A stretch of DNA of 64,000 nucleotides from Vulcanimicrobiota bacterium (GTDB lineage Bacteria; Vulcanimicrobiota; Xenobia; Xenobiales; JADMJV01): the NCBI GenBank assembly GCA_050250895.1, contig JBFWNU010000001.1, positions 3,488,149-3,552,148 on the forward strand. The letters are read 5' to 3'. The notes beneath the pieces were generated by a model. It made no database searches and was not told where the DNA came from. It was given only the letters and a program-made list of their open reading frames with translations. Positions 1 through 64,000 of the stretch are shown in pieces (positions within the stretch are counted from its first letter, which is position 1; every line of letters begins with the position of its first letter). A program made the position numbers and the translations under genes.

Positions 1-672
1 ATAGTCGGCTGGCACGCCCTCGAACTTGCCGGTCAGGTTGTCGCCCTGGCGTTCTAGTTTGAGGTTGCTGGTCTGCTCGAAGCCCTGGGGCAGGATCACC
101 TCGACCTCCAGGGTGCCGAACGAGGCCCAGGCTTTGGCCGGGCTGAGCAAATAGACGAGCTGATGCTCACGATAGACCCGGTCGGTGGGGTGGTAGGCGC
201 CGGGCAGGCATTCATAGCTCACCTCGAGTTTGTGCTGGCCAGGGGTGAGAACAGGTTGAAAGCGCAGGCCGCCCAGCCCGTCTTCATACTCGCTGTTGGT
301 CGTTCCACCGTCGAGAGACGGCACTTTCTCAGGCGGAGCCCAGTCGGGAGGAGCCTCGCTGACCTCGACCTTCTCGGCTTGGATCGGCTGGCCGTCGAGG
401 CTGACCTGGCATTTATCCAGGGCCACGCTCACGAACAGCAACTCGGGGCTCTTCAGGCCGGCAGTATTCTCGAGGTCGTAGACGGCCGTGATCCTGGCCC
501 GGCCGTTGCGCTCGCTCAACGAGGTCAGGTCGAGGGTCAGGCGCTCGTGGCGTACGTGCAGGTCGGCCAGGGCACCCACCGGTTCGCCCACGGCATCCCC
601 GCGTTGCCAGGGGCTGGCCATGTTGGCGCTGGCGGGCAGGACGAGACAAAGCAGAAGGAGTAAGGTTCTCAC
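1..672 (-). CDS. Secreted hypothetical protein (DUF4424-like), runs off the left edge
   Basis: Not in the ORF track. Own translation from GTG 672 gives MRTLLLLLCLVLPASANMASPWQRGDAVGEP..LHVRHERLTLDL..YLLSPAKAWASFGTLEVEV, with an N-terminal signal peptide. Confidence 0.7.
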   Translation of the reverse strand, partial: MRTLLLLLCLVLPASANMASPWQRGDAVGEPVGALADLHVRHERLTLDLTSLSERNGRARITAVYDLENTAGLKSPELLFVSVALDKCQVSLDGQPIQAEKVEVSEAPPDWAPPEKVPSLDGGTTNSEYEDGLGGLRFQPVLTPGQHKLEVSYECLPGAYHPTDRVYREHQLVYLLSPAKAWASFGTLEVEVILPQGFEQTSNLKLERQGDNLTGKFEGVPADY

Positions 673-708
673 CCCGGCGAGTTCGTGGCCGCTCGGGCCT
701 GCGCCTGG

Positions 709-1047
709 CTAAAGCTCGAGCTGGGTGCCGAAAAGGACGTAATAGTTCTCGCTGGCCGCTTGAGCCATTTCAGGGTCCTCCAGGTGCCGGCGGCAGAGTT
801 CGAGGCGTTCCGCCATTCTGGCTGGACCGAAGTGGGTCGACAGCACCCGCAGGTCGTCGAGGTCCTTGGTGCGCCGCGACATCAGCTTGCCGGTGGCCAC
901 GTCGAGCGGATCGACGCAGTGGGCCTCGATGCGGAACAGGCGGGTGCGGTAGTCGGGCGATGGCTCGCAAACCTGCTGCTCGATCGCTTTGGCCAACTCG
1001 TTGGCGTCGAGCCTGGGGATGCGAGTTGTCAGCGTCCATAGGTCCAC
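709..1047 (-). pseudogene. Short or truncated DUF6036-like nucleotidyltransferase (C-terminal part only)
   Basis: Motif DYRTRL..CVDPLDVATGKLMSRRTKDLDDL; only 112 aa, with no N-terminal GG..TxDxD catalytic segment. Confidence 0.45.
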
Positions 1048-1087
1048 TCTGAGGATTTCTCAGGTCAGCCGGCTCGATCCTGGAAGG

Positions 1088-2320
1088 TCAGGCCGAGCCC
1101 GAGGCCGGCCAGTCGCGTTCGAGCACGCAGCCCCGGCGCAAATCGGCCAGGGAATAGTGGGTGCCGCGCCAGGTGGTGCCGTCGTTGACATAGGCGCGCA
1201 GGGTGCCCCACACCAGGGCGGCGCACAGGACCGGGATCATCAAGAGCTGAGTCAGTCCCTCGGCGCCGCTGCCGCCGGCCAGTCGCCGGGCGGCCAGGCC
1301 GTGAGCAGCCGTGGCCAGGGCGAAGGCGAGCAGGCTGGGCAGACTGGGGCCGAGCCAGAGCGGGCTGGCCAGAATCGCAAAGATGGCTAGCGGAAAGATG
1401 GCTTGCCAGGGCTGCCATTCTAGCGCGCACAGGGCGCGCTCGGCGTGGGCCCGCCAGGCCTTGAAGAGGCCCGGCATCCACTCCACCTCCAGGCAGTCGG
1501 TCAAATCGACCAGGGCCTGGTGCACACCGCTGCGGCGCAAGACCATGCCCAGCTTCATGTCGTCGGCCATGTCCATGGCCACCGCGGCGTAGCCTCCTAT
1601 CCGTTCATAATCGCTGCGACGAATCAGGTTGAACGCGCCCACCCCGGCATAGCCGGCGCTGCCGGGGTGGGCAAGCTGCCAGCAGCGAAAGCGGATCAGA
1701 ATCCACATCAGGCTCGAGCTGAGAAAGGCCCGTTCCCAGAACGTGCGGGCCACGATCAAGGGCATTCCGGCCAGGTGGCCCAGGTCGTGGGCCAGCGCGT
1801 GGGCCATTGCCTGGCGCAACACCCCCGGTCCGTGGTGGACATCGCCATCGGTGAAGAGCACCCAGTCACCACTCGCCTGGGCGGCGCCGCGATGGCAGGC
1901 GTGATTCTTCCCCAGCCAGCCCGGGGGAAGGTCGTGGATGTGAACCACCTTGAGACGCGGGTCGGCCGCTGCCAGCCGCTCGAGAATCTCGCCGGTGCCG
2001 TCGTCGGAGCGGTCGTTGACGGCGATCACCTCAAGCGCGGGATAGTCGCTGGCAAGGAGCGAGCGGGTGGCCGATTCGACGGCTACCGCCTCATTGCGCG
2101 AAGGAGCGATCACACTGACTCGGGGCCATTGGGTTGGCTCGGGCCCCTGGGGCCGGGGAGTGCTGCGCACGGCCAGATTGACGAACCAGAGCACCGCCGC
2201 CCAGAGAATGACCGGCAGCCATGGGTAACAGCCAGGTAAACTGCTGTTGCCAAGAGTTGAACCGGTGGCGAGATGCCAGAATCCGTCGACCAGGGTCAGC
2301 CAGGAAGTGATATAAATCAT
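1088..2320 (-). CDS. Family 2 glycosyltransferase, membrane-associated (HpnB/CrtQ-like)
   Basis: VSVIAPSRNE, VNDRSDDGT, PPGWLGKNHAC, LFTDGD, DDMKLG motifs; hydrophobic N- and C-terminal segments. Confidence 0.9.
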   Translation of the reverse strand: MIYITSWLTLVDGFWHLATGSTLGNSSLPGCYPWLPVILWAAVLWFVNLAVRSTPRPQGPEPTQWPRVSVIAPSRNEAVAVESATRSLLASDYPALEVIAVNDRSDDGTGEILERLAAADPRLKVVHIHDLPPGWLGKNHACHRGAAQASGDWVLFTDGDVHHGPGVLRQAMAHALAHDLGHLAGMPLIVARTFWERAFLSSSLMWILIRFRCWQLAHPGSAGYAGVGAFNLIRRSDYERIGGYAAVAMDMADDMKLGMVLRRSGVHQALVDLTDCLEVEWMPGLFKAWRAHAERALCALEWQPWQAIFPLAIFAILASPLWLGPSLPSLLAFALATAAHGLAARRLAGGSGAEGLTQLLMIPVLCAALVWGTLRAYVNDGTTWRGTHYSLADLRRGCVLERDWPASGSA

Positions 2321-2343
2321 TTAGCTCCGTAAACCGTCTGGGA

Positions 2344-3579
2344 TTGACTGAAGACGTGGTTCTTAGAAACCGAGATTTCGCCCTGCTCTGGTGTGGTCAG
2401 CTGGTCTCGCAGCTGGGCAACCAGTTCAACTACATCGCCCTGGCCTGGCTGGTGCTGACCACCACCGGGTCGAGCGTCGCCATGAGCGGCGTGTTTCTGG
2501 CCCAGGTCTTACCCAACGCGCTGTTCGGCTGTTTTGCCGGGGTGGTGGTTGACCGCTGCGACCGTCGCCGGTTGATGCTGTTCACTGACTGGCTGCGGGC
2601 CGGGCTGGTCCTGGCGCTGCCTGGACTGGTGCTGTATGGCGCCTTGCCGCTGGCGGCCATCTATGGGGTAACCTTCCTGGTGTCGAGCTTGAGCCTGCTT
2701 TTCTATGCCAGCGAGAAGTCGATGCTGCCCAACCTGGTCAGCTCCGACGAGCTGACCGAAGCCAACGCTTATTCAGAAATGACGGCTCAGGCAGCCGGCC
2801 TGGTGGGCCCGGTCCTGGCGGGGCTGTTGGTGGCCGTCTTGCCTTCGCCCGTCTATGTGCTTTTTTTGGATGGCGCAAGCTTTGCGGTCTCGGCCCTGAC
2901 TTTGCTGGCCATGCGTTGGCGCGACGCGCGCAGACCCACCGAGCGCCTGCGGGTCAGCCAGTGGCTGAGCGAGGGCCTGGCGGGCATCCGCTACCTGGTG
3001 CGCGGTCGCTTCTTGCGCATCGTTTTTCTCACCGCCACGGCCGTTAATTTTCTGGTCATGCCGTTTGCGGTGGTCTTTCCGGTCTATGCCAGAGAGGTGC
3101 TGCTGGCCGGTGCCCCCGGTTTTGGCTGGCTGATGGGAGGCATCGGAGCCGGTATGCTTCTTGGCTCCCTGGCGGCCGGCTGGCTGGCGCGGCGCCTCGA
3201 GCCGGCCGTGATCGTGTATGCCGGCATGGCTCTGTTGGGAGTCAGCTTCGCCCTGATGGCTCACGTCGATCACCTGGGTCCCGCGATTTTGTTAGCCGCG
3301 GTGGCCGGCTTTGGGGTTTCGCCCGGCAACGCCGTGATCCTGACGATGGTGCAGCGGACCACTCCTGAAGAGATGCAGGGCCGGGTGTTTTCGAGTCTTT
3401 TTGCGGTAGTGGGGATGGCCGCCCCGCTGGGGGTGGGATTGGCCGGTCCCCTGTTGGGGGTGGTGGGACCGGCGACCTTGTTGGGCTGGATCGGCGGGCT
3501 GACTCTTTTGGCGGCCGGGTGGGGTTATCTGCTGTTGGCCGAAGAGCCCATCAGCCTTGCAGGTTGCGAGCCAGAATGA
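2344..3579 (+). CDS. MFS transporter (DHA3/macrolide-efflux-like)
   Basis: RNRDFALLWCGQLVSQLG, GVVVDRCDRRRLM motif A, MQGRVFS; about 12 TM segments. Confidence 0.9.
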   Translation: MTEDVVLRNRDFALLWCGQLVSQLGNQFNYIALAWLVLTTTGSSVAMSGVFLAQVLPNALFGCFAGVVVDRCDRRRLMLFTDWLRAGLVLALPGLVLYGALPLAAIYGVTFLVSSLSLLFYASEKSMLPNLVSSDELTEANAYSEMTAQAAGLVGPVLAGLLVAVLPSPVYVLFLDGASFAVSALTLLAMRWRDARRPTERLRVSQWLSEGLAGIRYLVRGRFLRIVFLTATAVNFLVMPFAVVFPVYAREVLLAGAPGFGWLMGGIGAGMLLGSLAAGWLARRLEPAVIVYAGMALLGVSFALMAHVDHLGPAILLAAVAGFGVSPGNAVILTMVQRTTPEEMQGRVFSSLFAVVGMAAPLGVGLAGPLLGVVGPATLLGWIGGLTLLAAGWGYLLLAEEPISLAGCEPE

Positions 3580-4261
3580 CCAGCGCCACCACCACCAGCA
3601 TGACGCCGAAGCCCTGTTTGAGCTGTTCTTGATCGACCCGGCGGGCCAGTTTGGTGCCCGCGTACATTCCCGCCAGGGCAGCGGTCAGAAAGCCGGCCAC
3701 CAGACCCCAATCGAAGTGAGTCGTGCGCGAATAGCCCAGCAGGCCTACTGCCGAGTTGGCCGCGATGATAGCCAATGAGGTGGGCACTGCCGCGCTCATC
3801 TCGAGGCCGACCAGCAACACCAGGGCTGGCACGATGAGAAAGCCTCCACCCACTCCTACCAAACCGGTGAAAAGGCCCACTCCGAAGGCTTGCAGCGCCA
3901 GGGGTATCTTTAGGGGCCGGCGCTCTTTCTTGAGCATTCCGGCGGCCGAGCCCAGCATCATCACGGCAAAGAGAATCATCTGGGCCGGCCCGCTCATCCA
4001 GTGGGCTAGAAAGGTGCCCAGGGCCGTGCCGAACGAGCCGAACAGGGCGAAGAAGAGAGCTGTCCTCCAGACCACTGCCTTATGATGAACAGCCGCTCCC
4101 ACCAGCGCGATGGCGCCCACGATGGCCAAACTGGTGGCGATCGCCGTTTTGGCTTCGAGCCCACCCACCTCGTGCAGGATCGGAACGGCCAGGATCGAGC
4201 CACCGGCACCGAGCATCCCGAGGGAGACACCCACCAGAGCCGCTAAAAAATAGAATAACAT
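3551..4261 (-). CDS. Sulfite exporter TauE/SafE family protein
   Basis: GMLGAGGSILAVP and GLVGVGGGFLIVPAL repeats, AVPTSL. Confidence 0.9.
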   Translation of the reverse strand: MLFYFLAALVGVSLGMLGAGGSILAVPILHEVGGLEAKTAIATSLAIVGAIALVGAAVHHKAVVWRTALFFALFGSFGTALGTFLAHWMSGPAQMILFAVMMLGSAAGMLKKERRPLKIPLALQAFGVGLFTGLVGVGGGFLIVPALVLLVGLEMSAAVPTSLAIIAANSAVGLLGYSRTTHFDWGLVAGFLTAALAGMYAGTKLARRVDQEQLKQGFGVMLVVVALVILARNLQG

Positions 4262-4264
4262 CTG

Positions 4265-4280
4265 TATATGTAAATATATT
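4265..4280. promoter_or_regulatory. AT-rich inverted repeat just upstream of the tauE-like gene; candidate repressor operator
   Basis: TATAT-GTAA-ATATA in an AT island abutting the ATG at 4261. Confidence 0.4.
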
Positions 4281-4304
4281 GTCTCTGCCGGGAAAACGCA
4301 AGCC

Positions 4305-5450
4305 TTACGGCTCCAGAGTCAGGCCGTGCAATCCCAGCGAGGTCCGCAGGTGGTCGTGCAGAGCGACCTGCTCGGCCGGCCGGGCCGGTCCGGCCTGCCG
4401 GCCTCGAACCACTCCGATTTTGCGCCAGTGGCGACACAGCGGGGCCAGGCTCTGGCGGGCCATTCTCCAGAGGCGGTCGAGCAGGTCGGCGTAGGCCTGG
4501 TCTTCGACCACCTGAAACTCGCTCAGGTCGAGTTGCAAGCCATGTCCGCTCAAGAAGGCTTCCATGCCGGACAGGCCGATGTCCACTCGCTTCGGGGGCA
4601 GGGTGACCCCGTCGACCACGATTGTGAGCCGGGTCGAGCCGATCCATTTGCGAGCGAACCGCATAACCATCTGGCAGGGCATGCGCTCGCCTTCGGCCGG
4701 GGCCTCGAAGGCCACCAGCCAGGTCGGGGACGAGCCGACCCGACCACCCTGCCAGGCAAACAGACCGGGTTCGACCTCCTGGTAGGCAGCCAGCGACGGG
4801 TTGGGCAAGCTCAAGCCCGAACCGGCCTGATACCGGCAAAGCAAAGCCTCGGGCCGGGTCAGGCTGCTCCAGGTCGGGCGACCGTTGACCACCACCGGCA
4901 CGGGCGAGAAGGCGGTGGCCGAGGTGACCGCGTCGAGTTCGGCCCTCACCGCCCGCGCCTGATCCAGCCTCGGTCGGGTCAACAGCAATTGATAGAGGTG
5001 GCGATGCTCGGGCACCTCGGGCCGTGGGGGCCCCGCCACGAGCTCGGCCTGATCGCCCTCCACCGCCAGCTGCAGGCTGCTCTGGCGGGTCGAGTGGGTC
5101 CATTCGAAGCGGCCCAGCGGGGCGGTATTGAGACCCACCGCCAGGTGACGCACGGCGGGGTCGGCCACCTGCTGGGGATTCTCCAGGGCTTTGAGCAAGG
5201 CCTCGGGCGTGGCGGCCCGAGACGAGAGAAAGCCCAGGCGGGTCGAGCGCTGGCCGATGGCAAGCTCCACCCGATCCGCCTCGAGAGCCACCCCCGCCTG
5301 AACGAGTTTGAGCAGATAGAAGTTGGGGTCGGCCAGCGCAAAGCGGCGCAGGGTGGCCTGAGCCCGAGCCAGGTTGAGGGTGAAAACACCGCTCGAGTCC
5401 TGGCTGCCCAGCTGACGCTGGTGGTCGAGAAAGTCGTCGAGTTCGCTCAC
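4305..5450 (-). CDS. Hypothetical protein with degenerate HSP90/GHKL-like N-terminus
   Basis: GTG 5450 overlaps the nfi stop (GTGA); SSGVFTLNLARA..LRRFALADPNFYLLKLVQAGV; paralogue of 50352-51626. Confidence 0.75.
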   Translation of the reverse strand: MSELDDFLDHQRQLGSQDSSGVFTLNLARAQATLRRFALADPNFYLLKLVQAGVALEADRVELAIGQRSTRLGFLSSRAATPEALLKALENPQQVADPAVRHLAVGLNTAPLGRFEWTHSTRQSSLQLAVEGDQAELVAGPPRPEVPEHRHLYQLLLTRPRLDQARAVRAELDAVTSATAFSPVPVVVNGRPTWSSLTRPEALLCRYQAGSGLSLPNPSLAAYQEVEPGLFAWQGGRVGSSPTWLVAFEAPAEGERMPCQMVMRFARKWIGSTRLTIVVDGVTLPPKRVDIGLSGMEAFLSGHGLQLDLSEFQVVEDQAYADLLDRLWRMARQSLAPLCRHWRKIGVVRGRQAGPARPAEQVALHDHLRTSLGLHGLTLEP

Positions 5451-6118
5451 ACCCGGCCCGCTCGCAGCTCGATGGAGTAGTGGTGAGCCCAACGCTGCGG
5501 CTCGGGAAAACGAAACTTCGAGTGGGCCAGCGTGAGGGCGATGGCGCCGTCTAGATCGCAGAGGTGGCCCACCGACACGAACAGCGGCCTGACACCACTT
5601 CGCGTTACCAGAGCCGCTCCGATCACCTCGCCCCGGTCGAGCACGGGCGACCAGCAGCCGCGTTCGGGTTGGGGAAGGGTGAACTCTCCCACCATCGACT
5701 GCTTGGCCACCCCCACGGTGGGAATCTCGAAGCTCAGGCCCAGCTGGCAGGCCAGGCCGAAGCGGCGAGGATGGGCCCGACCGTGGCCGTCGACCATGAG
5801 CGCCTCGACTGGTTCGCGCAACCTTTCGAGCACCCGGCTGGCGCACTCGACCTCACGCGCTGCGAACAGTCCCGGCTGGTAGTCGTCAGGACACTCCAGG
5901 GTGAGCACCTGGTGCTCCACCAGCCGGGCTCCTTCCACCACCACCGCGGCGGCGAAGGCCCATCGGTCGCGATAGGCGACATCCACGGCGGCGACTCGTG
6001 AACATGGGGCCAGCGGCGATTCACGAATCTGGTGGGCCAGTTCGGCCTGACGGGCCGCCGGCTCGGAACCCAGCTCGATGACTCGTTGGCGTAGCACCTC
6101 GACCCTTTCGGTCGGCAC
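5447..6118 (-). CDS. nfi: Endonuclease V
   Basis: VAAVDVAY, YQPGLFAARE, MVDGHGRAHPRRFGLAC, GVAK, PLFVSVGH, FRFPEPQRWAH; start uncertain (6118-6211). Confidence 0.92.
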   Translation of the reverse strand: MPTERVEVLRQRVIELGSEPAARQAELAHQIRESPLAPCSRVAAVDVAYRDRWAFAAAVVVEGARLVEHQVLTLECPDDYQPGLFAAREVECASRVLERLREPVEALMVDGHGRAHPRRFGLACQLGLSFEIPTVGVAKQSMVGEFTLPQPERGCWSPVLDRGEVIGAALVTRSGVRPLFVSVGHLCDLDGAIALTLAHSKFRFPEPQRWAHHYSIELRAGRV

Positions 6119-6250
6119 GCTGGCCCACTCCTGTTGGTTAGCGTTCCTTAAGACTTGTCTTCGGTAACATTCCGATAACATCTGCCGGCCCGATTCCATA
6201 ACCGATTCCAAGTTTGGAAACTAGGCTGAAATTAGCGACAGGGGGCAACC

Positions 6251-6967
6251 ATGAGCATTCAATCTCACTCTCAGGGCATCCGCGTAGGTCACCAGCCACA
6301 GCTCCGAGGACACGGTTTTCAGCAGGATGGCGGCGCCTGGTTCCACCAGGACCAGAAGGTCACCCACACCCCGCAAGGCGACATCGTCGACAGTTACACC
6401 CAGACGGGCGCGGGACATCTCCAGGGCGAGACCAGTCCGGACAAGTCCATGGCTGACGCTCTCTATAACGGCTTCAAGTTCGCGACCCACGATGTCAAGG
6501 GCGGCGGGCACGACAGCAGCAGCATCGAGGCGCAGGTCGGTTTCAAGCAAGAAGGCCACCTCTACTCCAAAGAGGTCAAGCAGGGCGACCTGACCTTCAA
6601 GAGCGCCTTCCATAGCAATTCCGACGTGGGACTCGGGATGAAGTATACCCGCACCTCGGTCAAAACCCGAGACCGCGAGGAACACGGCTCTACCCTCGAG
6701 TTCAACGGGCCCAGCCTGGGTTACAAGGGCGATGCCGAGGTGAAGACCAGGTCGGGCAGTTCGCTCGCGCTGCACGGCAACCTTGGGCTGGGTGCCAGCG
6801 GGCAAGGTGGTCTACATTTTAGCCACGACAAGCACCATGAAGGCGTCAGCTTCAACATGGCCGGCAACGGATTCGATCTCAGCGTCAGCCGGCGGGATCT
6901 CGATCAGATGCGGCGGGCGGCCAGTCAGCTACCGCTGGTGGGCGGTCTCTTCGATCACCAGGGTTAG
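6251..6967 (+). CDS. Hypothetical G/S/H-rich protein
   Basis: ATG with GGGGG SD-like run; coherent 238-aa ORF with GC3-rich codons. Confidence 0.75.
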   Translation: MSIQSHSQGIRVGHQPQLRGHGFQQDGGAWFHQDQKVTHTPQGDIVDSYTQTGAGHLQGETSPDKSMADALYNGFKFATHDVKGGGHDSSSIEAQVGFKQEGHLYSKEVKQGDLTFKSAFHSNSDVGLGMKYTRTSVKTRDREEHGSTLEFNGPSLGYKGDAEVKTRSGSSLALHGNLGLGASGQGGLHFSHDKHHEGVSFNMAGNGFDLSVSRRDLDQMRRAASQLPLVGGLFDHQG

Positions 6968-7038
6968 TTGCGAAACAGCCTCGTCGAAGACGGCGAACCC
7001 TTGGAGGAGCCCGGGGCCGGCCGGGGAAGACGCCCTCG

Positions 7039-7332
7039 ATGGACTCGTTTCTGGCCGCCGGACTCCCTCCCGAACTTGCCAGCTTGTTGGCCGATGTGCA
7101 ACAGGAAGAGCCGGCCGAGGTGGCCCGTCGGACCATCACCCTCATCGGCAAGACACCCTCGCCCGACCAGCAGGCCGAGATTGGCCGTCACGCCCTGAAT
7201 TTTCTCAAACCGCGGCTCGAGCCCAGTCAGATCGAGACGGTCGAGCGGGCGCTGGAAGTGATGGACAAGTTTCCCCACTTTCCCCGCCCCCGAGCCGGAG
7301 TGGCCCTCAAAGCCCTCAAGGCTCTGTGCTAG
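7039..7332 (+). CDS. Small helical hypothetical protein
   Basis: 97 aa, GGGGA upstream, normal codon usage. Confidence 0.6.
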   Translation: MDSFLAAGLPPELASLLADVQQEEPAEVARRTITLIGKTPSPDQQAEIGRHALNFLKPRLEPSQIETVERALEVMDKFPHFPRPRAGVALKALKALC

Positions 7333-7927
7333 AACAGAACTCCGAAGGCCCCTCCAGGGGGCAACCGTAGCAGGGAGGCCGTGGCGTCTGAGCCTGTCCC
7401 TCCCCCCGAAGATAGAGATAGAGCGCCGTCTTGCCGATCGATTCGCCTTGATGGCCCCGCGACGGGGTGATACCTCCGCAAAAGCGCAACCGCCCCCGGC
7501 TGTCGTAGACCACCACCTCACCTGAGGTATGGATCCCGAAGCGGTGGCTTTCCAGGGCTTCCTGGTCAAGCCTGGTCTCGAGCCCCGTCGAGCCGGTGGC
7601 GATGCGCTTGAGCAGGCCGTCTTCCCAGCCTGCCTCGACGCCCGACGGCAGCGTAAATAGGACATACACCCTGGGAGGAGCAGGCAGTCGAGCCAACAGG
7701 CGCCGCAGTTCTTCGAGGCTGGCCACGGTGCAAGGGCACTTCGGATGGACGAAGAGGAGCAGGGTATCGCGTTGTGAATCGAGTTCCAACGCACTCTTCC
7801 GAGGCCAGGCCACAGGTGCCTGGCCAGCCTGGCCCGGCGCGCCCTGGTATTGATACAGCACTACCAGGCAAGCTGCCACTGCGGTCAGCCACAGGCTGGC
7901 TCCAACCAGCGACAGATAACGCTTCAA
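7316..7927 (-). CDS. RedB-like membrane-anchored thioredoxin-fold protein
   Basis: N-terminal TM; FVHPKCPCTVASLEEL, TSGEVVVYD, GGITPSRGHQG, C-terminal YGC. Confidence 0.75.
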   Translation of the reverse strand: MKRYLSLVGASLWLTAVAACLVVLYQYQGAPGQAGQAPVAWPRKSALELDSQRDTLLLFVHPKCPCTVASLEELRRLLARLPAPPRVYVLFTLPSGVEAGWEDGLLKRIATGSTGLETRLDQEALESHRFGIHTSGEVVVYDSRGRLRFCGGITPSRGHQGESIGKTALYLYLRGEGQAQTPRPPCYGCPLEGPSEFCSSTEP

Positions 7928-8313
7928 GCGCTTTCTCGCTTGCGTTGACGGTGTTGCTCGAAGGCTCCGGTGACGGCCTTGACCAACTCAGCCATGGGAT
8001 GGGGCTTGGTGAGAAAGCGAAACACTCGCCCGTCTTGCAGGGCCTCGGCGGCGAGGCCTAGATCCGACTGTCCGGTGAGGATGATGGCCACCGTGAAAGG
8101 CCAGCGATCGCGGATTCTCGCCAGCAGCGTCAAGCCATCCATGACGGGCATATTGAGGTCGGAGACCACCACCGGATAATCGGTTTGCTCGAGTTTTTGC
8201 AGGGCTTCGACCGGACCCAGGGCGGTCTCGACCTGCAGAGTGCGTCGCAGGCAGCGACGATAGGTCGCCAGCAGAGCCTCGTCGTCATCCACCAACAGGA
8301 GCCGGTCAGCCAC
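7924..8313 (-). CDS. Single-domain response regulator
   Basis: LLVDDD, VSDLNMP, ILTG, FLTKP. Confidence 0.9.
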   Translation of the reverse strand: MADRLLLVDDDEALLATYRRCLRRTLQVETALGPVEALQKLEQTDYPVVVSDLNMPVMDGLTLLARIRDRWPFTVAIILTGQSDLGLAAEALQDGRVFRFLTKPHPMAELVKAVTGAFEQHRQRKRESA

Positions 8314-9439
8314 GTTCGTGACCCCAATCCTGGTCGGTCCACAGGTGCGATTCGGCTGCCCTCCGAGCCTGCTCGGTCAGAGCCAGGACGCGGGCTTCGA
8401 GCCATTGATCGGGGAGAGAATCGGTCTGGTTTTCTAGCAAGGCGTGGGCCAGCCAGACATAACTGCTGGGACACCGTTTGAGGTTGAGGGTGCGGGCGTG
8501 CATGGTGCCGGTCGCGGCCAGTACGGTGGGCGGACAGCCCCACAGAGACATCAGATACTGGCTGGCCAATCGAGCGGTTTGGGGATCCGAGCCCAGCGCC
8601 TCATCAAGCAGCGGGTTGGCGCGCTGCAAGTGGATCGGCATCTCGGTGAGGCGGGCGGCCACCCAGGTCGTTCGGAGCTCGGAGAGTCCGAGCCCGTCCA
8701 GCCGCGCCAGGCGGGGGGCCAGCCAGCAGAGGGCGCGGGTGGGCTGACCACACGGTCGAGCACGGCAGTCGGTGGGCCGGTCGGGGGTGCCGGAGAGGAA
8801 GGCCCGCAAAGGCTCTAAGGCCAGAGCCTCGCGCAGACCCGCCTGATAGCCAAGCTCGCGAGGATGACCCAGGAAATAGGTGTTGAAGATGCGCAGGAGC
8901 TGGCAGTAGAGTCCCAGATCGTCGTGGGCGATGAGGGCCAGAGACTCGAGATTTGGACTGGTCCGGCTCAGCTCCTGAGAGAAGCTCTCGAGAGTCTCGG
9001 GATGACACGGCAGGTCTCTTAGCCCGCACAGTTCGGAGCGCACAGCGGGGGGAAGCTGGTCACCCAGCTCAAACGCCGTCTCGAGGCTGGCCACCAGCGC
9101 TTCCATCTGACACGGCTTGGTCCAGAACTGGTGGAGATATTCGGCTGAGTCGGCCAGTCTTCGGGTCTCGCTATAGCCTGACAGGCCGACTCTGAGACCG
9201 GACGGGTCGATTCCGTGAACTCGTCGCACCAGTTCGGCTCCATCCATGCCGGGCATTCGCATGTCGGACACGATGGCGTCATAACTCTCTTGGGCGTGGG
9301 CATCGAGAGCTTGAGGACCGCTGGTCACGAAGTCGAAGGTCCAGCCGGGTCGGCAGCGACGAAGCACGCGCCGCAGGCCGCCAAGGATGTTCAGTTCGTC
9401 GTCAACAAATAGCAGGCGTTTTGGGGTCATAGCACTCAC
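8306..9439 (-). CDS. Response regulator with HDOD-like output domain
   Basis: LFVDDE, VSDMRMPGMDG, TKP; then LPCHP..IAHDDLGLYCQLLRIFN..YLMSLWGCP. Confidence 0.85.
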   Translation of the reverse strand: MSAMTPKRLLFVDDELNILGGLRRVLRRCRPGWTFDFVTSGPQALDAHAQESYDAIVSDMRMPGMDGAELVRRVHGIDPSGLRVGLSGYSETRRLADSAEYLHQFWTKPCQMEALVASLETAFELGDQLPPAVRSELCGLRDLPCHPETLESFSQELSRTSPNLESLALIAHDDLGLYCQLLRIFNTYFLGHPRELGYQAGLREALALEPLRAFLSGTPDRPTDCRARPCGQPTRALCWLAPRLARLDGLGLSELRTTWVAARLTEMPIHLQRANPLLDEALGSDPQTARLASQYLMSLWGCPPTVLAATGTMHARTLNLKRCPSSYVWLAHALLENQTDSLPDQWLEARVLALTEQARRAAESHLWTDQDWGHERG

Positions 9440-9492
9440 GCTCCCTTTATCGGTCGACGGTCTGCAGTCTTAAGAGAATCAGGCATACGCCG

Positions 9493-11328
9493 ATGAGAGG
9501 TGCCATGAATAGCCCCGCCCGAGCAGAACTCGAGCATCGGCGACGTGAGCTCTACCGTCAGGCCCGCCACGAGGTCCAGGCCAGGACCGATCGGATGTTC
9601 GCGCGGTTGATGTGCCTTCAATATGGGGCCGGAATTCTGGCCGTGCTCTGGCTGAGCCCGTACACCTGGTATGGGACGACGGCCCGGGTCCACCTGCATG
9701 TATTGGCCACCCTCTTCCTGGGAGCTTTGCTGGCCGCTCCTCCGGTCTGGCTGGCCTGGCGCCGAGCCGGACGCTACTCGACCCGAATGGTCATCGCCGC
9801 CTGCCAGATGCTCTTCTCGGCCCTGCTCATCCACATCACTGGCGGTCGCATCGAGACCCACTTCCATGTCTTTGGCTCGCTGGCGTTCCTTTCGTTTTAT
9901 CGAGACTGGCGGGTCTACGTTCCGGCCACGCTGGTGGTGAGCCTCGATCATCTGGTTCGAGGCCTCTACTATCCGCTGTCGGTGTTCGGGGTGGCTGACG
10001 CCAGTCATTGGCGCTGGCTCGAGCACGCGGCCTGGGTCATGTTTTGCGTGTTCTTCCTGGTTCGCTCGGTGCGCGAGACGCGCCAGGAGATGATGCAGAT
10101 CGCCGACCAGCAGGCCAGGTTGGAGCACACCAACCTGCTGATCGAGTCCGAAGTCAGGCACCGAACCATCGAATTGGCCGGCGAACGCTTGCGCTTTCTC
10201 AGCGCTTTCGAAAACGCTCCCATCGGCATGGCCATCGTGGCCGTGAACGGAGCCCTGCTGAGGGTCAATCAGGAGTTCTGCCGAGTGCTTGGCTATCGTG
10301 CCGAAGAGTTGACCGGACGCCAGCTGCAAAGCCTGGTGCCCGGCGACAGGGAGCACCCCGAACTCGGCTCGGCGGGGCGCGGAGAGTTTCGGGTGACCTA
10401 TGTCGAGCAGCAGGGAGCCGAGGTAGAGTTAAGCTGCCACGCTAGCTACCAGGCCGGCTCGGAGCACCAGATGGCCCATTTCATCGTCCAGTTTCTAGAT
10501 ATCACCGAGCGGGTTCGGGCGGCTCGTCTGATGTTAGAGCAAGAGCAACGGACCCAACTGGCCCAGAAGCTCGAGTCCCTGGGTATCCTGGCCGGCGGGA
10601 TCGCCCACGAGCTGGCCACGCCGATCCAGTATATCGGAGACAACGCCAACTTCCTGGAAGACCTTTTCCGGAGCGAGATTACTCAGTTGCTGGCCGCCTA
10701 CCAGCCAACCGGGGAGGGCGCCATCGATATCGATTTTCTGCGCGAGGAGATGCCCGCTGCCCTGGCTCAGATCGGCGAGGGGGTAGAGCGGGTGAGTAGC
10801 ATCGTTCGTTCGATCAAGGAATACGCTCACAACCGCGAGGGCGACGGGGGGCCGGTGGACCTCAACGAGCTTATAGAGAACACCATTACGATGTCCCGCA
10901 ACGAGTGGAAGTACATCGCTGAGGTCGAAGTTGACCTGGCCTCGCAGCTGCCCTCGGTGGTGGCCGATCGAAGCGGGCTTGCTCAGGTCTTTCTCAACCT
11001 TCTGGTCAACGCCGCCCACGCGGTCGAAGACGTGTTCAAAGCCACCGAGCGTAGAGGCCTGATCAAGGTCTCGACCGCGTGCTGCCAGAACGGCGTCGAG
11101 GTTCTCTTTCAGGATACAGGACCAGGGGTGCCGCCAGAAATCGCCAGCCGCATCTTCGACCCCTTCTTCACCACCAAGGATGTCGGTCGCGGAACAGGGC
11201 AGGGGCTGTCGATTTCGAGCAACATTCTCAAAGCCCACGGTGGCTGTCTCGAGCTGGTCGACAGCAGCCGGCAAGGCAGTTGCTTCCGCGTCTGGCTTCC
11301 CCTCACTTCCCTTCAGGAAGTGGCCTGA
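9493..11328 (+). CDS. Membrane sensor histidine kinase (His-rich TM domain, PAS, HisKA, HATPase)
   Basis: GGRIETHFHVFGSLAFLSFYRDW TM domain; FENAPIG PAS; GIAHEL H-box; NLLVNA, DTGPG, FFTTK, GTGQGL. Confidence 0.92.
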   Translation: MRGAMNSPARAELEHRRRELYRQARHEVQARTDRMFARLMCLQYGAGILAVLWLSPYTWYGTTARVHLHVLATLFLGALLAAPPVWLAWRRAGRYSTRMVIAACQMLFSALLIHITGGRIETHFHVFGSLAFLSFYRDWRVYVPATLVVSLDHLVRGLYYPLSVFGVADASHWRWLEHAAWVMFCVFFLVRSVRETRQEMMQIADQQARLEHTNLLIESEVRHRTIELAGERLRFLSAFENAPIGMAIVAVNGALLRVNQEFCRVLGYRAEELTGRQLQSLVPGDREHPELGSAGRGEFRVTYVEQQGAEVELSCHASYQAGSEHQMAHFIVQFLDITERVRAARLMLEQEQRTQLAQKLESLGILAGGIAHELATPIQYIGDNANFLEDLFRSEITQLLAAYQPTGEGAIDIDFLREEMPAALAQIGEGVERVSSIVRSIKEYAHNREGDGGPVDLNELIENTITMSRNEWKYIAEVEVDLASQLPSVVADRSGLAQVFLNLLVNAAHAVEDVFKATERRGLIKVSTACCQNGVEVLFQDTGPGVPPEIASRIFDPFFTTKDVGRGTGQGLSISSNILKAHGGCLELVDSSRQGSCFRVWLPLTSLQEVA

Positions 11329-13183
11329 GATAGGTCTCGAGAAACAGGACCACGGCCTGCAAATAGGCGTCGCGGTTGTCTTTCTTCTTGAACCCGTGCC
11401 CTTCGTCGCGGGCCATGAGATACCATACCTGCCCCCCCTGGCGACGGACCTCGGCCACCATCTGTTCTGACTCGGTGACCGGCACTCGAGGGTCGTTGAA
11501 GCCCTGGACCACCAGTAGCGGGGCGCGAATGGACGAGGCTCTGGTGGTCGGCGAGATGGCGGTGAGAAAGCGGCGCATCTCGGGGTCTCGCTCGTCACCG
11601 TACTCGACCCGCCTGCGGTCGCGCCGATAGTCCTGGGTGTTCTCGAGGAAGGTGACGAAGTTGCTGATGCCCACCACATCGATGCCCGCGGCCAGCCGGT
11701 CGGGAAAGTGAATCAAGCTGGCCAGCACCATATAGCCTCCGTAGGAGCCGCCATAGACGGCCACTTGTCTGGCATCGAGTTCGGGTTGAGCGGCTATCCA
11801 GTCGAGCAGGGCTCCGATATCCTTGACCGAGTCTTCGCGGCTGCGGCCGTCGTCGAGCTTGAGGTAACTTTTGCCGTAGCCCCGAGAGCCCCGCACGTTG
11901 GGGGCCACCACGGCCAGTCCCATTTCGTTGACCAGATACTGGATGGTGGAAGAAAAGGCTGGAGTGAACTGGCTCTCGGGTCCGCCGTGGATGAGCACCA
12001 CCGTCGCGAACGGTCCCTGGCCGCTCGGTCGATAATAGAAAGCGGGGATGCGACGCTGGTCAAAGCTGGCGAACTCCACCAGGCTGGGCGACACGAAGCG
12101 GGCCGTGTCTAGCCCCCCGACCTCGCTGTGGGTCCAGGCCTGCACCCGGTTGGTCGCCAGGTCATAGACGTAGACATCTCCCGGGCTGGTGGCGGCGTCG
12201 GCTGAAAAGGCCAGCTTCTTTCCATCGGGAGAAAAGCGAAGATTGCCCATCGTCCCGAGCGGCGTGTCTTTGACTTCGATGATCTCGCCGCTCTGGCGGT
12301 CGAGCAGATAGAGGTGGTCGATGCCCCCCTGATTGACCAGATAGGCCACCCGGTCCGCCGTGGCCTCGACCTCGGTGACGTCCCAGGGTCGGTCGAAGAA
12401 CTGTAGCCGGCCGGCCTGATATCGCACCAGGCGCAGAAACTCGTGGTCGCGGTCGCTGGTGAAATAGAGCGAATCACCGGCGAAGGCGGCCGAGCCATGG
12501 GCCACCTCGCCGGGTCCGCCGTCAACCTCGACCAGTTTGCCGCTGGCCAACTCGAGCAGGTACAGGTCGGAGTCGTTGGCCGACTGGTAGCGGCGCAACA
12601 GCAGCTGGCGGTCGTCGGGCGACCAGGCCATCGGCATGAATGACCCTTCGGCCTGATAGACCAGCTGGCGTTGGCCGTCGGGAGTGGCCGTGTAGATGTC
12701 CCAGTCTTTGCCGTTGCGAGCCGTGCCGTAAAAGGCTATGCGATCGCCGCTGTGAGACCAGACGGGGTTACCGTGGCGAGCCTTGCCATCGGTCAATTGC
12801 CGGCTCTGGCCGCTGTCGAGGTCGAGGTAGAAGAGCTGATAAAACTCGCCGCCTCCCACATCCTTGAGAAAGACCAGCCCATGCCCGCCGGCCGGACGCA
12901 CCACCGCCCCGGCCACCGGTTCGTCGAAGAAGGTCAACTGGGTGCGAGCCGCGCCCGGGCCGGCCACGTGATGCAACTGGTTGGTCTGGCCAAAGCGGGT
13001 CAGTACGATCACCCCGCCGGCGGTCGGGTCCCAGTCGCATAGGCTGGCGGAGCGCGTTTCGCTATACTGGCGCAGCCGTTGGGCCACCTGGTCGGGAATG
13101 GGAGGGATCCCTTCGCGCACCAGGTTGCCGTCGTCGGCCACGGCGGCCAGGGTCAAGAGCAGAAACAGACAAAGCCATCGCAT
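11303..13183 (-). CDS. S9 family serine peptidase with beta-propeller, exported
   Basis: Signal peptide MRWLCLFLLL; HGGPE, GGSYGGY nucleophile, NDPRVP, EGHGF. Confidence 0.93.
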   Translation of the reverse strand: MRWLCLFLLLTLAAVADDGNLVREGIPPIPDQVAQRLRQYSETRSASLCDWDPTAGGVIVLTRFGQTNQLHHVAGPGAARTQLTFFDEPVAGAVVRPAGGHGLVFLKDVGGGEFYQLFYLDLDSGQSRQLTDGKARHGNPVWSHSGDRIAFYGTARNGKDWDIYTATPDGQRQLVYQAEGSFMPMAWSPDDRQLLLRRYQSANDSDLYLLELASGKLVEVDGGPGEVAHGSAAFAGDSLYFTSDRDHEFLRLVRYQAGRLQFFDRPWDVTEVEATADRVAYLVNQGGIDHLYLLDRQSGEIIEVKDTPLGTMGNLRFSPDGKKLAFSADAATSPGDVYVYDLATNRVQAWTHSEVGGLDTARFVSPSLVEFASFDQRRIPAFYYRPSGQGPFATVVLIHGGPESQFTPAFSSTIQYLVNEMGLAVVAPNVRGSRGYGKSYLKLDDGRSREDSVKDIGALLDWIAAQPELDARQVAVYGGSYGGYMVLASLIHFPDRLAAGIDVVGISNFVTFLENTQDYRRDRRRVEYGDERDPEMRRFLTAISPTTRASSIRAPLLVVQGFNDPRVPVTESEQMVAEVRRQGGQVWYLMARDEGHGFKKKDNRDAYLQAVVLFLETYLRPLPEGK

Positions 13184-13232
13184 GGCCGGCTCCTTCGCAG
13201 GAACCCCCTCATCCTCTTGCCAAGAGCCTGGC

Positions 13233-13868
13233 ATGCCGCCAATCGAACGCGTGCTCACCCGTGACGGCTCGGTGACTTATCGCCACCTCGAGCTGGGGGT
13301 GACCTATCGCTCGCTGGGTGGGGCCAGCGCCGAGTCTGACCATGTCTTCGTGCAGGGGACCGGCCTGCCGGCTCGCCCCGGCCCCTGGCGGGTGCTCGAA
13401 CTGGGCTTTGGCAGCGGGCTCAACTTCGCCCGCACGCTGGCTCACCTGGACGGCCGCCGCCTCGACTATCTCAGCTGCGAACCGGACCCCCTCGACCCCC
13501 AGTTGTGGCTGGTGCCGGCCGTGTGGCAAGACCCCGCCGTCGAGCAGGTGGGCGAGGTGCGCCGCCGCCTGGCCGGTCGCTGGCAAGAGTGCCAGCTGGC
13601 CAGCAACTATTTCCATGCCTACTTTCACGACCCGTTCGCCCCGCGCACCGCCCCCGATTGCTGGACGGCTGAGTGCTTTGCCTGGGCGGCCCGGGCTCTC
13701 ACCCCGGACGGTGTGCTGGCCACCTATGGCGCTTCGACCGCCGCCCGCCGCGCCATGGCCGAGGCGGGGCTGGCGGTGGGGGTGTTACCCGGAGCCGGCG
13801 GCAAGCGCGAGATGACGGTGGCCTCGCGCTGCCCCACAGCCATCGCTCGGGCCCGGAGGTGGCCGTGA
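13233..13868 (+). CDS. mnmD: tRNA mnm5s2U34 methyltransferase-like (MnmC N-terminal domain)
   Basis: TRDGSVT, YRSLGGASAESDHVF, LELGFGSGLN, HDPFAP..PDCW, ATYG, PGAGGKREM. Confidence 0.85.
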   Translation: MPPIERVLTRDGSVTYRHLELGVTYRSLGGASAESDHVFVQGTGLPARPGPWRVLELGFGSGLNFARTLAHLDGRRLDYLSCEPDPLDPQLWLVPAVWQDPAVEQVGEVRRRLAGRWQECQLASNYFHAYFHDPFAPRTAPDCWTAECFAWAARALTPDGVLATYGASTAARRAMAEAGLAVGVLPGAGGKREMTVASRCPTAIARARRWP

Positions 13869-14689
13869 TCGAGGTGGTCGGGGCCGGCATGGCCGGTCTG
13901 ATGACGGCTCGCAGCCTGCACGAGCGCGGCCACCCGGTGGTGGTCTATGACGATGGCCGGGCCCTGGCTCCGCCGGCCGGCCTGGTCCACCTGTTCGCCG
14001 GTCGCACCTTTCGTCGTCATCCTCTCGAGGTCGAAGCCTTCGAACGCGCCATCGACTATTGGCGAAGCCAGCCCGAGGCCCGCGAGTACAGCGTGCGACG
14101 CCAGGCGGGCCAGCGCCTGATCGGCAGTGCCGAAAGCCCGCTCCCAGCCGCCTTTGCCCCCCGCCGAGAGGGGGACTACTTTCATTACTCGCCGGCCTTC
14201 GTCGTCGACACGCCAGCCTGGCTCGAGCAGTTGCGCTCGCAACTGACCGTGCGAGGGGAGAGCCGCCAACTCGACCCCGGTGTGGTGGTGGCTACCGGTC
14301 CGGCCCTGGCCCAATGGCTGGCCCTGGACTGGGACCAGACCACCGGTAGCCTGTGGACCCTGGCCGGCCAACTCGACCAGGTCGAGATCGGCTCAGGCTA
14401 TCACCTGGCTCCGCGGGGCGACCAGGTCGTAGCCGGCGGGGATTGCGAGGCGGCCTGCCTGCGCCTGAAGGCCACCCCGCACGGGCAATGGTCCGGCCAG
14501 CGCCTCACCCCGCGTCGGGATCACTGGCCGGTGTTGGGCTGGCACCGCCAACGCTTTCTCATCGGCGGCCTCGGCTCCCGCGGCCTGTTCTGGATGCCCT
14601 ACCTGGCCCCTCTGGCGGCCCTGGCCATCGAACAAGGCCACAACGGCTCGCTGCCGGCCGAACTGTCGGTGGGACGGTTCGGCAGCTAG
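13865..14689 (+). CDS. FAD-dependent oxidoreductase (MnmC C-terminal-like)
   Basis: VVGAGMAG; R.TPRRDHWPVLG; GGLGSRGL; GTG with GGAGG SD overlapping the upstream stop. Confidence 0.75.
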   Translation: MIEVVGAGMAGLMTARSLHERGHPVVVYDDGRALAPPAGLVHLFAGRTFRRHPLEVEAFERAIDYWRSQPEAREYSVRRQAGQRLIGSAESPLPAAFAPRREGDYFHYSPAFVVDTPAWLEQLRSQLTVRGESRQLDPGVVVATGPALAQWLALDWDQTTGSLWTLAGQLDQVEIGSGYHLAPRGDQVVAGGDCEAACLRLKATPHGQWSGQRLTPRRDHWPVLGWHRQRFLIGGLGSRGLFWMPYLAPLAALAIEQGHNGSLPAELSVGRFGS

Positions 14690-16326
14690 CCGGGACCCGC
14701 GCTCGGACACTTTGTGGAAAGGCACTCTCGCAGACTGGCGAACTGGATCGGCTTGCAGATATAGTCGTCCATGCCGGCCTTCAGGCAGCGTTCTCGCCAG
14801 TCCTCGGCGGCGTGGGCCGTGAGGGCGATGACGGGAGTGTAGGAGCGGCCTGTGTCACGCTCTTCCAAGCGCAGGCGCTCGGTAGCCGCAAAGCCGTCGA
14901 GGACCGGCATCTGGACATCCATGAGGACGATGTCGAAGACCTGACTGCGGTAGGCTTCCACGGCCTCCTGGCCGTCCGTGGCCACCTCCACCTGACACCC
15001 CAGCCGTCGCAGCAGCCCAACGGCCACCTTGCGATTGATGAGGTTATCGTCGGCCAACAGCACCCGTAAATCGGGACGGACCTGAAAGTCGGGCTCGAGC
15101 TGGCGGGCGGGCTGGATTTGAGGAACCTTCTGCAAGGGCAATTCGAGGTCCATGGACAGGGTGGTGCCCCGCCCCACCTCGCTCTCGATGGCCAGTTGGC
15201 CGCCCATGCGCCCGACTAGCTCTTTACAGATGGCCAGCCCTAAGCCGGTCCCACCCTGGCCGAGCAGGTCCGAGCGTTCGACCTGGGTGAAATGGTCAAA
15301 GATGCTCTCGAGCTTGTCGGCCGGAATACCGACGCCGGTGTCGGCCACCCACATTCGCAGGCGCGCCGACTCGGGCTTACGCTCGAGCAGTTCAGCTCCC
15401 ACGGTCACCGAGCCGAACTCGGTGAACTTCAACGCGTTGCCGACCAGATTGATCAGCACCTGCCGGATGCGGCCGGCATCGCCATGAAGGTGGACCGGCA
15501 GCTCGGCCGCCAGCCGCCCTTCCAGCCGAACGCCTTTGCTTTTGGCCTGGCTCGAGAGAAGGTCCAGGACGGTCTGGACCTCTTCGGCGAGGTTGAAATC
15601 GATCGGATGAAGGGTGAACTTGCCGGACTCTAACTTGGCGAAGTCCAGGATTTCGTTGATCACGTTGAGCAGGCCCACACTGCATTCTCTGATGGTGTCC
15701 AGCTTGGCCGCTACCCCACCCGGTAGGCCGTCCCGCTCGATCAGTTCTAGCATGCCCAGGATGCCGTTCATCGGGGTGCGCAGTTCGTGGCTGACGTTGG
15801 CCGTAAACCGCGCCCGGGCTTCGGCCTGGCGGAGCGCCTCGTCGCGTGCCCTGGAGAGTTCCTCTTCCGAGGCCCGCAGGAGTTGTTCGGTGCGCTTTCG
15901 CTCTTCCACTTCGGCCAGGGCTCTATCGCGAACCTCTCGATAGGCTCGGATGCGATGGCTGGCCTCGGTCACGTCCTCGACAGCCACCACCGCGTCAAAG
16001 CGTCCATCTTCGCGCGGCAGAGCCGAAACCGTCGCCTTTTGTAAGCGCTTGCCACCGTCAGGCAGTTCGCAGTCAAAAAAGTAGCCATGGAGCTGGGGGG
16101 AGAAGATCGCCGGGCAACCGTGCCCGAACACCATATTGAGCCGCTCGCGGAAGCGCGGAGTGCTCAGTTCGGGAAAGAACTCCCCCACGGACCGCCCCAC
16201 GATCTCGCTGCGGGGGATGCCGGTCCAGTCTTCCAAGCAACGATTCCAGGCCAGGACGATCAGATGCTCTTCGAGCACGCAGATCCCCTGGGGAATGCGA
16301 TCGATCAGGTTGGGCCAGTAGGACAT
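14686..16326 (-). CDS. Cytoplasmic hybrid histidine kinase (PAS-HisKA-HATPase-REC)
   Basis: WNRCLEDWTG PAS; SHELRTPMNG; NLVGNALKFT; GGTGLGL; LMDVQMP, GMDDYICKP. Confidence 0.93.
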   Translation of the reverse strand: MSYWPNLIDRIPQGICVLEEHLIVLAWNRCLEDWTGIPRSEIVGRSVGEFFPELSTPRFRERLNMVFGHGCPAIFSPQLHGYFFDCELPDGGKRLQKATVSALPREDGRFDAVVAVEDVTEASHRIRAYREVRDRALAEVEERKRTEQLLRASEEELSRARDEALRQAEARARFTANVSHELRTPMNGILGMLELIERDGLPGGVAAKLDTIRECSVGLLNVINEILDFAKLESGKFTLHPIDFNLAEEVQTVLDLLSSQAKSKGVRLEGRLAAELPVHLHGDAGRIRQVLINLVGNALKFTEFGSVTVGAELLERKPESARLRMWVADTGVGIPADKLESIFDHFTQVERSDLLGQGGTGLGLAICKELVGRMGGQLAIESEVGRGTTLSMDLELPLQKVPQIQPARQLEPDFQVRPDLRVLLADDNLINRKVAVGLLRRLGCQVEVATDGQEAVEAYRSQVFDIVLMDVQMPVLDGFAATERLRLEERDTGRSYTPVIALTAHAAEDWRERCLKAGMDDYICKPIQFASLRECLSTKCPSAGPG

Positions 16327-16919
16327 CAGGCCACCTCCGCCCAGCGACAGGTCGTTAGATAGAGCTTTAGAAGCTCCAGCGATTCTTGACGGAAGAAGAG
16401 CAAGATATCGGCTTCGATGATCCGGCCGCGAGTCTTGAAACTGGTGGTGACAGACAGGACTTTGGTGGTAGAGTTGGCCAGTTGTTCGGGTGAGGCCTCG
16501 AGATAATAGGGCACCCGGAAGTCGAACTGTCGCTCGAGCAGGTTGGCGAGCGTTCCCATAATGCTGTTGAGCACGATGTTGCCTACTTCGGTGAGGGTGG
16601 CAACCTTGAGCAGATCGAAGTCCTCGTCTTCTTCTCCCTCGCCGCTGAGGATGGCAGCCAGGTTGGCGGCACTCTCCGGCGAGAAGACCAGCGAGGCCGA
16701 GCCAATCAGGTTGCCGGTGAAGTCTAGCCTCACACAAGCCAGTTGCGAGCTGCCAAAGCGCTTTAGTTGATGCAGAAGCGCCTGCGGGAGGCTCAACAGT
16801 ACCTGCGGGATACCGAGTTCGAGATGGTCCTCGAGCAGATCATTGAGAAGGACTGCGGCTCGTCCCATGCCGATATTGGTGAGCTCGGCCAGGGCGTCCA
16901 GGGTGTACTCGTCGAGCAT
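16326..16919 (-). CDS. cheC: CheC-family phosphatase
   Basis: Two ExxN motifs: ELTNIGMG and EVGNIVLN. Confidence 0.85.
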   Translation of the reverse strand: MLDEYTLDALAELTNIGMGRAAVLLNDLLEDHLELGIPQVLLSLPQALLHQLKRFGSSQLACVRLDFTGNLIGSASLVFSPESAANLAAILSGEGEEDEDFDLLKVATLTEVGNIVLNSIMGTLANLLERQFDFRVPYYLEASPEQLANSTTKVLSVTTSFKTRGRIIEADILLFFRQESLELLKLYLTTCRWAEVA

Positions 16920-17281
16920 CAGGCAGCGTCCAGTTCTGCTCGCACGACTTCGGCCAGATTGTCCGCGCAGAAGGGCTTGTTGAGAAAGGCTTTGACGCCA
17001 TAGGCCAGACAGGCCTGGTGGGAGGTGTGCTGGATATCGGCGGTGAGCACCACCACCGGTGTCGTGACGCCTCGGTCGCGTAGGGCCGACAGCATCTCGA
17101 GGCCGGTTCGATTCGGCATCAACAGGTCCGTCAGGATGAGGTCGGGTTGCTCGCATTCGACGGCCTGGAGCCCTTCGTCTCCGTCACAGGCCTCCAGCAA
17201 CTCCCAACCCCATGGAGCCAGGGCTTGCTTGACTCGCGAGCGTTGAAAGCGCGAATCGTCGACGATCAGAACTTTGGGCAT
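16919..17281 (-). CDS. CheY-like response regulator
   Basis: LIVDDS, TDLLMP, LTAD, NKP; GGAGGAG SD. Confidence 0.92.
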   Translation of the reverse strand: MPKVLIVDDSRFQRSRVKQALAPWGWELLEACDGDEGLQAVECEQPDLILTDLLMPNRTGLEMLSALRDRGVTTPVVVLTADIQHTSHQACLAYGVKAFLNKPFCADNLAEVVRAELDAA

Positions 17282-17372
17282 GTCTCCTCCGATTGTTGGC
17301 TCCTAGCCTCATCGGTGGACAGCGAGAATGGTTAAGGCCCGTGGACCTATACGGAGGTATGCGTTTGAGCGC

Positions 17373-18086
17373 TTAGGCGGCGATGGCGGCTTCGGCCAGG
17401 GGGATCCGGACCGAGAAGCGGGCGCCACCCAGTGGGCTTTCGTCGACTTCGATCGAACCGCCGTGTTCGCCCACGATGCGCTGGCAGTTCCACAGCCCCA
17501 GACCAGAACCGCCGGCCTTGGCAGTGAAGAACGGCGAGAAGATGCGAGCGCGGTGTTCGGCGGGTACTCCGGGGCCGTTGTCGTCGACGGTGAGCACGGC
17601 CCAGCCGTTGTGCCGGGTCAGGCTGACTTGAATCTCTCCGTGGCGGTCGAGGGCTTCGCTGGCGTTGAGCACCAGGTTGCACAGCACCTGACGCAGTTGC
17701 ACGCTCAGGCCGTGCACCTGGACTTCGGGCTGCGCTTCGAAGAGGACGCGCACGCCTCTTTCGCGGGCGGTAGGACGGACCAGCCGCAAGGTGTCTTCGG
17801 CCAGACGGCCGAGATCGATCAGGTCGAGAGCCGGCTGTTCACGAGCCACTTCGAGCACGCTCGAGAGCATCTCGTTCATGTCTTTCATACTCTCGTGGAT
17901 GCGGTCAAAGCCCCGGGTGACCCGCTGATCCTGGTCGTCTTTCTCGAGCAGAGCTTCGACCCGGTCGACCAGCAGCACCATGTTGCACAGTAGGTTTCTG
18001 GCGTCGTGAACGACTCCGGCCGAGAGGCGCCCAAGCAGGGCGAGCATTTCTTCCTGGCCGTCTGTGTGCTCTGGTCTGTGTAGCAT
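17373..18086 (-). CDS. Sensor-less histidine kinase (HisKA-HATPase only)
   Basis: GVVHDARN H-box; NLVLNA, DNGPG, FFTAK, GSGLGL. Confidence 0.85.
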   Translation of the reverse strand: MLHRPEHTDGQEEMLALLGRLSAGVVHDARNLLCNMVLLVDRVEALLEKDDQDQRVTRGFDRIHESMKDMNEMLSSVLEVAREQPALDLIDLGRLAEDTLRLVRPTARERGVRVLFEAQPEVQVHGLSVQLRQVLCNLVLNASEALDRHGEIQVSLTRHNGWAVLTVDDNGPGVPAEHRARIFSPFFTAKAGGSGLGLWNCQRIVGEHGGSIEVDESPLGGARFSVRIPLAEAAIAA

Positions 18087-18254
18087 TTCAACCTCGTGTG
18101 TGTTTGTTCTTGGAACCATCTTAATCTTCGGCAGTGTAGAGCAAGTTTTATCGGCCCGGATTTGATGAACAAAGTGTTAAAAGTTTCGAACAAGTTTGTT
18201 AACCTGTTCGATTGGCTCCAAAGGAATGACTCTGCTGGCCCAGAAACTCGGGGA

Positions 18255-19115
18255 GTGGGGAAGCGGTTGCTCATACTCGAGGACGATGAGGACATGCGCG
18301 AGAGCCTGTTGGAAGCGCTCGAAGACCTCGATTTTGACGTGACCGGCGCTGCTTCCAGCCACCAGGCCCTCGAGCTGGCCCGGCGTTCTCGTTTTGACCT
18401 GGTGATTCACGATGTGCGCATGGCCGAGATGGACGGGCTCGAGGCGATGGCCGGTATCCGCCAGCTGCAACCCGACATCAAGGCCATCGTGATCACCGGT
18501 TATGCCGACGATAGCGCCCCCACCCGGGCCATCCAGCAGCGTGCCTCGGACTACATCTACAAGCCGTTCCAGCTGCGCGAATTGATCAAAGTGATCGAGA
18601 ACGTGCTCAGTGCCGAAGAACTGGCCCGCCGGAACGACGGCATCATGGAGAAGCTGTCGCGGGGGTTTCAGGCTTTGCGTTCGCGCTTGACGGCCCGTCG
18701 CTGGGAAAGTGTCAGACAGTTGCGCCTGGATACTTATCAGGCCTATTTCGTGGGGGTGCGCTCGCGCAAGCTCGACGAGCGCAACGCCCGTCGCCTGTGG
18801 TATCTGTTCGAGCCGCTCGAAGGGCTGTGGTTGCAAGAGAGAGAGCAAGACCTCGACACCCTCGAGCAACGCTATCAGTACATCCTGGACCTGCTGGGGG
18901 CACTCGACCGGCAAGAACTGCAGCTCAACGAAGTCAGCAAGTCCATCGATGCCGATCTCTTTGCCGGTTTCTATCGGCGCCTGCAAGAAGGTAAGCTGGC
19001 TTTGCATCAGCTCACCATGGCCGCGTTCTTGCGCTCCGTCGATCGGGTGACGCTACTGCAGTTTCCCGACATGCAAGAGCTACGCCGACTGGTTTGGGGT
19101 CAGCCCCAGGAGTGA
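18255..19115 (+). CDS. Response regulator with uncharacterised helical C-terminal domain
   Basis: LILEDD, HDVRMAEMDG, ITGY, YKPF; start chosen at GTG 18255. Confidence 0.85.
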   Translation: MGKRLLILEDDEDMRESLLEALEDLDFDVTGAASSHQALELARRSRFDLVIHDVRMAEMDGLEAMAGIRQLQPDIKAIVITGYADDSAPTRAIQQRASDYIYKPFQLRELIKVIENVLSAEELARRNDGIMEKLSRGFQALRSRLTARRWESVRQLRLDTYQAYFVGVRSRKLDERNARRLWYLFEPLEGLWLQEREQDLDTLEQRYQYILDLLGALDRQELQLNEVSKSIDADLFAGFYRRLQEGKLALHQLTMAAFLRSVDRVTLLQFPDMQELRRLVWGQPQE

Positions 19116-21478
19116 GCGGCCACATTCTTCTGCTCGAAGACGACCAGCACATGCGGGCGGCGCTGGTCCAGGTGCTTACCGACCAGGGCTATGAGGTCAC
19201 GGCCGTCACCCGGGGCGAAGAGGCGGTGGAGAAGGCTCGTGCCCACAGTTTCGACCTGATCGTGGCCGACATTCGGATGGAAGGAATGGGCGGGCTTGAG
19301 GCCGTCGCCCAGACCAAGCAGCACCAGCCCGACATCGGCTCGCTGCTGGTGACCGGTTACGCCTCCGAAGAAGAGACCTCGCGGGCGCGCGATCTCAGGG
19401 TGGGCGGTTACTTGAAGAAGCCCTTTCGCATGCGTAAGCTGGTGGAACTGGTCAATCAGCAACTGGCCGCCCGTCGCACCCAGCAACGACGCCAGGCCCG
19501 AGGCTCCAATCACCGGCGCATCTCGTTGTGGGCGCTGGGCGAGTTGGCCCGACTGGCCGACCGCGAGGGCGTGGTCCAGGCCAGTGGCACCCTGGCCCGG
19601 GCGGGCGGCCTGGCCGAGTCGCTGGCCGGGCTGCTCGAACTCGAGCCCGAAGTAGCCCAAGAGTTGGGCGTGGCCACCATGTTGTTACCCCTGCGCGATC
19701 GCCTGGGATGGTCGTGTGAGCCGCTGCTGGATGACCCGAGCCTGTTGCCGGTGGTGGCCTCGGTGCTGTCCCCCCCCGACCCCGAGGCCGGGCTCCCCGT
19801 CGAGGTTGCTCTGGCCGACCTTTGTTGGACCGCCTGTCAGGACCGCCCCGACGAGGAGTTGCCGGATGCCGATGAGCTGGCCCAGCGTTACCCCGGCCGT
19901 TTCGAGCCAGAGCTGCTGGCGGACTATCAGCGCGTGCGCCAGACTCGCCCCCTGGTCAGTGATAGCCAGGCTCTGCCGGGTCACGAGCCGCGCAGCTTGC
20001 TGGGCCTGGCCCGAACTTTGGAGCGGGTGGGCGACCACGAGGCGGCCGAGCGGGCCTATCGCGAGGTGCTGGCGGCCAGCCGCACCCGCCGCTCGGGAGT
20101 TGAAGCGCGGCTGGGACTGGGCCGGCTGGCTCTGGCCGGCAAGTTGCCCGACCAGGCCCGGCAGCTGGTGGAAGAGGCCACCGCCGCGGCCCGCAGCCTG
20201 GGGCCGGTGGCCAAGGCCGGCGCCCAGCTCGAAGCCGGGCTGACCTTGCTGCAACTTGGCGCCGAAGAGGCTAGCGAGGTGCTGAGGGCGGCTCGCGACG
20301 GCTATGACCGACTGGGGCTTTCGGCCGGAGCCGCCCTCGCCAGTGTGGCCCTGGCCCGGCTCGGCGAGGTCGACGACTTTTCTCAAAGGCTGGCGGCCCT
20401 GGTGGGTGGCGCCCGCTCCCCCGAGGTGGAAGCGGCCCTGGCCTGGCTCTGGCCCAGTCTGCTCGAGCTTTCGGGCCAGCTCGACTGCGAATCGGCGGTG
20501 CTCGGTCTGTTGGGCCAGTTGAGCTGGTCTCTCGAGGCGCTCCTGGCCCAGGGGCGCCTGAGCCGCGAGCACAAGTTGCGCTTGCTGGAGATGCTCGAGG
20601 CCGGGGGCGGCTTCGGGCCCGAAGGGCTGGTGGCCCGCCTGAGCCAGGACTCCGACAGCGAACTGGCCGAACGAGCCGCTCGTCTGGGCGAAGAGGCAAG
20701 CTCGGCCCCGGCCGCCCCCACGGTGAGGGTCAGCTCGTTTGGATACTTCACCGTTCAGATCGGGGGCAAGGTGCTCTCGGACCGCGAGTGGCGCACCCAG
20801 AAAACCCGCTATCTGTTCGCCTATCTGGCCAACCCCTGGGGTAGCCAGTCCCACTCCGAGGCCGTGCTCGAAGCCTTTTGGCCCGAAGACCTGATGAAGG
20901 CTCGTCAGGCTATGTATTGGTCCATCTCGACCGCCCGCCGCGTGATGCGCGAGCATTCCGACGAGTTGAGCGAGTTGATCGTGCGTGACGGCGACAATCT
21001 ATGCCTGGCTGGCGAGATTCCCCACTGGCACGATGTGGAGGAGTTCGAGCGGGCCTACGAGGCCGCCCGAACGGCCGACCAGGAGGGGCGGCATCAAGAG
21101 GCTCAAGCAGGTTACCGCGAGGCGGTCGAACTCTATCGAGGACCCTACCTCGAGGGGTGCTTTTTCGACTGGGCTCTCGAGCGTCGCCGCGATTACACCC
21201 GCAAATGCAGCGACGCTCTCGCGAAGCTGGCCGGGGCGGCCGCCGCTCGCGATGACCATGACCTGACCCTGGAATACGCCCAACGTTTGCTCGAGCAATC
21301 GCCCCACGCTCAGGATGCCCACCTGTTGGTCATGAATACCTATCTCAAGACGGGCCGCCCCGAACTTGCCATCGAGCAGTTTCGGCGCTGCGAGAAACTG
21401 TTGCGTAGCGAGTACGAGCTCGAGCCGGTCACCGAGTTGATCGAAGCCTATTATCGGGCTCGCCTGGAGATGCCTTGA
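19112..21478 (+). CDS. REC - TPR-like - wHTH/BTAD (SARP-type) transcriptional regulator
   Basis: N-terminal REC; SFGYFTV..WRTQKTRYLFAYL, FWPE, DVEEF, LYRGPYL, W..ERR BTAD signature. Confidence 0.88.
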   Translation: MSGHILLLEDDQHMRAALVQVLTDQGYEVTAVTRGEEAVEKARAHSFDLIVADIRMEGMGGLEAVAQTKQHQPDIGSLLVTGYASEEETSRARDLRVGGYLKKPFRMRKLVELVNQQLAARRTQQRRQARGSNHRRISLWALGELARLADREGVVQASGTLARAGGLAESLAGLLELEPEVAQELGVATMLLPLRDRLGWSCEPLLDDPSLLPVVASVLSPPDPEAGLPVEVALADLCWTACQDRPDEELPDADELAQRYPGRFEPELLADYQRVRQTRPLVSDSQALPGHEPRSLLGLARTLERVGDHEAAERAYREVLAASRTRRSGVEARLGLGRLALAGKLPDQARQLVEEATAAARSLGPVAKAGAQLEAGLTLLQLGAEEASEVLRAARDGYDRLGLSAGAALASVALARLGEVDDFSQRLAALVGGARSPEVEAALAWLWPSLLELSGQLDCESAVLGLLGQLSWSLEALLAQGRLSREHKLRLLEMLEAGGGFGPEGLVARLSQDSDSELAERAARLGEEASSAPAAPTVRVSSFGYFTVQIGGKVLSDREWRTQKTRYLFAYLANPWGSQSHSEAVLEAFWPEDLMKARQAMYWSISTARRVMREHSDELSELIVRDGDNLCLAGEIPHWHDVEEFERAYEAARTADQEGRHQEAQAGYREAVELYRGPYLEGCFFDWALERRRDYTRKCSDALAKLAGAAAARDDHDLTLEYAQRLLEQSPHAQDAHLLVMNTYLKTGRPELAIEQFRRCEKLLRSEYELEPVTELIEAYYRARLEMP

Positions 21479-22512
21479 CGGCCTGGCTGCTGGCGGCGGC
21501 CGTCGCCCTGGGGGCCGCTCGCAGCGAGCCCGGCTGGCAACAGGTGGTGGCCACCAGCCTGGAGCGCTTTTCGGCCGTCCGGGTCATCCTCTTTGAACTC
21601 GAGCCTGAACTGGTCCATCAGCGGGGTGAACTCGGCTTTGAGCGAGCCCGCTGGCTGCCGCAATCAGCCGGTCTTAGCCCGGAGGGGTGGCTGGTGGCTC
21701 CCATCCTCAACGACGACAAGCCCCTGGGATTGATCGTGGCCGCCGGTGAGGCGGACGACCTCGACGGGCTACGACTGTTTGGCCATCTGGCCGGGGCCAG
21801 CCTGACCAACTTGCGGCTGTTGGACCAGCTGATGCAGTCAGCCAAGCTGGCCACCCTCGGTCAGATGACGGCCGGGGTAGCCCATGAACTCAACAATCCG
21901 CTAGGGGCGATGACCCTGTGGCTGGATACGGCTTCGATGCTGGTCGACCGCAAGCCCGAGAAGGCCGTGGCCCAGATCGAGTCGGCCCTCGAGGCGCTCG
22001 AGCGCTGTCAGCGCATTCTCGACAACGTGCTGCATTTCGCTCGCAAACGGGAAGCTCACAGCACCGAGGAGATCACTCTCGACACCCTGGTAGAGCGGGT
22101 GCTCGAGACCCTGCATCCCAATCTCAAACGGATTCCTCAGACGGTCGAGTTGGGTTCGCGCGCCCGGGTCGAGGGCAACAGTCTCGAGTTGCAGCAGCTG
22201 CTGGTCAACTTGCTGCTCAACGCGCGCGACGCCCTGCTGCCGGTGGAGGGTCCTCGGCTGTGGGTGAGGACGCGCCAGCAGAACGGTCGAGCCCGGGTCG
22301 AGATCGAAGACAACGGCCCCGGAGTGGGAGCGGCCGACGCGGAGCGGATCTTTGCCCCGTTCTTCACCACCAAGCCTCCGGGCAGTGGCACCGGGCTCGG
22401 CCTCTCCTTGAGTCGCGAGATAGCCCGCAGCCACCAGGGCTATCTGACCGTGACCGGCGGCGCCCAGGGCGGGGCCCTGTTCGTACTCGACCTACCCGTG
22501 GCCGAAGTTTGA
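21475..22512 (+). CDS. Histidine kinase with GAF-like input
   Basis: GVAHELNNPL, NLLLNA, DNGPG, FFTTK, GTGLGL. Confidence 0.9.
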   Translation: MTAWLLAAAVALGAARSEPGWQQVVATSLERFSAVRVILFELEPELVHQRGELGFERARWLPQSAGLSPEGWLVAPILNDDKPLGLIVAAGEADDLDGLRLFGHLAGASLTNLRLLDQLMQSAKLATLGQMTAGVAHELNNPLGAMTLWLDTASMLVDRKPEKAVAQIESALEALERCQRILDNVLHFARKREAHSTEEITLDTLVERVLETLHPNLKRIPQTVELGSRARVEGNSLELQQLLVNLLLNARDALLPVEGPRLWVRTRQQNGRARVEIEDNGPGVGAADAERIFAPFFTTKPPGSGTGLGLSLSREIARSHQGYLTVTGGAQGGALFVLDLPVAEV

Positions 22513-23025
22513 ATCGGCTAGATAGTGGTCGAGGTGATGGGCCCGGTCCTCGCAGCCCATGAGCACGCCCCGCAGCAGGGTCTCGGAGCCGAAGTCGCCC
22601 AACTCGTTGGTGGCCCGAATGGATTGGCGCAACATCATAGCCATACGCTGCTCGGCTCGCAGGTCGTGCACCAGCATGGCCCGCAACGGATAGTTCTGCT
22701 CGGGCTCGTGGTCGAGATAAGAGAACTCTAGCAGCGCGGCCGGACTCGAGGCGGGCATGCCGCCGAGCATGGTGACGCGCTCGGCCACTGCATCGAGAGC
22801 CTTGAGGACGGCGGTGTACTGTTCTTCGAAGAAGTGATGCAGATCGCGGAAGACGTGCCCCTCGACCATCCAGTGATGCTTCTGGTATTGGTGAAACAGT
22901 ACGCTCAGCGAAGCCTGGTGGCGGCGTAAGTCGGTGGCCACCGCCGAGGCGGTCTCGCTCTCGAGTCCGATCGGATTGCCGGTGTTCTCTTCGGATATGC
23001 CTGGTTGAGAAGAAAGTGTGTCCAC
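22492..23025 (-). CDS. dps: Dps / ferritin-like DNA-protection protein
   Basis: HWMVEG..FRDLH..FEEQY..LDAVAER..LGG ferroxidase signature. Confidence 0.88.
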   Translation of the reverse strand: MDTLSSQPGISEENTGNPIGLESETASAVATDLRRHQASLSVLFHQYQKHHWMVEGHVFRDLHHFFEEQYTAVLKALDAVAERVTMLGGMPASSPAALLEFSYLDHEPEQNYPLRAMLVHDLRAEQRMAMMLRQSIRATNELGDFGSETLLRGVLMGCEDRAHHLDHYLADSNFGHG

Positions 23026-23090
23026 GTTCGATCCTTTCCGGAGCCCGAGCCCCGGACGCCACCTTTGGCAAGCATGCGCCGGCCTCCTTT

Positions 23091-25508
23091 CTAGCCGGCT
23101 GCATCGGCCGCTCCGGGCAGCGGCAAGCGTAGGTAGAAGACGGCTCCTTGGCCCGGTTCGGATTCGGCCGTCAGGGTGCCCCCGTGGCGGGCCACGATCT
23201 GGTGGCTGACCGACAGACCCAGGCCGGTGCCCTCGCCCACCTCTTTGGTGGTATAGAACGGCTCGAAGATGCGTTCCAACACCTCGGGTGTCATACCCGG
23301 CCCGCGGTCGCGAACGCTGATTTGAGCGTTTTGCCGGTCGTGACTGGTGGCCACGGTGACCTGGCGCGACTCGGCCGGCAAGGTCTTGCCGGCGTCGATG
23401 GCGTTGAGCACCAGATTGACCAGCACTTGCTGAAGGTCTTTGGGGCGGGCCATCACGGTGGGCACCGGGGCCAGCTCGGTGGTGATGGTGAAGCCGTGCT
23501 GGTCGACATGATGATGAAGGAAATCGATGGTGTCGGTGACCACCTCGACCAGGTCTACCGGCTCGTCGTCGGCGCTCTTGCGCGAATAAAACAACAGCTT
23601 GTTGATGATGTGCTGGGCCCGTTCGGTGGCCTTTAGAGCGCGCTCCAGACGCTGGTTGGCTTTGTCGGGGTTGCCTTTGGACAGCTGCGTTTGGGCGCTG
23701 GCGATCGAGACCGAGATGGCTCCCAACGGGTTGTTGAGCTCGTGGGATACACCCGCTGCCAGTTGACCAACGGCTGTCAGTTTGCTGGTCTGGATGAGCT
23801 GAGCCTGTGACTCCTCCAACTGGCGCCGAGCCTCGACCACATCCTGGAAATGGCCGGCATTGGCCAGGGCCACGGCGGCTTGATAAGCGATGGCCGAGAG
23901 CAGGTTCTCGTGCTCTTTGTTAAAACTACGGGCCGGCCCGGCCGCCAGGAGCAGGGCGCCGGTGACTTCTTGCTCGGTGCGCAGCGGCACGACGATCAGG
24001 CTTTTCATTCCCTCGATCAGGGTGGCCCCTTCGGCGTCGAGGTGGGGCTGCCCGCTGGTGAGCACCTTGCGCACCAGCACGGCGTGGGCCAGTTCGGGAC
24101 CCGGTTTGCGGTGGTCTCGCTCGGCCCAGGCAAACTGGCCGCGCGTCGTGATCAAAGCGCCCACATCGTGAGGAACCACCCGTTCCAGCAGCTCTTTGAC
24201 CGACTTCTCCAGCACCGGGATCTCCAGGCTTGAAGCCAGCTCGCGGGCGCCTTCCATCAGCAGCGCCAGCAGTTGCACACGTTCTTGCAGTTGGTAGCGG
24301 GCGGCCGTGCTCTCTTGAAAGGCCTGTTGGCGGGCTTGGCTGCGGCGGGAAGCTCCGATGGCCAGGGTGGCCTTCTCGGCTACCAGCGCCAGGCGCGCCC
24401 CCTCTTCCTTGTTGAACGGTTTTTTATCGCGTCCCACATAGAGCACTCCCTCGCGCCCCAGGGGAACGGCCAGCCAGTGGGCGTCGCGGCTGTCGGCGGG
24501 CTCGGCCAGCGTGCGGGCGGTGGCCACCCGCCCGCTCTCGAAGGCCTGACGCACCCCCGGTTCGGCCTGACCCGACGGCTCGAGCCGGCCTTCCTGGGCT
24601 AGATAGATGGCGGCCTGGTCGCAGGGCACCAGAGCCCGGATGGTCGCCAGGGCCCCTTTCACCACCTGCTCGATGGTCGGGTCTGACGCCAGTTGCTGGG
24701 CGAAACCCTCTAATAAAGCCTCGCGCTCGGCCGCGGACTGCAGCTGCACCCGGGCCCGAGAGGCCTCGGTGCGGGCCTCTTCGAGGTGGCTCTGCGACTC
24801 GGCCAGCTTTTTGCGCGAGGCTTCGGCCTCGAGGGCCTCGACCCGAAAGATGGCGTAGTCGGCGGCCTTACAAACGCCCCACAGCAACGGCAAGGCCCAC
24901 AGCATCTGCCACTTGCTGGACTGCATCAGCGCCAGGATGGTCAGACCACCGAAGATCGGCCCCAGCCACAGCGACTGCAAGGTCAATAGCACGCCAACCC
25001 AGGTGAGGTATTGATTGCGTTCGAGCCGCTCGGCCATCAAGCGACGCGGCCAGTACTGCCGGGCCAAAGCCATGACCACTCCGGCCGCCAGGGCTTTCGG
25101 CCACGGGTCGTCGAGACCGGCCCGCGCCAGAGCGGCCATGGCCGCGATGCCAAGAACCACCGGCATCAGTTCGAGCCAGGCCTCGAACCACTTGCAGTCA
25201 CGCTGGGGCGCCACCAGCACCGTGCGCAGCAAGAGGCCTCCCAGGGCCAGCAGGACGCCCACCGCCGGGCCCAGACCGGGCGTAGCCGCAGCCGCCAGAT
25301 AAACCGCCGGAGCTGGAGAAAAGACTCCGAAGCAGGGCATGAAGACGGCCGCATTTTCGAGCAAGAGGGCGGATACGCCAAGAAACAGGAGAGACTCCGA
25401 GTCGAGGCTGCGGCTGGGCGCTCCCATGGCCACCGTGGCTATCATCACCAACAGCAGGCTCAAAGCGAGCCAGCTGCTAGCCCGGGCGATGGCAGCCGGA
25501 GGCGTCAT
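23091..25508 (-). CDS. Multi-TM, double-GAF histidine kinase
   Basis: About 7 TM helices; two GAF-like segments (LAVPL, IVVPL); GVSHELNNPL; GTGLGL. Confidence 0.9.
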   Translation of the reverse strand: MTPPAAIARASSWLALSLLLVMIATVAMGAPSRSLDSESLLFLGVSALLLENAAVFMPCFGVFSPAPAVYLAAAATPGLGPAVGVLLALGGLLLRTVLVAPQRDCKWFEAWLELMPVVLGIAAMAALARAGLDDPWPKALAAGVVMALARQYWPRRLMAERLERNQYLTWVGVLLTLQSLWLGPIFGGLTILALMQSSKWQMLWALPLLWGVCKAADYAIFRVEALEAEASRKKLAESQSHLEEARTEASRARVQLQSAAEREALLEGFAQQLASDPTIEQVVKGALATIRALVPCDQAAIYLAQEGRLEPSGQAEPGVRQAFESGRVATARTLAEPADSRDAHWLAVPLGREGVLYVGRDKKPFNKEEGARLALVAEKATLAIGASRRSQARQQAFQESTAARYQLQERVQLLALLMEGARELASSLEIPVLEKSVKELLERVVPHDVGALITTRGQFAWAERDHRKPGPELAHAVLVRKVLTSGQPHLDAEGATLIEGMKSLIVVPLRTEQEVTGALLLAAGPARSFNKEHENLLSAIAYQAAVALANAGHFQDVVEARRQLEESQAQLIQTSKLTAVGQLAAGVSHELNNPLGAISVSIASAQTQLSKGNPDKANQRLERALKATERAQHIINKLLFYSRKSADDEPVDLVEVVTDTIDFLHHHVDQHGFTITTELAPVPTVMARPKDLQQVLVNLVLNAIDAGKTLPAESRQVTVATSHDRQNAQISVRDRGPGMTPEVLERIFEPFYTTKEVGEGTGLGLSVSHQIVARHGGTLTAESEPGQGAVFYLRLPLPGAADAAG

Positions 25509-25534
25509 TGGTGGCAGTTCGCCACCAGCCCCGG

Positions 25535-26902
25535 CTAACCTGGCAGGCGTAAACGCGAAGGAATCTGCTCGAGCCGCCGCCAGTCCTGCCAGCTCTCGCG
25601 AGCGCGAATCAGCTCGACCCCGTGGCCTCCTACCAGGACCACCGCCGGCCGGGTCTGAATGAACTGCCACGATTGGGAGAAGTTGTAAGCCCCCACCCGC
25701 TTGACGACCAGTGGGTCGCCCCGCCGGACCGGCGGCAGGGGCACCCCGTGGCGCAGGATGTCGATCTGCATGCAGAGCGAGCCGAAGACCGAGGCCTCTT
25801 CCAGCATGCCACAACCTTCGAAGGCCGGCACGATGTCGTGGCGATACCAGTTGGCCGTATAGAGCAGGTTGACGCCCGCGTCGACGACCACACCGCGGCT
25901 GCCGTCGCAAAGACGTCGGTTCGAAACCACCGAGGTACCCAGATGCATGGCCTCGTCAACCAGAAACCGACCCGGCTCGAGGAATAGGGTCGGCAGTTTT
26001 TCAAAGCCCGCCGCCAACAACCGGGGGCCGATGGCCCGGGCATAGTCCTCGGCCGCTGGACAGGCGTATTCGGCCGGCAAGGGTTCGCCATGGAGCGAAT
26101 TGCCGGCCGCAAAACCGCCTCCCAGGTCGAGATCTTCGAGTTCGACCTGGTGCTGTTGGCGCAAGAGCCGGGCTAAGCCTAGAACTCGCTCGAGGGCCAT
26201 CCCATAGCGGTTGGGGTCGAGCACGTAGGTGCCGATGTGGCAGTGCAGGCCACGCAAGCGAAGATAGGGCGAGCCCACGATCCGGCGGGCGGCCTCCAGA
26301 GCCTGGCCGCTCTCGAGGTTGAGGCCAAAGCGGTCCCAGGGGACAGCGTCCAGGCGCACGTTCACGCGCAGGCCGACCGGCAGCCGTTGGCCGACTTGAC
26401 GGGCCACTTCTTCAGCCAGAGCGATCTCTTCGAGCGAATCGAGGTTGACCCGGGCCCCCTCCAGGAAAGCGCGCCTGAGCTCGTCGGCCCGTTTGAGCGG
26501 GCCGTTGAAGAGGATGTGGGCGCCCTTCACCCCGTTGGCCCGGGCCAGGGCGTACTCCGTGCCCGAGACCACTTCGGCCCAGGCGCCTTCGCTGTGCAGC
26601 ACCGAACAAAGGGCGCCCAGGTAATTGGTCTTGTAGGAAAAGGCGATCACCGTGCGCGGATAGTGCAGCTCGAAGGCCCGGGCCAGCCTGCGATACTGCT
26701 GGCGCAGGGTGGATTCCGAGACCATCCACAAAGGCGAGCCGAACTCGTCCATCATGCCCCTGATTTCATGACCGTCGAGATGAGTGAAGGGGGCGGCGGT
26801 CCGCATGGGACCGTAGGGGTTCATCCGACCCACGGCGTGGCGGATGATGGCCGGCCTTTGATAGGGCCGGCGCTGGTCTACCTGAACATCAGACTGCAGC
26901 AC
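25535..26902 (-). CDS. PLP-dependent decarboxylase, fold III (diaminopimelate/ornithine decarboxylase-like), with N-terminal extension
   Basis: FSYKTN (PLP Lys), EVVSGTE, FNGP.K, RFG, HCHIGT, LDLGGG, EPGR, GSLCMQID, GAYN. Confidence 0.9.
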   Translation of the reverse strand: MLQSDVQVDQRRPYQRPAIIRHAVGRMNPYGPMRTAAPFTHLDGHEIRGMMDEFGSPLWMVSESTLRQQYRRLARAFELHYPRTVIAFSYKTNYLGALCSVLHSEGAWAEVVSGTEYALARANGVKGAHILFNGPLKRADELRRAFLEGARVNLDSLEEIALAEEVARQVGQRLPVGLRVNVRLDAVPWDRFGLNLESGQALEAARRIVGSPYLRLRGLHCHIGTYVLDPNRYGMALERVLGLARLLRQQHQVELEDLDLGGGFAAGNSLHGEPLPAEYACPAAEDYARAIGPRLLAAGFEKLPTLFLEPGRFLVDEAMHLGTSVVSNRRLCDGSRGVVVDAGVNLLYTANWYRHDIVPAFEGCGMLEEASVFGSLCMQIDILRHGVPLPPVRRGDPLVVKRVGAYNFSQSWQFIQTRPAVVLVGGHGVELIRARESWQDWRRLEQIPSRLRLPG

Positions 26903-27935
26903 GGATCAGTTCTCCTTTCATGGCTAAACTCTCGAGGTCGCTCACATCGCCCACCACATCCAGAGCGTGGCGCACGAAGAACTTTCCGGTCTGATAGTCG
27001 AGGCGGGGCGGCGGCTCGTTTCCCAGCAACTCTTGCAGCGCCAGGGCCGGCAGGTTGAGGCCGGCCCCGGCCGACAGATAGATCCAGGACGGAAAGCGAG
27101 GGTTGATTTCGAGCAGATAGAAGCGGTCGCTGGCGCTATCGAGCAGAAACTCGAACTCGACGGGCCCCACCCAGGCCAACTTCTCCATCAGCCGCCGAGC
27201 CTTGCCCAACAGTCCCTGGTGGCTTACCGTGATGGCAGCCCAGGCGGTGCCTTTGGCCGTGATTCTCAGCTTGCGCATGGCCACCCAACCCAGCGGTAGG
27301 CCCGCTCGTGAGCCGACGGCCGCCACGTCGTATTCCTCGCCGCAAAGATGTTCTTGCACCAGCAAAGGCAGCCCCCACTCGCGCCGGGTTTGTTCGAACC
27401 AGACGGCCGCCTCGCCCGGGTGGTGGGCCACCCGGGCCCCGTGAAAGACGCCCTTCACCACCACCGGCCAGCCCCAGGCGTGACCCATTTCGACCACCTC
27501 TTGAGGGCTGTGGACCACCCGGGTGCGAGGGTGCAGAAAGCCATGCTCGCGGCAGAACTCGGCCAGATGCAGCTTGGATCGCAGCTTGAGCACCCGGGGG
27601 CTGGGCAAAAGCGTGCGCACCCCCATCTCGGCGAGCCGGCCGGCCAGGCGGGCATAGCCCATCAGCTCCGAGTCGAGGTTGGGCACCAGGGCTTGGAAGG
27701 GGCGTCGCTCCAGGATGTGGCCGAGGCGCTCGAGCAGAACCTGCTCGCCTTCAAACGGATAGGGCACTAGATAGGTTTCATCGAGCAGACCGGGGCTATG
27801 CACGCAGGTGTCCAGGGCGTCATAGGCCAGGCCCACGAAACGATGCTCCCCGGCCTCGCGCAGGCAACGCACCACGGCCATGCCCGGAGCGGGGTTATCG
27901 GTGGCGTTGAGTCCGGTGACGGCTACGGTCGTCAT
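26889..27935 (-). CDS. ATP-grasp carboxylate-amine ligase
   Basis: VTGLNATDNPAPG, PVVVKG, LVQE..GEEYDV, EFEF, LLEINPRFP. Confidence 0.9.
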   Translation of the reverse strand: MTTVAVTGLNATDNPAPGMAVVRCLREAGEHRFVGLAYDALDTCVHSPGLLDETYLVPYPFEGEQVLLERLGHILERRPFQALVPNLDSELMGYARLAGRLAEMGVRTLLPSPRVLKLRSKLHLAEFCREHGFLHPRTRVVHSPQEVVEMGHAWGWPVVVKGVFHGARVAHHPGEAAVWFEQTRREWGLPLLVQEHLCGEEYDVAAVGSRAGLPLGWVAMRKLRITAKGTAWAAITVSHQGLLGKARRLMEKLAWVGPVEFEFLLDSASDRFYLLEINPRFPSWIYLSAGAGLNLPALALQELLGNEPPPRLDYQTGKFFVRHALDVVGDVSDLESLAMKGELIRAAV

Positions 27936-28201
27936 TGTAGGGCCGCCAATCCGAGCTGGCCAGCCTGCAACAGAAACTCATACACGTCCACCTGAGCCTG
28001 TTCGGGCTCCACTTCAAACTCGCCGGCCAGCCTCACCGCCATTTCGCCTGGCTCAAGCCCTTCCCGCAGGCGCTGCAACAGAAAGGCTGCCGACTCGTTG
28101 AGCCCAAAGGTCTGCCCTGAGGTGGGACAAAAGACGAAGCTGCCGGGCTCGGCCGAAGCCGCGAAAGGGCTGGGACGGTAGGGGATGGGACTGGTCTTCA
28201 T
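27932..28201 (-). CDS. PqqD-family protein / stand-alone RiPP recognition element (RRE)
   Basis: 89 aa; FVFCPTSGQTFGLNESAAFLLQRL..LAGEFEVEPEQAQVDVYEFLLQ..LG pattern. Confidence 0.85.
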   Translation of the reverse strand: MKTSPIPYRPSPFAASAEPGSFVFCPTSGQTFGLNESAAFLLQRLREGLEPGEMAVRLAGEFEVEPEQAQVDVYEFLLQAGQLGLAALQ

Positions 28202-28614
28202 TGGAGTTCTCCGATCTCACCGCTGCGGTAGAGCAGCATGTCGTCCATGTGGTAGCCGTAGCGGGGGCAGAACTGGCAGCCCTCGAGCTGGCAATCCTTT
28301 TTGAGTACTTTGCGGCCCCACAGGGCGACTTCGTACGTGCCGCCGTGATAGGCCGAGGTCGAGAAAGTCTCGCGAAAAGACCCGCTCTTGAGCGAGCGCA
28401 CCAGGTGGCGTCCGTCGCGCACGGCATCGCGGGCGTTGACGGGATACATGGACACGCCCACATAGGCTCGCCGGGGAGTTTGCCCGGTGATCTCGAGCAA
28501 GCGGCCGGCCGAGACCACCAGCGTCGGGTCGGGGGAGGGGCTGGCACTGCTACTCAAAGCGGCGCTCAGCATCAGCGCCAAGAGGCTGGCCGCGAACAAA
28601 GTCTTGATCGTCAT
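28198..28614 (-). CDS. Probable separately initiated secreted protein with Cx4Cx2C motif (nested in-frame start)
   Basis: AAGGAG SD before ATG 28614; signal peptide MTIKTLFAASLLALMLSAALS; DCQLEGCQFCPRYGYH. Confidence 0.6.
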   Translation of the reverse strand: MTIKTLFAASLLALMLSAALSSSASPSPDPTLVVSAGRLLEITGQTPRRAYVGVSMYPVNARDAVRDGRHLVRSLKSGSFRETFSTSAYHGGTYEVALWGRKVLKKDCQLEGCQFCPRYGYHMDDMLLYRSGEIGELQ

Positions 28615-29940
28615 GACACTCCTTGGTGGGGCTTGACTCACCAGGCTTCCCTGGCGGGGGACAGGGCCGGCCGGGCCGACCTGGTTCTGGAAGGGACGAA
28701 AGTGAGCGGCCACGGTATGGCCACCGAGCACAGGTTGGCTCTGCAGTTGAAGATGCAGATGCGGTTCGCAAGAATAGCCCGAGTTGCCGCACTCACCGAG
28801 CAGTTGACCGCGACCAACCCGCTGCCCCGGACGAACCACCACCGAGCCCTGGCGAAAATGGCTCAACTCGCTATAGTAGCTGCCGTGGCGCAGGATGACG
28901 TAGTTTCCCCAGTTGTGCTCGGTCTGGGGTTGACCCGGAGGGTTGTCGGGCAGGCTGTTCTCGACCGCCACCACCACTCCGCCCGCCGGTGCGAAGACGG
29001 CGCGCCCCCAGCAGTAGTAGTCTTCCAGTCGCTCGCCTTGTTCGCGAAAGCTGCGGCCCTGGCCGTCGAGCACGATGAAGTCCCAGGCGTGACGCCAGGG
29101 TCCCTGGTGAGTCCAATCGCCGTCGGCGCCCTGACTGACGTACCACCAGCCCCGAAAGGGAAGGCTCAGACAGGGCTTGCGCAGTCGCCAGGCCTGGGCC
29201 ACCAGCACCACGAACACGAAAGGCGCCACCAGCGTGCGCAGGCCGAAAAGCTCGAGGCTGGCCCGGGTCAGCAGAAGGGTCAGGCCGCTGCCGAGTGCGG
29301 CCGGCGCCAGTCCTTCCCAGAGGCTAGGCGCAAAGACCGCGCCCAGAGCAACAGCCGTCAAGGCGGCGTTGAAAGCCACCACCGGCGAGTCGGTGAAGAG
29401 CAGTCCTAGTCCGCCTCCCACAGCGGCCAGCAGGGCCTGATAAGGGCGCTGCCAGAGCAGGGCGGCCCCAACCAAAAGCCCGGCCAGATCGTGGGGCGTG
29501 AAGACCACTGCCCCCAACCAGCCCAGCAGCGAAGGGTGCCCCTCGACGGCCGGCCCGCTCACCAGGGCCCAGCCGCACAGCAGGAAAGGCAGACTCAGCA
29601 CCGGCAACTCGCCCAGGGCCAGGCTCAGCTGGTCGACCAGCCAGGCGCTGACCAGAGCGCAGCCGACCGCCACCGGCAGGCCCAGCCAGAGCGGCCAGCT
29701 CAGCCACCCCACCAACAAGCCGGTCAGGGCTCCGTTGCAACCATAGAGCCCGTCTTCGACCCCCCGCCGGCCTCGCATTCCCCACAGGGTCGCCACCACT
29801 GCCCCCAGCAGGCCGAACAGTCCCAGGGCGGGGTCGAGCAGGCTGGCCAGCAACACCAGCCCACCGCTCACCGGCTTCGAGCAAAAGAAGATTTGTCCGT
29901 AGCCGGCGAGAACCGAGGGCAGAAGCTTACGTATAGGCAA
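28198..29940 (-). CDS. Urea-transporter-like membrane domain fused to M23 peptidase, in frame with a downstream secreted domain
   Basis: GYGQIFF, GLYGCNGAL, LSLPF, FNAAL (urea transporter family); THQG..AWDF, GNYVIL, LSH, GNSG.S.EPHLH (M23); TTG start with GGAGG. Confidence 0.85.
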   Translation of the reverse strand: MPIRKLLPSVLAGYGQIFFCSKPVSGGLVLLASLLDPALGLFGLLGAVVATLWGMRGRRGVEDGLYGCNGALTGLLVGWLSWPLWLGLPVAVGCALVSAWLVDQLSLALGELPVLSLPFLLCGWALVSGPAVEGHPSLLGWLGAVVFTPHDLAGLLVGAALLWQRPYQALLAAVGGGLGLLFTDSPVVAFNAALTAVALGAVFAPSLWEGLAPAALGSGLTLLLTRASLELFGLRTLVAPFVFVVLVAQAWRLRKPCLSLPFRGWWYVSQGADGDWTHQGPWRHAWDFIVLDGQGRSFREQGERLEDYYCWGRAVFAPAGGVVVAVENSLPDNPPGQPQTEHNWGNYVILRHGSYYSELSHFRQGSVVVRPGQRVGRGQLLGECGNSGYSCEPHLHLQLQSQPVLGGHTVAAHFRPFQNQVGPAGPVPRQGSLVSQAPPRSVMTIKTLFAASLLALMLSAALSSSASPSPDPTLVVSAGRLLEITGQTPRRAYVGVSMYPVNARDAVRDGRHLVRSLKSGSFRETFSTSAYHGGTYEVALWGRKVLKKDCQLEGCQFCPRYGYHMDDMLLYRSGEIGELQ

Positions 29941-29983
29941 TTTGCACCTCCAGATCCCCAGTCTAGACGGCGCTTGCGTGAAA

Positions 29984-30505
29984 ATGTCTGCTAAGTGTGT
30001 CGAAAACGTACCTCAGCGCATCTGCATCCTCGGCTGCAGCGGCGCCGGCAAATCGACCCTGGCCCGCCGCCTGGGCCGCGACCTCGAACTGCCGGTGGTC
30101 CACTCCGACCAGCTCTTCTGGCGCCCCGGCTGGACCCCGTCACCGATGGAGGAGTTCGAAGCGCGGATGCTGGCAGAGGTCGAAAAGCCGGCCTGGATCT
30201 TCGACGGCAACTATGCCGGCACACTGGGCTTGAGGCTACGCCGGGCCCAGCTGGTCATCTGGCTCGACTACCCCGGCTGGCTGTGCCTTTATCGTGTGCT
30301 CAAGCGCATCTGGCAATCGCGCGGCCAGGTGCGCCCCGACATGGGCCCGGGCTGCCCCGAGCGCCTGGACTGGTCCTTCCTCTGGTTCGTCCTCACCTTT
30401 CGCCACTACGAGCGCCCCAAACTGGTCCAGGCCCTCGAGGGCTGGCAGGGCCGCCTCATCCACCTCACCCGCCCGCCGGCGGCGGGCTTCCGGCTCGAGG
30501 TCTAG
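29984..30505 (+). CDS. P-loop kinase, topology modulation protein/FlaR-like
   Basis: ILGCSGAGKSTLAR, D.LFW.PGW, WIFDGNY, RPDMGPGCPE. Confidence 0.9.
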   Translation: MSAKCVENVPQRICILGCSGAGKSTLARRLGRDLELPVVHSDQLFWRPGWTPSPMEEFEARMLAEVEKPAWIFDGNYAGTLGLRLRRAQLVIWLDYPGWLCLYRVLKRIWQSRGQVRPDMGPGCPERLDWSFLWFVLTFRHYERPKLVQALEGWQGRLIHLTRPPAAGFRLEV

Positions 30506-30512
30506 CTCTGGT

Positions 30513-31275
30513 GCCGGGCTTGGCTAGGAGTAAGGCACGTGACAGCGCCGAATTCGGGCCTGGCCGGGCTTGGCTAGGAGTACGGCACGTGACAGCGCCG
30601 AATTCGGGCCTGGCCGGGCTTGGCTAGGAGTACGGCACGTGGCAGCGCCGAATTCGGCACCTGGTGGCGCCGTACCGCGCCTGGCCGGGCTTGGCTAGGA
30701 GTACGGCACGTGGCAGCGCCGAATTCGGCACCTGGTGGCGCCGTACCGGGCCTGGCCCGGCTTGGCTAGGAGTACGGCACGTGGCAGCGCCGAATTCGGC
30801 ACCTGGTGGCGCCGTAACCCGGGCTGGCCGGGCGTGGCTAGGAGTACGGCACGTGGCAGCGCCGAATTCGGCACCTGGTGGCGCCGTACCCGGGCTGGCC
30901 CGGCTTGGCTAGGAGTACGGCACGTGGCAGCGCCGAATTCGGCACCTGGTGGCGCCGTACCCGGGCTGGCCCGGCTTGGCTAGGAGTACGGCACGTGGCA
31001 GCGCCGAATTCGGCACCTGGTGGCGCCGTACCGCGCCTGGCCGGGCTTGGCTAGGAGTACGGCACGTGGCAGCGCCGAATTCGGCACCTGGTGGCGCCGT
31101 ACCGGGCCTGGCCCGGCTTGGCTAGGAGTACGGCACGTGGCAGCGCCGTACCGGGCCTGGCCGGGCGTGGCTAGGAGTACGGCACGTGGCAGCGCCGTAC
31201 CGGGCCAGGCGGGCGTGGCTAGGAGTACGGCACGTGGCAGCGCCGAATTCGGCACCTGGTGGCGCCGTACCGGGC
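30513..31275. repeat. Tandem array of 12 palindromic REP-like units (48-72 bp)
   Basis: Core GGCTAGGAGTACGGCACGTGGCAGCGCCG starts at 30522, 30572, 30622, 30693, 30764, 30836, 30907, 30978, 31049, 31120, 31169 and 31217. Confidence 0.95.
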
Positions 31276-31290
31276 TAGGCGCGACCCATC

Positions 31291-31366
31291 GCGGCGAAGC
31301 CGCCCAAAGTTACGACGCGAAGCGTCGAGTACCTCAAAAACTCGAGGTGAGCCAAAGCGAACCTCG
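31291..31366 (+). other. Cluster of three hairpins with GAA triloops or tandem GA
   Basis: GCGGC-GAA-GCCGC (31291), CGACGC-GAA-GCGTCG (31313), CGAGGT-GA-GC-CAAA-GC-GA-ACCTCG (31343). Confidence 0.75.
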
Positions 31367-31600
31367 CTCCTTCCTCCCGAGCGCAGCGAGGGCTCCTTTC
31401 TCCCGAAGGGGCTCCCTTCTCCCGAAGGGCTCCTTCCTCCCGAGCGCAGCGAGGGCTCCTCTCTCCCGAAGGGCTCCTTCCTCCCGAGCGCAGCGAGGGC
31501 TCCTTTCTCCCGAAGGGGCTCCTTTCTCCCGAAGGCCTCCTTCCTCCCAAGCGCAACGAGGGCTCCTCTCTCCCGAGCCCAGCGAGGGCTCCCCGAAGGG
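31367..31600 (+). repeat. Composite tandem repeat of 26-bp and 18/19-bp hairpin units
   Basis: A=CTCCTTCCTCCCGAGCGCAGCGAGGG x5 and B=CTCCTTTCTCCCGAAGGG(G) x5 plus a partial copy; order ABBABABBAA-b. Confidence 0.92.
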
Positions 31601-31630
31601 CTCTCCAACACCGGCCTGGAAACAGCCTCG

Positions 31631-33277
31631 ATGCAAAGCGATGCGATCGTGGTCGGAGCCGGGCTGGCCGGGTTGGTGGCGACAGCCGAATTGGCCGCGG
31701 CAGGCAAGCGGGTCGTGCTCGTGGACCAGGAGTCCGAGGCGAACCTGGGGGGGCAGGCCTTCTGGTCGCTGGGCGGATTGTTTCTGGTCGATTCGCCCGA
31801 GCAGAGGCGCTTGCGCATTCGCGACAGCTACGAGTTGGCGCTGGCCGACTGGTTGGGCACAGCCGGGTTCGACCGCGAGGAAGACCATTGGCCGATGCGC
31901 TGGGCCACAGCTTACGTCGACTTTGCCGCTGGCGAAAAGCGAGCCTGGCTCAGCCAGCGGGGCTTTCGCTTTTTTCCGGTGGTGGGCTGGGCCGAACGAG
32001 GCGGTCAAGGCGCCATCGGTCACGGCAACTCGGTGCCGCGCTTTCATGTGACCTGGGGGGCGGGACCGGGGGTGGTCGAGCCGTTCGAGCGGCTGGTGCG
32101 CCAGGCTGCCGAGCGGGGGTTGGTCACCTTCAAGTTTCGTCACCGGGTCGAGCGACTCGAGCGAAAGGACGGGGCTGTCACCGGTATCTCGGGTCAGGTG
32201 CTCAAAGACGACGGGGCCCAGCGCGGGTATCCCACCAACCGCGAAGTGGTGGGCGACTTTGCCTTCGAGGCGCCGGCGGTGATCGTGACCTCAGGCGGCA
32301 TCGGGGCCAATCATGAGCTGGTGCGCAAGAACTGGCCCCAGCGTCTGGGCCAGGCTCCCCGGCGGCTCTTGACCGGCGTGCCTGACTACGTCGACGGACG
32401 CATGCTGGCAGTGGCCGAGCAGGCCGGGGCCCGGCTCATCAACCGCGACCGAATGTGGCACTACACCGAGGGCATCGCCAACTGGGACTCTATCTGGACG
32501 GGCCATGGCATCCGCATCTTGCCCGGCCCCTCCTCGATGTGGTTTGACGCCACCGGCAAGCGACTCCCCGTGCCGCTCTTTCCGGGCTTTGACACGCTGG
32601 CCACCCTCGAGCATATCCTCAAAACAGGTTATGACTATTCGTGGTTTATCTTGACCCAGAAGATCATCGAGAAAGAGTTCGCGCTTTCGGGTTCAGAGCA
32701 AAATCCCGACCTGACCGGCAAGAGCTTATGGAAGTTGTTGCAGCGGCTGGGCCCGGGGGCGCCTCCTCCGGTCGAGGCCTTCAAGCAGAAGGGGGCGGAC
32801 TTCGTGGTGGCCCGCGAGCTGGGTGAACTGGTGCATGGCATGAACGCCCTCACTCCCGAGCCCCTTTTGGATGCGGCCTCGATCGAGCATCAGATTCGGG
32901 TACGAGACGGGCAACTCGACAACCCCTTCTGTAAAGACCTGCAGGTGGTGGCTTTGCGCGGCTCTCGCAACTATCTGGGAGATCGCTTGCTGCGAGTGGC
33001 CGCTCCTCACAAGCTTCTCGACCCGGCCGCCGGGCCACTCATCGCCGTGCGCCTCAACATTCTCACCCGCAAGACCCTGGGTGGGCTCGAGACCGACCTC
33101 TCGGCTCGCGTGATCGGGGCTGATGGCCAGCCGATCGGGGGGCTGTATGCGGCCGGTGAGGTGGCCGGCTTCGGCGGGGGAGGCATGCACGGCTACCGCG
33201 CTTTGGAAGGAACCTTCTTGGGGGGCTGTATCTTCTCGGGTCGGACTGCCGGCCGCGCCGCCGCAGGGGCTGTTTAA
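31631..33277 (+). CDS. FAD-binding dehydrogenase (KsdD/flavocytochrome-like, COG3573 type)
   Basis: VVGAGLAGL, GGQAFWSLGG, GNSVPRFHVTWG, RKTLGGL, GLYAAGE, LEGTFLGGC. Confidence 0.92.
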   Translation: MQSDAIVVGAGLAGLVATAELAAAGKRVVLVDQESEANLGGQAFWSLGGLFLVDSPEQRRLRIRDSYELALADWLGTAGFDREEDHWPMRWATAYVDFAAGEKRAWLSQRGFRFFPVVGWAERGGQGAIGHGNSVPRFHVTWGAGPGVVEPFERLVRQAAERGLVTFKFRHRVERLERKDGAVTGISGQVLKDDGAQRGYPTNREVVGDFAFEAPAVIVTSGGIGANHELVRKNWPQRLGQAPRRLLTGVPDYVDGRMLAVAEQAGARLINRDRMWHYTEGIANWDSIWTGHGIRILPGPSSMWFDATGKRLPVPLFPGFDTLATLEHILKTGYDYSWFILTQKIIEKEFALSGSEQNPDLTGKSLWKLLQRLGPGAPPPVEAFKQKGADFVVARELGELVHGMNALTPEPLLDAASIEHQIRVRDGQLDNPFCKDLQVVALRGSRNYLGDRLLRVAAPHKLLDPAAGPLIAVRLNILTRKTLGGLETDLSARVIGADGQPIGGLYAAGEVAGFGGGGMHGYRALEGTFLGGCIFSGRTAGRAAAGAV

Positions 33278-33305
33278 GAACAAAGCCGCACTTTTGGTGC
33301 GGCTT
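33276..33305 (-). terminator. Intrinsic terminator (minus strand), possibly bidirectional
   Basis: AAGCCGCAC-CAAAA-GTGCGGCTT followed by TGTTCTT on the minus strand. Confidence 0.65.
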
Positions 33306-33309
33306 GCCT

Positions 33310-33375
33310 CTACCCGATACGGCAGACGAAAACGGCTACGGCGTACATCAACGCCAGAAGCATGAACGGTTCCAC
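33310..33375 (-). CDS. Putative 21-aa hydrophobic small protein MEPFMLLALMYAVAVFVCRIG
   Basis: GGAGG SD 8 nt before GTG; TAG followed directly by the terminator hairpin; lies in an otherwise empty intergenic gap. Confidence 0.6.
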   Translation of the reverse strand: MEPFMLLALMYAVAVFVCRIG

Positions 33376-33513
33376 TGGATATTCCTCCGGTCGAAGTTCC
33401 TCGCACACATGTTTGGTCCGATGAACGTTATTCCTCTCCAGGGGGAGAAAAATTCAATTCGAGGCTATCCAGCCGGCGGCAGGGTCAGGCCGGCGTCGGT
33501 TGAAGGCCCAGGC

Positions 33514-34545
33514 GTGCTAAACAAGAAGTCCATCGAATATCTACGGAGTCTGGTCGAGTGCCATGGAGGGCCCGGCTACGAGCAGGGCGTCCAACAACTT
33601 TTTCGCGAGCGGGTCGAGGCGTGTTGCCAGCAACTCGAGACCGATCGCCTGGGCTCGGTCGTGGCCGTGCGCAATCCTGAGGGTTCCCCGCGTATCTTGC
33701 TCGACGCCCATGCTGACGAGATTGCCTTTGTGGTCAAGCATATCGACGAGCAGGGCTTCTTGCACCTGGCCGCCTCGGGGGGCTGGGACGCCGAAGTGGT
33801 GGTCGGCCAGCGCGTGTTGGTGCATGGTATCGAGGGGCCGCGGTCGGGAGTGATCGGCAAGAAGGCTATCCACCTGATGGAGGAGTCCGAACTCTCGAAG
33901 AAATCGCAACTCGAGAAGCTGTGGGTCGACCTGGGGGCGCGCGACGGCGAGCAGGCGCGCCAGTGGGTCGAGATCGGCGACTCGGTGACGATGCACGCGC
34001 CTTTCACTCGGTTGCTCAACAATTGCGCCACCGCCAAGTCGTTCGACAACCGAGCCGGCCTGTTCGTGGTCAGCGAGACCCTGCGGGGGCTCAAGAAGTT
34101 CAAGGCGGCCGTCCATGGAGTCTCGGCGGTGCAAGAAGAGATCGGCTTGCGGGGGGCGGTGGCCACTGCCTATGCGGTCGAGCCCGACATCGCCGTGGCC
34201 ATCGATGTCACTCACGCCAACGACCAGCCCGATGGCGACCCTCGCAGAGTGGGCGACATCAAGTTGGGCAAGGGCCCGGTCATCGTGCGTGGGCCCAACG
34301 TCTGTCCCCAGGTGTTCGAGCGGCTGGTAAAGGTGGCCAGGAAGGGCAAGATCCCTCACCAGGTCGCCGCCAGCGGCCGTGGTACCGGCACCGATGCCAA
34401 CGTGATCCAGTTGAGTCGAAGCGGCGTCTCGACGGGACTGATCGGCCTGCCCTTGCGTTACATGCATAATCCTTGCGAGGTGCTCTCGCTCGAGGACCTC
34501 GAGAGCGCGGTCCGCTTGTTGATCGCCTTCGTCGAGTCCTACTAG
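33514..34545 (+). CDS. M42 family metallo-aminopeptidase
   Basis: GGPGYE, DAHADEI, FDNRAG, QEEIGLRGA, AIDVTHA, GTDA, RYMHNP. Confidence 0.93.
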   Translation: MLNKKSIEYLRSLVECHGGPGYEQGVQQLFRERVEACCQQLETDRLGSVVAVRNPEGSPRILLDAHADEIAFVVKHIDEQGFLHLAASGGWDAEVVVGQRVLVHGIEGPRSGVIGKKAIHLMEESELSKKSQLEKLWVDLGARDGEQARQWVEIGDSVTMHAPFTRLLNNCATAKSFDNRAGLFVVSETLRGLKKFKAAVHGVSAVQEEIGLRGAVATAYAVEPDIAVAIDVTHANDQPDGDPRRVGDIKLGKGPVIVRGPNVCPQVFERLVKVARKGKIPHQVAASGRGTGTDANVIQLSRSGVSTGLIGLPLRYMHNPCEVLSLEDLESAVRLLIAFVESY

Positions 34546-34577
34546 GGGCAAGCGCGAGGGCGGCGAATCAGGCCAGC

Positions 34578-35381
34578 GTGAACGACGGACGTTACGAGCT
34601 GGCCAACATCGCTCGACTGGTGGTCGACAGCGAGTCGACCGAGGACGAGATGACCCTGGTCTTTCTTTGCGTGGTCAGCGGCCGCGAGACGGCGGTCCAG
34701 TGGCCGCTGAGCAAGGGAGTGAGTGTCGAGCAGTCGATCTTTGACGCTTTTCGCTCCGTCGAGAAAGAGTTCTTCTGGGACGGGCGCCGCTGGATCGGAT
34801 GGGATGCCAACGACCTGGTGGTGACCTTCCTGGGCCTGCTCGAACGCGACGAGTTAACCGGTTTCGAGAATCGGGTTTTGCTGGCCCGGGCCCTGCACGA
34901 GGTTTTGTGCACCGATGGCGTGTTGGCTCCCGAGGAGGAGAAGATGTTCGCCCAGTTCTGCCCCGAGTTCACCGACATGCCGGCCTTTGAACCGCTGCGC
35001 GACGAGGACTATCAAGGCCTGAGTCGGCGGGGTCGGGATGCCCTCTACGCCTTCTGTTGCGCCATGGCCATGTGCGACTTTGATTTGCACGACAGCGAAG
35101 AGCTATTGCTGAGCGGATTGGCCGATAGTCTGCGGCTGTCGTCTTTGAGAGCCTGGGAGTTGAACGAGGCGGCCCGACACTATCTAATCGACCGGTTGTT
35201 GGACAAGACCAGTTACGCCGAGGCGGTCGAATTGGGTCAGGCGTTGGGCCTGGAGCAGTCGACCGTGGACCGCCTGCGCGAGCGCCAGGTGCGCCGAAAG
35301 GAGCACGCCGGCCAGGCCGAACCAACGGGAAGGTCCGGCCTGGCGGCAGTGCTCGACGATTGGATGCTGCTCAATGGCTAG
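34578..35381 (+). CDS. TerB-like domain protein (two TerB-type motifs)
   Basis: VLCTDGVLAPEE and MAMCDFDLHDSEELLL..LADSLRL. Confidence 0.65.
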   Translation: MNDGRYELANIARLVVDSESTEDEMTLVFLCVVSGRETAVQWPLSKGVSVEQSIFDAFRSVEKEFFWDGRRWIGWDANDLVVTFLGLLERDELTGFENRVLLARALHEVLCTDGVLAPEEEKMFAQFCPEFTDMPAFEPLRDEDYQGLSRRGRDALYAFCCAMAMCDFDLHDSEELLLSGLADSLRLSSLRAWELNEAARHYLIDRLLDKTSYAEAVELGQALGLEQSTVDRLRERQVRRKEHAGQAEPTGRSGLAAVLDDWMLLNG

Positions 35382-35386
35382 CGTCG

Positions 35387-35692
35387 CTAGCGTCGATAGG
35401 TGTAGTTGCCACCGCAAGAATTGCGATATCTGGCGTTGGTGGGGCGATAGACCGGCTGAGAATAGAAGGGCCGATAGTTGCCGAAGTTGCGGTAGTTATA
35501 GCCAGCGCGATAGTTGGTTGGGCACCGGTTGGATTGGTAGTTGCGACCGTAGCGTTGGGTATTGCCACGGTTGTGGTGAGAGCGCTGGCGATAGTGCTGA
35601 TTGCTCTTCTTGTTGTGGCATTGATTTGGCCGACTCCAGGCTGGCAGCGCCAGGCCGACCAGCAAGACAGCCAGCAACATCATCTTTTTCAT
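35387..35692 (-). CDS. Small exported N/Y/R-rich low-complexity protein
   Basis: GGAGGAG SD; signal peptide MKKMMLLAVLLVGLALPAWS. Confidence 0.8.
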   Translation of the reverse strand: MKKMMLLAVLLVGLALPAWSRPNQCHNKKSNQHYRQRSHHNRGNTQRYGRNYQSNRCPTNYRAGYNYRNFGNYRPFYSQPVYRPTNARYRNSCGGNYTYRR

Positions 35693-35782
35693 GGCGAAGC
35701 TCCTCCTCCGCTGTGTGCGGATGTGATTGGGATTTTCTCATGATAAAGGAAGTTGGCTTGAGTTTTGTGACGGTTTCTGACA

Positions 35783-36235
35783 GTGCCTTCGGCTGACCAA
35801 TTCACCCGGCCCGAGCGGCTGCTCTTCTTGTGCTACGGCAACATCTGCCGCAGCCCTTTCGCGGCTGGCGTCTGGAGCCTTGGAGCGCCCGAGGCCCGTT
35901 CGGCGGGCTTCATCGAAAGCGAGGGGCGCACCACGCCGGCTACTTATCGCAGCTTGGCGGCCCGCCACGGAGTGGACCTCACCCGGCACGGATCCCGCTA
36001 CGCCGATGCCGAGCTGATCGCCTGGGCCCAGGCCATCGTAGTGATGGATGACCACAATCTAGACGACCTGCGCCGGCTGTATCCCGAGGCCGAAGAGCGC
36101 ACTTTCAGGTTGGGAGCATTTTTGGATAAGCCACGCCGGGAGATCGAGGATCCGTATTATTTGGACCTGGCCCGGGCGACCGAGGTCTATGCCCAGATGT
36201 ACGAAGCTGTAACGAACATGCTGGGTTTTCAATAA
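35783..36235 (+). CDS. Low-molecular-weight protein tyrosine phosphatase
   Basis: LFLCYGNICRSP P-loop; IEDPYY. Confidence 0.9.
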   Translation: MPSADQFTRPERLLFLCYGNICRSPFAAGVWSLGAPEARSAGFIESEGRTTPATYRSLAARHGVDLTRHGSRYADAELIAWAQAIVVMDDHNLDDLRRLYPEAEERTFRLGAFLDKPRREIEDPYYLDLARATEVYAQMYEAVTNMLGFQ

Positions 36236-36275
36236 AATTTCATCGCCCCCCGGCATACTGGTGGCGGAGGGTAGT

Positions 36276-37610
36276 ATGGGTCCACTACGCGTCAAGCTCT
36301 TTTTCACTAGCGATGAGCATGGTTATTTGGCCACGGCCGGCGCCATCGACAGGGTGGTGAACGAAGCTCGTTCGAAAGATCCCGATGGGGTCTTGTTCGT
36401 CTCCTGTGGGGATGTCTTCCAGGGAGCCTCTATCTCGGAGTTGCAGGACGGCAAGCCCGCCCTCGAGGTGCTGGGGGCAGCCCGCTATGATGTGGTCGAG
36501 GTCGGTAACCATGACTTCGACCGCGGGGTGAACTACATCAAAGATTGGATCGGCTCGGCCGAGTATCCGGTATTGGCCGCCAACGTGGTGGAGCAAGCGT
36601 CTGGTCAGCGTCTGGCCGGGACCAGGGGTCACCTCATCCGGGAGGTCAACGGTGTCAAGGTCGGCCTGGTGGGAGTGGTGACTCCCGAGACGGCTACCGT
36701 CAGCTACGCCGAGAATGTGCGGGGGCTGCGCTTTGAAGACCCGGTCGAGACGGTGCGCCGAGAGGTGGCCGAACTCAAGGCCGAAGGGGCCGAGGTGATT
36801 GGCGTGCTCAGCCATCTGGGCAGTACCGACGATGAGGTGTTGGCCCGGCAGGTTCCGGTCGACTTCATTCTGGGCGGGCACACTCATGAGGCCTTTCACG
36901 AGCCCAAGCACGTCAACGGCGTATTGATCTGTCAACCCGGGGCTTATCGCAAGTATCTTGGGTCACTCGAGCTCGAGGTCGACCCCGCCACCCGCAAGGT
37001 GACCGGCCACCACCATCAGTTGCTCGAGGTCGAGGCTCAAGAAACCGACTCAGAGGTGAGTGCGCTGGTGCGCCGCTATCGCGAGCGGGTCGAGCAAGCT
37101 ACCGGTCAGGTGGTCAGCTACGCCGACGGGGAATTGGTCCACAGCCACACCCAGGGGGGCAGTCTTGACGACGCGGTCGGGCAGGCCATGCTAGAACAAA
37201 CCGGCGCCGATGTGGCTCTCTTCAATCGTAAGCTGATTCGGGCCAATCTTCCCGGCGGCGAGCTCACCGCCGGAGCTCTGCTCAATGCCCTGCCTTTCGA
37301 TAATCGAGTGGTGACCATCGAGTTGACCCGCCAGCAGTTCGAGCAGGCCATGGCTAAAAGTGCCGATTATGGAGATCACCGCAGCCTGGTTCGCACCGAG
37401 GCCGGTCGACCGCTGGGTGAGACGATTCGAGTCGCCACCACCGACTTTCTGGCCCAGGGTGGCAACGGCTATTTCCAGGTCGTCAATAGCGCTTCGCACG
37501 GGATCGTGCGCGATGTGCTCGAGGGCCACCTGGATCGGGCCGCAGCCCGCCTGGGGTTGAGCTTGCCCAACCTCAACGCCATCGATGTCTTCCGCACCCT
37601 CAAAGGTTGA
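36276..37610 (+). CDS. 5'-nucleotidase / bifunctional metallophosphoesterase, no signal peptide
   Basis: TSDEHG, GDVFQG, GNHDFD, LSHLG, GGHTH, LPFDN, TDFLAQGGNGY. Confidence 0.9.
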   Translation: MGPLRVKLFFTSDEHGYLATAGAIDRVVNEARSKDPDGVLFVSCGDVFQGASISELQDGKPALEVLGAARYDVVEVGNHDFDRGVNYIKDWIGSAEYPVLAANVVEQASGQRLAGTRGHLIREVNGVKVGLVGVVTPETATVSYAENVRGLRFEDPVETVRREVAELKAEGAEVIGVLSHLGSTDDEVLARQVPVDFILGGHTHEAFHEPKHVNGVLICQPGAYRKYLGSLELEVDPATRKVTGHHHQLLEVEAQETDSEVSALVRRYRERVEQATGQVVSYADGELVHSHTQGGSLDDAVGQAMLEQTGADVALFNRKLIRANLPGGELTAGALLNALPFDNRVVTIELTRQQFEQAMAKSADYGDHRSLVRTEAGRPLGETIRVATTDFLAQGGNGYFQVVNSASHGIVRDVLEGHLDRAAARLGLSLPNLNAIDVFRTLKG

Positions 37611-37683
37611 ACGTTCATAACTCGGTAATGTTTGGCTAACAGTGGCTGCCTAGAGTGAGGGCAGGTTCCAGCCTGCGCTCCCG

Positions 37684-38679
37684 ATGGAGGCAGCTTTGAA
37701 GATCAACCCCGCCCTGACGGGCAAAGTCACCACCGTGGCCGAAGGCCGGGTCGGACGCCCCGACCTTTCAGGCGACGGCCGCACCGTCGTCTATCAAGAC
37801 ATGGTGCAAGACACGGCCGAGATCATGCGTTGGCGCGACGGACAGAGCGAGCAGCTCACCCACGACCGCTTTCCCGATGCCTGGGCCAGAACCAACCGCG
37901 ACGGCTCGACCGTGGTCTGGTGCCGTTTTAGCGCCGAGAGTCCGGCCGACGAGAGCGGACAGTGGGATGTGGTTCGCTGGCACGACGGTCAGGCCGAGTT
38001 CGTGGCCAACGGGCCGGGCAACGAGATGTCGGCCCAGGTTTCGGCCGACGGCCGGGTGGTCGTGTGGGATGACGACGGCGACGGAACCTTCAACCAGTGG
38101 AACATCGGCCGTTGGCAAGACGGCCAGCGTGAGAACGTCACTTCCGGGCCGGGCCTCAAACAGTTTCCGGTGCTGTCGGGCGACGGTCAACGGCTGGTCT
38201 TTCGCCGTGAGCACGAGGGCAAATCAAACTACTGGCTGCGTGACGAGGTCGGGGTGGTCAAGCCCCTGCTGGCAGGTGACTTCTCGAGCGCCAGTCTCAA
38301 CCATGACGGAAGCCTGATGGTCTACACCGACCACTCTAAAGCCGACGAGGACCTGTTCGTGCTGCACGAGCGCGATATGAGCCGGCACCTCGTGGCCGGC
38401 GAGCGTGAGGTCGACGAGACCTGGGCCAGCCTCTCGGCCGATGGTCAGACGGTAGCCTGGACCAACTTCGACCGCCGCAAGGGCAATCCGGCCGATACCA
38501 ACATCCTGGTGCGGCGGGGCGACCAGCAGGTGCAGGTGACCTTTGATGACGGCGGCCTCAACGCCATGCCCAAGCTGTCCGAGGACGGCAACACCCTGCT
38601 CTGGTACTGGGTCGATAAGGACGATAGCGCCCATCGCAAGATTCTCAAAGCGGATCTGAGCAACCTGTTCGAGAACTAA
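37684..38679 (+). CDS. TolB-like beta-propeller repeat protein
   Basis: Repeated PxLSxDGxxVV units. Confidence 0.75.
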   Translation: MEAALKINPALTGKVTTVAEGRVGRPDLSGDGRTVVYQDMVQDTAEIMRWRDGQSEQLTHDRFPDAWARTNRDGSTVVWCRFSAESPADESGQWDVVRWHDGQAEFVANGPGNEMSAQVSADGRVVVWDDDGDGTFNQWNIGRWQDGQRENVTSGPGLKQFPVLSGDGQRLVFRREHEGKSNYWLRDEVGVVKPLLAGDFSSASLNHDGSLMVYTDHSKADEDLFVLHERDMSRHLVAGEREVDETWASLSADGQTVAWTNFDRRKGNPADTNILVRRGDQQVQVTFDDGGLNAMPKLSEDGNTLLWYWVDKDDSAHRKILKADLSNLFEN

Positions 38680-38686
38680 CCGCGCC

Positions 38687-39754
38687 ATGCAGCGCCTCGC
38701 CTGGATTCTCTGGCTGTTGACGGCCGTGGCCTGGGCTGACCCGGGTCGCGAGCTGTTGCGCAAATATCCCCTGATCGACGGCCACAACGACACGCCCTGG
38801 CAGTATCGCAAGCGGGTCAATAGCGACCTCGAGCGCATCGATTTGGCGCGCAGCACGGCCGGTATCGGCATGCAGACCGACCTGCCCCGGCTACGAAAAG
38901 GCGGGTTGGGGGCTCAGTTCTGGTCGATTTATCTGCCCAACGATGTGGCCAATCCCGTCCAGGCCTTCCGCAATCAGCTGGCTCTGGCTCGCCGTTTGGT
39001 GGCGCGTTATCCCGACCTCGAGCAGGCGCTGGATGCTGACGACATCGTGCGCATTCATCGTCAAGGCCGCATCGCCTCGCTCTATGGCCTCGAGGGTGGC
39101 CACGCCCTGGGCGGTGATGTAGCCCAGGTGGGCGTGCTCTATGGTCTGGGGGCGCGCTATCTGACCCTGACCCACACCCGCAGCAACGAACTGGCCGACT
39201 CTTCCGAGGGGCCTCGCCTGCACGGGGGGTTGTCCAAGGTGGGACGCCAGGTCGTCGTCGAGATGAATCTTCTGGGGATGCTCGTCGACCTGTCTCATGT
39301 CTCGGACGAGACCATGCGTGACGTGCTGGAACTGTCGAGCCGGCCGGTGGTGTTCACCCATTCCAATGTCCGGGCTCTGTGCAACCACCAGCGCAACGTG
39401 CCTGATGACGTGCTGCTAAAGTTGCGCGCCAACGGCGGCGTCATCATGGTGAGCTTCGTGCCCAGCTTCGTTTCGGAAGAGGTGCGCACCCAGCGTGCTC
39501 AGAGGGCGACCCTCGACCAGGTGGCTGACCACATCGACTATCTCAGAGAACTGATCGGGGTTGACCACATTGGCATCGGCTCGGACTTTGACGGAATCGA
39601 CCGGGGCCCGGTGGGCTTAGAAGACGTGTCCCGCTTTCCGGCCCTGGTCAACGAGTTGCTCAAGAGGGGATACAGCGAAGAGGAGCTGGCCAAGATCCTG
39701 GGGGGAAACCTGTTGCGAGTGTTGCGTGCCCAGGCCCACACCGGTCCAGGTTAG
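38687..39754 (+). CDS. Membrane dipeptidase (M19), exported
   Basis: IDGHND, LEGGH, LTLTH, DLSH, THSN, DHID, GSDFDG. Confidence 0.93.
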   Translation: MQRLAWILWLLTAVAWADPGRELLRKYPLIDGHNDTPWQYRKRVNSDLERIDLARSTAGIGMQTDLPRLRKGGLGAQFWSIYLPNDVANPVQAFRNQLALARRLVARYPDLEQALDADDIVRIHRQGRIASLYGLEGGHALGGDVAQVGVLYGLGARYLTLTHTRSNELADSSEGPRLHGGLSKVGRQVVVEMNLLGMLVDLSHVSDETMRDVLELSSRPVVFTHSNVRALCNHQRNVPDDVLLKLRANGGVIMVSFVPSFVSEEVRTQRAQRATLDQVADHIDYLRELIGVDHIGIGSDFDGIDRGPVGLEDVSRFPALVNELLKRGYSEEELAKILGGNLLRVLRAQAHTGPG

Positions 39755-40074
39755 GCGGCGTTGGCCACCCACCAGCCCATGATCTCGAGGTCTGGCTGTT
39801 CGTCCCGAAAGCGCACCCCCACCACCTGACGCTCGCCACCCAGGCCCTGGGTCCAGGCCACTTGGCCGCGCACGCGCAACTCGCCGGTGGAGAAGGTCAG
39901 ATCGAATTCGATCTCTTCGCCTTTGGTGACGGGACCCTGAAGAACTGCTCTCATCCCGGTGCGAGAAACGTCGATGGCCATGCTGCGGCGTCCTTCGAAG
40001 TCGAATTCGCAGTTGACGGCATAGCGGGTGGCGTTGCGGCGGTTACTGAGGTTGAGCAGGTTGGTCTCTCGCAT
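39751..40074 (-). CDS. PilZ domain protein
   Basis: NRRNATR and DVSRTG motifs; GVRF. Confidence 0.85.
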   Translation of the reverse strand: MRETNLLNLSNRRNATRYAVNCEFDFEGRRSMAIDVSRTGMRAVLQGPVTKGEEIEFDLTFSTGELRVRGQVAWTQGLGGERQVVGVRFRDEQPDLEIMGWWVANAA

Positions 40075-40289
40075 TGGCAGCTCCTTCTTCTGCTTAACTC
40101 CCTCCTTTGTAACAATTTGACTAGGGTAAAAGTGGAGCTGTTTGTTAAAAGTTTGTTGCCAAAAAATGGCCTTCCAGATTGCAGCATTCTTTGGTTAGAA
40201 GGGTTTTGGGCGGCAGGGGGTGTTACAAAATGTCGCAAGATTTGTAAATTCTTGCCGAAGCCGCGCTGAAAAAGTTAAAATCTCGCGGC

Positions 40290-42188
40290 TTAGAATCCCC
40301 AGCTCGGGTCCAGGTCCTCGACCGAGTTCTGGGTCAGACGACGACGGTTGCTTCCATCGGCATTCATGATGTAGATCTCATGGTTGCCGTCTTCGTCGCT
40401 GACGAAGGCAATCTGGGCACCATCGGGGCTAAAGACCGGTTGCGTATCTTCGCTCGCGGTGTTGCTGAGCCGGACGGGCAAGGTGGGGCTCAGCACCGGG
40501 ACCGAGTAGGTCTCGGCGTTGCCATCGCGATAAGAAGTAAAGACCACCGACGGATTAGTCTGGCTGCCGTCAAAGCTCGGACTGGTGTCTCGGGCGGGGC
40601 TGGTGGCCACCACGAACTCTACCCCGGTCTCGAGATTAAGCACGAAGATCTCTTCGTTACCCGCCACGACGCGGGAAAAACAGACGAGATCCCCGCCGGC
40701 CGACAGCGACGGGTGGGCCTCGACCTCGGGGGTAGTCACCAGGGCTGTCTGGCCGCCGCCGTCGCGGTCCATCACCCAGATGTCGTCATTCTTGACGAAG
40801 ACGACGGCGTCGCCGTCTTGAGACGCAAAGGGCTGGGTTCCGTCGACCAGAGTCTGGGGGGCAAACTCGAAAAGGTTGTCGACCAGAATTTGAGGAGAGC
40901 CGTTACGACCAGAGACATAGTAGATTCGATTGCGCTGCCAGCTGATGGATGGCTGGTTCTCGGCCGACCCGGCTTCGGACACGTTGCGAACGGCGGTGCC
41001 GTCCCAGTTCATGACGAAGGCTTCCCAGTCCCCGGTTCGGTTCGTGGTAAAGTAGATCTTCCCGGTCGGGATCATGGCCACCTTGGGTGAGGCCGCAGCC
41101 GACAGAGCCACCGACCGGCCAGCTTCATCCTCGACCGTGCAGGTGAAGACGAACCGATCTCCGTCAGAGGCCCCCACCGGTGGCCGCCAGACCCAGTGGG
41201 TTTCCCACTGCCGATCCTCTTCGACCCAGTCCATGCGCTTGCGCCCAGAGTCGGCGAAGGTTCCGCCGTCGGCCCGGGCCGAGCAGTAGAGAGGACCCCC
41301 GTCGGGGTCGCTGGCGCGCACCAAAATAGTGGCGTAGCCACTCACCGGAACGGTCGTGTCGACCCCGGCCGGCACGGTCGAGGCCACCTGCGAGGGCAGC
41401 ACGTCCATGAGGTCGATGACCGGTGGGGCAGTGCCTGGCCCTGACAAGGCCGGAGGCGACGCCACCGCTAACCCGAGGCTAGCGGTATCAGGCACCGAGC
41501 CGGCCTTCACCCCGGTCGAGACGGCCACGCCGCCGGCCGGCGAAATACTGACGGTGTAGGCGTGGCCAGCTGCGTCCAGCTGGAAATAGTTGGGCCCCAC
41601 CGTGGTGGCCGGACTGCCGCCGGGCGAGCCGGCGGGCGAGGCCTCGAGGCCGCTGGCCACCAGCACGTGAAACTCTCCGTCGAAGCTGACCAGATCGTTG
41701 GTGTGAACGGCTCCGTCGGGCGTAAACAAGAAGACGTAGTCGCCGTTTCCGCCAGACAGCCAGCCGCTGACGGTGACCGGGCCCTGTTTGGCGCCCAGCT
41801 CGCCCTGCCCGATCCTGGGGGTAGCCGAAGGCTGGCGCAGGTTGGCCGGGTTCACGTTCCAGTAGCCGTTGAAGATGGCCGCACCGCCGTGCTCTCTGCC
41901 AAGGTCGACCACCCGCACGATCCGGGGCTGCTCGCCTTCGAGCAGGTAGAACGACTGGCTGACCGGAGTGTTGCCGTTGTTGCTGGGGAAGGCGATACCG
42001 ATGGGTCGACCGTCGGCCACCGCCCGCTGTCGAGCTAGCTTGAACTCGCTAGCGAGCAACTCGGCCACCGCCCGAGAATCCATCGACCGCGGCGAGCGAG
42101 AAATCTGGCGGAGCCCCATCCCCAATACCAGGGTGAGGAGGGCACAAGCCACCAGGAGCTCGACAATGCTGAACCCCCTGCGCATCAT
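40290..42188 (-). CDS. FimU/GspH-like prepilin fused to a C-terminal TolB/PD40 beta-propeller
   Basis: RRG|FSIVELLV class III signal; ARQRAV; C-terminal PVFSPDG..IAFVS..DGNHEIYIMNADGS repeats. Confidence 0.85.
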   Translation of the reverse strand: MMRRGFSIVELLVACALLTLVLGMGLRQISRSPRSMDSRAVAELLASEFKLARQRAVADGRPIGIAFPSNNGNTPVSQSFYLLEGEQPRIVRVVDLGREHGGAAIFNGYWNVNPANLRQPSATPRIGQGELGAKQGPVTVSGWLSGGNGDYVFLFTPDGAVHTNDLVSFDGEFHVLVASGLEASPAGSPGGSPATTVGPNYFQLDAAGHAYTVSISPAGGVAVSTGVKAGSVPDTASLGLAVASPPALSGPGTAPPVIDLMDVLPSQVASTVPAGVDTTVPVSGYATILVRASDPDGGPLYCSARADGGTFADSGRKRMDWVEEDRQWETHWVWRPPVGASDGDRFVFTCTVEDEAGRSVALSAAASPKVAMIPTGKIYFTTNRTGDWEAFVMNWDGTAVRNVSEAGSAENQPSISWQRNRIYYVSGRNGSPQILVDNLFEFAPQTLVDGTQPFASQDGDAVVFVKNDDIWVMDRDGGGQTALVTTPEVEAHPSLSAGGDLVCFSRVVAGNEEIFVLNLETGVEFVVATSPARDTSPSFDGSQTNPSVVFTSYRDGNAETYSVPVLSPTLPVRLSNTASEDTQPVFSPDGAQIAFVSDEDGNHEIYIMNADGSNRRRLTQNSVEDLDPSWGF

Positions 42189-42229
42189 CCGTGGATCTTC
42201 CCCGGGCTGGTTCGATTAACCTGCCAGCC

Positions 42230-42721
42230 CTACAGTCCGCCCAGCTCGCGCCAGACCAAGAATTCGTAGCGGCGGGGGTTGGCGAGGCTCAAATTCTGGT
42301 GGTCGTGTTCGGCGATGTCGAGTTCAGCATAGATCTCGCAGCGACCCAGCGGCGCTTCGCGGGGGCCCGCACTACCCACCGAGCGGATGCGCCAGACTCC
42401 GTAAGGCTCTCGCATGAATTGGCGGTCGATCGAGACGGTGTAGGTGCCGAGAAAGGTCGTGCCGTCAGTATCGAAGACATCTTCGGAATAAACGAAAATT
42501 TGCTGTTCATCGGCATTACGAGGAGGAAAGTCGTAATCTTTGATGGCCTTGAGTCGCAGGTCCTCCAGGCCGGCCTCGGCCAGGGCCCTGGCCTGGGCGG
42601 CCGCGCCGGCTCGCTCGGCGGCCCGATATTCGGCCGCCCGTTTGCCTAGAAAGGCCAGACCGATCACGAACAAGAGGCCCAACACCATCAGGCAAGCGAT
42701 GAGGGTCGAGCCGCGTCTCAA
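42230..42721 (-). CDS. PilX/GspK-like minor pilin
   Basis: RRG|STLIACL lacking E5; QARALAEAGLE; IRSVG; TTG overlaps the upstream stop. Confidence 0.75.
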   Translation of the reverse strand: MRRGSTLIACLMVLGLLFVIGLAFLGKRAAEYRAAERAGAAAQARALAEAGLEDLRLKAIKDYDFPPRNADEQQIFVYSEDVFDTDGTTFLGTYTVSIDRQFMREPYGVWRIRSVGSAGPREAPLGRCEIYAELDIAEHDHQNLSLANPRRYEFLVWRELGGL

Positions 42722-43257
42722 GGCAACATCCTCAGGCTGCGAGTTTGCAGGCTGACGACCCGTCCCTGTTGGGTGACCGACAGGATGATCTCGAGTTCTC
42801 CCTCGCCCAGGTTGCGGCATGAAAAGCCACTGATGCCGGTGGCCAGCAGTTGCTCGGAGGTCTGGCCGCCGACGGTGATTTTTCGATAGAAGTTGGCGTT
42901 GTCGGCATAGTAGGCCACCTCGACCCGCTGGGGTATCGGCACCCAGCTCGAAGGGAGCGGGGTTGGCAGCGCGCTGGGGAAGCGCAGGTCGTCATCGGGG
43001 TGGGGCTTGCGAAAGCGCAGCTCAGAGACCCAGCCACTAGACCCGTCGCCGGGCGAGAGCCGTTCGACGGCCTCGCGATATTCCAGTCTTACCCGGTCGA
43101 GGGCTATCTGGGCTGATTCGGTAACACGCTCGCGGGTGCTGGCTGCCCGCGTGACCATGGAGTATTCCCGAAACAGATCGCCGACCACGCCCAGGACGAC
43201 GAAGACCAGGCCGAGGGTGACCAGCATCTCGAGGATGGTAAGGCCACGTCGCCTCAT
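42718..43257 (-). CDS. PilW/GspJ-like minor pilin
   Basis: RRRG|LTILEMLV; ATGA overlap. Confidence 0.8.
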   Translation of the reverse strand: MRRRGLTILEMLVTLGLVFVVLGVVGDLFREYSMVTRAASTRERVTESAQIALDRVRLEYREAVERLSPGDGSSGWVSELRFRKPHPDDDLRFPSALPTPLPSSWVPIPQRVEVAYYADNANFYRKITVGGQTSEQLLATGISGFSCRNLGEGELEIILSVTQQGRVVSLQTRSLRMLP

Positions 43258-44039
43258 GGACCGGCCCCCAGCGTGATGTCGGGGCCGAAGCCGACGTATT
43301 CGGTGCCTCGGTAAAGGCAAATGGCCACCATGCGGATGCTCCCGCCCAGATATTCTGGGCCGGTATCGCCGGAAGTCTCGTTTTTGAAAGTGGCTAAAGA
43401 CCCGGCCCGGTTGCTCCACCACTCTCCGTCACCGTTGCTCGAGTCGAGATCCCAGGCGAAAAAGACGTCGCGAATGGGGACTCCGTTGGCATCGAGCAGT
43501 TCGGCCGTAAAACTGATGGTGGCTCCCGGGGGCAAAGGACTGGTGTTGGGACCCACGACCGAAACGGCGATGGGGCCCGGGGTCTTAACTTCACGCGACG
43601 GGTCGCAAATGAGGGTGACCAGCGAGAGCGTGCCACCTTCATAGTCGACCGTGACCTTGACCTTCTTGGTGGATTCGTCGAGGTTTTTGGGTTCGCTCTC
43701 GATGGACTCGAACGAGGTCGAGGCCGAATAGATCGGATGGTCCACCACCTCGACGCTCGTGACGAAGCCGGGGTTGAGCGGGTCGGGGCCGCTGGCGCCG
43801 TCGTAGAGCGACCAGTCGTCGAAGTGATAGGCGCCCGAGCGGCGCCGCGACCATGCCTTGATTTCATCGAGTTTGCGCTGAGCGATGGTGGCCGCCAACT
43901 GGCGGCGCTCGATGCGGTTGACCAACCCGAGGCTGCGATGAAACAGCCCGAACAAGATCATCATGGCGGCGATCAACACGAAGATCGCCACCACCGTCTC
44001 CACCAGGCCTAGCCCCCGCCGCCCGCAACGCAAACTCAC
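43254..44039 (-). CDS. PilV/GspI-like minor pilin with extra Ig-like C-terminal domain
   Basis: RRG|LGLVETVVA; IAQRKLDEI; KKVKVTV. Confidence 0.8.
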   Translation of the reverse strand: MSLRCGRRGLGLVETVVAIFVLIAAMMILFGLFHRSLGLVNRIERRQLAATIAQRKLDEIKAWSRRRSGAYHFDDWSLYDGASGPDPLNPGFVTSVEVVDHPIYSASTSFESIESEPKNLDESTKKVKVTVDYEGGTLSLVTLICDPSREVKTPGPIAVSVVGPNTSPLPPGATISFTAELLDANGVPIRDVFFAWDLDSSNGDGEWWSNRAGSLATFKNETSGDTGPEYLGGSIRMVAICLYRGTEYVGFGPDITLGAGP

Positions 44040-44071
44040 ACAAATAGCCTATCAGATAGCCGCAGGATTTG

Positions 44072-44560
44072 CTACGGAGACGGCTGTGCTTCTGCTTCGC
44101 CCGGCGTCTCGTCTCCGGCCGGGGGCAGCTCTTTCTTCACCCAGGCGGTATAGATCTTTCGGTTGTTTTCTTCATTCGACTCGGCGATGACCTTGTCGGG
44201 GTCGACGATCACCAACAGGCGGACCGAGTCGGAATTGGTGACCTCGACCCCGGCGAATTCGGCGGGACGCTTTTCGTTCTTGTCGAGCCCGTCGATTTCG
44301 ACGCTTTGCGAGGTCCGCTCGCCGGTGCTCTGAATCACCACCAGCTCCACCTTGATTTTTTGCTCAACCCGTCCCTCCGCTGGATTCTCGATAGTGGCCA
44401 CCACTTTGTTGGCGGGACCGAGGGTGACTCCTTCGGGGGCGACGATGCGACCGATTACGAGGTCTGGTTGGGGGGTTGGCTTGGGTTGCTCTTCTTCGGC
44501 CAGGGCCGAACCGCTGAGCAGGCTCAGCAAGCAAAACGAGGCGATAGCAAATTTGACCAT
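44072..44560 (-). CDS. Exported CARDB domain protein
   Basis: Signal peptide; PDLVI..IEN..VDPDKVIAESNEENN. Confidence 0.85.
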   Translation of the reverse strand: MVKFAIASFCLLSLLSGSALAEEEQPKPTPQPDLVIGRIVAPEGVTLGPANKVVATIENPAEGRVEQKIKVELVVIQSTGERTSQSVEIDGLDKNEKRPAEFAGVEVTNSDSVRLLVIVDPDKVIAESNEENNRKIYTAWVKKELPPAGDETPGEAEAQPSP

Positions 44561-44609
44561 GGGCTAGGGTTGGTCAGACGAGCCCGGTCTCCTTCAGTGG
44601 GGGGAGAGG

Positions 44610-45203
44610 TTATAGTTCGGTGACGCGGCGGGACTCGATGAAGCGCGCCAGCAAACCGCGCTCGGCGTCGCCCAGGTCGACAAAGCGCAAGCCGGCATGA
44701 AATCGGTCGTTGGCCTTCTGGGCGCACCAGCGGATTTCAGCCTGGCAAACGATGGCCGGCAGGTTGGCGTCGTCGAGATCGAGCGAGAGGGTCAGGCGGG
44801 CCCCGATTTCGAGCGGGGCTCCTAACACCATCCGGCAGCCGCCCGTGGAAATGTCTTCGGTGGTGCTGGTGAAGCCGGGCAATTCGTGCGAGACCACGCG
44901 CATCACCCGCTCGAGTCGTTCTTCGGTGCGCCGGTCGGCCAGCAGGGGCGAGTCGCCTTCGAGCTTGGCCCGATAAAGCTGCTGGGCGGGGTCGAACGAT
45001 TGGATATCGAGTTTGGTTCGGACCCGCCCGCGGGCGGTGTTGGCGCGCACGGTCACCGCGGCCAGGGGTAGCGCGCGGCGCGAACGAAACGAGACCAATC
45101 CGTCTTCGAAGGCAACGATGTCAACTTTGGGAGCGGGATGGAGCAGATTCTTCAGCAAGGCTTTCACAGCGGCACCTTCATTCTTCTGGGCTTGTACCAG
45201 CAT
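44610..45203 (-). CDS. PilZ domain protein with N-terminal domain
   Basis: DRRTEER, DISTGG, IRWC, GLRF; start may be GTG 45167. Confidence 0.85.
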   Translation of the reverse strand: MLVQAQKNEGAAVKALLKNLLHPAPKVDIVAFEDGLVSFRSRRALPLAAVTVRANTARGRVRTKLDIQSFDPAQQLYRAKLEGDSPLLADRRTEERLERVMRVVSHELPGFTSTTEDISTGGCRMVLGAPLEIGARLTLSLDLDDANLPAIVCQAEIRWCAQKANDRFHAGLRFVDLGDAERGLLARFIESRRVTEL

Positions 45204-45283
45204 AGCTGTCCCGCGCCCAAAGACACAGAAACGGCACTACTAAAGGCTTGCAGTAGATTCGTGCAGGGTCGCCCCCGGAGCCG

Positions 45284-46381
45284 ATGGAACAAACCGCCCT
45301 GTTGGTCGCACATTTGGACTATAGACCCGACTTATTGATCGTCGGCGCCGGGCTCATCGGGCTGGCCATCGCCTGGCGCTGCGCCCAACGCGATTTGAGA
45401 GTCGCCGTGGTCGATCCCGACCCCGGGCGCGGCGCCTCACGGGTGGGGGCCGGGCTGTTGCTGCGGGCTGGGGGAAGGATTTCGCGTCGCCACCTGGACC
45501 TCCGGCAGGCCTCGCTCGAGAGCTATCCGTCTTTCGTGGCCGAGCTCGAACAGGAAACGGGTCTCGACATCACCTTCAGTCAAACCGGCCTGCTGACGGT
45601 GGCCCTGGGCGAGAGCGCCCACCAGTCGTTGGAGGGGCTGGCCGGCTGCCTGCGGGGGTTGGGGGTGGACAACCGGCTATTAAAGGCAGACGAATGCCGG
45701 CGCCACGAGCCCGCCCTCAGTCCGGCTGTCGCCGCCGGCCTCTACACCCCGGACGCCCAGGTGGACCCCGAGCAGCTCCAGGCTGCTCTGGCAGCTGCTT
45801 GCCGAACTCGGGGGGTCACCGTGCTCGAGGCCACGGCTGTCCGGGTGGAGGCTGCCCAGGTGCAGTTGGATGACGGGCGCGAGTTGGAAGCCGGGCAGAC
45901 GCTGGTGGCGGCAGGCTGCTGGAGCGGTCAACTGCTGCCCGAGCTTGGGCTGTATCCGGTCAAGGGCGAGGTGGTCCACTTACGTGGCCCGGCCGACTTG
46001 CTACGGGCCAACCTGCAATGGCAACAGCAAGACCTGTATGTGGCCAACCGAGGCGACGGTCGTCTGGTCATCGGCGCCAGCGAGGAAGAGGTGGGCTTCG
46101 ACCGGCGCTCCACGGTGGGGGCGGTCAGCCGCTTGCTTCGGCAGGCGGCCGAGTTGGTGCCGGCGCTGGCGAGCTTCGAACTGATCGAGACCCGGGCCGG
46201 CCTCAGGCCCAAGGTGAGCGACGGTCTGCCCGTCCTCGGACGGATGCCCAACGGCGTGCTGGTGGCCACCGGCCATTACCGCAACGGCATCTTGCTGACG
46301 CCGGTCACGGCCGCTGCGATGGCCGACCTGGTGATCAGCGACCGCACCCAGCCGCTCATCGCGCCTTTCAGGCCGAGATAG
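45284..46381 (+). CDS. thiO: Glycine oxidase ThiO-like FAD oxidoreductase
   Basis: GAGLIG, GASRVGAGLL, PVKGE, AGLRP, TGHYRNGILL. Confidence 0.8.
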   Translation: MEQTALLVAHLDYRPDLLIVGAGLIGLAIAWRCAQRDLRVAVVDPDPGRGASRVGAGLLLRAGGRISRRHLDLRQASLESYPSFVAELEQETGLDITFSQTGLLTVALGESAHQSLEGLAGCLRGLGVDNRLLKADECRRHEPALSPAVAAGLYTPDAQVDPEQLQAALAAACRTRGVTVLEATAVRVEAAQVQLDDGRELEAGQTLVAAGCWSGQLLPELGLYPVKGEVVHLRGPADLLRANLQWQQQDLYVANRGDGRLVIGASEEEVGFDRRSTVGAVSRLLRQAAELVPALASFELIETRAGLRPKVSDGLPVLGRMPNGVLVATGHYRNGILLTPVTAAAMADLVISDRTQPLIAPFRPR

Positions 46382-47912
46382 CCTCCTCGGCCAGATCCAG
46401 CAGACCCTCGATGGGAAACGGTTTGGCCAGACACTTGACCACGCCCAGACGCAGGGCCTCGGCCTGAACGTCGCCCGCCAGCGTGCCACTGACGAGAATG
46501 ATGGGAACGCCCCCCGAGGGAAGCTGGCGCAGCACATCCAGGCCCGAGATCCCGGGCAGACCGTGGTCGAGCACGCACACCTTGGGAGGCAAGGTGCGGA
46601 TGGCGTCGAGCGCTTCTTCACCGGTGCGCAGGTGCTTGATGCGAAAGCCCCGCAAACGGGCCATGCGGGTGACGATGACGGCCAGGGCCTCGTCGTCTTC
46701 CACCAGCACGATGTCGGGCGGTTGCTCGGCCGGTGGACTGGCCAGCACGACCTGGTTTCGGCCCGCTCGCTTGCCTTCATAGAGGGCCCCGTCAGCCAGC
46801 CGGAAGAGGTCGCCGAGATTGAAGCCGTCTCGGCCCAGCTCGGCCACCCCGGCGGTGTAGGTCACGGCCACCTCGGGGTCAAAGTCAAAGCGCAGGCTAC
46901 TAAAGGTCTGGGCCAAACCTTCCAGCCGCTTGGCCGCATTCTCCTTGCTCGAATCGTAGAGCGCCACCAGAAACTCTTCGCCGCCCCAACGCGAGACGAT
47001 GTCCTCCTGGCGAAACGACCTTCTGAGCAGTTCGCCCAGCCTGGCCAGCACTTCGTCGCCGGCGCCATGACCGTAGGTGTCGTTGAGTTGCTTGAAGCGG
47101 TCGACATCGAGCATGGCCAGACTGAAGGGCTTTTCCTTGCGGGCGGCCAGGCGCACCATCTGGTCCAGAAAAGGGGCAGCGTTGCGGCGGGCCAGGCAGC
47201 CGGTGAGCGTGTCGCGCTGTTGCAGTCGAAAAGGTCGATTGCGCTGCATTCGGCTGGCCAGACGTCCGAGCACGTAGGCAAGACCCGCCTGGGTGCAGAG
47301 CACGTCGTCCCCCCCGGCTTCCAGGGCCATGGTCTCCTGGGCCGGGGTGTCGGTCAGAAAGGCGATAGTCAATCGCATCCAGCGCGGGTCCGAACGCACC
47401 ATCTTGCATAAGGTGGCACCGTCGAGATCAGGGGCATCATAGTGCAGCAACAGCATGTCGGGGCGAAATGCCTCGAGCAGGTCCAGGCATTCCTGGGCGC
47501 TGCGGCCGCTGCGCACCTGCCAACCGATGGCTTGCAGCATCTCGGTGTCGATGGAGGCCTGGCGGGGCGAGTCGATGACCACCAGGCGTTCGGGTTCGAG
47601 TTCCGCGTTAAGGATGGTCTCGGCCAGATAGGCCGCCAGGGTGGCCGGGTCGCTTTCGGCGATAGCCAGCGTGGCCCCTTGTTCGAGAGCCTCGAGGCGG
47701 GCTTTGAGCGTGTTCGTCACCAGCGCAACCACCGGACATGCATGATGAGAGGCTTCGCGCGAGCACTCTACCAGATCGACCAACACGGCAGCCGGCACCG
47801 AAGAGACCTCCACTGCCTGTAGGCCGAAAGGGCGCAACGCCCGCATGAGCTCGCGAAAGAGCTTGGGTCGCTCGGTTCTCACCAGCACCTGGTTCGATTG
47901 TCGAAAGTTCAT
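46368..47912 (-). CDS. Multi-REC diguanylate cyclase
   Basis: DVDRFKQLNDTYGHGAGD, RQED I-site, RWGGEEF, C-terminal REC (LDHGLPG). Confidence 0.92.
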   Translation of the reverse strand: MNFRQSNQVLVRTERPKLFRELMRALRPFGLQAVEVSSVPAAVLVDLVECSREASHHACPVVALVTNTLKARLEALEQGATLAIAESDPATLAAYLAETILNAELEPERLVVIDSPRQASIDTEMLQAIGWQVRSGRSAQECLDLLEAFRPDMLLLHYDAPDLDGATLCKMVRSDPRWMRLTIAFLTDTPAQETMALEAGGDDVLCTQAGLAYVLGRLASRMQRNRPFRLQQRDTLTGCLARRNAAPFLDQMVRLAARKEKPFSLAMLDVDRFKQLNDTYGHGAGDEVLARLGELLRRSFRQEDIVSRWGGEEFLVALYDSSKENAAKRLEGLAQTFSSLRFDFDPEVAVTYTAGVAELGRDGFNLGDLFRLADGALYEGKRAGRNQVVLASPPAEQPPDIVLVEDDEALAVIVTRMARLRGFRIKHLRTGEEALDAIRTLPPKVCVLDHGLPGISGLDVLRQLPSGGVPIILVSGTLAGDVQAEALRLGVVKCLAKPFPIEGLLDLAEEAISA

Positions 47913-48008
47913 CGAAAGAAGGTATCGGTCAGGATCGCGGTTTCGATAGGGGGAGGCCATCCCCGTCCGTGGGTAGAATTAGATCCGCTCGGGGGCAGGA
48001 GTTATCAC

Positions 48009-49574
<1,566 letters not shown>

Positions 49575-49613
49575 GGCGGCGGCGGTTGGCCCTACCACTA
49601 CTGGAGGTTACAT

Positions 49614-50300
49614 ATGTTAAAGAAATTCCTTGCCGCGGCCATGATCTTGGCCTGTCTGGCTGCCTGCGAAACCGGCGACGGCGACAATCCCATGACCACG
49701 GGCAACGCCAACAACGCGGCTGCGCCGCCGCCGCCGCCGGCTGCCACCTGCACCACCGGCACTGTCGTCAACGTCCCCTTCGTGGCCAACCCGGCCGACA
49801 ACACCCAGGGCTTCGCCTTCGCCTTTACCGATCTCATGGGCACCAACGCCATGACCGGCGACATTTCGGCAGTCAATCCTGGCGGTGCCGTGACCGGTGG
49901 GGCTGGAGGCGCCATGGGCCAGGTGCTCAACGCCACGCTCAACGTCAACGCCACCAACAATAGCGTGATCACCATCGTGATCAATGGCTCACCCGGCAAC
50001 GCTCTGGTGCAAGGCGCCACCATCCCGGTGGTCGGCCCCGCCGGGCCGCCGCCCGGAGCGACCCAGTTCGCCGTGATCAACATCGCCCAGGCCGTAGGCG
50101 GTCAGGCCAGCTGGCTGGGTGCGGGTGGCAACATCGTGCTCACCACTCTGGCTCCGCCGGTCGGCAACGCGGCCGGTATCACCGGTGTGACCTTGCAGGG
50201 CGTCTGTTTCTTGCCCAACCAGGGCTCGACCGCCCAGGGCACCTTCACCCTCAACGGAGTAGCCCAAGCGGCCAACATCATCAACGCCGGCGGCCTGTAA
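49614..50300 (+). CDS. Lipoprotein, A/G/N/T-rich
   Basis: GGAGG SD; lipobox LAA|C; poly-Pro linker; own terminator. Confidence 0.85.
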   Translation: MLKKFLAAAMILACLAACETGDGDNPMTTGNANNAAAPPPPPAATCTTGTVVNVPFVANPADNTQGFAFAFTDLMGTNAMTGDISAVNPGGAVTGGAGGAMGQVLNATLNVNATNNSVITIVINGSPGNALVQGATIPVVGPAGPPPGATQFAVINIAQAVGGQASWLGAGGNIVLTTLAPPVGNAAGITGVTLQGVCFLPNQGSTAQGTFTLNGVAQAANIINAGGL

Positions 50301-50318
50301 TCCACCGTCGTCCTGGCG

Positions 50319-50348
50319 AGGGCCCTCTCCGGAGGGCCCTTTTTCTTT
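50319..50348 (+). terminator. Rho-independent terminator
   Basis: AGGGCCCTC-TCCG-GAGGGCCCT followed by TTTTCTTT. Confidence 0.9.
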
Positions 50349-50351
50349 GGG

Positions 50352-51626
50352 CTAGTACCACTCGGCGCTGGTCAGACGAGCCTTCATCGTGCGCTGCACC
50401 TCGCGGGCCGCCTTCTTGATGCCCTCTCCGGTGAGCGCATCGAACAGCGAACTCAAGGCTTGAGCCGGGTTTTCCTTCTTGTGGGCGTCTGGCGGTCTTT
50501 GGATGGGCGGGTCCACCTGGCTATTGAGCAGCAGGTCGGCCATGCGTCTCCAAGAGGTGACGACCTCTTCGGTCAGCGCCTCGAAGGCCTCATCCCGGAT
50601 CACCCCAAAGCCCGACAGGTCATAGCGGAGTCGATCGGCGCTGGCCACCGCCCAGGCACCGGCCCCGGCCTTGAAGAGCACCAGGGTCGTAACGACCACT
50701 CCCTCTCGCACGAGAGCCACTCGGGCTGGACCCTCGAGGCCCACTTCCAGTCTTGAGGCGAATCGACAGGGGATGGGGCCACCCACGCTTGCCTCTTCGA
50801 GACTGAAGTCCCCGGTATAAACCAGCCAGGGCGGCAGAGGCTCGCCCAGGTCGAGGGGGCTCTTTCGGGTCGAGCGGGATACGCCCGAGTCCAGACGACG
50901 TTCGCGTGGGCTCGGGCCCTGCACCCGTAACGGTCCCCCAGGCGTGACCTCATACCACTCGAAGAGGTTGTAAGCCACCGTCAACTCTTTGTGCCAACTG
51001 GCTGGTGCCGGCGCTCGCACGATGTCTCGAACGGTCCGGCCGTCGACGCTAAGGTCCACCGGCGCGAAGCCGCAACACTCGGCTACGGCCGCGGCCTCGA
51101 GCGTGTTGGGACTGGTCAAGGTCCAGGCCCAGGGCTTGATCAGACGAAAACAGTATTGGTGCTGGCCGGCCACGGCGGGTCCACCGGGTGGTCGGGCGTC
51201 GTTGCTTCGCTTGAGTTGGCCGTTCTCGAGGACAAAGGCTGCGCTCTCGCCAGGCCCCCAATAGCCGAAGAAGAGGGAGCGATACTTTACTCCCAGAGCG
51301 GCGCGCAGACCGGTGACCAGGTGACCCATCGCCCCTGCCAACCCTACCTCAGCCACGGCCATGGCGGGCAGCAGTTCCTCGATCGGCAACGGCTCATCAA
51401 GCCCGAACCGCACCTGGACCGTGGTTCGATTGATCTTGATGTGGACGGCCTCGGCCCGGGCGGCAACCGCGGCCTGGACGAGTTTGAGCACATAATCACC
51501 CTTGCCCGGCAGGCGGAAGGCGCGCAGCTTGTCGACGGCCCGCTCCATCGAGACGGTGAAACTACCGCTCGACTCGATCTCGCCCTCGCCGGCCAATTTG
51601 CCGAGCATCAGCTGAAGCTTGTCCAC
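50352..51626 (-). CDS. Hypothetical protein with degenerate HSP90/GHKL-like N-terminus
   Basis: SSGSFTVSMERA..KLRAFRLP..YVLKLVQAAV; shares D(L)S.F.V..D.A with 4305-5450. Confidence 0.8.
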   Translation of the reverse strand: MDKLQLMLGKLAGEGEIESSGSFTVSMERAVDKLRAFRLPGKGDYVLKLVQAAVAARAEAVHIKINRTTVQVRFGLDEPLPIEELLPAMAVAEVGLAGAMGHLVTGLRAALGVKYRSLFFGYWGPGESAAFVLENGQLKRSNDARPPGGPAVAGQHQYCFRLIKPWAWTLTSPNTLEAAAVAECCGFAPVDLSVDGRTVRDIVRAPAPASWHKELTVAYNLFEWYEVTPGGPLRVQGPSPRERRLDSGVSRSTRKSPLDLGEPLPPWLVYTGDFSLEEASVGGPIPCRFASRLEVGLEGPARVALVREGVVVTTLVLFKAGAGAWAVASADRLRYDLSGFGVIRDEAFEALTEEVVTSWRRMADLLLNSQVDPPIQRPPDAHKKENPAQALSSLFDALTGEGIKKAAREVQRTMKARLTSAEWY

Positions 51627-51733
51627 GGCGGGCGGTTCTGGGCTTCAGGCGAGCATCCCTGTGAATTCGGGGTTGCCATGCTCGGCAATTCCGGGTATAC
51701 TGCGCAAAACAAATAGTGTTGGAGATACACCAA

Positions 51734-53689
51734 ATGTTAACAATCGATGAACGTCTCCCCCTTACCGACTTCGATGTCCATCTCTGGAATCAAAGCCGGT
51801 TTTACCGTAGTTACGAGAAACTCGGGGCTCACCTGGTAGAAGGTGGGGCCCGTTTTGCTGTCTGGGCTCCCAACGCCGCCCGGGTTTCGGTGATCGGCGA
51901 CTTCAACGGCTGGCGCGAAGACGCCCACCCGCTGCATCGCTCCTACGAGACGGGCATCTGGTTTGGTTTCGTGCCGGGAGTCGAGCACGGCAGCAAATAC
52001 AAATACGCCATCCACTCCCAACACAACGGCTACACCACTCACCGGGCTGACCCCTACGGCTTCTGTTTCGAGATGCGTCCGAATACGGCCACCCGCGTGT
52101 GGGATCTCGAGCAGCATCAGTGGGGTGACCACGAGTGGATGGCCAAACGGGCCGAGCGCGACGTCCATCGGTCGCCCATGTCCATCTACGAGGTTCACCT
52201 GGGCTCGTGGAAACGCGGCGCCGACGGCAACTGGCTGACCTACCGCCAGATCGCCGACGACCTGGCCAGCTATGTGGCCGAGATGGGCTACACCCACGTC
52301 GAACTCTTGCCCGTGACCGAGCACCCCTTCGACGGGTCGTGGGGCTATCAAGCGGTGGGCTACTTCGCCCCCACCTCACGCTTTGGCACTCCAGAAGACT
52401 TCATGTACCTGGTCGACACCCTGCACCAGCACGGCGTCGGGGTCATCCTCGACTGGGTCCCGGCTCACTTTCCCAAAGACCGCTTCGCCCTGGCTTTCTT
52501 CGACGGCACCCACCTCTACGAGCACGCCGACCCGCGACGCGGCGAGCATCCCGAGTGGGGTACCCTGATCTTCAATTACGGCCGCAACGAAGTGCGCAAC
52601 TTCCTCATCTCCAGCGCCCTCTTCTGGCTTGACCGCTATCACATCGACGGCATCCGCGTTGACGCGGTGGCCTCGATGCTTTATCTCGACTACGGTCGCG
52701 ACGAGTTCTTGCCCAACCAGTTCGGCGGCCGCGAGAATCTCGAGGCGGTCGAGTTCTTACGCGACTTCAACCAGGCCGTGGCCGAGCATCATCCGGGCGT
52801 TTTCACTATGGCCGAAGAGTCGACCTCGTGGCCAAAAGTCACGGCCCCGGCCGAAGACGGCGGCCTGGGCTTTAGCTTCAAGTGGAACATGGGTTGGATG
52901 AACGACACCCTCGAGTACTTCGAGAAAGAGCCCATCCATCGCAAATACCACCATCGCAACCTGACCTTCGGCATGATCTATCAGTGGTCCGAGCGCTTCA
53001 TGCTGCCGCTCTCGCACGACGAGGTGGTGCACCTCAAAAAGGCCCTGCTGACCAAGATGCCCGGCGACGACTGGCAGCGCATGGCCAACCATCGCCTCTT
53101 GCTGGCCTACCAGGCCGCCTATCCCGGCAAAAAGCTGCTCTTCATGGGCGGCGAGTTTGGCCAGTGGCAAGAGTGGAGCTTCGAGCGCTCGCTCGACTGG
53201 CATTTGCTGGACCAACCCGAGCATCAGGCGCTGCAGCGCTGGGCCCGCATGGTCAATCACCTCTACCGCGACGAGCCGGCCCTGCATCAGCTCGATCAGT
53301 CCTGGGAGGGCTTCGAGTGGGTCGACTGCGACAACGCCGACGCCAGTGTGGTCAGCTTCTTGCGCTTTCCTGAAGGCCGCGACCACGGCTTCCTTTTCAT
53401 CTTCAACTACACTCCCGTTCCGCGCCTGGAATACCAGGTCGGGCTGCCCTGGGGCGGCCAGTGGGAACCGGTGGCCAACTCTGACGACCCCGAGTTTGGC
53501 GGCAGCGGCTTCAAGCAGTTCGAGACGTTCGAAGCCCAGAGTAAGGAAGCTTTCGGCAAGCCTTACTCGGCTCGCCTCGACCTGCCGCCGCTGGGCGTGG
53601 TCATCCTACGTTCGACCCGTCCGGTAGACACGCCAGAGGAACGTGGGCAGGCGGCAGACAGCGGCGACGACGCGGCGCATCAGGGCTAG
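51734..53689 (+). CDS. glgB: 1,4-alpha-glucan branching enzyme
   Basis: [49 protein letters not shown]. Confidence 0.97.
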
Positions 53690-54172
53690 CCGGCGAGCCA
53701 GCGGGATGGCCAGCATGGCGATGAGCGGGGGCATTCCGGCCACCGCCAGGGACAGAGCCAGCGCGGGCCCGACCCCGACCGCCACAGTGAGATAGCTGAC
53801 CAGCACCGGCAGGACCAGCAGAGCCAGCCAAATGGTGAACATCCAAAGGCGAAATTGGGCCGGACTGTCGAAAGTCGAAACCCAGTCCCGGCAGCATTCC
53901 TTCGGCTCGGGTCGATAGCAGACCAGCACGGGCGCCAGCAACGAGGCTTCGAGCGCCCGCGGCCCGGCCGCTCGCCAGGCCAGCTGGTCGACCGATTGCC
54001 GCCGGCCAGAGTCGGCGCGAAGCCCACTGCGGATCGCCTGGGCGGCCACCAGATAATAGAAGGCTAGAAAGCCCTCGGTGCCGGACTGGCCCTGACTCAG
54101 ACCAACAGCCAGGGCGCCCAGCAGCAATAGAGTGGTCAGGTGACTGGGGTCTAGTTTGCCGATGGTCGTCAA
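53606..54172 (-). CDS. Membrane protein, paralogous to the C-terminal half of the upstream gene
   Basis: TTG overlaps the upstream stop; [15 protein letters not shown] versus WLALLVMPLFSTYLT. Confidence 0.6.
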
Positions 54173-55335
54173 GTGGGCAGTTCCTCGAAGCGGCGGATGG
54201 CTTGCGCCTTTAGCACCGGCAGCGCAGCCAGGGCCAGTAAGGGGCCTGTCCAGTTGGCCAGCAGGGCCAAAACGGGCAAGAGCAACAGCCAGCCACAGCT
54301 GCCCTGGGCCAGGGTCAGATAGGTTGAGAACAGCGGCATGACCAGCAGCGCCAGCCACAGGGCGCTGACCGTCAGATGCAGCTCCAAAGGCGTGTCGAGG
54401 CTGGCCAGCCCCTGCAGGTTGCACTCGGTCAAGAGGGCTCGGCTCGACCAGCGATAGAACCCCTCGTAGAGGGGCAAAGCCAGCAGTGGGCCGGCCACCA
54501 GCGCCTCGCGCATGCGCGGCCAGGAGGCCACCCGAACCCAGCCTTCCACGATTCGGCGGGGCGATAAGCCCGACCCGAGCAGCAAGGTGAGCTGCTCGCC
54601 CTGGCGGTCGTCCATCGCTGCGGCCGCGGCCATGGCCGGCCGAATTGTCTGCAGCAGCGTGAAGCCGGCGGCCGCCCACAGACCCGCCTGAAGAAACTGC
54701 ACTCCGGCGGGATCGAGATGGTCCCACACGCATAGCAGCAGCGCCCCCAGCATGACCAGGGTGGCCACATGGCCCCTGGGTCGTCGCACCGATTCCCGGG
54801 CCACAATCGGGTTCTCACCCCGCATCGGCCGGAACTTCCTGGCCTGACAGGTGGGGCTCACGGGGGCGTCGATGGACAGGGTGGCCAGGGCCAGGCTGCC
54901 GCCCAGCAGGCCGGCCAACCAGAGCCAGGCGGGCTGGTCGACCGACCAGGCCAGCAGCGGAATCAGCATTAGCAGCAGGCCGGTCGAGCGTTGGCGAACC
55001 AGCATTTGGCCGACACTCGAACCGAAATACAGGCTGACCAGCAGGGTGGGGATAGACCAGGGGCCGCAGATCAGGCAAGCCACCAGCCCGGGCCAACTCT
55101 TGCGCAGGCTCCAGTCGAGCACGGCCCTCGCTTGCTCGCATTCGGTCAGGCAATGGGAGGCTTCGACCTGAGCCAGGGCCTGGGCGCCTCGCAGATCCCA
55201 GATGGCGCGAACGAGCGCATACACGACCGGCACCCACAGACCCCGGTCGGCCAGCAGTAAGAGCAGGCTGACCAGGGGCGGGTCGAGGAAGCGGTCTCGG
55301 GGTCGCATCAGCGGTGCTAGAAGATGGTCTTTCAT
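54169..55335 (-). CDS. Multi-pass membrane protein (ABC-2 permease-like second half)
   Basis: ENPIVARE, DDRQGEQLTLLLGSGLSPRRIVEG motifs; many TM segments. Confidence 0.65.
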   Translation of the reverse strand: MKDHLLAPLMRPRDRFLDPPLVSLLLLLADRGLWVPVVYALVRAIWDLRGAQALAQVEASHCLTECEQARAVLDWSLRKSWPGLVACLICGPWSIPTLLVSLYFGSSVGQMLVRQRSTGLLLMLIPLLAWSVDQPAWLWLAGLLGGSLALATLSIDAPVSPTCQARKFRPMRGENPIVARESVRRPRGHVATLVMLGALLLCVWDHLDPAGVQFLQAGLWAAAGFTLLQTIRPAMAAAAAMDDRQGEQLTLLLGSGLSPRRIVEGWVRVASWPRMREALVAGPLLALPLYEGFYRWSSRALLTECNLQGLASLDTPLELHLTVSALWLALLVMPLFSTYLTLAQGSCGWLLLLPVLALLANWTGPLLALAALPVLKAQAIRRFEELPT

Positions 55336-55343
55336 GGTAGCCC

Positions 55344-55910
55344 TCACGGTCTTTCAATCAGGCCCTGCACGGCCGTGTACTGGGGATAGTTGGGGGTGTC
55401 GATGGAGGCGCCGTGGTGGTAGCAGCCGCGACACACCACTGTGTAGTGCTCTGGCTCATGGTGGACTCGATAACTGCGAGAATAGGTGTCTTTGCCAGCA
55501 CTCGGACAGGTGGGGATGGTCTTGAGGTAGTTGGGCGTGATATAGGCTATCTCGGGGGGATACTGACCGGCCCAGTCGGTGGCGTACATCTCGAGCCCCG
55601 TGCCCAGGTTCTTGAGGTTGGACTTGCAGGCGGTCAGCGGACCCCGACAAACGCAGCGGATGAAGTTGGGCAGCACCACCACGGACAGGGCCACCCCCAC
55701 CAGCAGCATCCCCCCGAGGACCGTCGAAGAGGGCATGGAACGCCACTCCAGGTGAGCGACGACCAGGTTGGTTACGAAGAGGATCAAAACGAATGTTCTG
55801 GATGGGGTCGTCGGCGCGATGACCGCGAGCATGACCACGAAGACTAGGGCCTGAAGGCAGGCCAGCAAGAACAGTTGCAGCAGTCGAAACTTGTCGAGTG
55901 AAGGAATCAC
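55344..55910 (-). CDS. Membrane protein with PulG/pilin-like C-terminal domain
   Basis: Three TM segments, then PNFIR..LTACKSNLKNLGTGLEMYATD..GQYP..IPTCP; no class III cleavage site. Confidence 0.75.
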   Translation of the reverse strand: MIPSLDKFRLLQLFLLACLQALVFVVMLAVIAPTTPSRTFVLILFVTNLVVAHLEWRSMPSSTVLGGMLLVGVALSVVVLPNFIRCVCRGPLTACKSNLKNLGTGLEMYATDWAGQYPPEIAYITPNYLKTIPTCPSAGKDTYSRSYRVHHEPEHYTVVCRGCYHHGASIDTPNYPQYTAVQGLIERP

Positions 55911-56001
55911 GCCATAGCTACTGGCTTTCGGGCTTGACGGTTCAAACGTACGAATGTTTGTCTTCTTGTCGGGTCCCGGAGGTTGGGCTATGCTGGCTTC
56001 T

Positions 56002-56688
56002 ATGGAAGAGCTACTGAGAGAAATCGCCCAGGCCATCCTGCGGGTGGAGGAGCGGTTCGAAGAGAGATTTGACCGGGTGGAGCAACGGCTCGACGGGCTA
56101 GAGCAGCGCTTTGACGGGCTGGAGCAACGCTTTGACGGGCTGGAGCAACGCTTTGACCGGGTGGAGCAACGACTCGACGGGCTAGAGCAGCGCTTTGACG
56201 GGCTAGAGCAACGCTTTGACGGGCTAGAGCAGCGCTTTGACGGCCTAGAGCACCGGCTGGCTCGAGTCGAAGCGAAGATCGACCGGCTGGATGAACGACA
56301 AGAGCGTCTCGAGCGGCGTCAAGATCGATTCGAGGCCCGACTCGAACGCATCGACAACCGTCTTGAGCGCATCGAGGGGCGGGCGGCGCGCACCGAGCAG
56401 AGACTGGACGGGATCGAGCAGCGACTGGAGGGTGGCGAGCAGAGGCTAGCCGACCTCGAAGCTCGGCAGGACCTTACCGAAGAGCGGCTCGAGCGAATCG
56501 AGACGCGGCTGGAAGAGCAGGGCGAGTGGATGGTGGGCAAGGACCGGGCCGACGCCGACATGATGCTTTTCCTCAGCGAGCAGTTTGCCAAGGTCTATCA
56601 ACTCATCGCCGAGCTTCGCGACGATATGCAGGAGGGCTTTCGCCGCCACGGCGAGCGACTCGACCGCCTCGAGGCCAAGGTGGCCTGA
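56002..56688 (+). CDS. Heptad-repeat coiled-coil protein
   Basis: (F/L)DGLEQR repeats followed by degenerate heptads. Confidence 0.8.
   Translation: MEELLREIAQAILRVEERFEERFDRVEQRLDGLEQRFDGLEQRFDGLEQRFDRVEQRLDGLEQRFDGLEQRFDGLEQRFDGLEHRLARVEAKIDRLDERQERLERRQDRFEARLERIDNRLERIEGRAARTEQRLDGIEQRLEGGEQRLADLEARQDLTEERLERIETRLEEQGEWMVGKDRADADMMLFLSEQFAKVYQLIAELRDDMQEGFRRHGERLDRLEAKVA
56068..56256 (+). repeat. In-frame 21-bp VNTR, 9 copies
   Basis: Consensus TTTGACGGGCTAGAGCAGCGC, with a higher-order 84-bp duplication. Confidence 0.95.
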
Positions 56689-56697
56689 GCGGGCGGA

Positions 56698-57789
56698 TTA
56701 GAAGAATCGTTGGGCAGGCTGGCGCCAGCTGGGGCGGCGACGCAGGCGCGCCGACCAGCTCGGCCTGGCCCGCAGGCCGGCGCGATAGAGCGCCTGGCTC
56801 ACCTCACCATCGAGCAACCACGGGCCGGGCTCGATCTCGGTTAGTGAGGCTCCTCGCTCCAACAAAGCCAGGGCGGAACGGCGGTGGCCGAGGGCCTGGA
56901 CCAACAGACCGGCCGAGCCCGGTTCGAGGCTGGCTCCACGCTCGAGCAGAAAATCGAGGCTCTGGCCGCCGGCCAGTGCGTGGTGGAGGGCTCGAGCGGG
57001 GCGAAAGTCTTCGGCCGGGTCGTTGGCTTCGAGCAACTCGGGAGCCTGCTCGAGCAGAGTGGCCAGGGCGGTGGTGTCGCCCAGGTAGGCGACCGAGAAG
57101 AAGTCGAGGGCCAGCTCGCCAAGTGGGCCGGGTGCTTGACCGGCGGCGAGAGCCGCGGCCAGCGGAGTCAGGCAGACCTTTCCCCCAGGCAGGCGGGCGG
57201 CCCGGTTGGGGTCGGCCCCTTCGGCCAGGAATTGTTCTACCAGAGATTGCCGACCCAGCCAGGCGGCCAGCACCAGCCATTCTTGACGAAAGTTTCCCCG
57301 GGGAGGGCGGCCGGAGCGCACCGCCGTCAGGCCAGCCTTGAGCTCGGCGACCCGCTGACCTGGTTGGGCTCGAGCCGGGCTGTTGATCAGGCCCCGAGCC
57401 AGGGGGCCCAGAGCCATCAAGGTTTCCATGGCCTGTTGGGGCGAGGCTCCGGCTGCCTTGAGCGACTCGCCAGCATGCTTGAGCCAGACTCCCGCCGCCC
57501 GGGGAGTGATGACCACGTGGTCATGCACGGCCGCCAGACTGGGCCGGTCGCCGTAGAGGCTTCGGCCGCCCAGCCACTGCTCGAAGAAGGCCTTCTGGGC
57601 CGCGCGCTCGGCGTCGAGATCCTTACGAAAGAGCGGGCGAAGCTCGGGGTCGACCTCGAGGCGGTCGTAGAGTCCGTCGATCCAGCGCTGCACGAACTCG
57701 CGACCGCCAAGCTCGGCCAAGAGCTGGGGGCGAGGATAAAGGCTGGAAGCCAGTGTTCCGCGCTGGTGGATGTCGGTGGTGAGCCGCAC
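56698..57789 (-). CDS. Group II truncated haemoglobin fused to ankyrin repeats
   Basis: LGG..LYDRL..DPELRPLF..FFEQWLGG..Y..LAAVH..VWL; GADPN, TPL, ALHHA, LLERGA. Confidence 0.8.
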   Translation of the reverse strand: MRLTTDIHQRGTLASSLYPRPQLLAELGGREFVQRWIDGLYDRLEVDPELRPLFRKDLDAERAAQKAFFEQWLGGRSLYGDRPSLAAVHDHVVITPRAAGVWLKHAGESLKAAGASPQQAMETLMALGPLARGLINSPARAQPGQRVAELKAGLTAVRSGRPPRGNFRQEWLVLAAWLGRQSLVEQFLAEGADPNRAARLPGGKVCLTPLAAALAAGQAPGPLGELALDFFSVAYLGDTTALATLLEQAPELLEANDPAEDFRPARALHHALAGGQSLDFLLERGASLEPGSAGLLVQALGHRRSALALLERGASLTEIEPGPWLLDGEVSQALYRAGLRARPSWSARLRRRPSWRQPAQRFF

Positions 57790-57851
57790 GGGCGAGGCCT
57801 TCCCGCTGTCTCGACGGGAACCCTGGGGTCCGGCCAGAAGTTACAACCCTC

Positions 57852-58487
57852 ATGCGTCTCGAGGAAAAGCACCCGCTGGCCATTCGCTGGTTCCACTGGC
57901 TCAATTTCCCTCTGCTCTTCGCCATGATCTACAGCGGGTTGGCCATCTACTGGGCCTATCAGCCCTATTCGCTCGCGGGGTTTCACTTTTTTCCGCGAGG
58001 CTTCTTCGAGAGTCTGGGCCTGCGCTACCGGCTGGGCGAAGGGATGGGACTGCATTTTTTCTTCATGTGGCTGTTTGCTCTCAACGGCCTGGCCTACGTT
58101 AGCTATCTGGCCATCTCCGGCGAGTGGCGCGAGTTGTGGCCGAGCCGCGGCAGCTTCAAGCGTGCGCTGCTCGAGGTGGGTCACAGCCTGAGGCTGGTGA
58201 AAGAAAAGCCCGAGCAGGGCAAATACAACGACGCCCAGCGGCTGGCCTACTGCGGTGTGATCGTGATGGGAGTGGGAGCGCTCTTGACCGGACTGGCCAT
58301 CTACAAGCCGGTGCAACTGGGCTGGCTGCGCTGGCTGCTGGGAGGGTACCAGTGGGCCAGGGCCGAGCACTTTGCTCTGACCATGGGCTTTTTGGCCTTC
58401 TTCCTGGTGCATGTGCTGCAAGTCATTCGGGCCGGTTGGAACAACTTTCGAGCCATGGTGATCGGATGCGAGGTGGTCGATGAGTGA
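57852..58487 (+). CDS. Cytochrome b subunit (Ni/Fe-hydrogenase/YdhU type)
   Basis: HPLAIRWFHW, SGL, LHF, KYN..QR.AY, ARAEHF, VHV. Confidence 0.88.
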   Translation: MRLEEKHPLAIRWFHWLNFPLLFAMIYSGLAIYWAYQPYSLAGFHFFPRGFFESLGLRYRLGEGMGLHFFFMWLFALNGLAYVSYLAISGEWRELWPSRGSFKRALLEVGHSLRLVKEKPEQGKYNDAQRLAYCGVIVMGVGALLTGLAIYKPVQLGWLRWLLGGYQWARAEHFALTMGFLAFFLVHVLQVIRAGWNNFRAMVIGCEVVDE

Positions 58488-59214
58488 AGAGGTTCAGGCT
58501 GAGCTAAAAAAACGAAGCCGGCGCGGCTTTCTGGTGTGGATGGCAGGGGCGGCCGGGGTGGTGCTGGGTTGGGAGTGGATCACCCACGCTCCCAAACGCG
58601 ATGGCCTGCGCGCCCCCTTGCGGGCGGCCGAAGAGTTCAACGCCCGCCTGTGGCAAGCCTATCAGCGACCCGGACGGCTGGCCGAGACCTTCGACAAGAG
58701 CAGGGCTAGCGAGCCCAAAGTCAACGGTAAGACGGGTCTGGAAGAAGGGTTTGATCCCTCCACCTGGAGTCTCGAGGTCGACGGGCTGGCCGACGGCCAG
58801 CCACGGAAACTAGGGTTAGCCGACATCGAGCAGTTGCCCAAGGTCGAGATCACGACCTATCTCAAGTGCGTCGAGGGCTGGAGCACCGTGGTCACCTGGG
58901 GCGGCTGTCCGGTAGCCGAGTTCGCCAAGGTCTATGGGCCGATGGCCGAGGCCGAACACCTGGCGGCCGAGACTCCCGAGGGGGGCTATTATGTGGGTCT
59001 CGACCTCGCCAGCGCGCTGCATCCCCAGACCCTGCTGTGTTATGAACTCAATGGTCAGCCCTTGAGCCTCGACCACGGAGGGCCGCTGCGGCTGGCGGTG
59101 CCCATCAAATACGGCATCAAGTCGCTCAAGCGCATTGGAAAGCTCGCGTGGGTGAAGCAACGACCGAAAGATTATTGGGCCGAGCGAGGTTACGACTATT
59201 ATTCGGGACATTGA
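58480..59214 (+). CDS. Molybdopterin oxidoreductase (sulfite oxidase/MsrP family), Tat-like signal
   Basis: SRRGFL, CVEGWS, HPQTLL, HGGPLRL..PIKYGIKSLK, YWAERGY. Confidence 0.9.
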   Translation: MSEEVQAELKKRSRRGFLVWMAGAAGVVLGWEWITHAPKRDGLRAPLRAAEEFNARLWQAYQRPGRLAETFDKSRASEPKVNGKTGLEEGFDPSTWSLEVDGLADGQPRKLGLADIEQLPKVEITTYLKCVEGWSTVVTWGGCPVAEFAKVYGPMAEAEHLAAETPEGGYYVGLDLASALHPQTLLCYELNGQPLSLDHGGPLRLAVPIKYGIKSLKRIGKLAWVKQRPKDYWAERGYDYYSGH

Positions 59215-60371
59215 GCCCGCCTGGAGAGGGCGAAGAGAAAGCCGAAGCCGAGCAGTCCCGCCCCGGCCATGACCATGAGCGCCAGACCATAACCGTGCTG
59301 GCCGGCCAGCCGCCCGGCCAGCGCCACCGACCAGGCTTCACAGGCGTTGGTGGCAGCCATGAAAGCGCTAAATTGGGTGGCTCCCAGAGCGGGTTCGGTG
59401 AGGTCCATCAAGAGTGCATAGGCCGACACGGTGAAGACCCCGATCGAGAGATAGACCCCGACCAGGGCAGCCATCAGAGCAGGCGCCTGGGCGCCCCAGC
59501 GCTCGAGCAGCCCGAGTCCCAATACCATGACCAAAGTGAGGAGCAAACCGGTGCCCACCGCGCGATAGCGCGAGTGTTGGTCGGCCAGGCGGCCCCCGAT
59601 GAGGCTACCCAGCATCATGGCTCCCACCACGCCCAGGCTAAAGAAGGCGGCCGTGGTCGCTTCGCTCACTTTGTGGTCGATCAACATGGGGCCGGCCAGG
59701 CCCCCGGTGGCCTTGAAGGCCGCCTCGGCGGTCAAGGCAAACCCGAGCCCCAGCCAGGTGGTGGCGCGGGCCGCGGCTGCGCGCAAGGCGGGCCAGAGCG
59801 GGCGTCGGCGGCCCGCAGGTTCTTCGGCTTCGTGCCAAAGCACCAGCAAGGAGAGCCAGATGGTCAGCGTGAGCGCTAGCACCACGGCGGGCAAGCCGGC
59901 CACTTTGGCCAGCCAGATCGAGACGCCTCCGAACAGACCCCGGCCGGTCAGCATACCGATTTGCATGGCGCTGTTGATTTGGCCTCGCTCGGCCGGCGGC
60001 ACGCTGGCGATGGCCAGAGCGTCGATGGCCACGTCTTGCATGGCGGCGCAAATGGCGTGCGCAAGCAAGCAAGCCGCCCACCAATCGAGCTGCTTCACGG
60101 GGCTGAGCTGAGTCAGTGGCAGCAGGCACAGTCCCATGCCGATCTGGGCCACGGCCACCCAGGTCTTGAGACCCCAGCCCCGACCGAGATCGACCAGGGG
60201 AGCAGCCAGAAACTTGAGTGTCCAGGGCAGGACCAGCAGGGCGGTTAGAGCCGTGATGCGCTCGACGGCCAGACCCTGCACCCGAAGGATGGTCGGCAAA
60301 GCCCACCAGAGAAAGCCGATGGGGGCGCCTTCGCTGAAATACAACAGGCCGAACAAGAAATAGCGGCGCAC
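59199..60371 (-). CDS. AmpG-like MFS transporter
   Basis: LYFSEGAP, PWTLKFL.AP.VD, AMQDVAIDA, ATQFS. Confidence 0.88.
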   Translation of the reverse strand: MRRYFLFGLLYFSEGAPIGFLWWALPTILRVQGLAVERITALTALLVLPWTLKFLAAPLVDLGRGWGLKTWVAVAQIGMGLCLLPLTQLSPVKQLDWWAACLLAHAICAAMQDVAIDALAIASVPPAERGQINSAMQIGMLTGRGLFGGVSIWLAKVAGLPAVVLALTLTIWLSLLVLWHEAEEPAGRRRPLWPALRAAAARATTWLGLGFALTAEAAFKATGGLAGPMLIDHKVSEATTAAFFSLGVVGAMMLGSLIGGRLADQHSRYRAVGTGLLLTLVMVLGLGLLERWGAQAPALMAALVGVYLSIGVFTVSAYALLMDLTEPALGATQFSAFMAATNACEAWSVALAGRLAGQHGYGLALMVMAGAGLLGFGFLFALSRRAQCPE

Positions 60372-60429
60372 CTATTTGGCTTCGGTCAGCGGTGACAGGT
60401 CCCTTTGCCAGCACGCAGAATACGCGGGG

Positions 60430-61101
60430 GTGGACATCCGCACCACCACATGTAGACCAGCCCACCCCGAGTTTTTCCTGCGCTGTGGCGACGAGATTCC
60501 AGAGTCGTTTGCGATCTGGTTGCGCGATGCGCTGGCCTCGGCGGTCAACGATGGTGAACGGTTCGCCCCCGGCCAGACCTACCAGGTCGGCTGGATGACC
60601 ACCCGGGTGGCCCCGGGTCCCGAGCAGACGCTCACCTTGCACGAGCCCGACATGCGCTCGATGCCGGTCCAGTGGGTCGAGTCCGTGGCCCAGACTTTGC
60701 GCCACCTGATGCTTCATCGGTTTACGGCCGAGAGCGTGGGCCTGGGCGAGCAGCTCGAATTCCCCAAGATTAGCCAGACTTGTCTGGTCTGCAAAGAAAT
60801 TTCCCGAGCCAGCACCACCAGCGGGTTATTGCTGTCGCGTTTTCCCGCTGACGGCGCTGGAGACTCGGGATGGTTCGTGGGCTGCCTCGACGAGTCGCAT
60901 GATCACAACGTGGTCGAGAACCTGGCTCGCATCACCCTCTACGAGCTGGTGCGCGGCCTGCCCGAGCTGGTCTCGTTTCTCGCTTTGCCCGAGGGCTGCG
61001 AGGTGGTCCTGCAGGTGGACAAGCGACCGGCCTTCTTTTTCGAAGACCAGCAGATGCCCATCCTGGCAGGCTCCTACGTTGATCAGCTCTTCTCGGTCTA
61101 G
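60430..61101 (+). CDS. Imm33/DUF2185-like immunity protein
   Basis: PGQTYQVGW, DSGWFVGC, FLALPEG. Confidence 0.6.
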   Translation: MDIRTTTCRPAHPEFFLRCGDEIPESFAIWLRDALASAVNDGERFAPGQTYQVGWMTTRVAPGPEQTLTLHEPDMRSMPVQWVESVAQTLRHLMLHRFTAESVGLGEQLEFPKISQTCLVCKEISRASTTSGLLLSRFPADGAGDSGWFVGCLDESHDHNVVENLARITLYELVRGLPELVSFLALPEGCEVVLQVDKRPAFFFEDQQMPILAGSYVDQLFSV

Positions 61102-61532
61102 CGAGCCTGCAGCAAGCGGGCCTCGAGCACGATCACGGTGCCGGTGAGGGCTTTCGAGACCGGACAGTTGACCTTGGCCGCCTCGGCCAGTTCCTGGAAT
61201 TTGGCGCTGTCGATATCCGGAACGTCCGCCTCGGTGTCGAGATGGATCTCGGTGATGCCGAACCCTTCTCCGACCTTGTCCAGCACGACGGTTGCTTGCG
61301 TTTTCACGCTGCGGGGCGAGAACCCGCTCTTGCCGAGGGTGGCGCTGAGAGCCATCGAGAAACAGCCCGCGTGGGCGGCTCCCAACAGCTCTTCAGGATT
61401 GGTGCCTTTGCCCTCTTCGAAACGAGACGGGAAGGAGTAGGCACCTTCGAAGGCGCCGCTGCCCAGGCGCATTTTGCCCGAGCCATCTTTTAGACTACCA
61501 TTCCACTCTGCGGTGGCTTTTCTTTTCGGCAT
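61098..61532 (-). CDS. osmC: OsmC family peroxiredoxin
   Basis: W.GSLKDG.G, YSF.SRF, TNPEEL..AHAGCF.MALS, NCPVS. Confidence 0.95.
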   Translation of the reverse strand: MPKRKATAEWNGSLKDGSGKMRLGSGAFEGAYSFPSRFEEGKGTNPEELLGAAHAGCFSMALSATLGKSGFSPRSVKTQATVVLDKVGEGFGITEIHLDTEADVPDIDSAKFQELAEAAKVNCPVSKALTGTVIVLEARLLQAR

Positions 61533-61590
61533 ATCTACCTCCTCTGGTGATATACTCTCTCATTCCTTCCTCGAGCCCCGGCTAATCGGC

Positions 61591-63588
61591 TTATTTAAAG
61601 CTAGCCACGAAGGTTCCGGTCCAGCCGGGGTCGGGGGGATGGACCAGGTAGTGACGACAGCGGCGGGCCAGAGTCAACGAAGGACCGTCCTGACCGAGTG
61701 CCTCGAACGCTTCCAGGGCCGCCTCGAAGTCGCGCTGGCCATAGAGCTGCCAGGCCTTCTCGTAAGCCTCGATCAGGTCGTCTTCGAGGTCGGTGACCAA
61801 CTCATAGATGTCGACTCCCTCGAGCCGTCCCTTGACCACCACCCGGTCCACGTGGCGAAAGCGCAGGTCGTCGCCGGCCCCTTGCCGGATGGGCGCAGTG
61901 ACGAGGATGGTGGTGCCGTAAAGCTTGTTGAGCCCCTCGATGCGCGAGCATAGATTGACTCCATCCCCGAGCAAGCCATAGTTGAGTCGTTCGGCCGAGC
62001 CGAAATGGCCCACCATGACCCGATCGGCGTGCAAGCCATAGCGGGTATGCCAGGGCAGGTCGCGGGTGGCCTTCACGCAATCGAGGGCCGCCAGACAGGC
62101 GGCCCGCGCGTGGTTGTCGTGCCGTTCGGGCGCGTTCCAGACGCACAGCAAGGCGTCGCCAACCCGCTCGAGCAACGACCCACCATAGCGATGGATGGGG
62201 CCACTCATACGTTGGAGGTAGTCGGCTAGCTGGCCGGCCAGATGGTCGACACCGGCTTGCTCAGCGAAGGTGGTAAAGGATTCGACATCGGTGAACATCA
62301 TGCTCACCTCGCGCACCTCGCCCCCCAGTTCGGGACTCAGACGCTCGGCCAGTAGCTGGCGCACCAGACCCAGGGGAGAATACTTCGACAGGGCCCGCAG
62401 CGAGACTTTCGACCCCTCCAGGCTCTGGCCCACCCGGGCCATCTCGCTCAGGTTGAGTGTGGTGGGCTCGGCTCCGAATTCGAAATCGCGCAGCTGGTCA
62501 GCAGCCGCCACCAGTTTCGAGAGGTCTTCGTGGACCAGCCGCAACAGCCAGCAGCCCCCGCCGATCAAGAGCAGAGCGGCAAGGGTTGTCAGCACTATCA
62601 ACCGTCGCCAGGCCCCGGCCAGCGGGGCCAGCAGTTCGCTCTCGGGCAACACCTGGCCGACCACCCAGTCCTGGCTGCCGGCCAACCAGCGAAAGGCTAC
62701 CAGATAGCGACCCTGATCGGTGTCGACCCGGCCGAACCAGCTGGGGTTTCCAGGTCCCAGCCGGGCCCCGCGCAAAGCCGCGAGCGCCTCGGTGATTTCC
62801 GTGGGGGACTGGTCTGCCGCAAAGCGAAGATTGCCGTCTTGTTCCACTAGCCGATCCTGAGCCGACAACGGTGTCACGAGACCGCCGCCGGGATCGCCCA
62901 GGAAGACCCAGTGGTGCCGGCCCGGCTGGGCCCCGAGTAAGGCCGGCACCCGCCCCAGTCGTTCGACCGGCCGGGCTACCCTGACCACTGCCAGCAGCCG
63001 TCCCCGGTCGTAGATGGCTTTTTGCAAGGTAACGACCACCCGACCATCGGTCTGAGAGTAGTGCAGGTCGCTCCATACCGAGCGTCCCTGAAAGTCGAGC
63101 GAGGCGGCCGTGCGCACCGTGGCGTGCTCGACCGGATCGCTCGGCAGACAATCGGTCGAGACGGTGATCTGGCCATTCTCGTCGCGTAGCGCGCAGACAT
63201 AGCGCCGACCGTCGCGACGGAAACGCGGGGCGCCTCTTTGGTCGTAGCCGTCGACGGCGGCCCAGACCAGGGTGACCTCCGAAACGCCGTTGTTGCGCCC
63301 CAGCAACCTGCGCAGGTCACTGGCCACCTGAGGAGATCCGAGGCGGGGCTTGAGTTCGCCTTCAAACAGTTCGACGATCGACTCGAGCTCAGTCAGGAAA
63401 GCCGATACTTCCTGCTGGGCCTGGCGGTTGAGGCCGTCCAGGCGCAAGAGCAGGTCGCCGCCTCCCAGCCAGGATTGGCGACTGGTCTGATAGACCATGC
63501 CCAACAGCACCACCAACAGCGCCACAGTGGCCAGAATGCTGAGCAAAGATAGACGAGCCAGACTTGGCTGCCGACCTGAGAGCGGCAT
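61591..63588 (-). CDS. Membrane-bound class III adenylate/guanylate cyclase (Cache-like, HAMP, cyclase)
   Basis: MFTDVESFT, GDAL..WNAP, GHFGS.ERLNY..GDGVN..SRIEG.NK.YGT; two TM segments. Confidence 0.9.
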   Translation of the reverse strand: MPLSGRQPSLARLSLLSILATVALLVVLLGMVYQTSRQSWLGGGDLLLRLDGLNRQAQQEVSAFLTELESIVELFEGELKPRLGSPQVASDLRRLLGRNNGVSEVTLVWAAVDGYDQRGAPRFRRDGRRYVCALRDENGQITVSTDCLPSDPVEHATVRTAASLDFQGRSVWSDLHYSQTDGRVVVTLQKAIYDRGRLLAVVRVARPVERLGRVPALLGAQPGRHHWVFLGDPGGGLVTPLSAQDRLVEQDGNLRFAADQSPTEITEALAALRGARLGPGNPSWFGRVDTDQGRYLVAFRWLAGSQDWVVGQVLPESELLAPLAGAWRRLIVLTTLAALLLIGGGCWLLRLVHEDLSKLVAAADQLRDFEFGAEPTTLNLSEMARVGQSLEGSKVSLRALSKYSPLGLVRQLLAERLSPELGGEVREVSMMFTDVESFTTFAEQAGVDHLAGQLADYLQRMSGPIHRYGGSLLERVGDALLCVWNAPERHDNHARAACLAALDCVKATRDLPWHTRYGLHADRVMVGHFGSAERLNYGLLGDGVNLCSRIEGLNKLYGTTILVTAPIRQGAGDDLRFRHVDRVVVKGRLEGVDIYELVTDLEDDLIEAYEKAWQLYGQRDFEAALEAFEALGQDGPSLTLARRCRHYLVHPPDPGWTGTFVASFK

Positions 63589-63655
63589 TCCAGGGCTTTC
63601 GCGATGGAGCCGGCATGATCATTGCGGTCGGGCTGTGAACGACTCGTAGCGGAGA

Positions 63656-63720
63656 GTTTACAAGGCGTTTACATGGCAGAGTGAAATTTCAAGCGGCTCT
63701 CCGGATGGGTGCCCTAGAAT
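63656..63720 (+). promoter_or_regulatory. 11-bp-period direct repeat plus a -10 element
   Basis: GTTTACA-aggc-GTTTACA (63656-63673) and TAGAAT (63715-63720). Confidence 0.5.
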
Positions 63721-63750
63721 CGGACAAAGTCATCCAGGAGGTCACCCACA

Positions 63751-63861
63751 ATGATGTTGCGCCACGAGCTTTCCGAAATCGCCGCCGGCCTGTCGGCCTG
63801 TTTTTCCAGTTCCTTCTCTGGTCCCGTGCTGAGCGCCGGTCTGGCTGCGTTTGGTCGTTGA
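63751..63861 (+). CDS. Putative 36-aa small protein MMLRHELSEIAAGLSACFSSSFSGPVLSAGLAAFGR
   Basis: AGGAGGT SD 8 nt upstream; upstream -10; fills the gap between two minus-strand genes. Confidence 0.55.
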   Translation: MMLRHELSEIAAGLSACFSSSFSGPVLSAGLAAFGR

Positions 63862-63865
63862 GCGG

Positions 63866-64000
63866 TCAGGCGTCTCGCAACAGGCCGTCGCGGACGGCTT
63901 GCTCGATGCGCTCGGCCATGTGGTCCCATAGCGTCTGAGAGCCCTCGGCAATGGGCGAGCAGCGTCGCCAGACGGCCGAGCGGCAGACCTGATTCTCGAG
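63866..64000 (-). CDS. C-terminus of a probable HD-domain hydrolase (partial)
   Basis: ..RCSPIAEGSQTLWDHMAERIEQAVRDGLLRDA*, resembling the tail of COG1896-type HD proteins. Confidence 0.5.
   Translation of the reverse strand, partial: LENQVCRSAVWRRCSPIAEGSQTLWDHMAERIEQAVRDGLLRDA

Follow-up and report, generated by a model that had tools for sequence, protein, structure and literature searches.

A leader-like motif at the N terminus of a PLP-dependent decarboxylase encoded with a PqqD-type protein suggests docking of a RiPP recognition element on an enzyme

The window analyzed here, a 64,000-nucleotide stretch of a Vulcanimicrobiota bacterium genome (GenBank assembly GCA_050250895.1, contig JBFWNU010000001.1, positions 3,488,149 to 3,552,148), carries a cassette of genes on the minus strand, and all positions below are those of the window. 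A type III PLP-dependent decarboxylase of 455 aa is encoded at 25535..26902 and matches PF02784 at 102 bits and PF00278 at 37 bits, above the respective cut-offs of 23.4 and 23. It is not the housekeeping LysA, as it scores 231.1 against the TIGR01048 lysA equivalog model, below the cut-off of 297.9, and the only other paralog in the genome is an aspartokinase-LysA fusion. An ATP-grasp ligase of 348 aa (26889..27935) was identified by a match to PF15632 ATPgrasp_Ter (1.8e-11), with 2PN1 as the best PDB hit (3e-20); only this Pfam family and CPSase-like matches were seen, and the protein has no functional name in the Atlas clusters. A PqqD-family protein of 89 aa (27932..28201) matches PF05402 at 46.2 bits against a cut-off of 23.4. 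A small secreted-looking protein (28198..28614), with a signal-peptide-like start (MTIKTLF...) and a conserved Cys-rich C terminus, matches no Pfam family, is in frame here with the upstream open reading frame (ORF) with no stop between them, and is present only in a subset of cassettes. The ORF at 28615..29940, whose start codon is uncertain, encodes a urea-transporter-like membrane domain (PF03253; 5e-24) fused to an M23 peptidase domain (PF01551; 1e-13), hereafter UT/M23.

Translation of the decarboxylase ORF gives VLQSDVQVDQRRPYQRPAIIRHAVGRMNPYGPMRT..., in which the first codon is a GTG that would be read as fMet. An in-frame TGA lies two codons upstream, and the next possible starts (GTG at codon 24 and ATG at codon 27) lie downstream of the motif described below, so the GTG at 26902 is the only start that includes it. 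An AGGAG Shine-Dalgarno-like site (26912..26916) lies 9 nt upstream of the GTG, and the ATP-grasp ORF, with its stop at 26889, overlaps the decarboxylase ORF by 14 nt. Residues 14 to 19 (26846..26863) read YQRPAI, and the core ...DEFGSPL begins at residue 52. Profiles of solved decarboxylases begin to align only at family-profile positions 27 to 34; the family-specific part is thus about 26 profile positions, or roughly 35 to 40 residues in this protein, in agreement with the length given in the preliminary description, and residues 1 to 40 (26783..26902) are treated here as the N-terminal extension. The observation in that description, that a YxxPxI motif resembling those of RiPP leaders is built into the N terminus of the decarboxylase, is therefore confirmed.

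In a single sequence the motif is weak evidence, as [YW]xxPx[ILVM] starts within the first 30 residues of 56 of 4574 ORFs of at least 300 aa in this genome (1.2%). To examine its conservation, loci containing the 5' end of a homologous decarboxylase were collected from many phyla, using the best 80 per scan rather than all cassette loci. It was found that [Y/W/F]xxPx[I/L/V/M] is present in 173 of 173 such loci (Y in 138, W in 31, and F in 4), with an ATG typically lying 4 to 6 residues before the aromatic residue, and Pro17 is invariant in 62 aligned sequences. The motif lies 41 (149 loci), 42 (12 loci), or 43 (12 loci) residues before the GSP core. A second block follows, with the family consensus GxMNKFG, which in the window has the diverged form G25-R-M-N-P-Y-G31 (26810..26830). 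Among 144 unique N termini with the 41-residue spacing, G11, N14, and G17 were each present in 135, K15 in 132, and F16 in 123, while G25, N28, and G31 of the window protein are conserved in at least 90% of the sequences in alignment A2. Neither this block, which is as conserved as the first, nor the fixed spacing was noticed in the preliminary description, and neither is explained by docking of a RiPP recognition element (RRE) alone. A wider search for proteins carrying the motif gave 197 hits, of which 120 were listed; all 120 carry the motif, 113 carry PF02784, and the remaining 7 are short fragments without a precomputed domain. No fusions to other protein families were found among them.

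The gene neighborhood is similarly conserved. PqqD was found in 94 of 96 loci, the two misses being cut at the locus edge, and homologs of UT/M23 were present in 75 of the 96, usually downstream of the decarboxylase. Across all loci, 149 of 173 have a PqqD hit. Of the 24 without one, 23 have under 1.2 kb of upstream sequence; the other, locus L152, at first appeared to be a motif-bearing gene without PqqD, but it has two genes inserted between the ligase and the decarboxylase and ends inside the ligase, with the expected PqqD site pushed off the locus, and is uninformative. Among 401 genomes of the phylum, the same 16 carry the ligase and this decarboxylase, and no intermediate decarboxylase without the cassette appeared at E <= 1e-45.

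The PqqD protein is of the discrete lasso-B1 type. The best solved relatives of its family profile are TbiB1 (5.5e-15) and TfuB1 (1.4e-9), both crystallized with YxxPxL leaders, although the protein scores only 36 against the NCBIfam lasso_PqqD_Strm exception model, below its cut-off of 70. The AlphaFold2 (AF2) model (pLDDT 79.5) has the winged helix-turn-helix fold of solved RREs, with strands at residues 22 to 25 and 30 to 33 and helices at 36 to 46, 51 to 62, and 66 to 82; a third strand was not assigned by DSSP in the free model. The top Foldseek hits of the model are 6JX3_B (TM 0.78/0.81, rmsd 2.2) and 5V1V_A (TM 0.79/0.80). In LppB, N33 and D70 were shown by mutagenesis to bind the Pro kink and the Tyr hydroxyl, respectively, of YxxP leaders (PMC13381572), and these residues map onto N35 and D72 of the PqqD in the window. 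N35 is invariant in 50 of 50 sequences, and D72 is at least 90% conserved.

To identify whether the motif and the RRE vary together, 144 unique PqqD/motif pairs were compared. The Asp is kept in 117 of 117 Tyr-type pairs, whereas the Trp-type pairs comprise 14 with Asp, 9 without, and 1 gap, and none of the 3 Phe-type pairs keep it. The Asp is thus lost only where Tyr is replaced, but the association runs one way only, and it rests on just three independent events. The three Asp-loss clades all lie inside non-Tyr clades, which hold 18% of the tree length, giving a rough figure of 0.006 (0.182 cubed) that assumes that events fall in proportion to branch length on a FastTree topology. On an ATP-grasp tree, the Tyr/non-Tyr state and the Asp/non-Asp state each change only 3 times, and with only 3 independent pairs the sign test is not significant (median p 1).

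Alternative client peptides were also sought. No other conserved ORF of at least 30 aa was found in the cassette, and no conserved small ORF of at least 8 aa was found between the ligase and the decarboxylase or upstream of pqqD. The gap between the ligase stop and the motif is under 100 nt in 140 of 156 loci, and small motif-bearing ORFs within 1 kb upstream of pqqD are equally frequent on both strands (52 against 46 in 140 loci) and are not conserved. A profile of the 40 N-terminal residues searched against proteins of 22 to 70 aa gave 3 hits among 58 candidates, all of which run on into decarboxylase core sequence or look frameshifted and so were rejected as a precursor family. These searches did not extend to trans-encoded peptides or to the region downstream of UT/M23, and precursors of 21 to 22 aa have been overlooked before in an RRE-containing cluster (PMC13622209), so a very short or trans-encoded peptide is not excluded.

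In the AF2 monomer of the decarboxylase (mean pLDDT 90), residues 1 to 39 are coil, with pLDDT values of 63, 62, 41, and 69 per 10-residue block of the extension, as expected of a docking peptide, although a monomer model cannot show an arm that packs on the other subunit of the obligate dimer. A predicted complex of PqqD with residues 1 to 48 gave an ipSAE of 0.33, against 0.00 to 0.01 for three controls with unrelated partners. The mark was reached by 58 of 80 solved complexes and by 2 of 110 mismatched pairs, but at 0.60 or under it was reached by only 7 of those 80 and by both mismatches that passed, and by this calibration the score is weak support. The runs agreed in at least 86% of contacts, with a partner pLDDT of at least 51, but no interface was given, and as like complexes are solved, the pass may come from the model's memory of them.

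Our preferred reading, to which we assign a probability of about 0.5, is that the first roughly 40 residues of this decarboxylase are a conserved, flexible, leader-like peptide fused to a PLP enzyme inferred to be functional, and that the first block is the docking site for the PqqD of the cassette. In this view, the RRE would bind the block as RREs bind leaders, as an added strand in the beta3/alpha3 cleft, with Asn35 holding the Pro kink and Asp72 the Tyr hydroxyl. The most likely purpose would be to tether the decarboxylase to the ATP-grasp ligase so that the two act as one complex on a small amino-acid conjugate, with the ligase making an amide, the FslC-like decarboxylase removing the alpha-carboxylate, and the UT/M23 membrane protein handling the product. 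The motif with its conservation and spacing, the composition of the cassette, the type of the RRE and its candidate binding residues, and the lack of a separate precursor within the searches above are established by the analysis, whereas binding itself, any contact of PqqD with the ligase, the tethering, and the chemistry are inferred.

The interpretation offered in the preliminary description is only partly supported. It held that YxxPxL is the RRE-binding motif of lasso-peptide leaders, which agrees with the literature, and that the enzyme itself is the missing precursor, on which the RRE may dock either to scaffold a decarboxylase-ligase complex or to direct post-translational modification of the enzyme. 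Two of the three outcomes named beforehand as fatal to this proposal, loss of the motif in cluster homologs and a true start downstream of it, were not observed. However, evidence that the RRE binds the peptide is limited to the weak complex prediction and the covariation described above, and the data do not distinguish scaffolding from modification.

Other explanations must be weighed against this reading. It is possible, though we consider it unlikely, that the extension is an intrinsic part of this decarboxylase subfamily, such as a dimer-swapped arm or an active-site lid, that its likeness to a leader is coincidental, and that PqqD binds an undetected tiny or trans-encoded peptide or only the ATP-grasp. 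The fixed spacing to the core and the strong conservation of the second block fit a structural or catalytic role, and the motif occurs only on these decarboxylases among the listed hits. The pattern also matches an invariant WGxPxL inside the ATP-grasp (W187, G188, and P190), showing that such strings also arise inside a conserved, presumably folded region. Conversely, AF2 does not pack the segment on the monomer, the RRE is of exactly the subtype that reads this motif and keeps both key residues, the Asp is lost only where Tyr is lost, no alternative peptide was found in 140 to 156 loci, and the unrelated controls scored lower in the (weak) complex prediction. That the motif is a chance string in a miscalled 5' extension, as the GTG start, the ATG codons at residues 27, 33, 50, and 51, and the single-sequence chance of about 1.2% might suggest, is refuted by its conservation at the protein level in 173 of 173 loci, most of which have an ATG just upstream of the motif, and the AGGAG before the GTG also argues against it.

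A further reading, also considered unlikely, is that the N terminus of the enzyme is a true substrate. The RRE would bind the first block and present GxMNKFG to the ATP-grasp for covalent modification, after which the UT/M23 protein may cut and export a conserved peptide-derived product, or the modified arm may become a protein-derived cofactor or regulatory switch of the enzyme; if true, this would be a widespread, cross-phylum pathway in which an enzyme carries its own leader and core. The layout matches that of a RiPP precursor, in which a recognition sequence is followed at a fixed distance by a conserved segment, and a peptidase fused to a membrane domain belongs to the cassette in 75 of 96 loci. 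The two conserved glycines flank the second block, and M23 enzymes prefer glycine-rich sites; highly conserved cores are also typical of cofactor-type RiPPs. However, no nucleophile or carboxylate in the extension is universal. Glu at +1 is present in 115 of 144 N termini and Lys at +15 in 132 of 144, the window protein has Gln and Pro at these two sites, and its near relatives have Q, G, A, or P in place of the Lys. A Glu(+1)-Lys(+15) lactam as a universal modification was rejected, as the two residues do not co-occur in all lineages. Consuming a 455-aa enzyme for each product molecule would be costly, and the invariance of K91, H222, G261-263, E309, C377, and Y406 in 62 sequences, residues assigned catalytic roles by analogy with DAPDC/ODC, points to a working decarboxylase. 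Modification or cleavage of the extension is hypothetical.

Comparisons with characterized systems revealed both similarities and differences. The PqqD resembles the lasso-peptide B1 proteins of TbiB1-TbiA (5V1U/5V1V) and TfuB1/FusB1-FusA (6JX3) in sequence, in predicted fold (TM about 0.8), and in its Asn and Asp residues, and the published recognition motif, [Y/W]xxPx[L/V/I/F/A], equals the first block. However, the conserved neighbors in 96 loci are only the ATP-grasp, the decarboxylase, and UT/M23; no B2 leader protease, C macrolactam synthetase, or short precursor is among them, as judged from these neighbors rather than from B2 and C profiles. The partner enzyme is an ATP-grasp, and the motif, which carries the recognition sequence of a RiPP leader, heads a 455-aa enzyme rather than a short precursor. 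In linear polyphosphorylated peptide (LPP) precursors, read by LppB, a YxxPxVLxHQ motif sits at the N terminus of proteins of up to 200 aa (PMC13381572) and resembles the YERPxLVRHQ seen in many members of the decarboxylase family, a likeness that counts in favor of the substrate reading. LPP clusters, however, encode an HprK-like kinase, an NTP transferase, a signal peptidase, and an MsbA-like exporter, and their precursors have variable C termini and are not enzymes.

The closest solved relative of the catalytic body is FslC, the N-citrylornithine decarboxylase of rhizoferrin synthesis (7KH2; 6e-97, profile positions 27 to 433), which by its PDB name acts on an amide-conjugated amino acid, fitting an order of ligase first and then decarboxylase. 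FslC has no counterpart of the N-terminal blocks, its partner is an NIS synthetase rather than an ATP-grasp with PqqD, and the window protein scores 182 against the NCBIfam FslC model, far below the cut-off of 500. BtrK of butirosin synthesis, a solved DAPDC-like L-glutamyl-[BtrI acyl-carrier protein] decarboxylase, was hit at 2.3e-45, and the BtrI/BtrJ/BtrK triad has the same make-up of a small partner protein, an ATP-grasp, and this type of decarboxylase. The small protein here is an RRE and not an ACP, and as the PqqD C termini are not conserved, a carrier role, including a LysW-like one, is unlikely; the link would instead be noncovalent docking on the enzyme. In PQQ synthesis, a discrete PqqD bridges a peptide (PqqA) and an enzyme (PqqE), but PqqD structures are weaker matches (3G2B and 5SXY, at E values of 0.016 to 0.12 by sequence and ranks 7 and 8 by fold), and no radical SAM enzyme or PqqA-like peptide is present here.

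Searches of a limited literature collection, without supplements, found no description of this cassette or of an RRE docking on the terminus of an enzyme, although Supplementary Fig. 17 of PMC13381572 and the SSN data of PMC12710340 may already list these PqqDs. The recognition system is a known one, and what differs is that the motif belongs to an enzyme. RREs are treated as the hallmark of RiPP pathways, and genome miners look for a short precursor next to them, such that an RRE without one is scored as a false positive or an unsolved cluster. If the cassette works as proposed, the RRE/leader recognition pair has been reused as a general protein-protein docking device, or to mature an enzyme, which would explain one large class of precursor-less PqqD genes and give a portable tag-and-receptor pair for tethering enzymes. 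Of this class, at least 541 confirmed hits were identified in one-genome-per-species contigs and at least 564 in metagenome contigs, and the record titles name orthologs in cultivable genera such as Chitinophaga, Chryseobacterium, Ignavibacterium, and Melioribacter. The uncharacterized four-gene pathway is spread patchily over many phyla, and within this phylum it was found in 8 of 116 genera among the 401 genomes searched.

The ORF at 25535..26902 on the minus strand translates to a 455-aa protein that begins VLQSDVQVDQRRPYQRPAIIRHAVGRMNPYGPMRT when the GTG start is read as Met, and this is exactly the string given in the preliminary description, whose observation therefore held. An in-frame stop sits two codons upstream of the GTG, while the next possible starts (codons 24 and 27) lie downstream of the motif. 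An AGGAG is located 9 nt before the GTG, and the ORF overlaps the stop of the upstream gene by 14 nt. The protein is a type III PLP decarboxylase, matching PF02784 at 102 bits and PF00278 at 37 bits; however, it falls below the LysA equivalog cut-off (231 against 297.9) and far below the FslC model cut-off. The only other type III decarboxylase found in this genome with this query (contig C7, 284460-285527; 26% identity) is fused to an aspartokinase-like N-terminal region and is probably the housekeeping LysA.

Upstream on the same strand lie an ATP-grasp at 26889..27935 (PF15632), an 89-aa PqqD at 27932..28201 (PF05402, 46 bits) and a long ORF at 28198..29940, which joins a urea-transporter-like (UT) domain, an M23 peptidase domain and, in frame, a small secreted-looking protein. 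The latter, at 28198..28614 (-), is 138 aa in length, starts with MTIKTLF, has a Cys-rich C-terminus with a CxWCKxNGYHMEG-like motif in relatives and belongs to no Pfam family. In a subset of cassettes it is a separate gene just upstream of pqqD, whereas here no stop separates it from the UT/M23 ORF. Downstream, the decarboxylase is directly followed by a GAF-HisKA-HATPase histidine kinase at 23091..25910 (-), the listed TTG start of which overlaps the decarboxylase, so that the true start is probably further in, and then by a 246-aa ORF at 22364..23104 (-) with no Pfam match. Neither of these two genes is part of the conserved cassette elsewhere.

In a single sequence the motif is hardly more than chance, as [YW]xxPx[ILVM] begins within the first 30 residues of 56 of the 4574 long ORFs in this genome (1.2%). 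To examine whether it is conserved, 401 genomes of the phylum were searched, and the ATP-grasp was found in 16; in all 15 other loci a decarboxylase follows it, with tblastn alignments starting at query residues 8-14. A scan of one-genome-per-species contigs gave at least 541 confirmed relatives of the ligase, of which 80 were kept, and a metagenome scan with Trp-type decarboxylases gave at least 564 confirmed relatives, of which 80 were also kept. Of the 176 loci thus collected (designated L001 to L176), 173 contain the 5' end of the decarboxylase, and all 173 carry [Y/W/F]xxPx[I/L/V/M/F/A] (Y in 138, W in 31 and F in 4), which settles the question. The motif lies 41 (149 loci), 42 (12 loci) or 43 (12 loci) residues before the GSP core. 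In 87 unique pairs from the genome sets, the first residue is Y in 79 and W in 8, Pro is present in 87 of 87 and position +5 is I, L, V or M in 87 of 87. In most loci an ATG lies about 5 residues before the aromatic residue, and a miscalled start is excluded. A second block, GxMNKFG, is just as conserved, with G11, N14 and G17 each present in 135 of 144 sequences, K15 in 132 and F16 in 123; the copy in the window reads GRMNPYG. Many family members, including those at loci L040, L053, L068, L093 and L094, read YERPxLVRHQ at the positions corresponding to residues 14-23 of the window's protein. This matches the published LPP leader consensus YxxPxVLxHQ beyond the YxxP core and hints at common descent of the extension and true leaders.

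All-against-all clustering of the ORFs in 96 loci identified only four conserved genes: pqqD in 94 loci, the ATP-grasp in 95, the decarboxylase in 82 as complete ORFs (with tblastn hits in 93) and UT/M23 in 75. An HMM built from the PqqDs found one in 94 of the 96 loci, the two misses being cut at the locus edge. Over all loci, 24 motif-bearing genes lack a PqqD hit; 23 of these have less than 1.2 kb of upstream sequence, while in the remaining one, metagenome locus L152, two unrelated genes (213 aa and 397 aa; L152 positions 631-3000) are inserted between the ATP-grasp and the decarboxylase and the locus ends inside the ligase. The motif and the downstream UT/M23 gene of L152 are intact. The ligase and this decarboxylase are carried by the same 16 of 401 genomes, with nothing intermediate at E <= 1e-45.

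No other client peptide was found among the loci and proteins searched. No other conserved ORF of at least 30 aa exists in the clustered loci. The gap between the ligase stop and the motif is under 100 nt in 140 of 156 loci, and the larger gaps hold nothing shared. Within 1 kb upstream of pqqD in 140 loci, small ORFs with the motif are as common on the wrong strand (46) as on the right one (52) and share neither position nor sequence. It should be noted that in the fosfazinomycin cluster a YxxP precursor of 21-22 aa had been overlooked for years (PMC13622209). A profile of the extension identified no family of short peptides, giving three hits, all of which look like truncated decarboxylase calls. 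Among longer proteins it identified only decarboxylases; of the 120 listed, 113 carry PF02784 and 7 are fragments, and all 120 carry the motif. Within the ATP-grasp at 26889..27935 (-), the string WGLPLL (residues 187-192) also fits the [YW]xxPx[ILVM] expression, and W187 and P190 are invariant in the aligned ligases (L192 is not among the listed invariant columns); judged from sequence alone, it is taken to be part of the fold rather than a second docking site.

The best solved relatives of the PqqD family profile are TbiB1 (5V1U/5V1V, 5.5e-15) and TfuB1 (6JX3, 1.4e-9), followed by the two RREs of PMC13381572, while PqqD proper scores only 0.016-0.12. An AF2 model of the window's protein (pLDDT 79.5) has 6JX3_B (TM 0.78/0.81, rmsd 2.2) and 5V1V_A (TM 0.79/0.80) among its top Foldseek hits. 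YxxP is the lasso recognition sequence, and many PqqD-like RRE groups read W/Y/LxxP/L/I (PMC12710340), with discrete lasso RREs recognizing [Y/W]xxPx[L/V/I/F/A] (PMC13381572). In LppB, Asn33 holds the kinked backbone at the Pro and Asp70 bonds the Tyr hydroxyl, both confirmed by mutation, whereas the WxxP-reading PbaB1 has Gly and Gln at those positions (PMC13381572). In HMMER alignments the spacing of 37 residues fixes the mapping, such that LppB N33 and D70 correspond to N35 and D72 of the window's PqqD. N35 is invariant in 50 PqqDs and D72 is at least 90% conserved.

To determine whether the motif and the Asp covary, 144 unique PqqD/motif pairs were compared. All 117 Tyr-type pairs keep the Asp, the Trp-type pairs show 14 Asp, 5 Cys, 2 Gly, 1 Ser, 1 Asn and 1 gap, and the three Phe-type pairs show Tyr, Tyr and Asn. 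This is what one expects if the Asp is held in place by the Tyr hydroxyl; however, the evidence is thin, as on an ATP-grasp tree of 143 rows each trait changes only 3 times, leaving only 3 independent pairs and a sign test that is not significant. The three Asp-loss clades all sit inside non-Tyr clades, which hold 18% of the tree length, giving a rough 0.006 if the losses fell at random.

The decarboxylase model, built from a 62-sequence alignment, is confident (mean pLDDT 90.3), but residues 1-39 are predicted as coil, with block means of 63, 62, 41 and 69. The closest solved structure, FslC (7KH2, 6e-97), aligns only from family-profile position 27; thus, no solved structure covers the motif. 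A complex prediction pairing the PqqD alignment with residues 1-48 of the decarboxylase scored an ipSAE of 0.33 (runs of 0.32-0.34), with controls at 0.00, 0.00 and 0.01. The mark was reached by 58 of 80 solved complexes and by 2 of 110 mismatched pairs, but at 0.60 or under it was reached by only 7 of those 80 and by both mismatches that passed, so the score is rated as weak support. The runs agree in at least 86% of contacts and partner pLDDT is at least 51, although similar complexes are solved and the pass may come from the model's memory of them.

From these data we propose that the RRE binds block 1, the leader-like motif, of the enzyme's own N-terminus (a probability of about 0.6-0.7 for binding as such), and that the most likely purpose is to tether the decarboxylase to the ATP-grasp for a two-step conversion of a small amino-acid conjugate (about 0.5 for the whole statement). 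The motif with its conservation and spacing, the make-up of the cassette, the RRE type with its conserved residues and the lack of a separate precursor among the loci searched were shown, whereas binding, tethering and the chemistry are inferred. The preliminary description had read the YxxP-type motif as a pseudo-leader on which the RRE may dock, either to scaffold a decarboxylase-ligase complex or to direct modification of the enzyme, and this interpretation is partly supported. Support for the chemistry is indirect: the closest characterized relative acts on an amide-linked ornithine, BtrK, a more distant solved relative, acts on a carrier-bound glutamate, and the ligase belongs to an unnamed PF15632 group, with PylC-like N-terminal domains in more distant Atlas clusters.

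Two alternatives, each considered unlikely, remain. RRE-guided modification of block 2 (GxMNKFG), with M23 as a possible peptidase, is favored by the precursor-like layout but weakened by the lack of any universal reactive residue, the window itself having Gln and Pro where most family members have Glu and Lys. An intrinsic arm or lid of the enzyme is favored by the fixed spacing and block 2 but weakened by the RRE subtype match and the Tyr/Asp pattern. Full-text searches of the literature found no description of this cassette or of an RRE that docks on an enzyme's terminus, and partner-dependent ATP-grasp RiPP enzymes were reported only in 2026 (PMC13097080). The recognition pair is known; building the recognition sequence into a full-size enzyme is not.

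The window's genome holds 18 PqqD-family matches at E <= 0.01, of which 14 are above the Pfam cut-off, one of them only when its neighbours in the frame are counted. Two lie 11 kb and 72 kb upstream of the window's start on the same contig, and the organism is therefore rich in RRE-bearing clusters. In Bacteroidota-labelled loci (L048, L049, L065, L074, L076, L084 and L091), the gene just upstream of pqqD ends with an AraC-type HTH C-terminus (MGYSSVQYLSNQFKQ...), suggesting a dedicated regulator.
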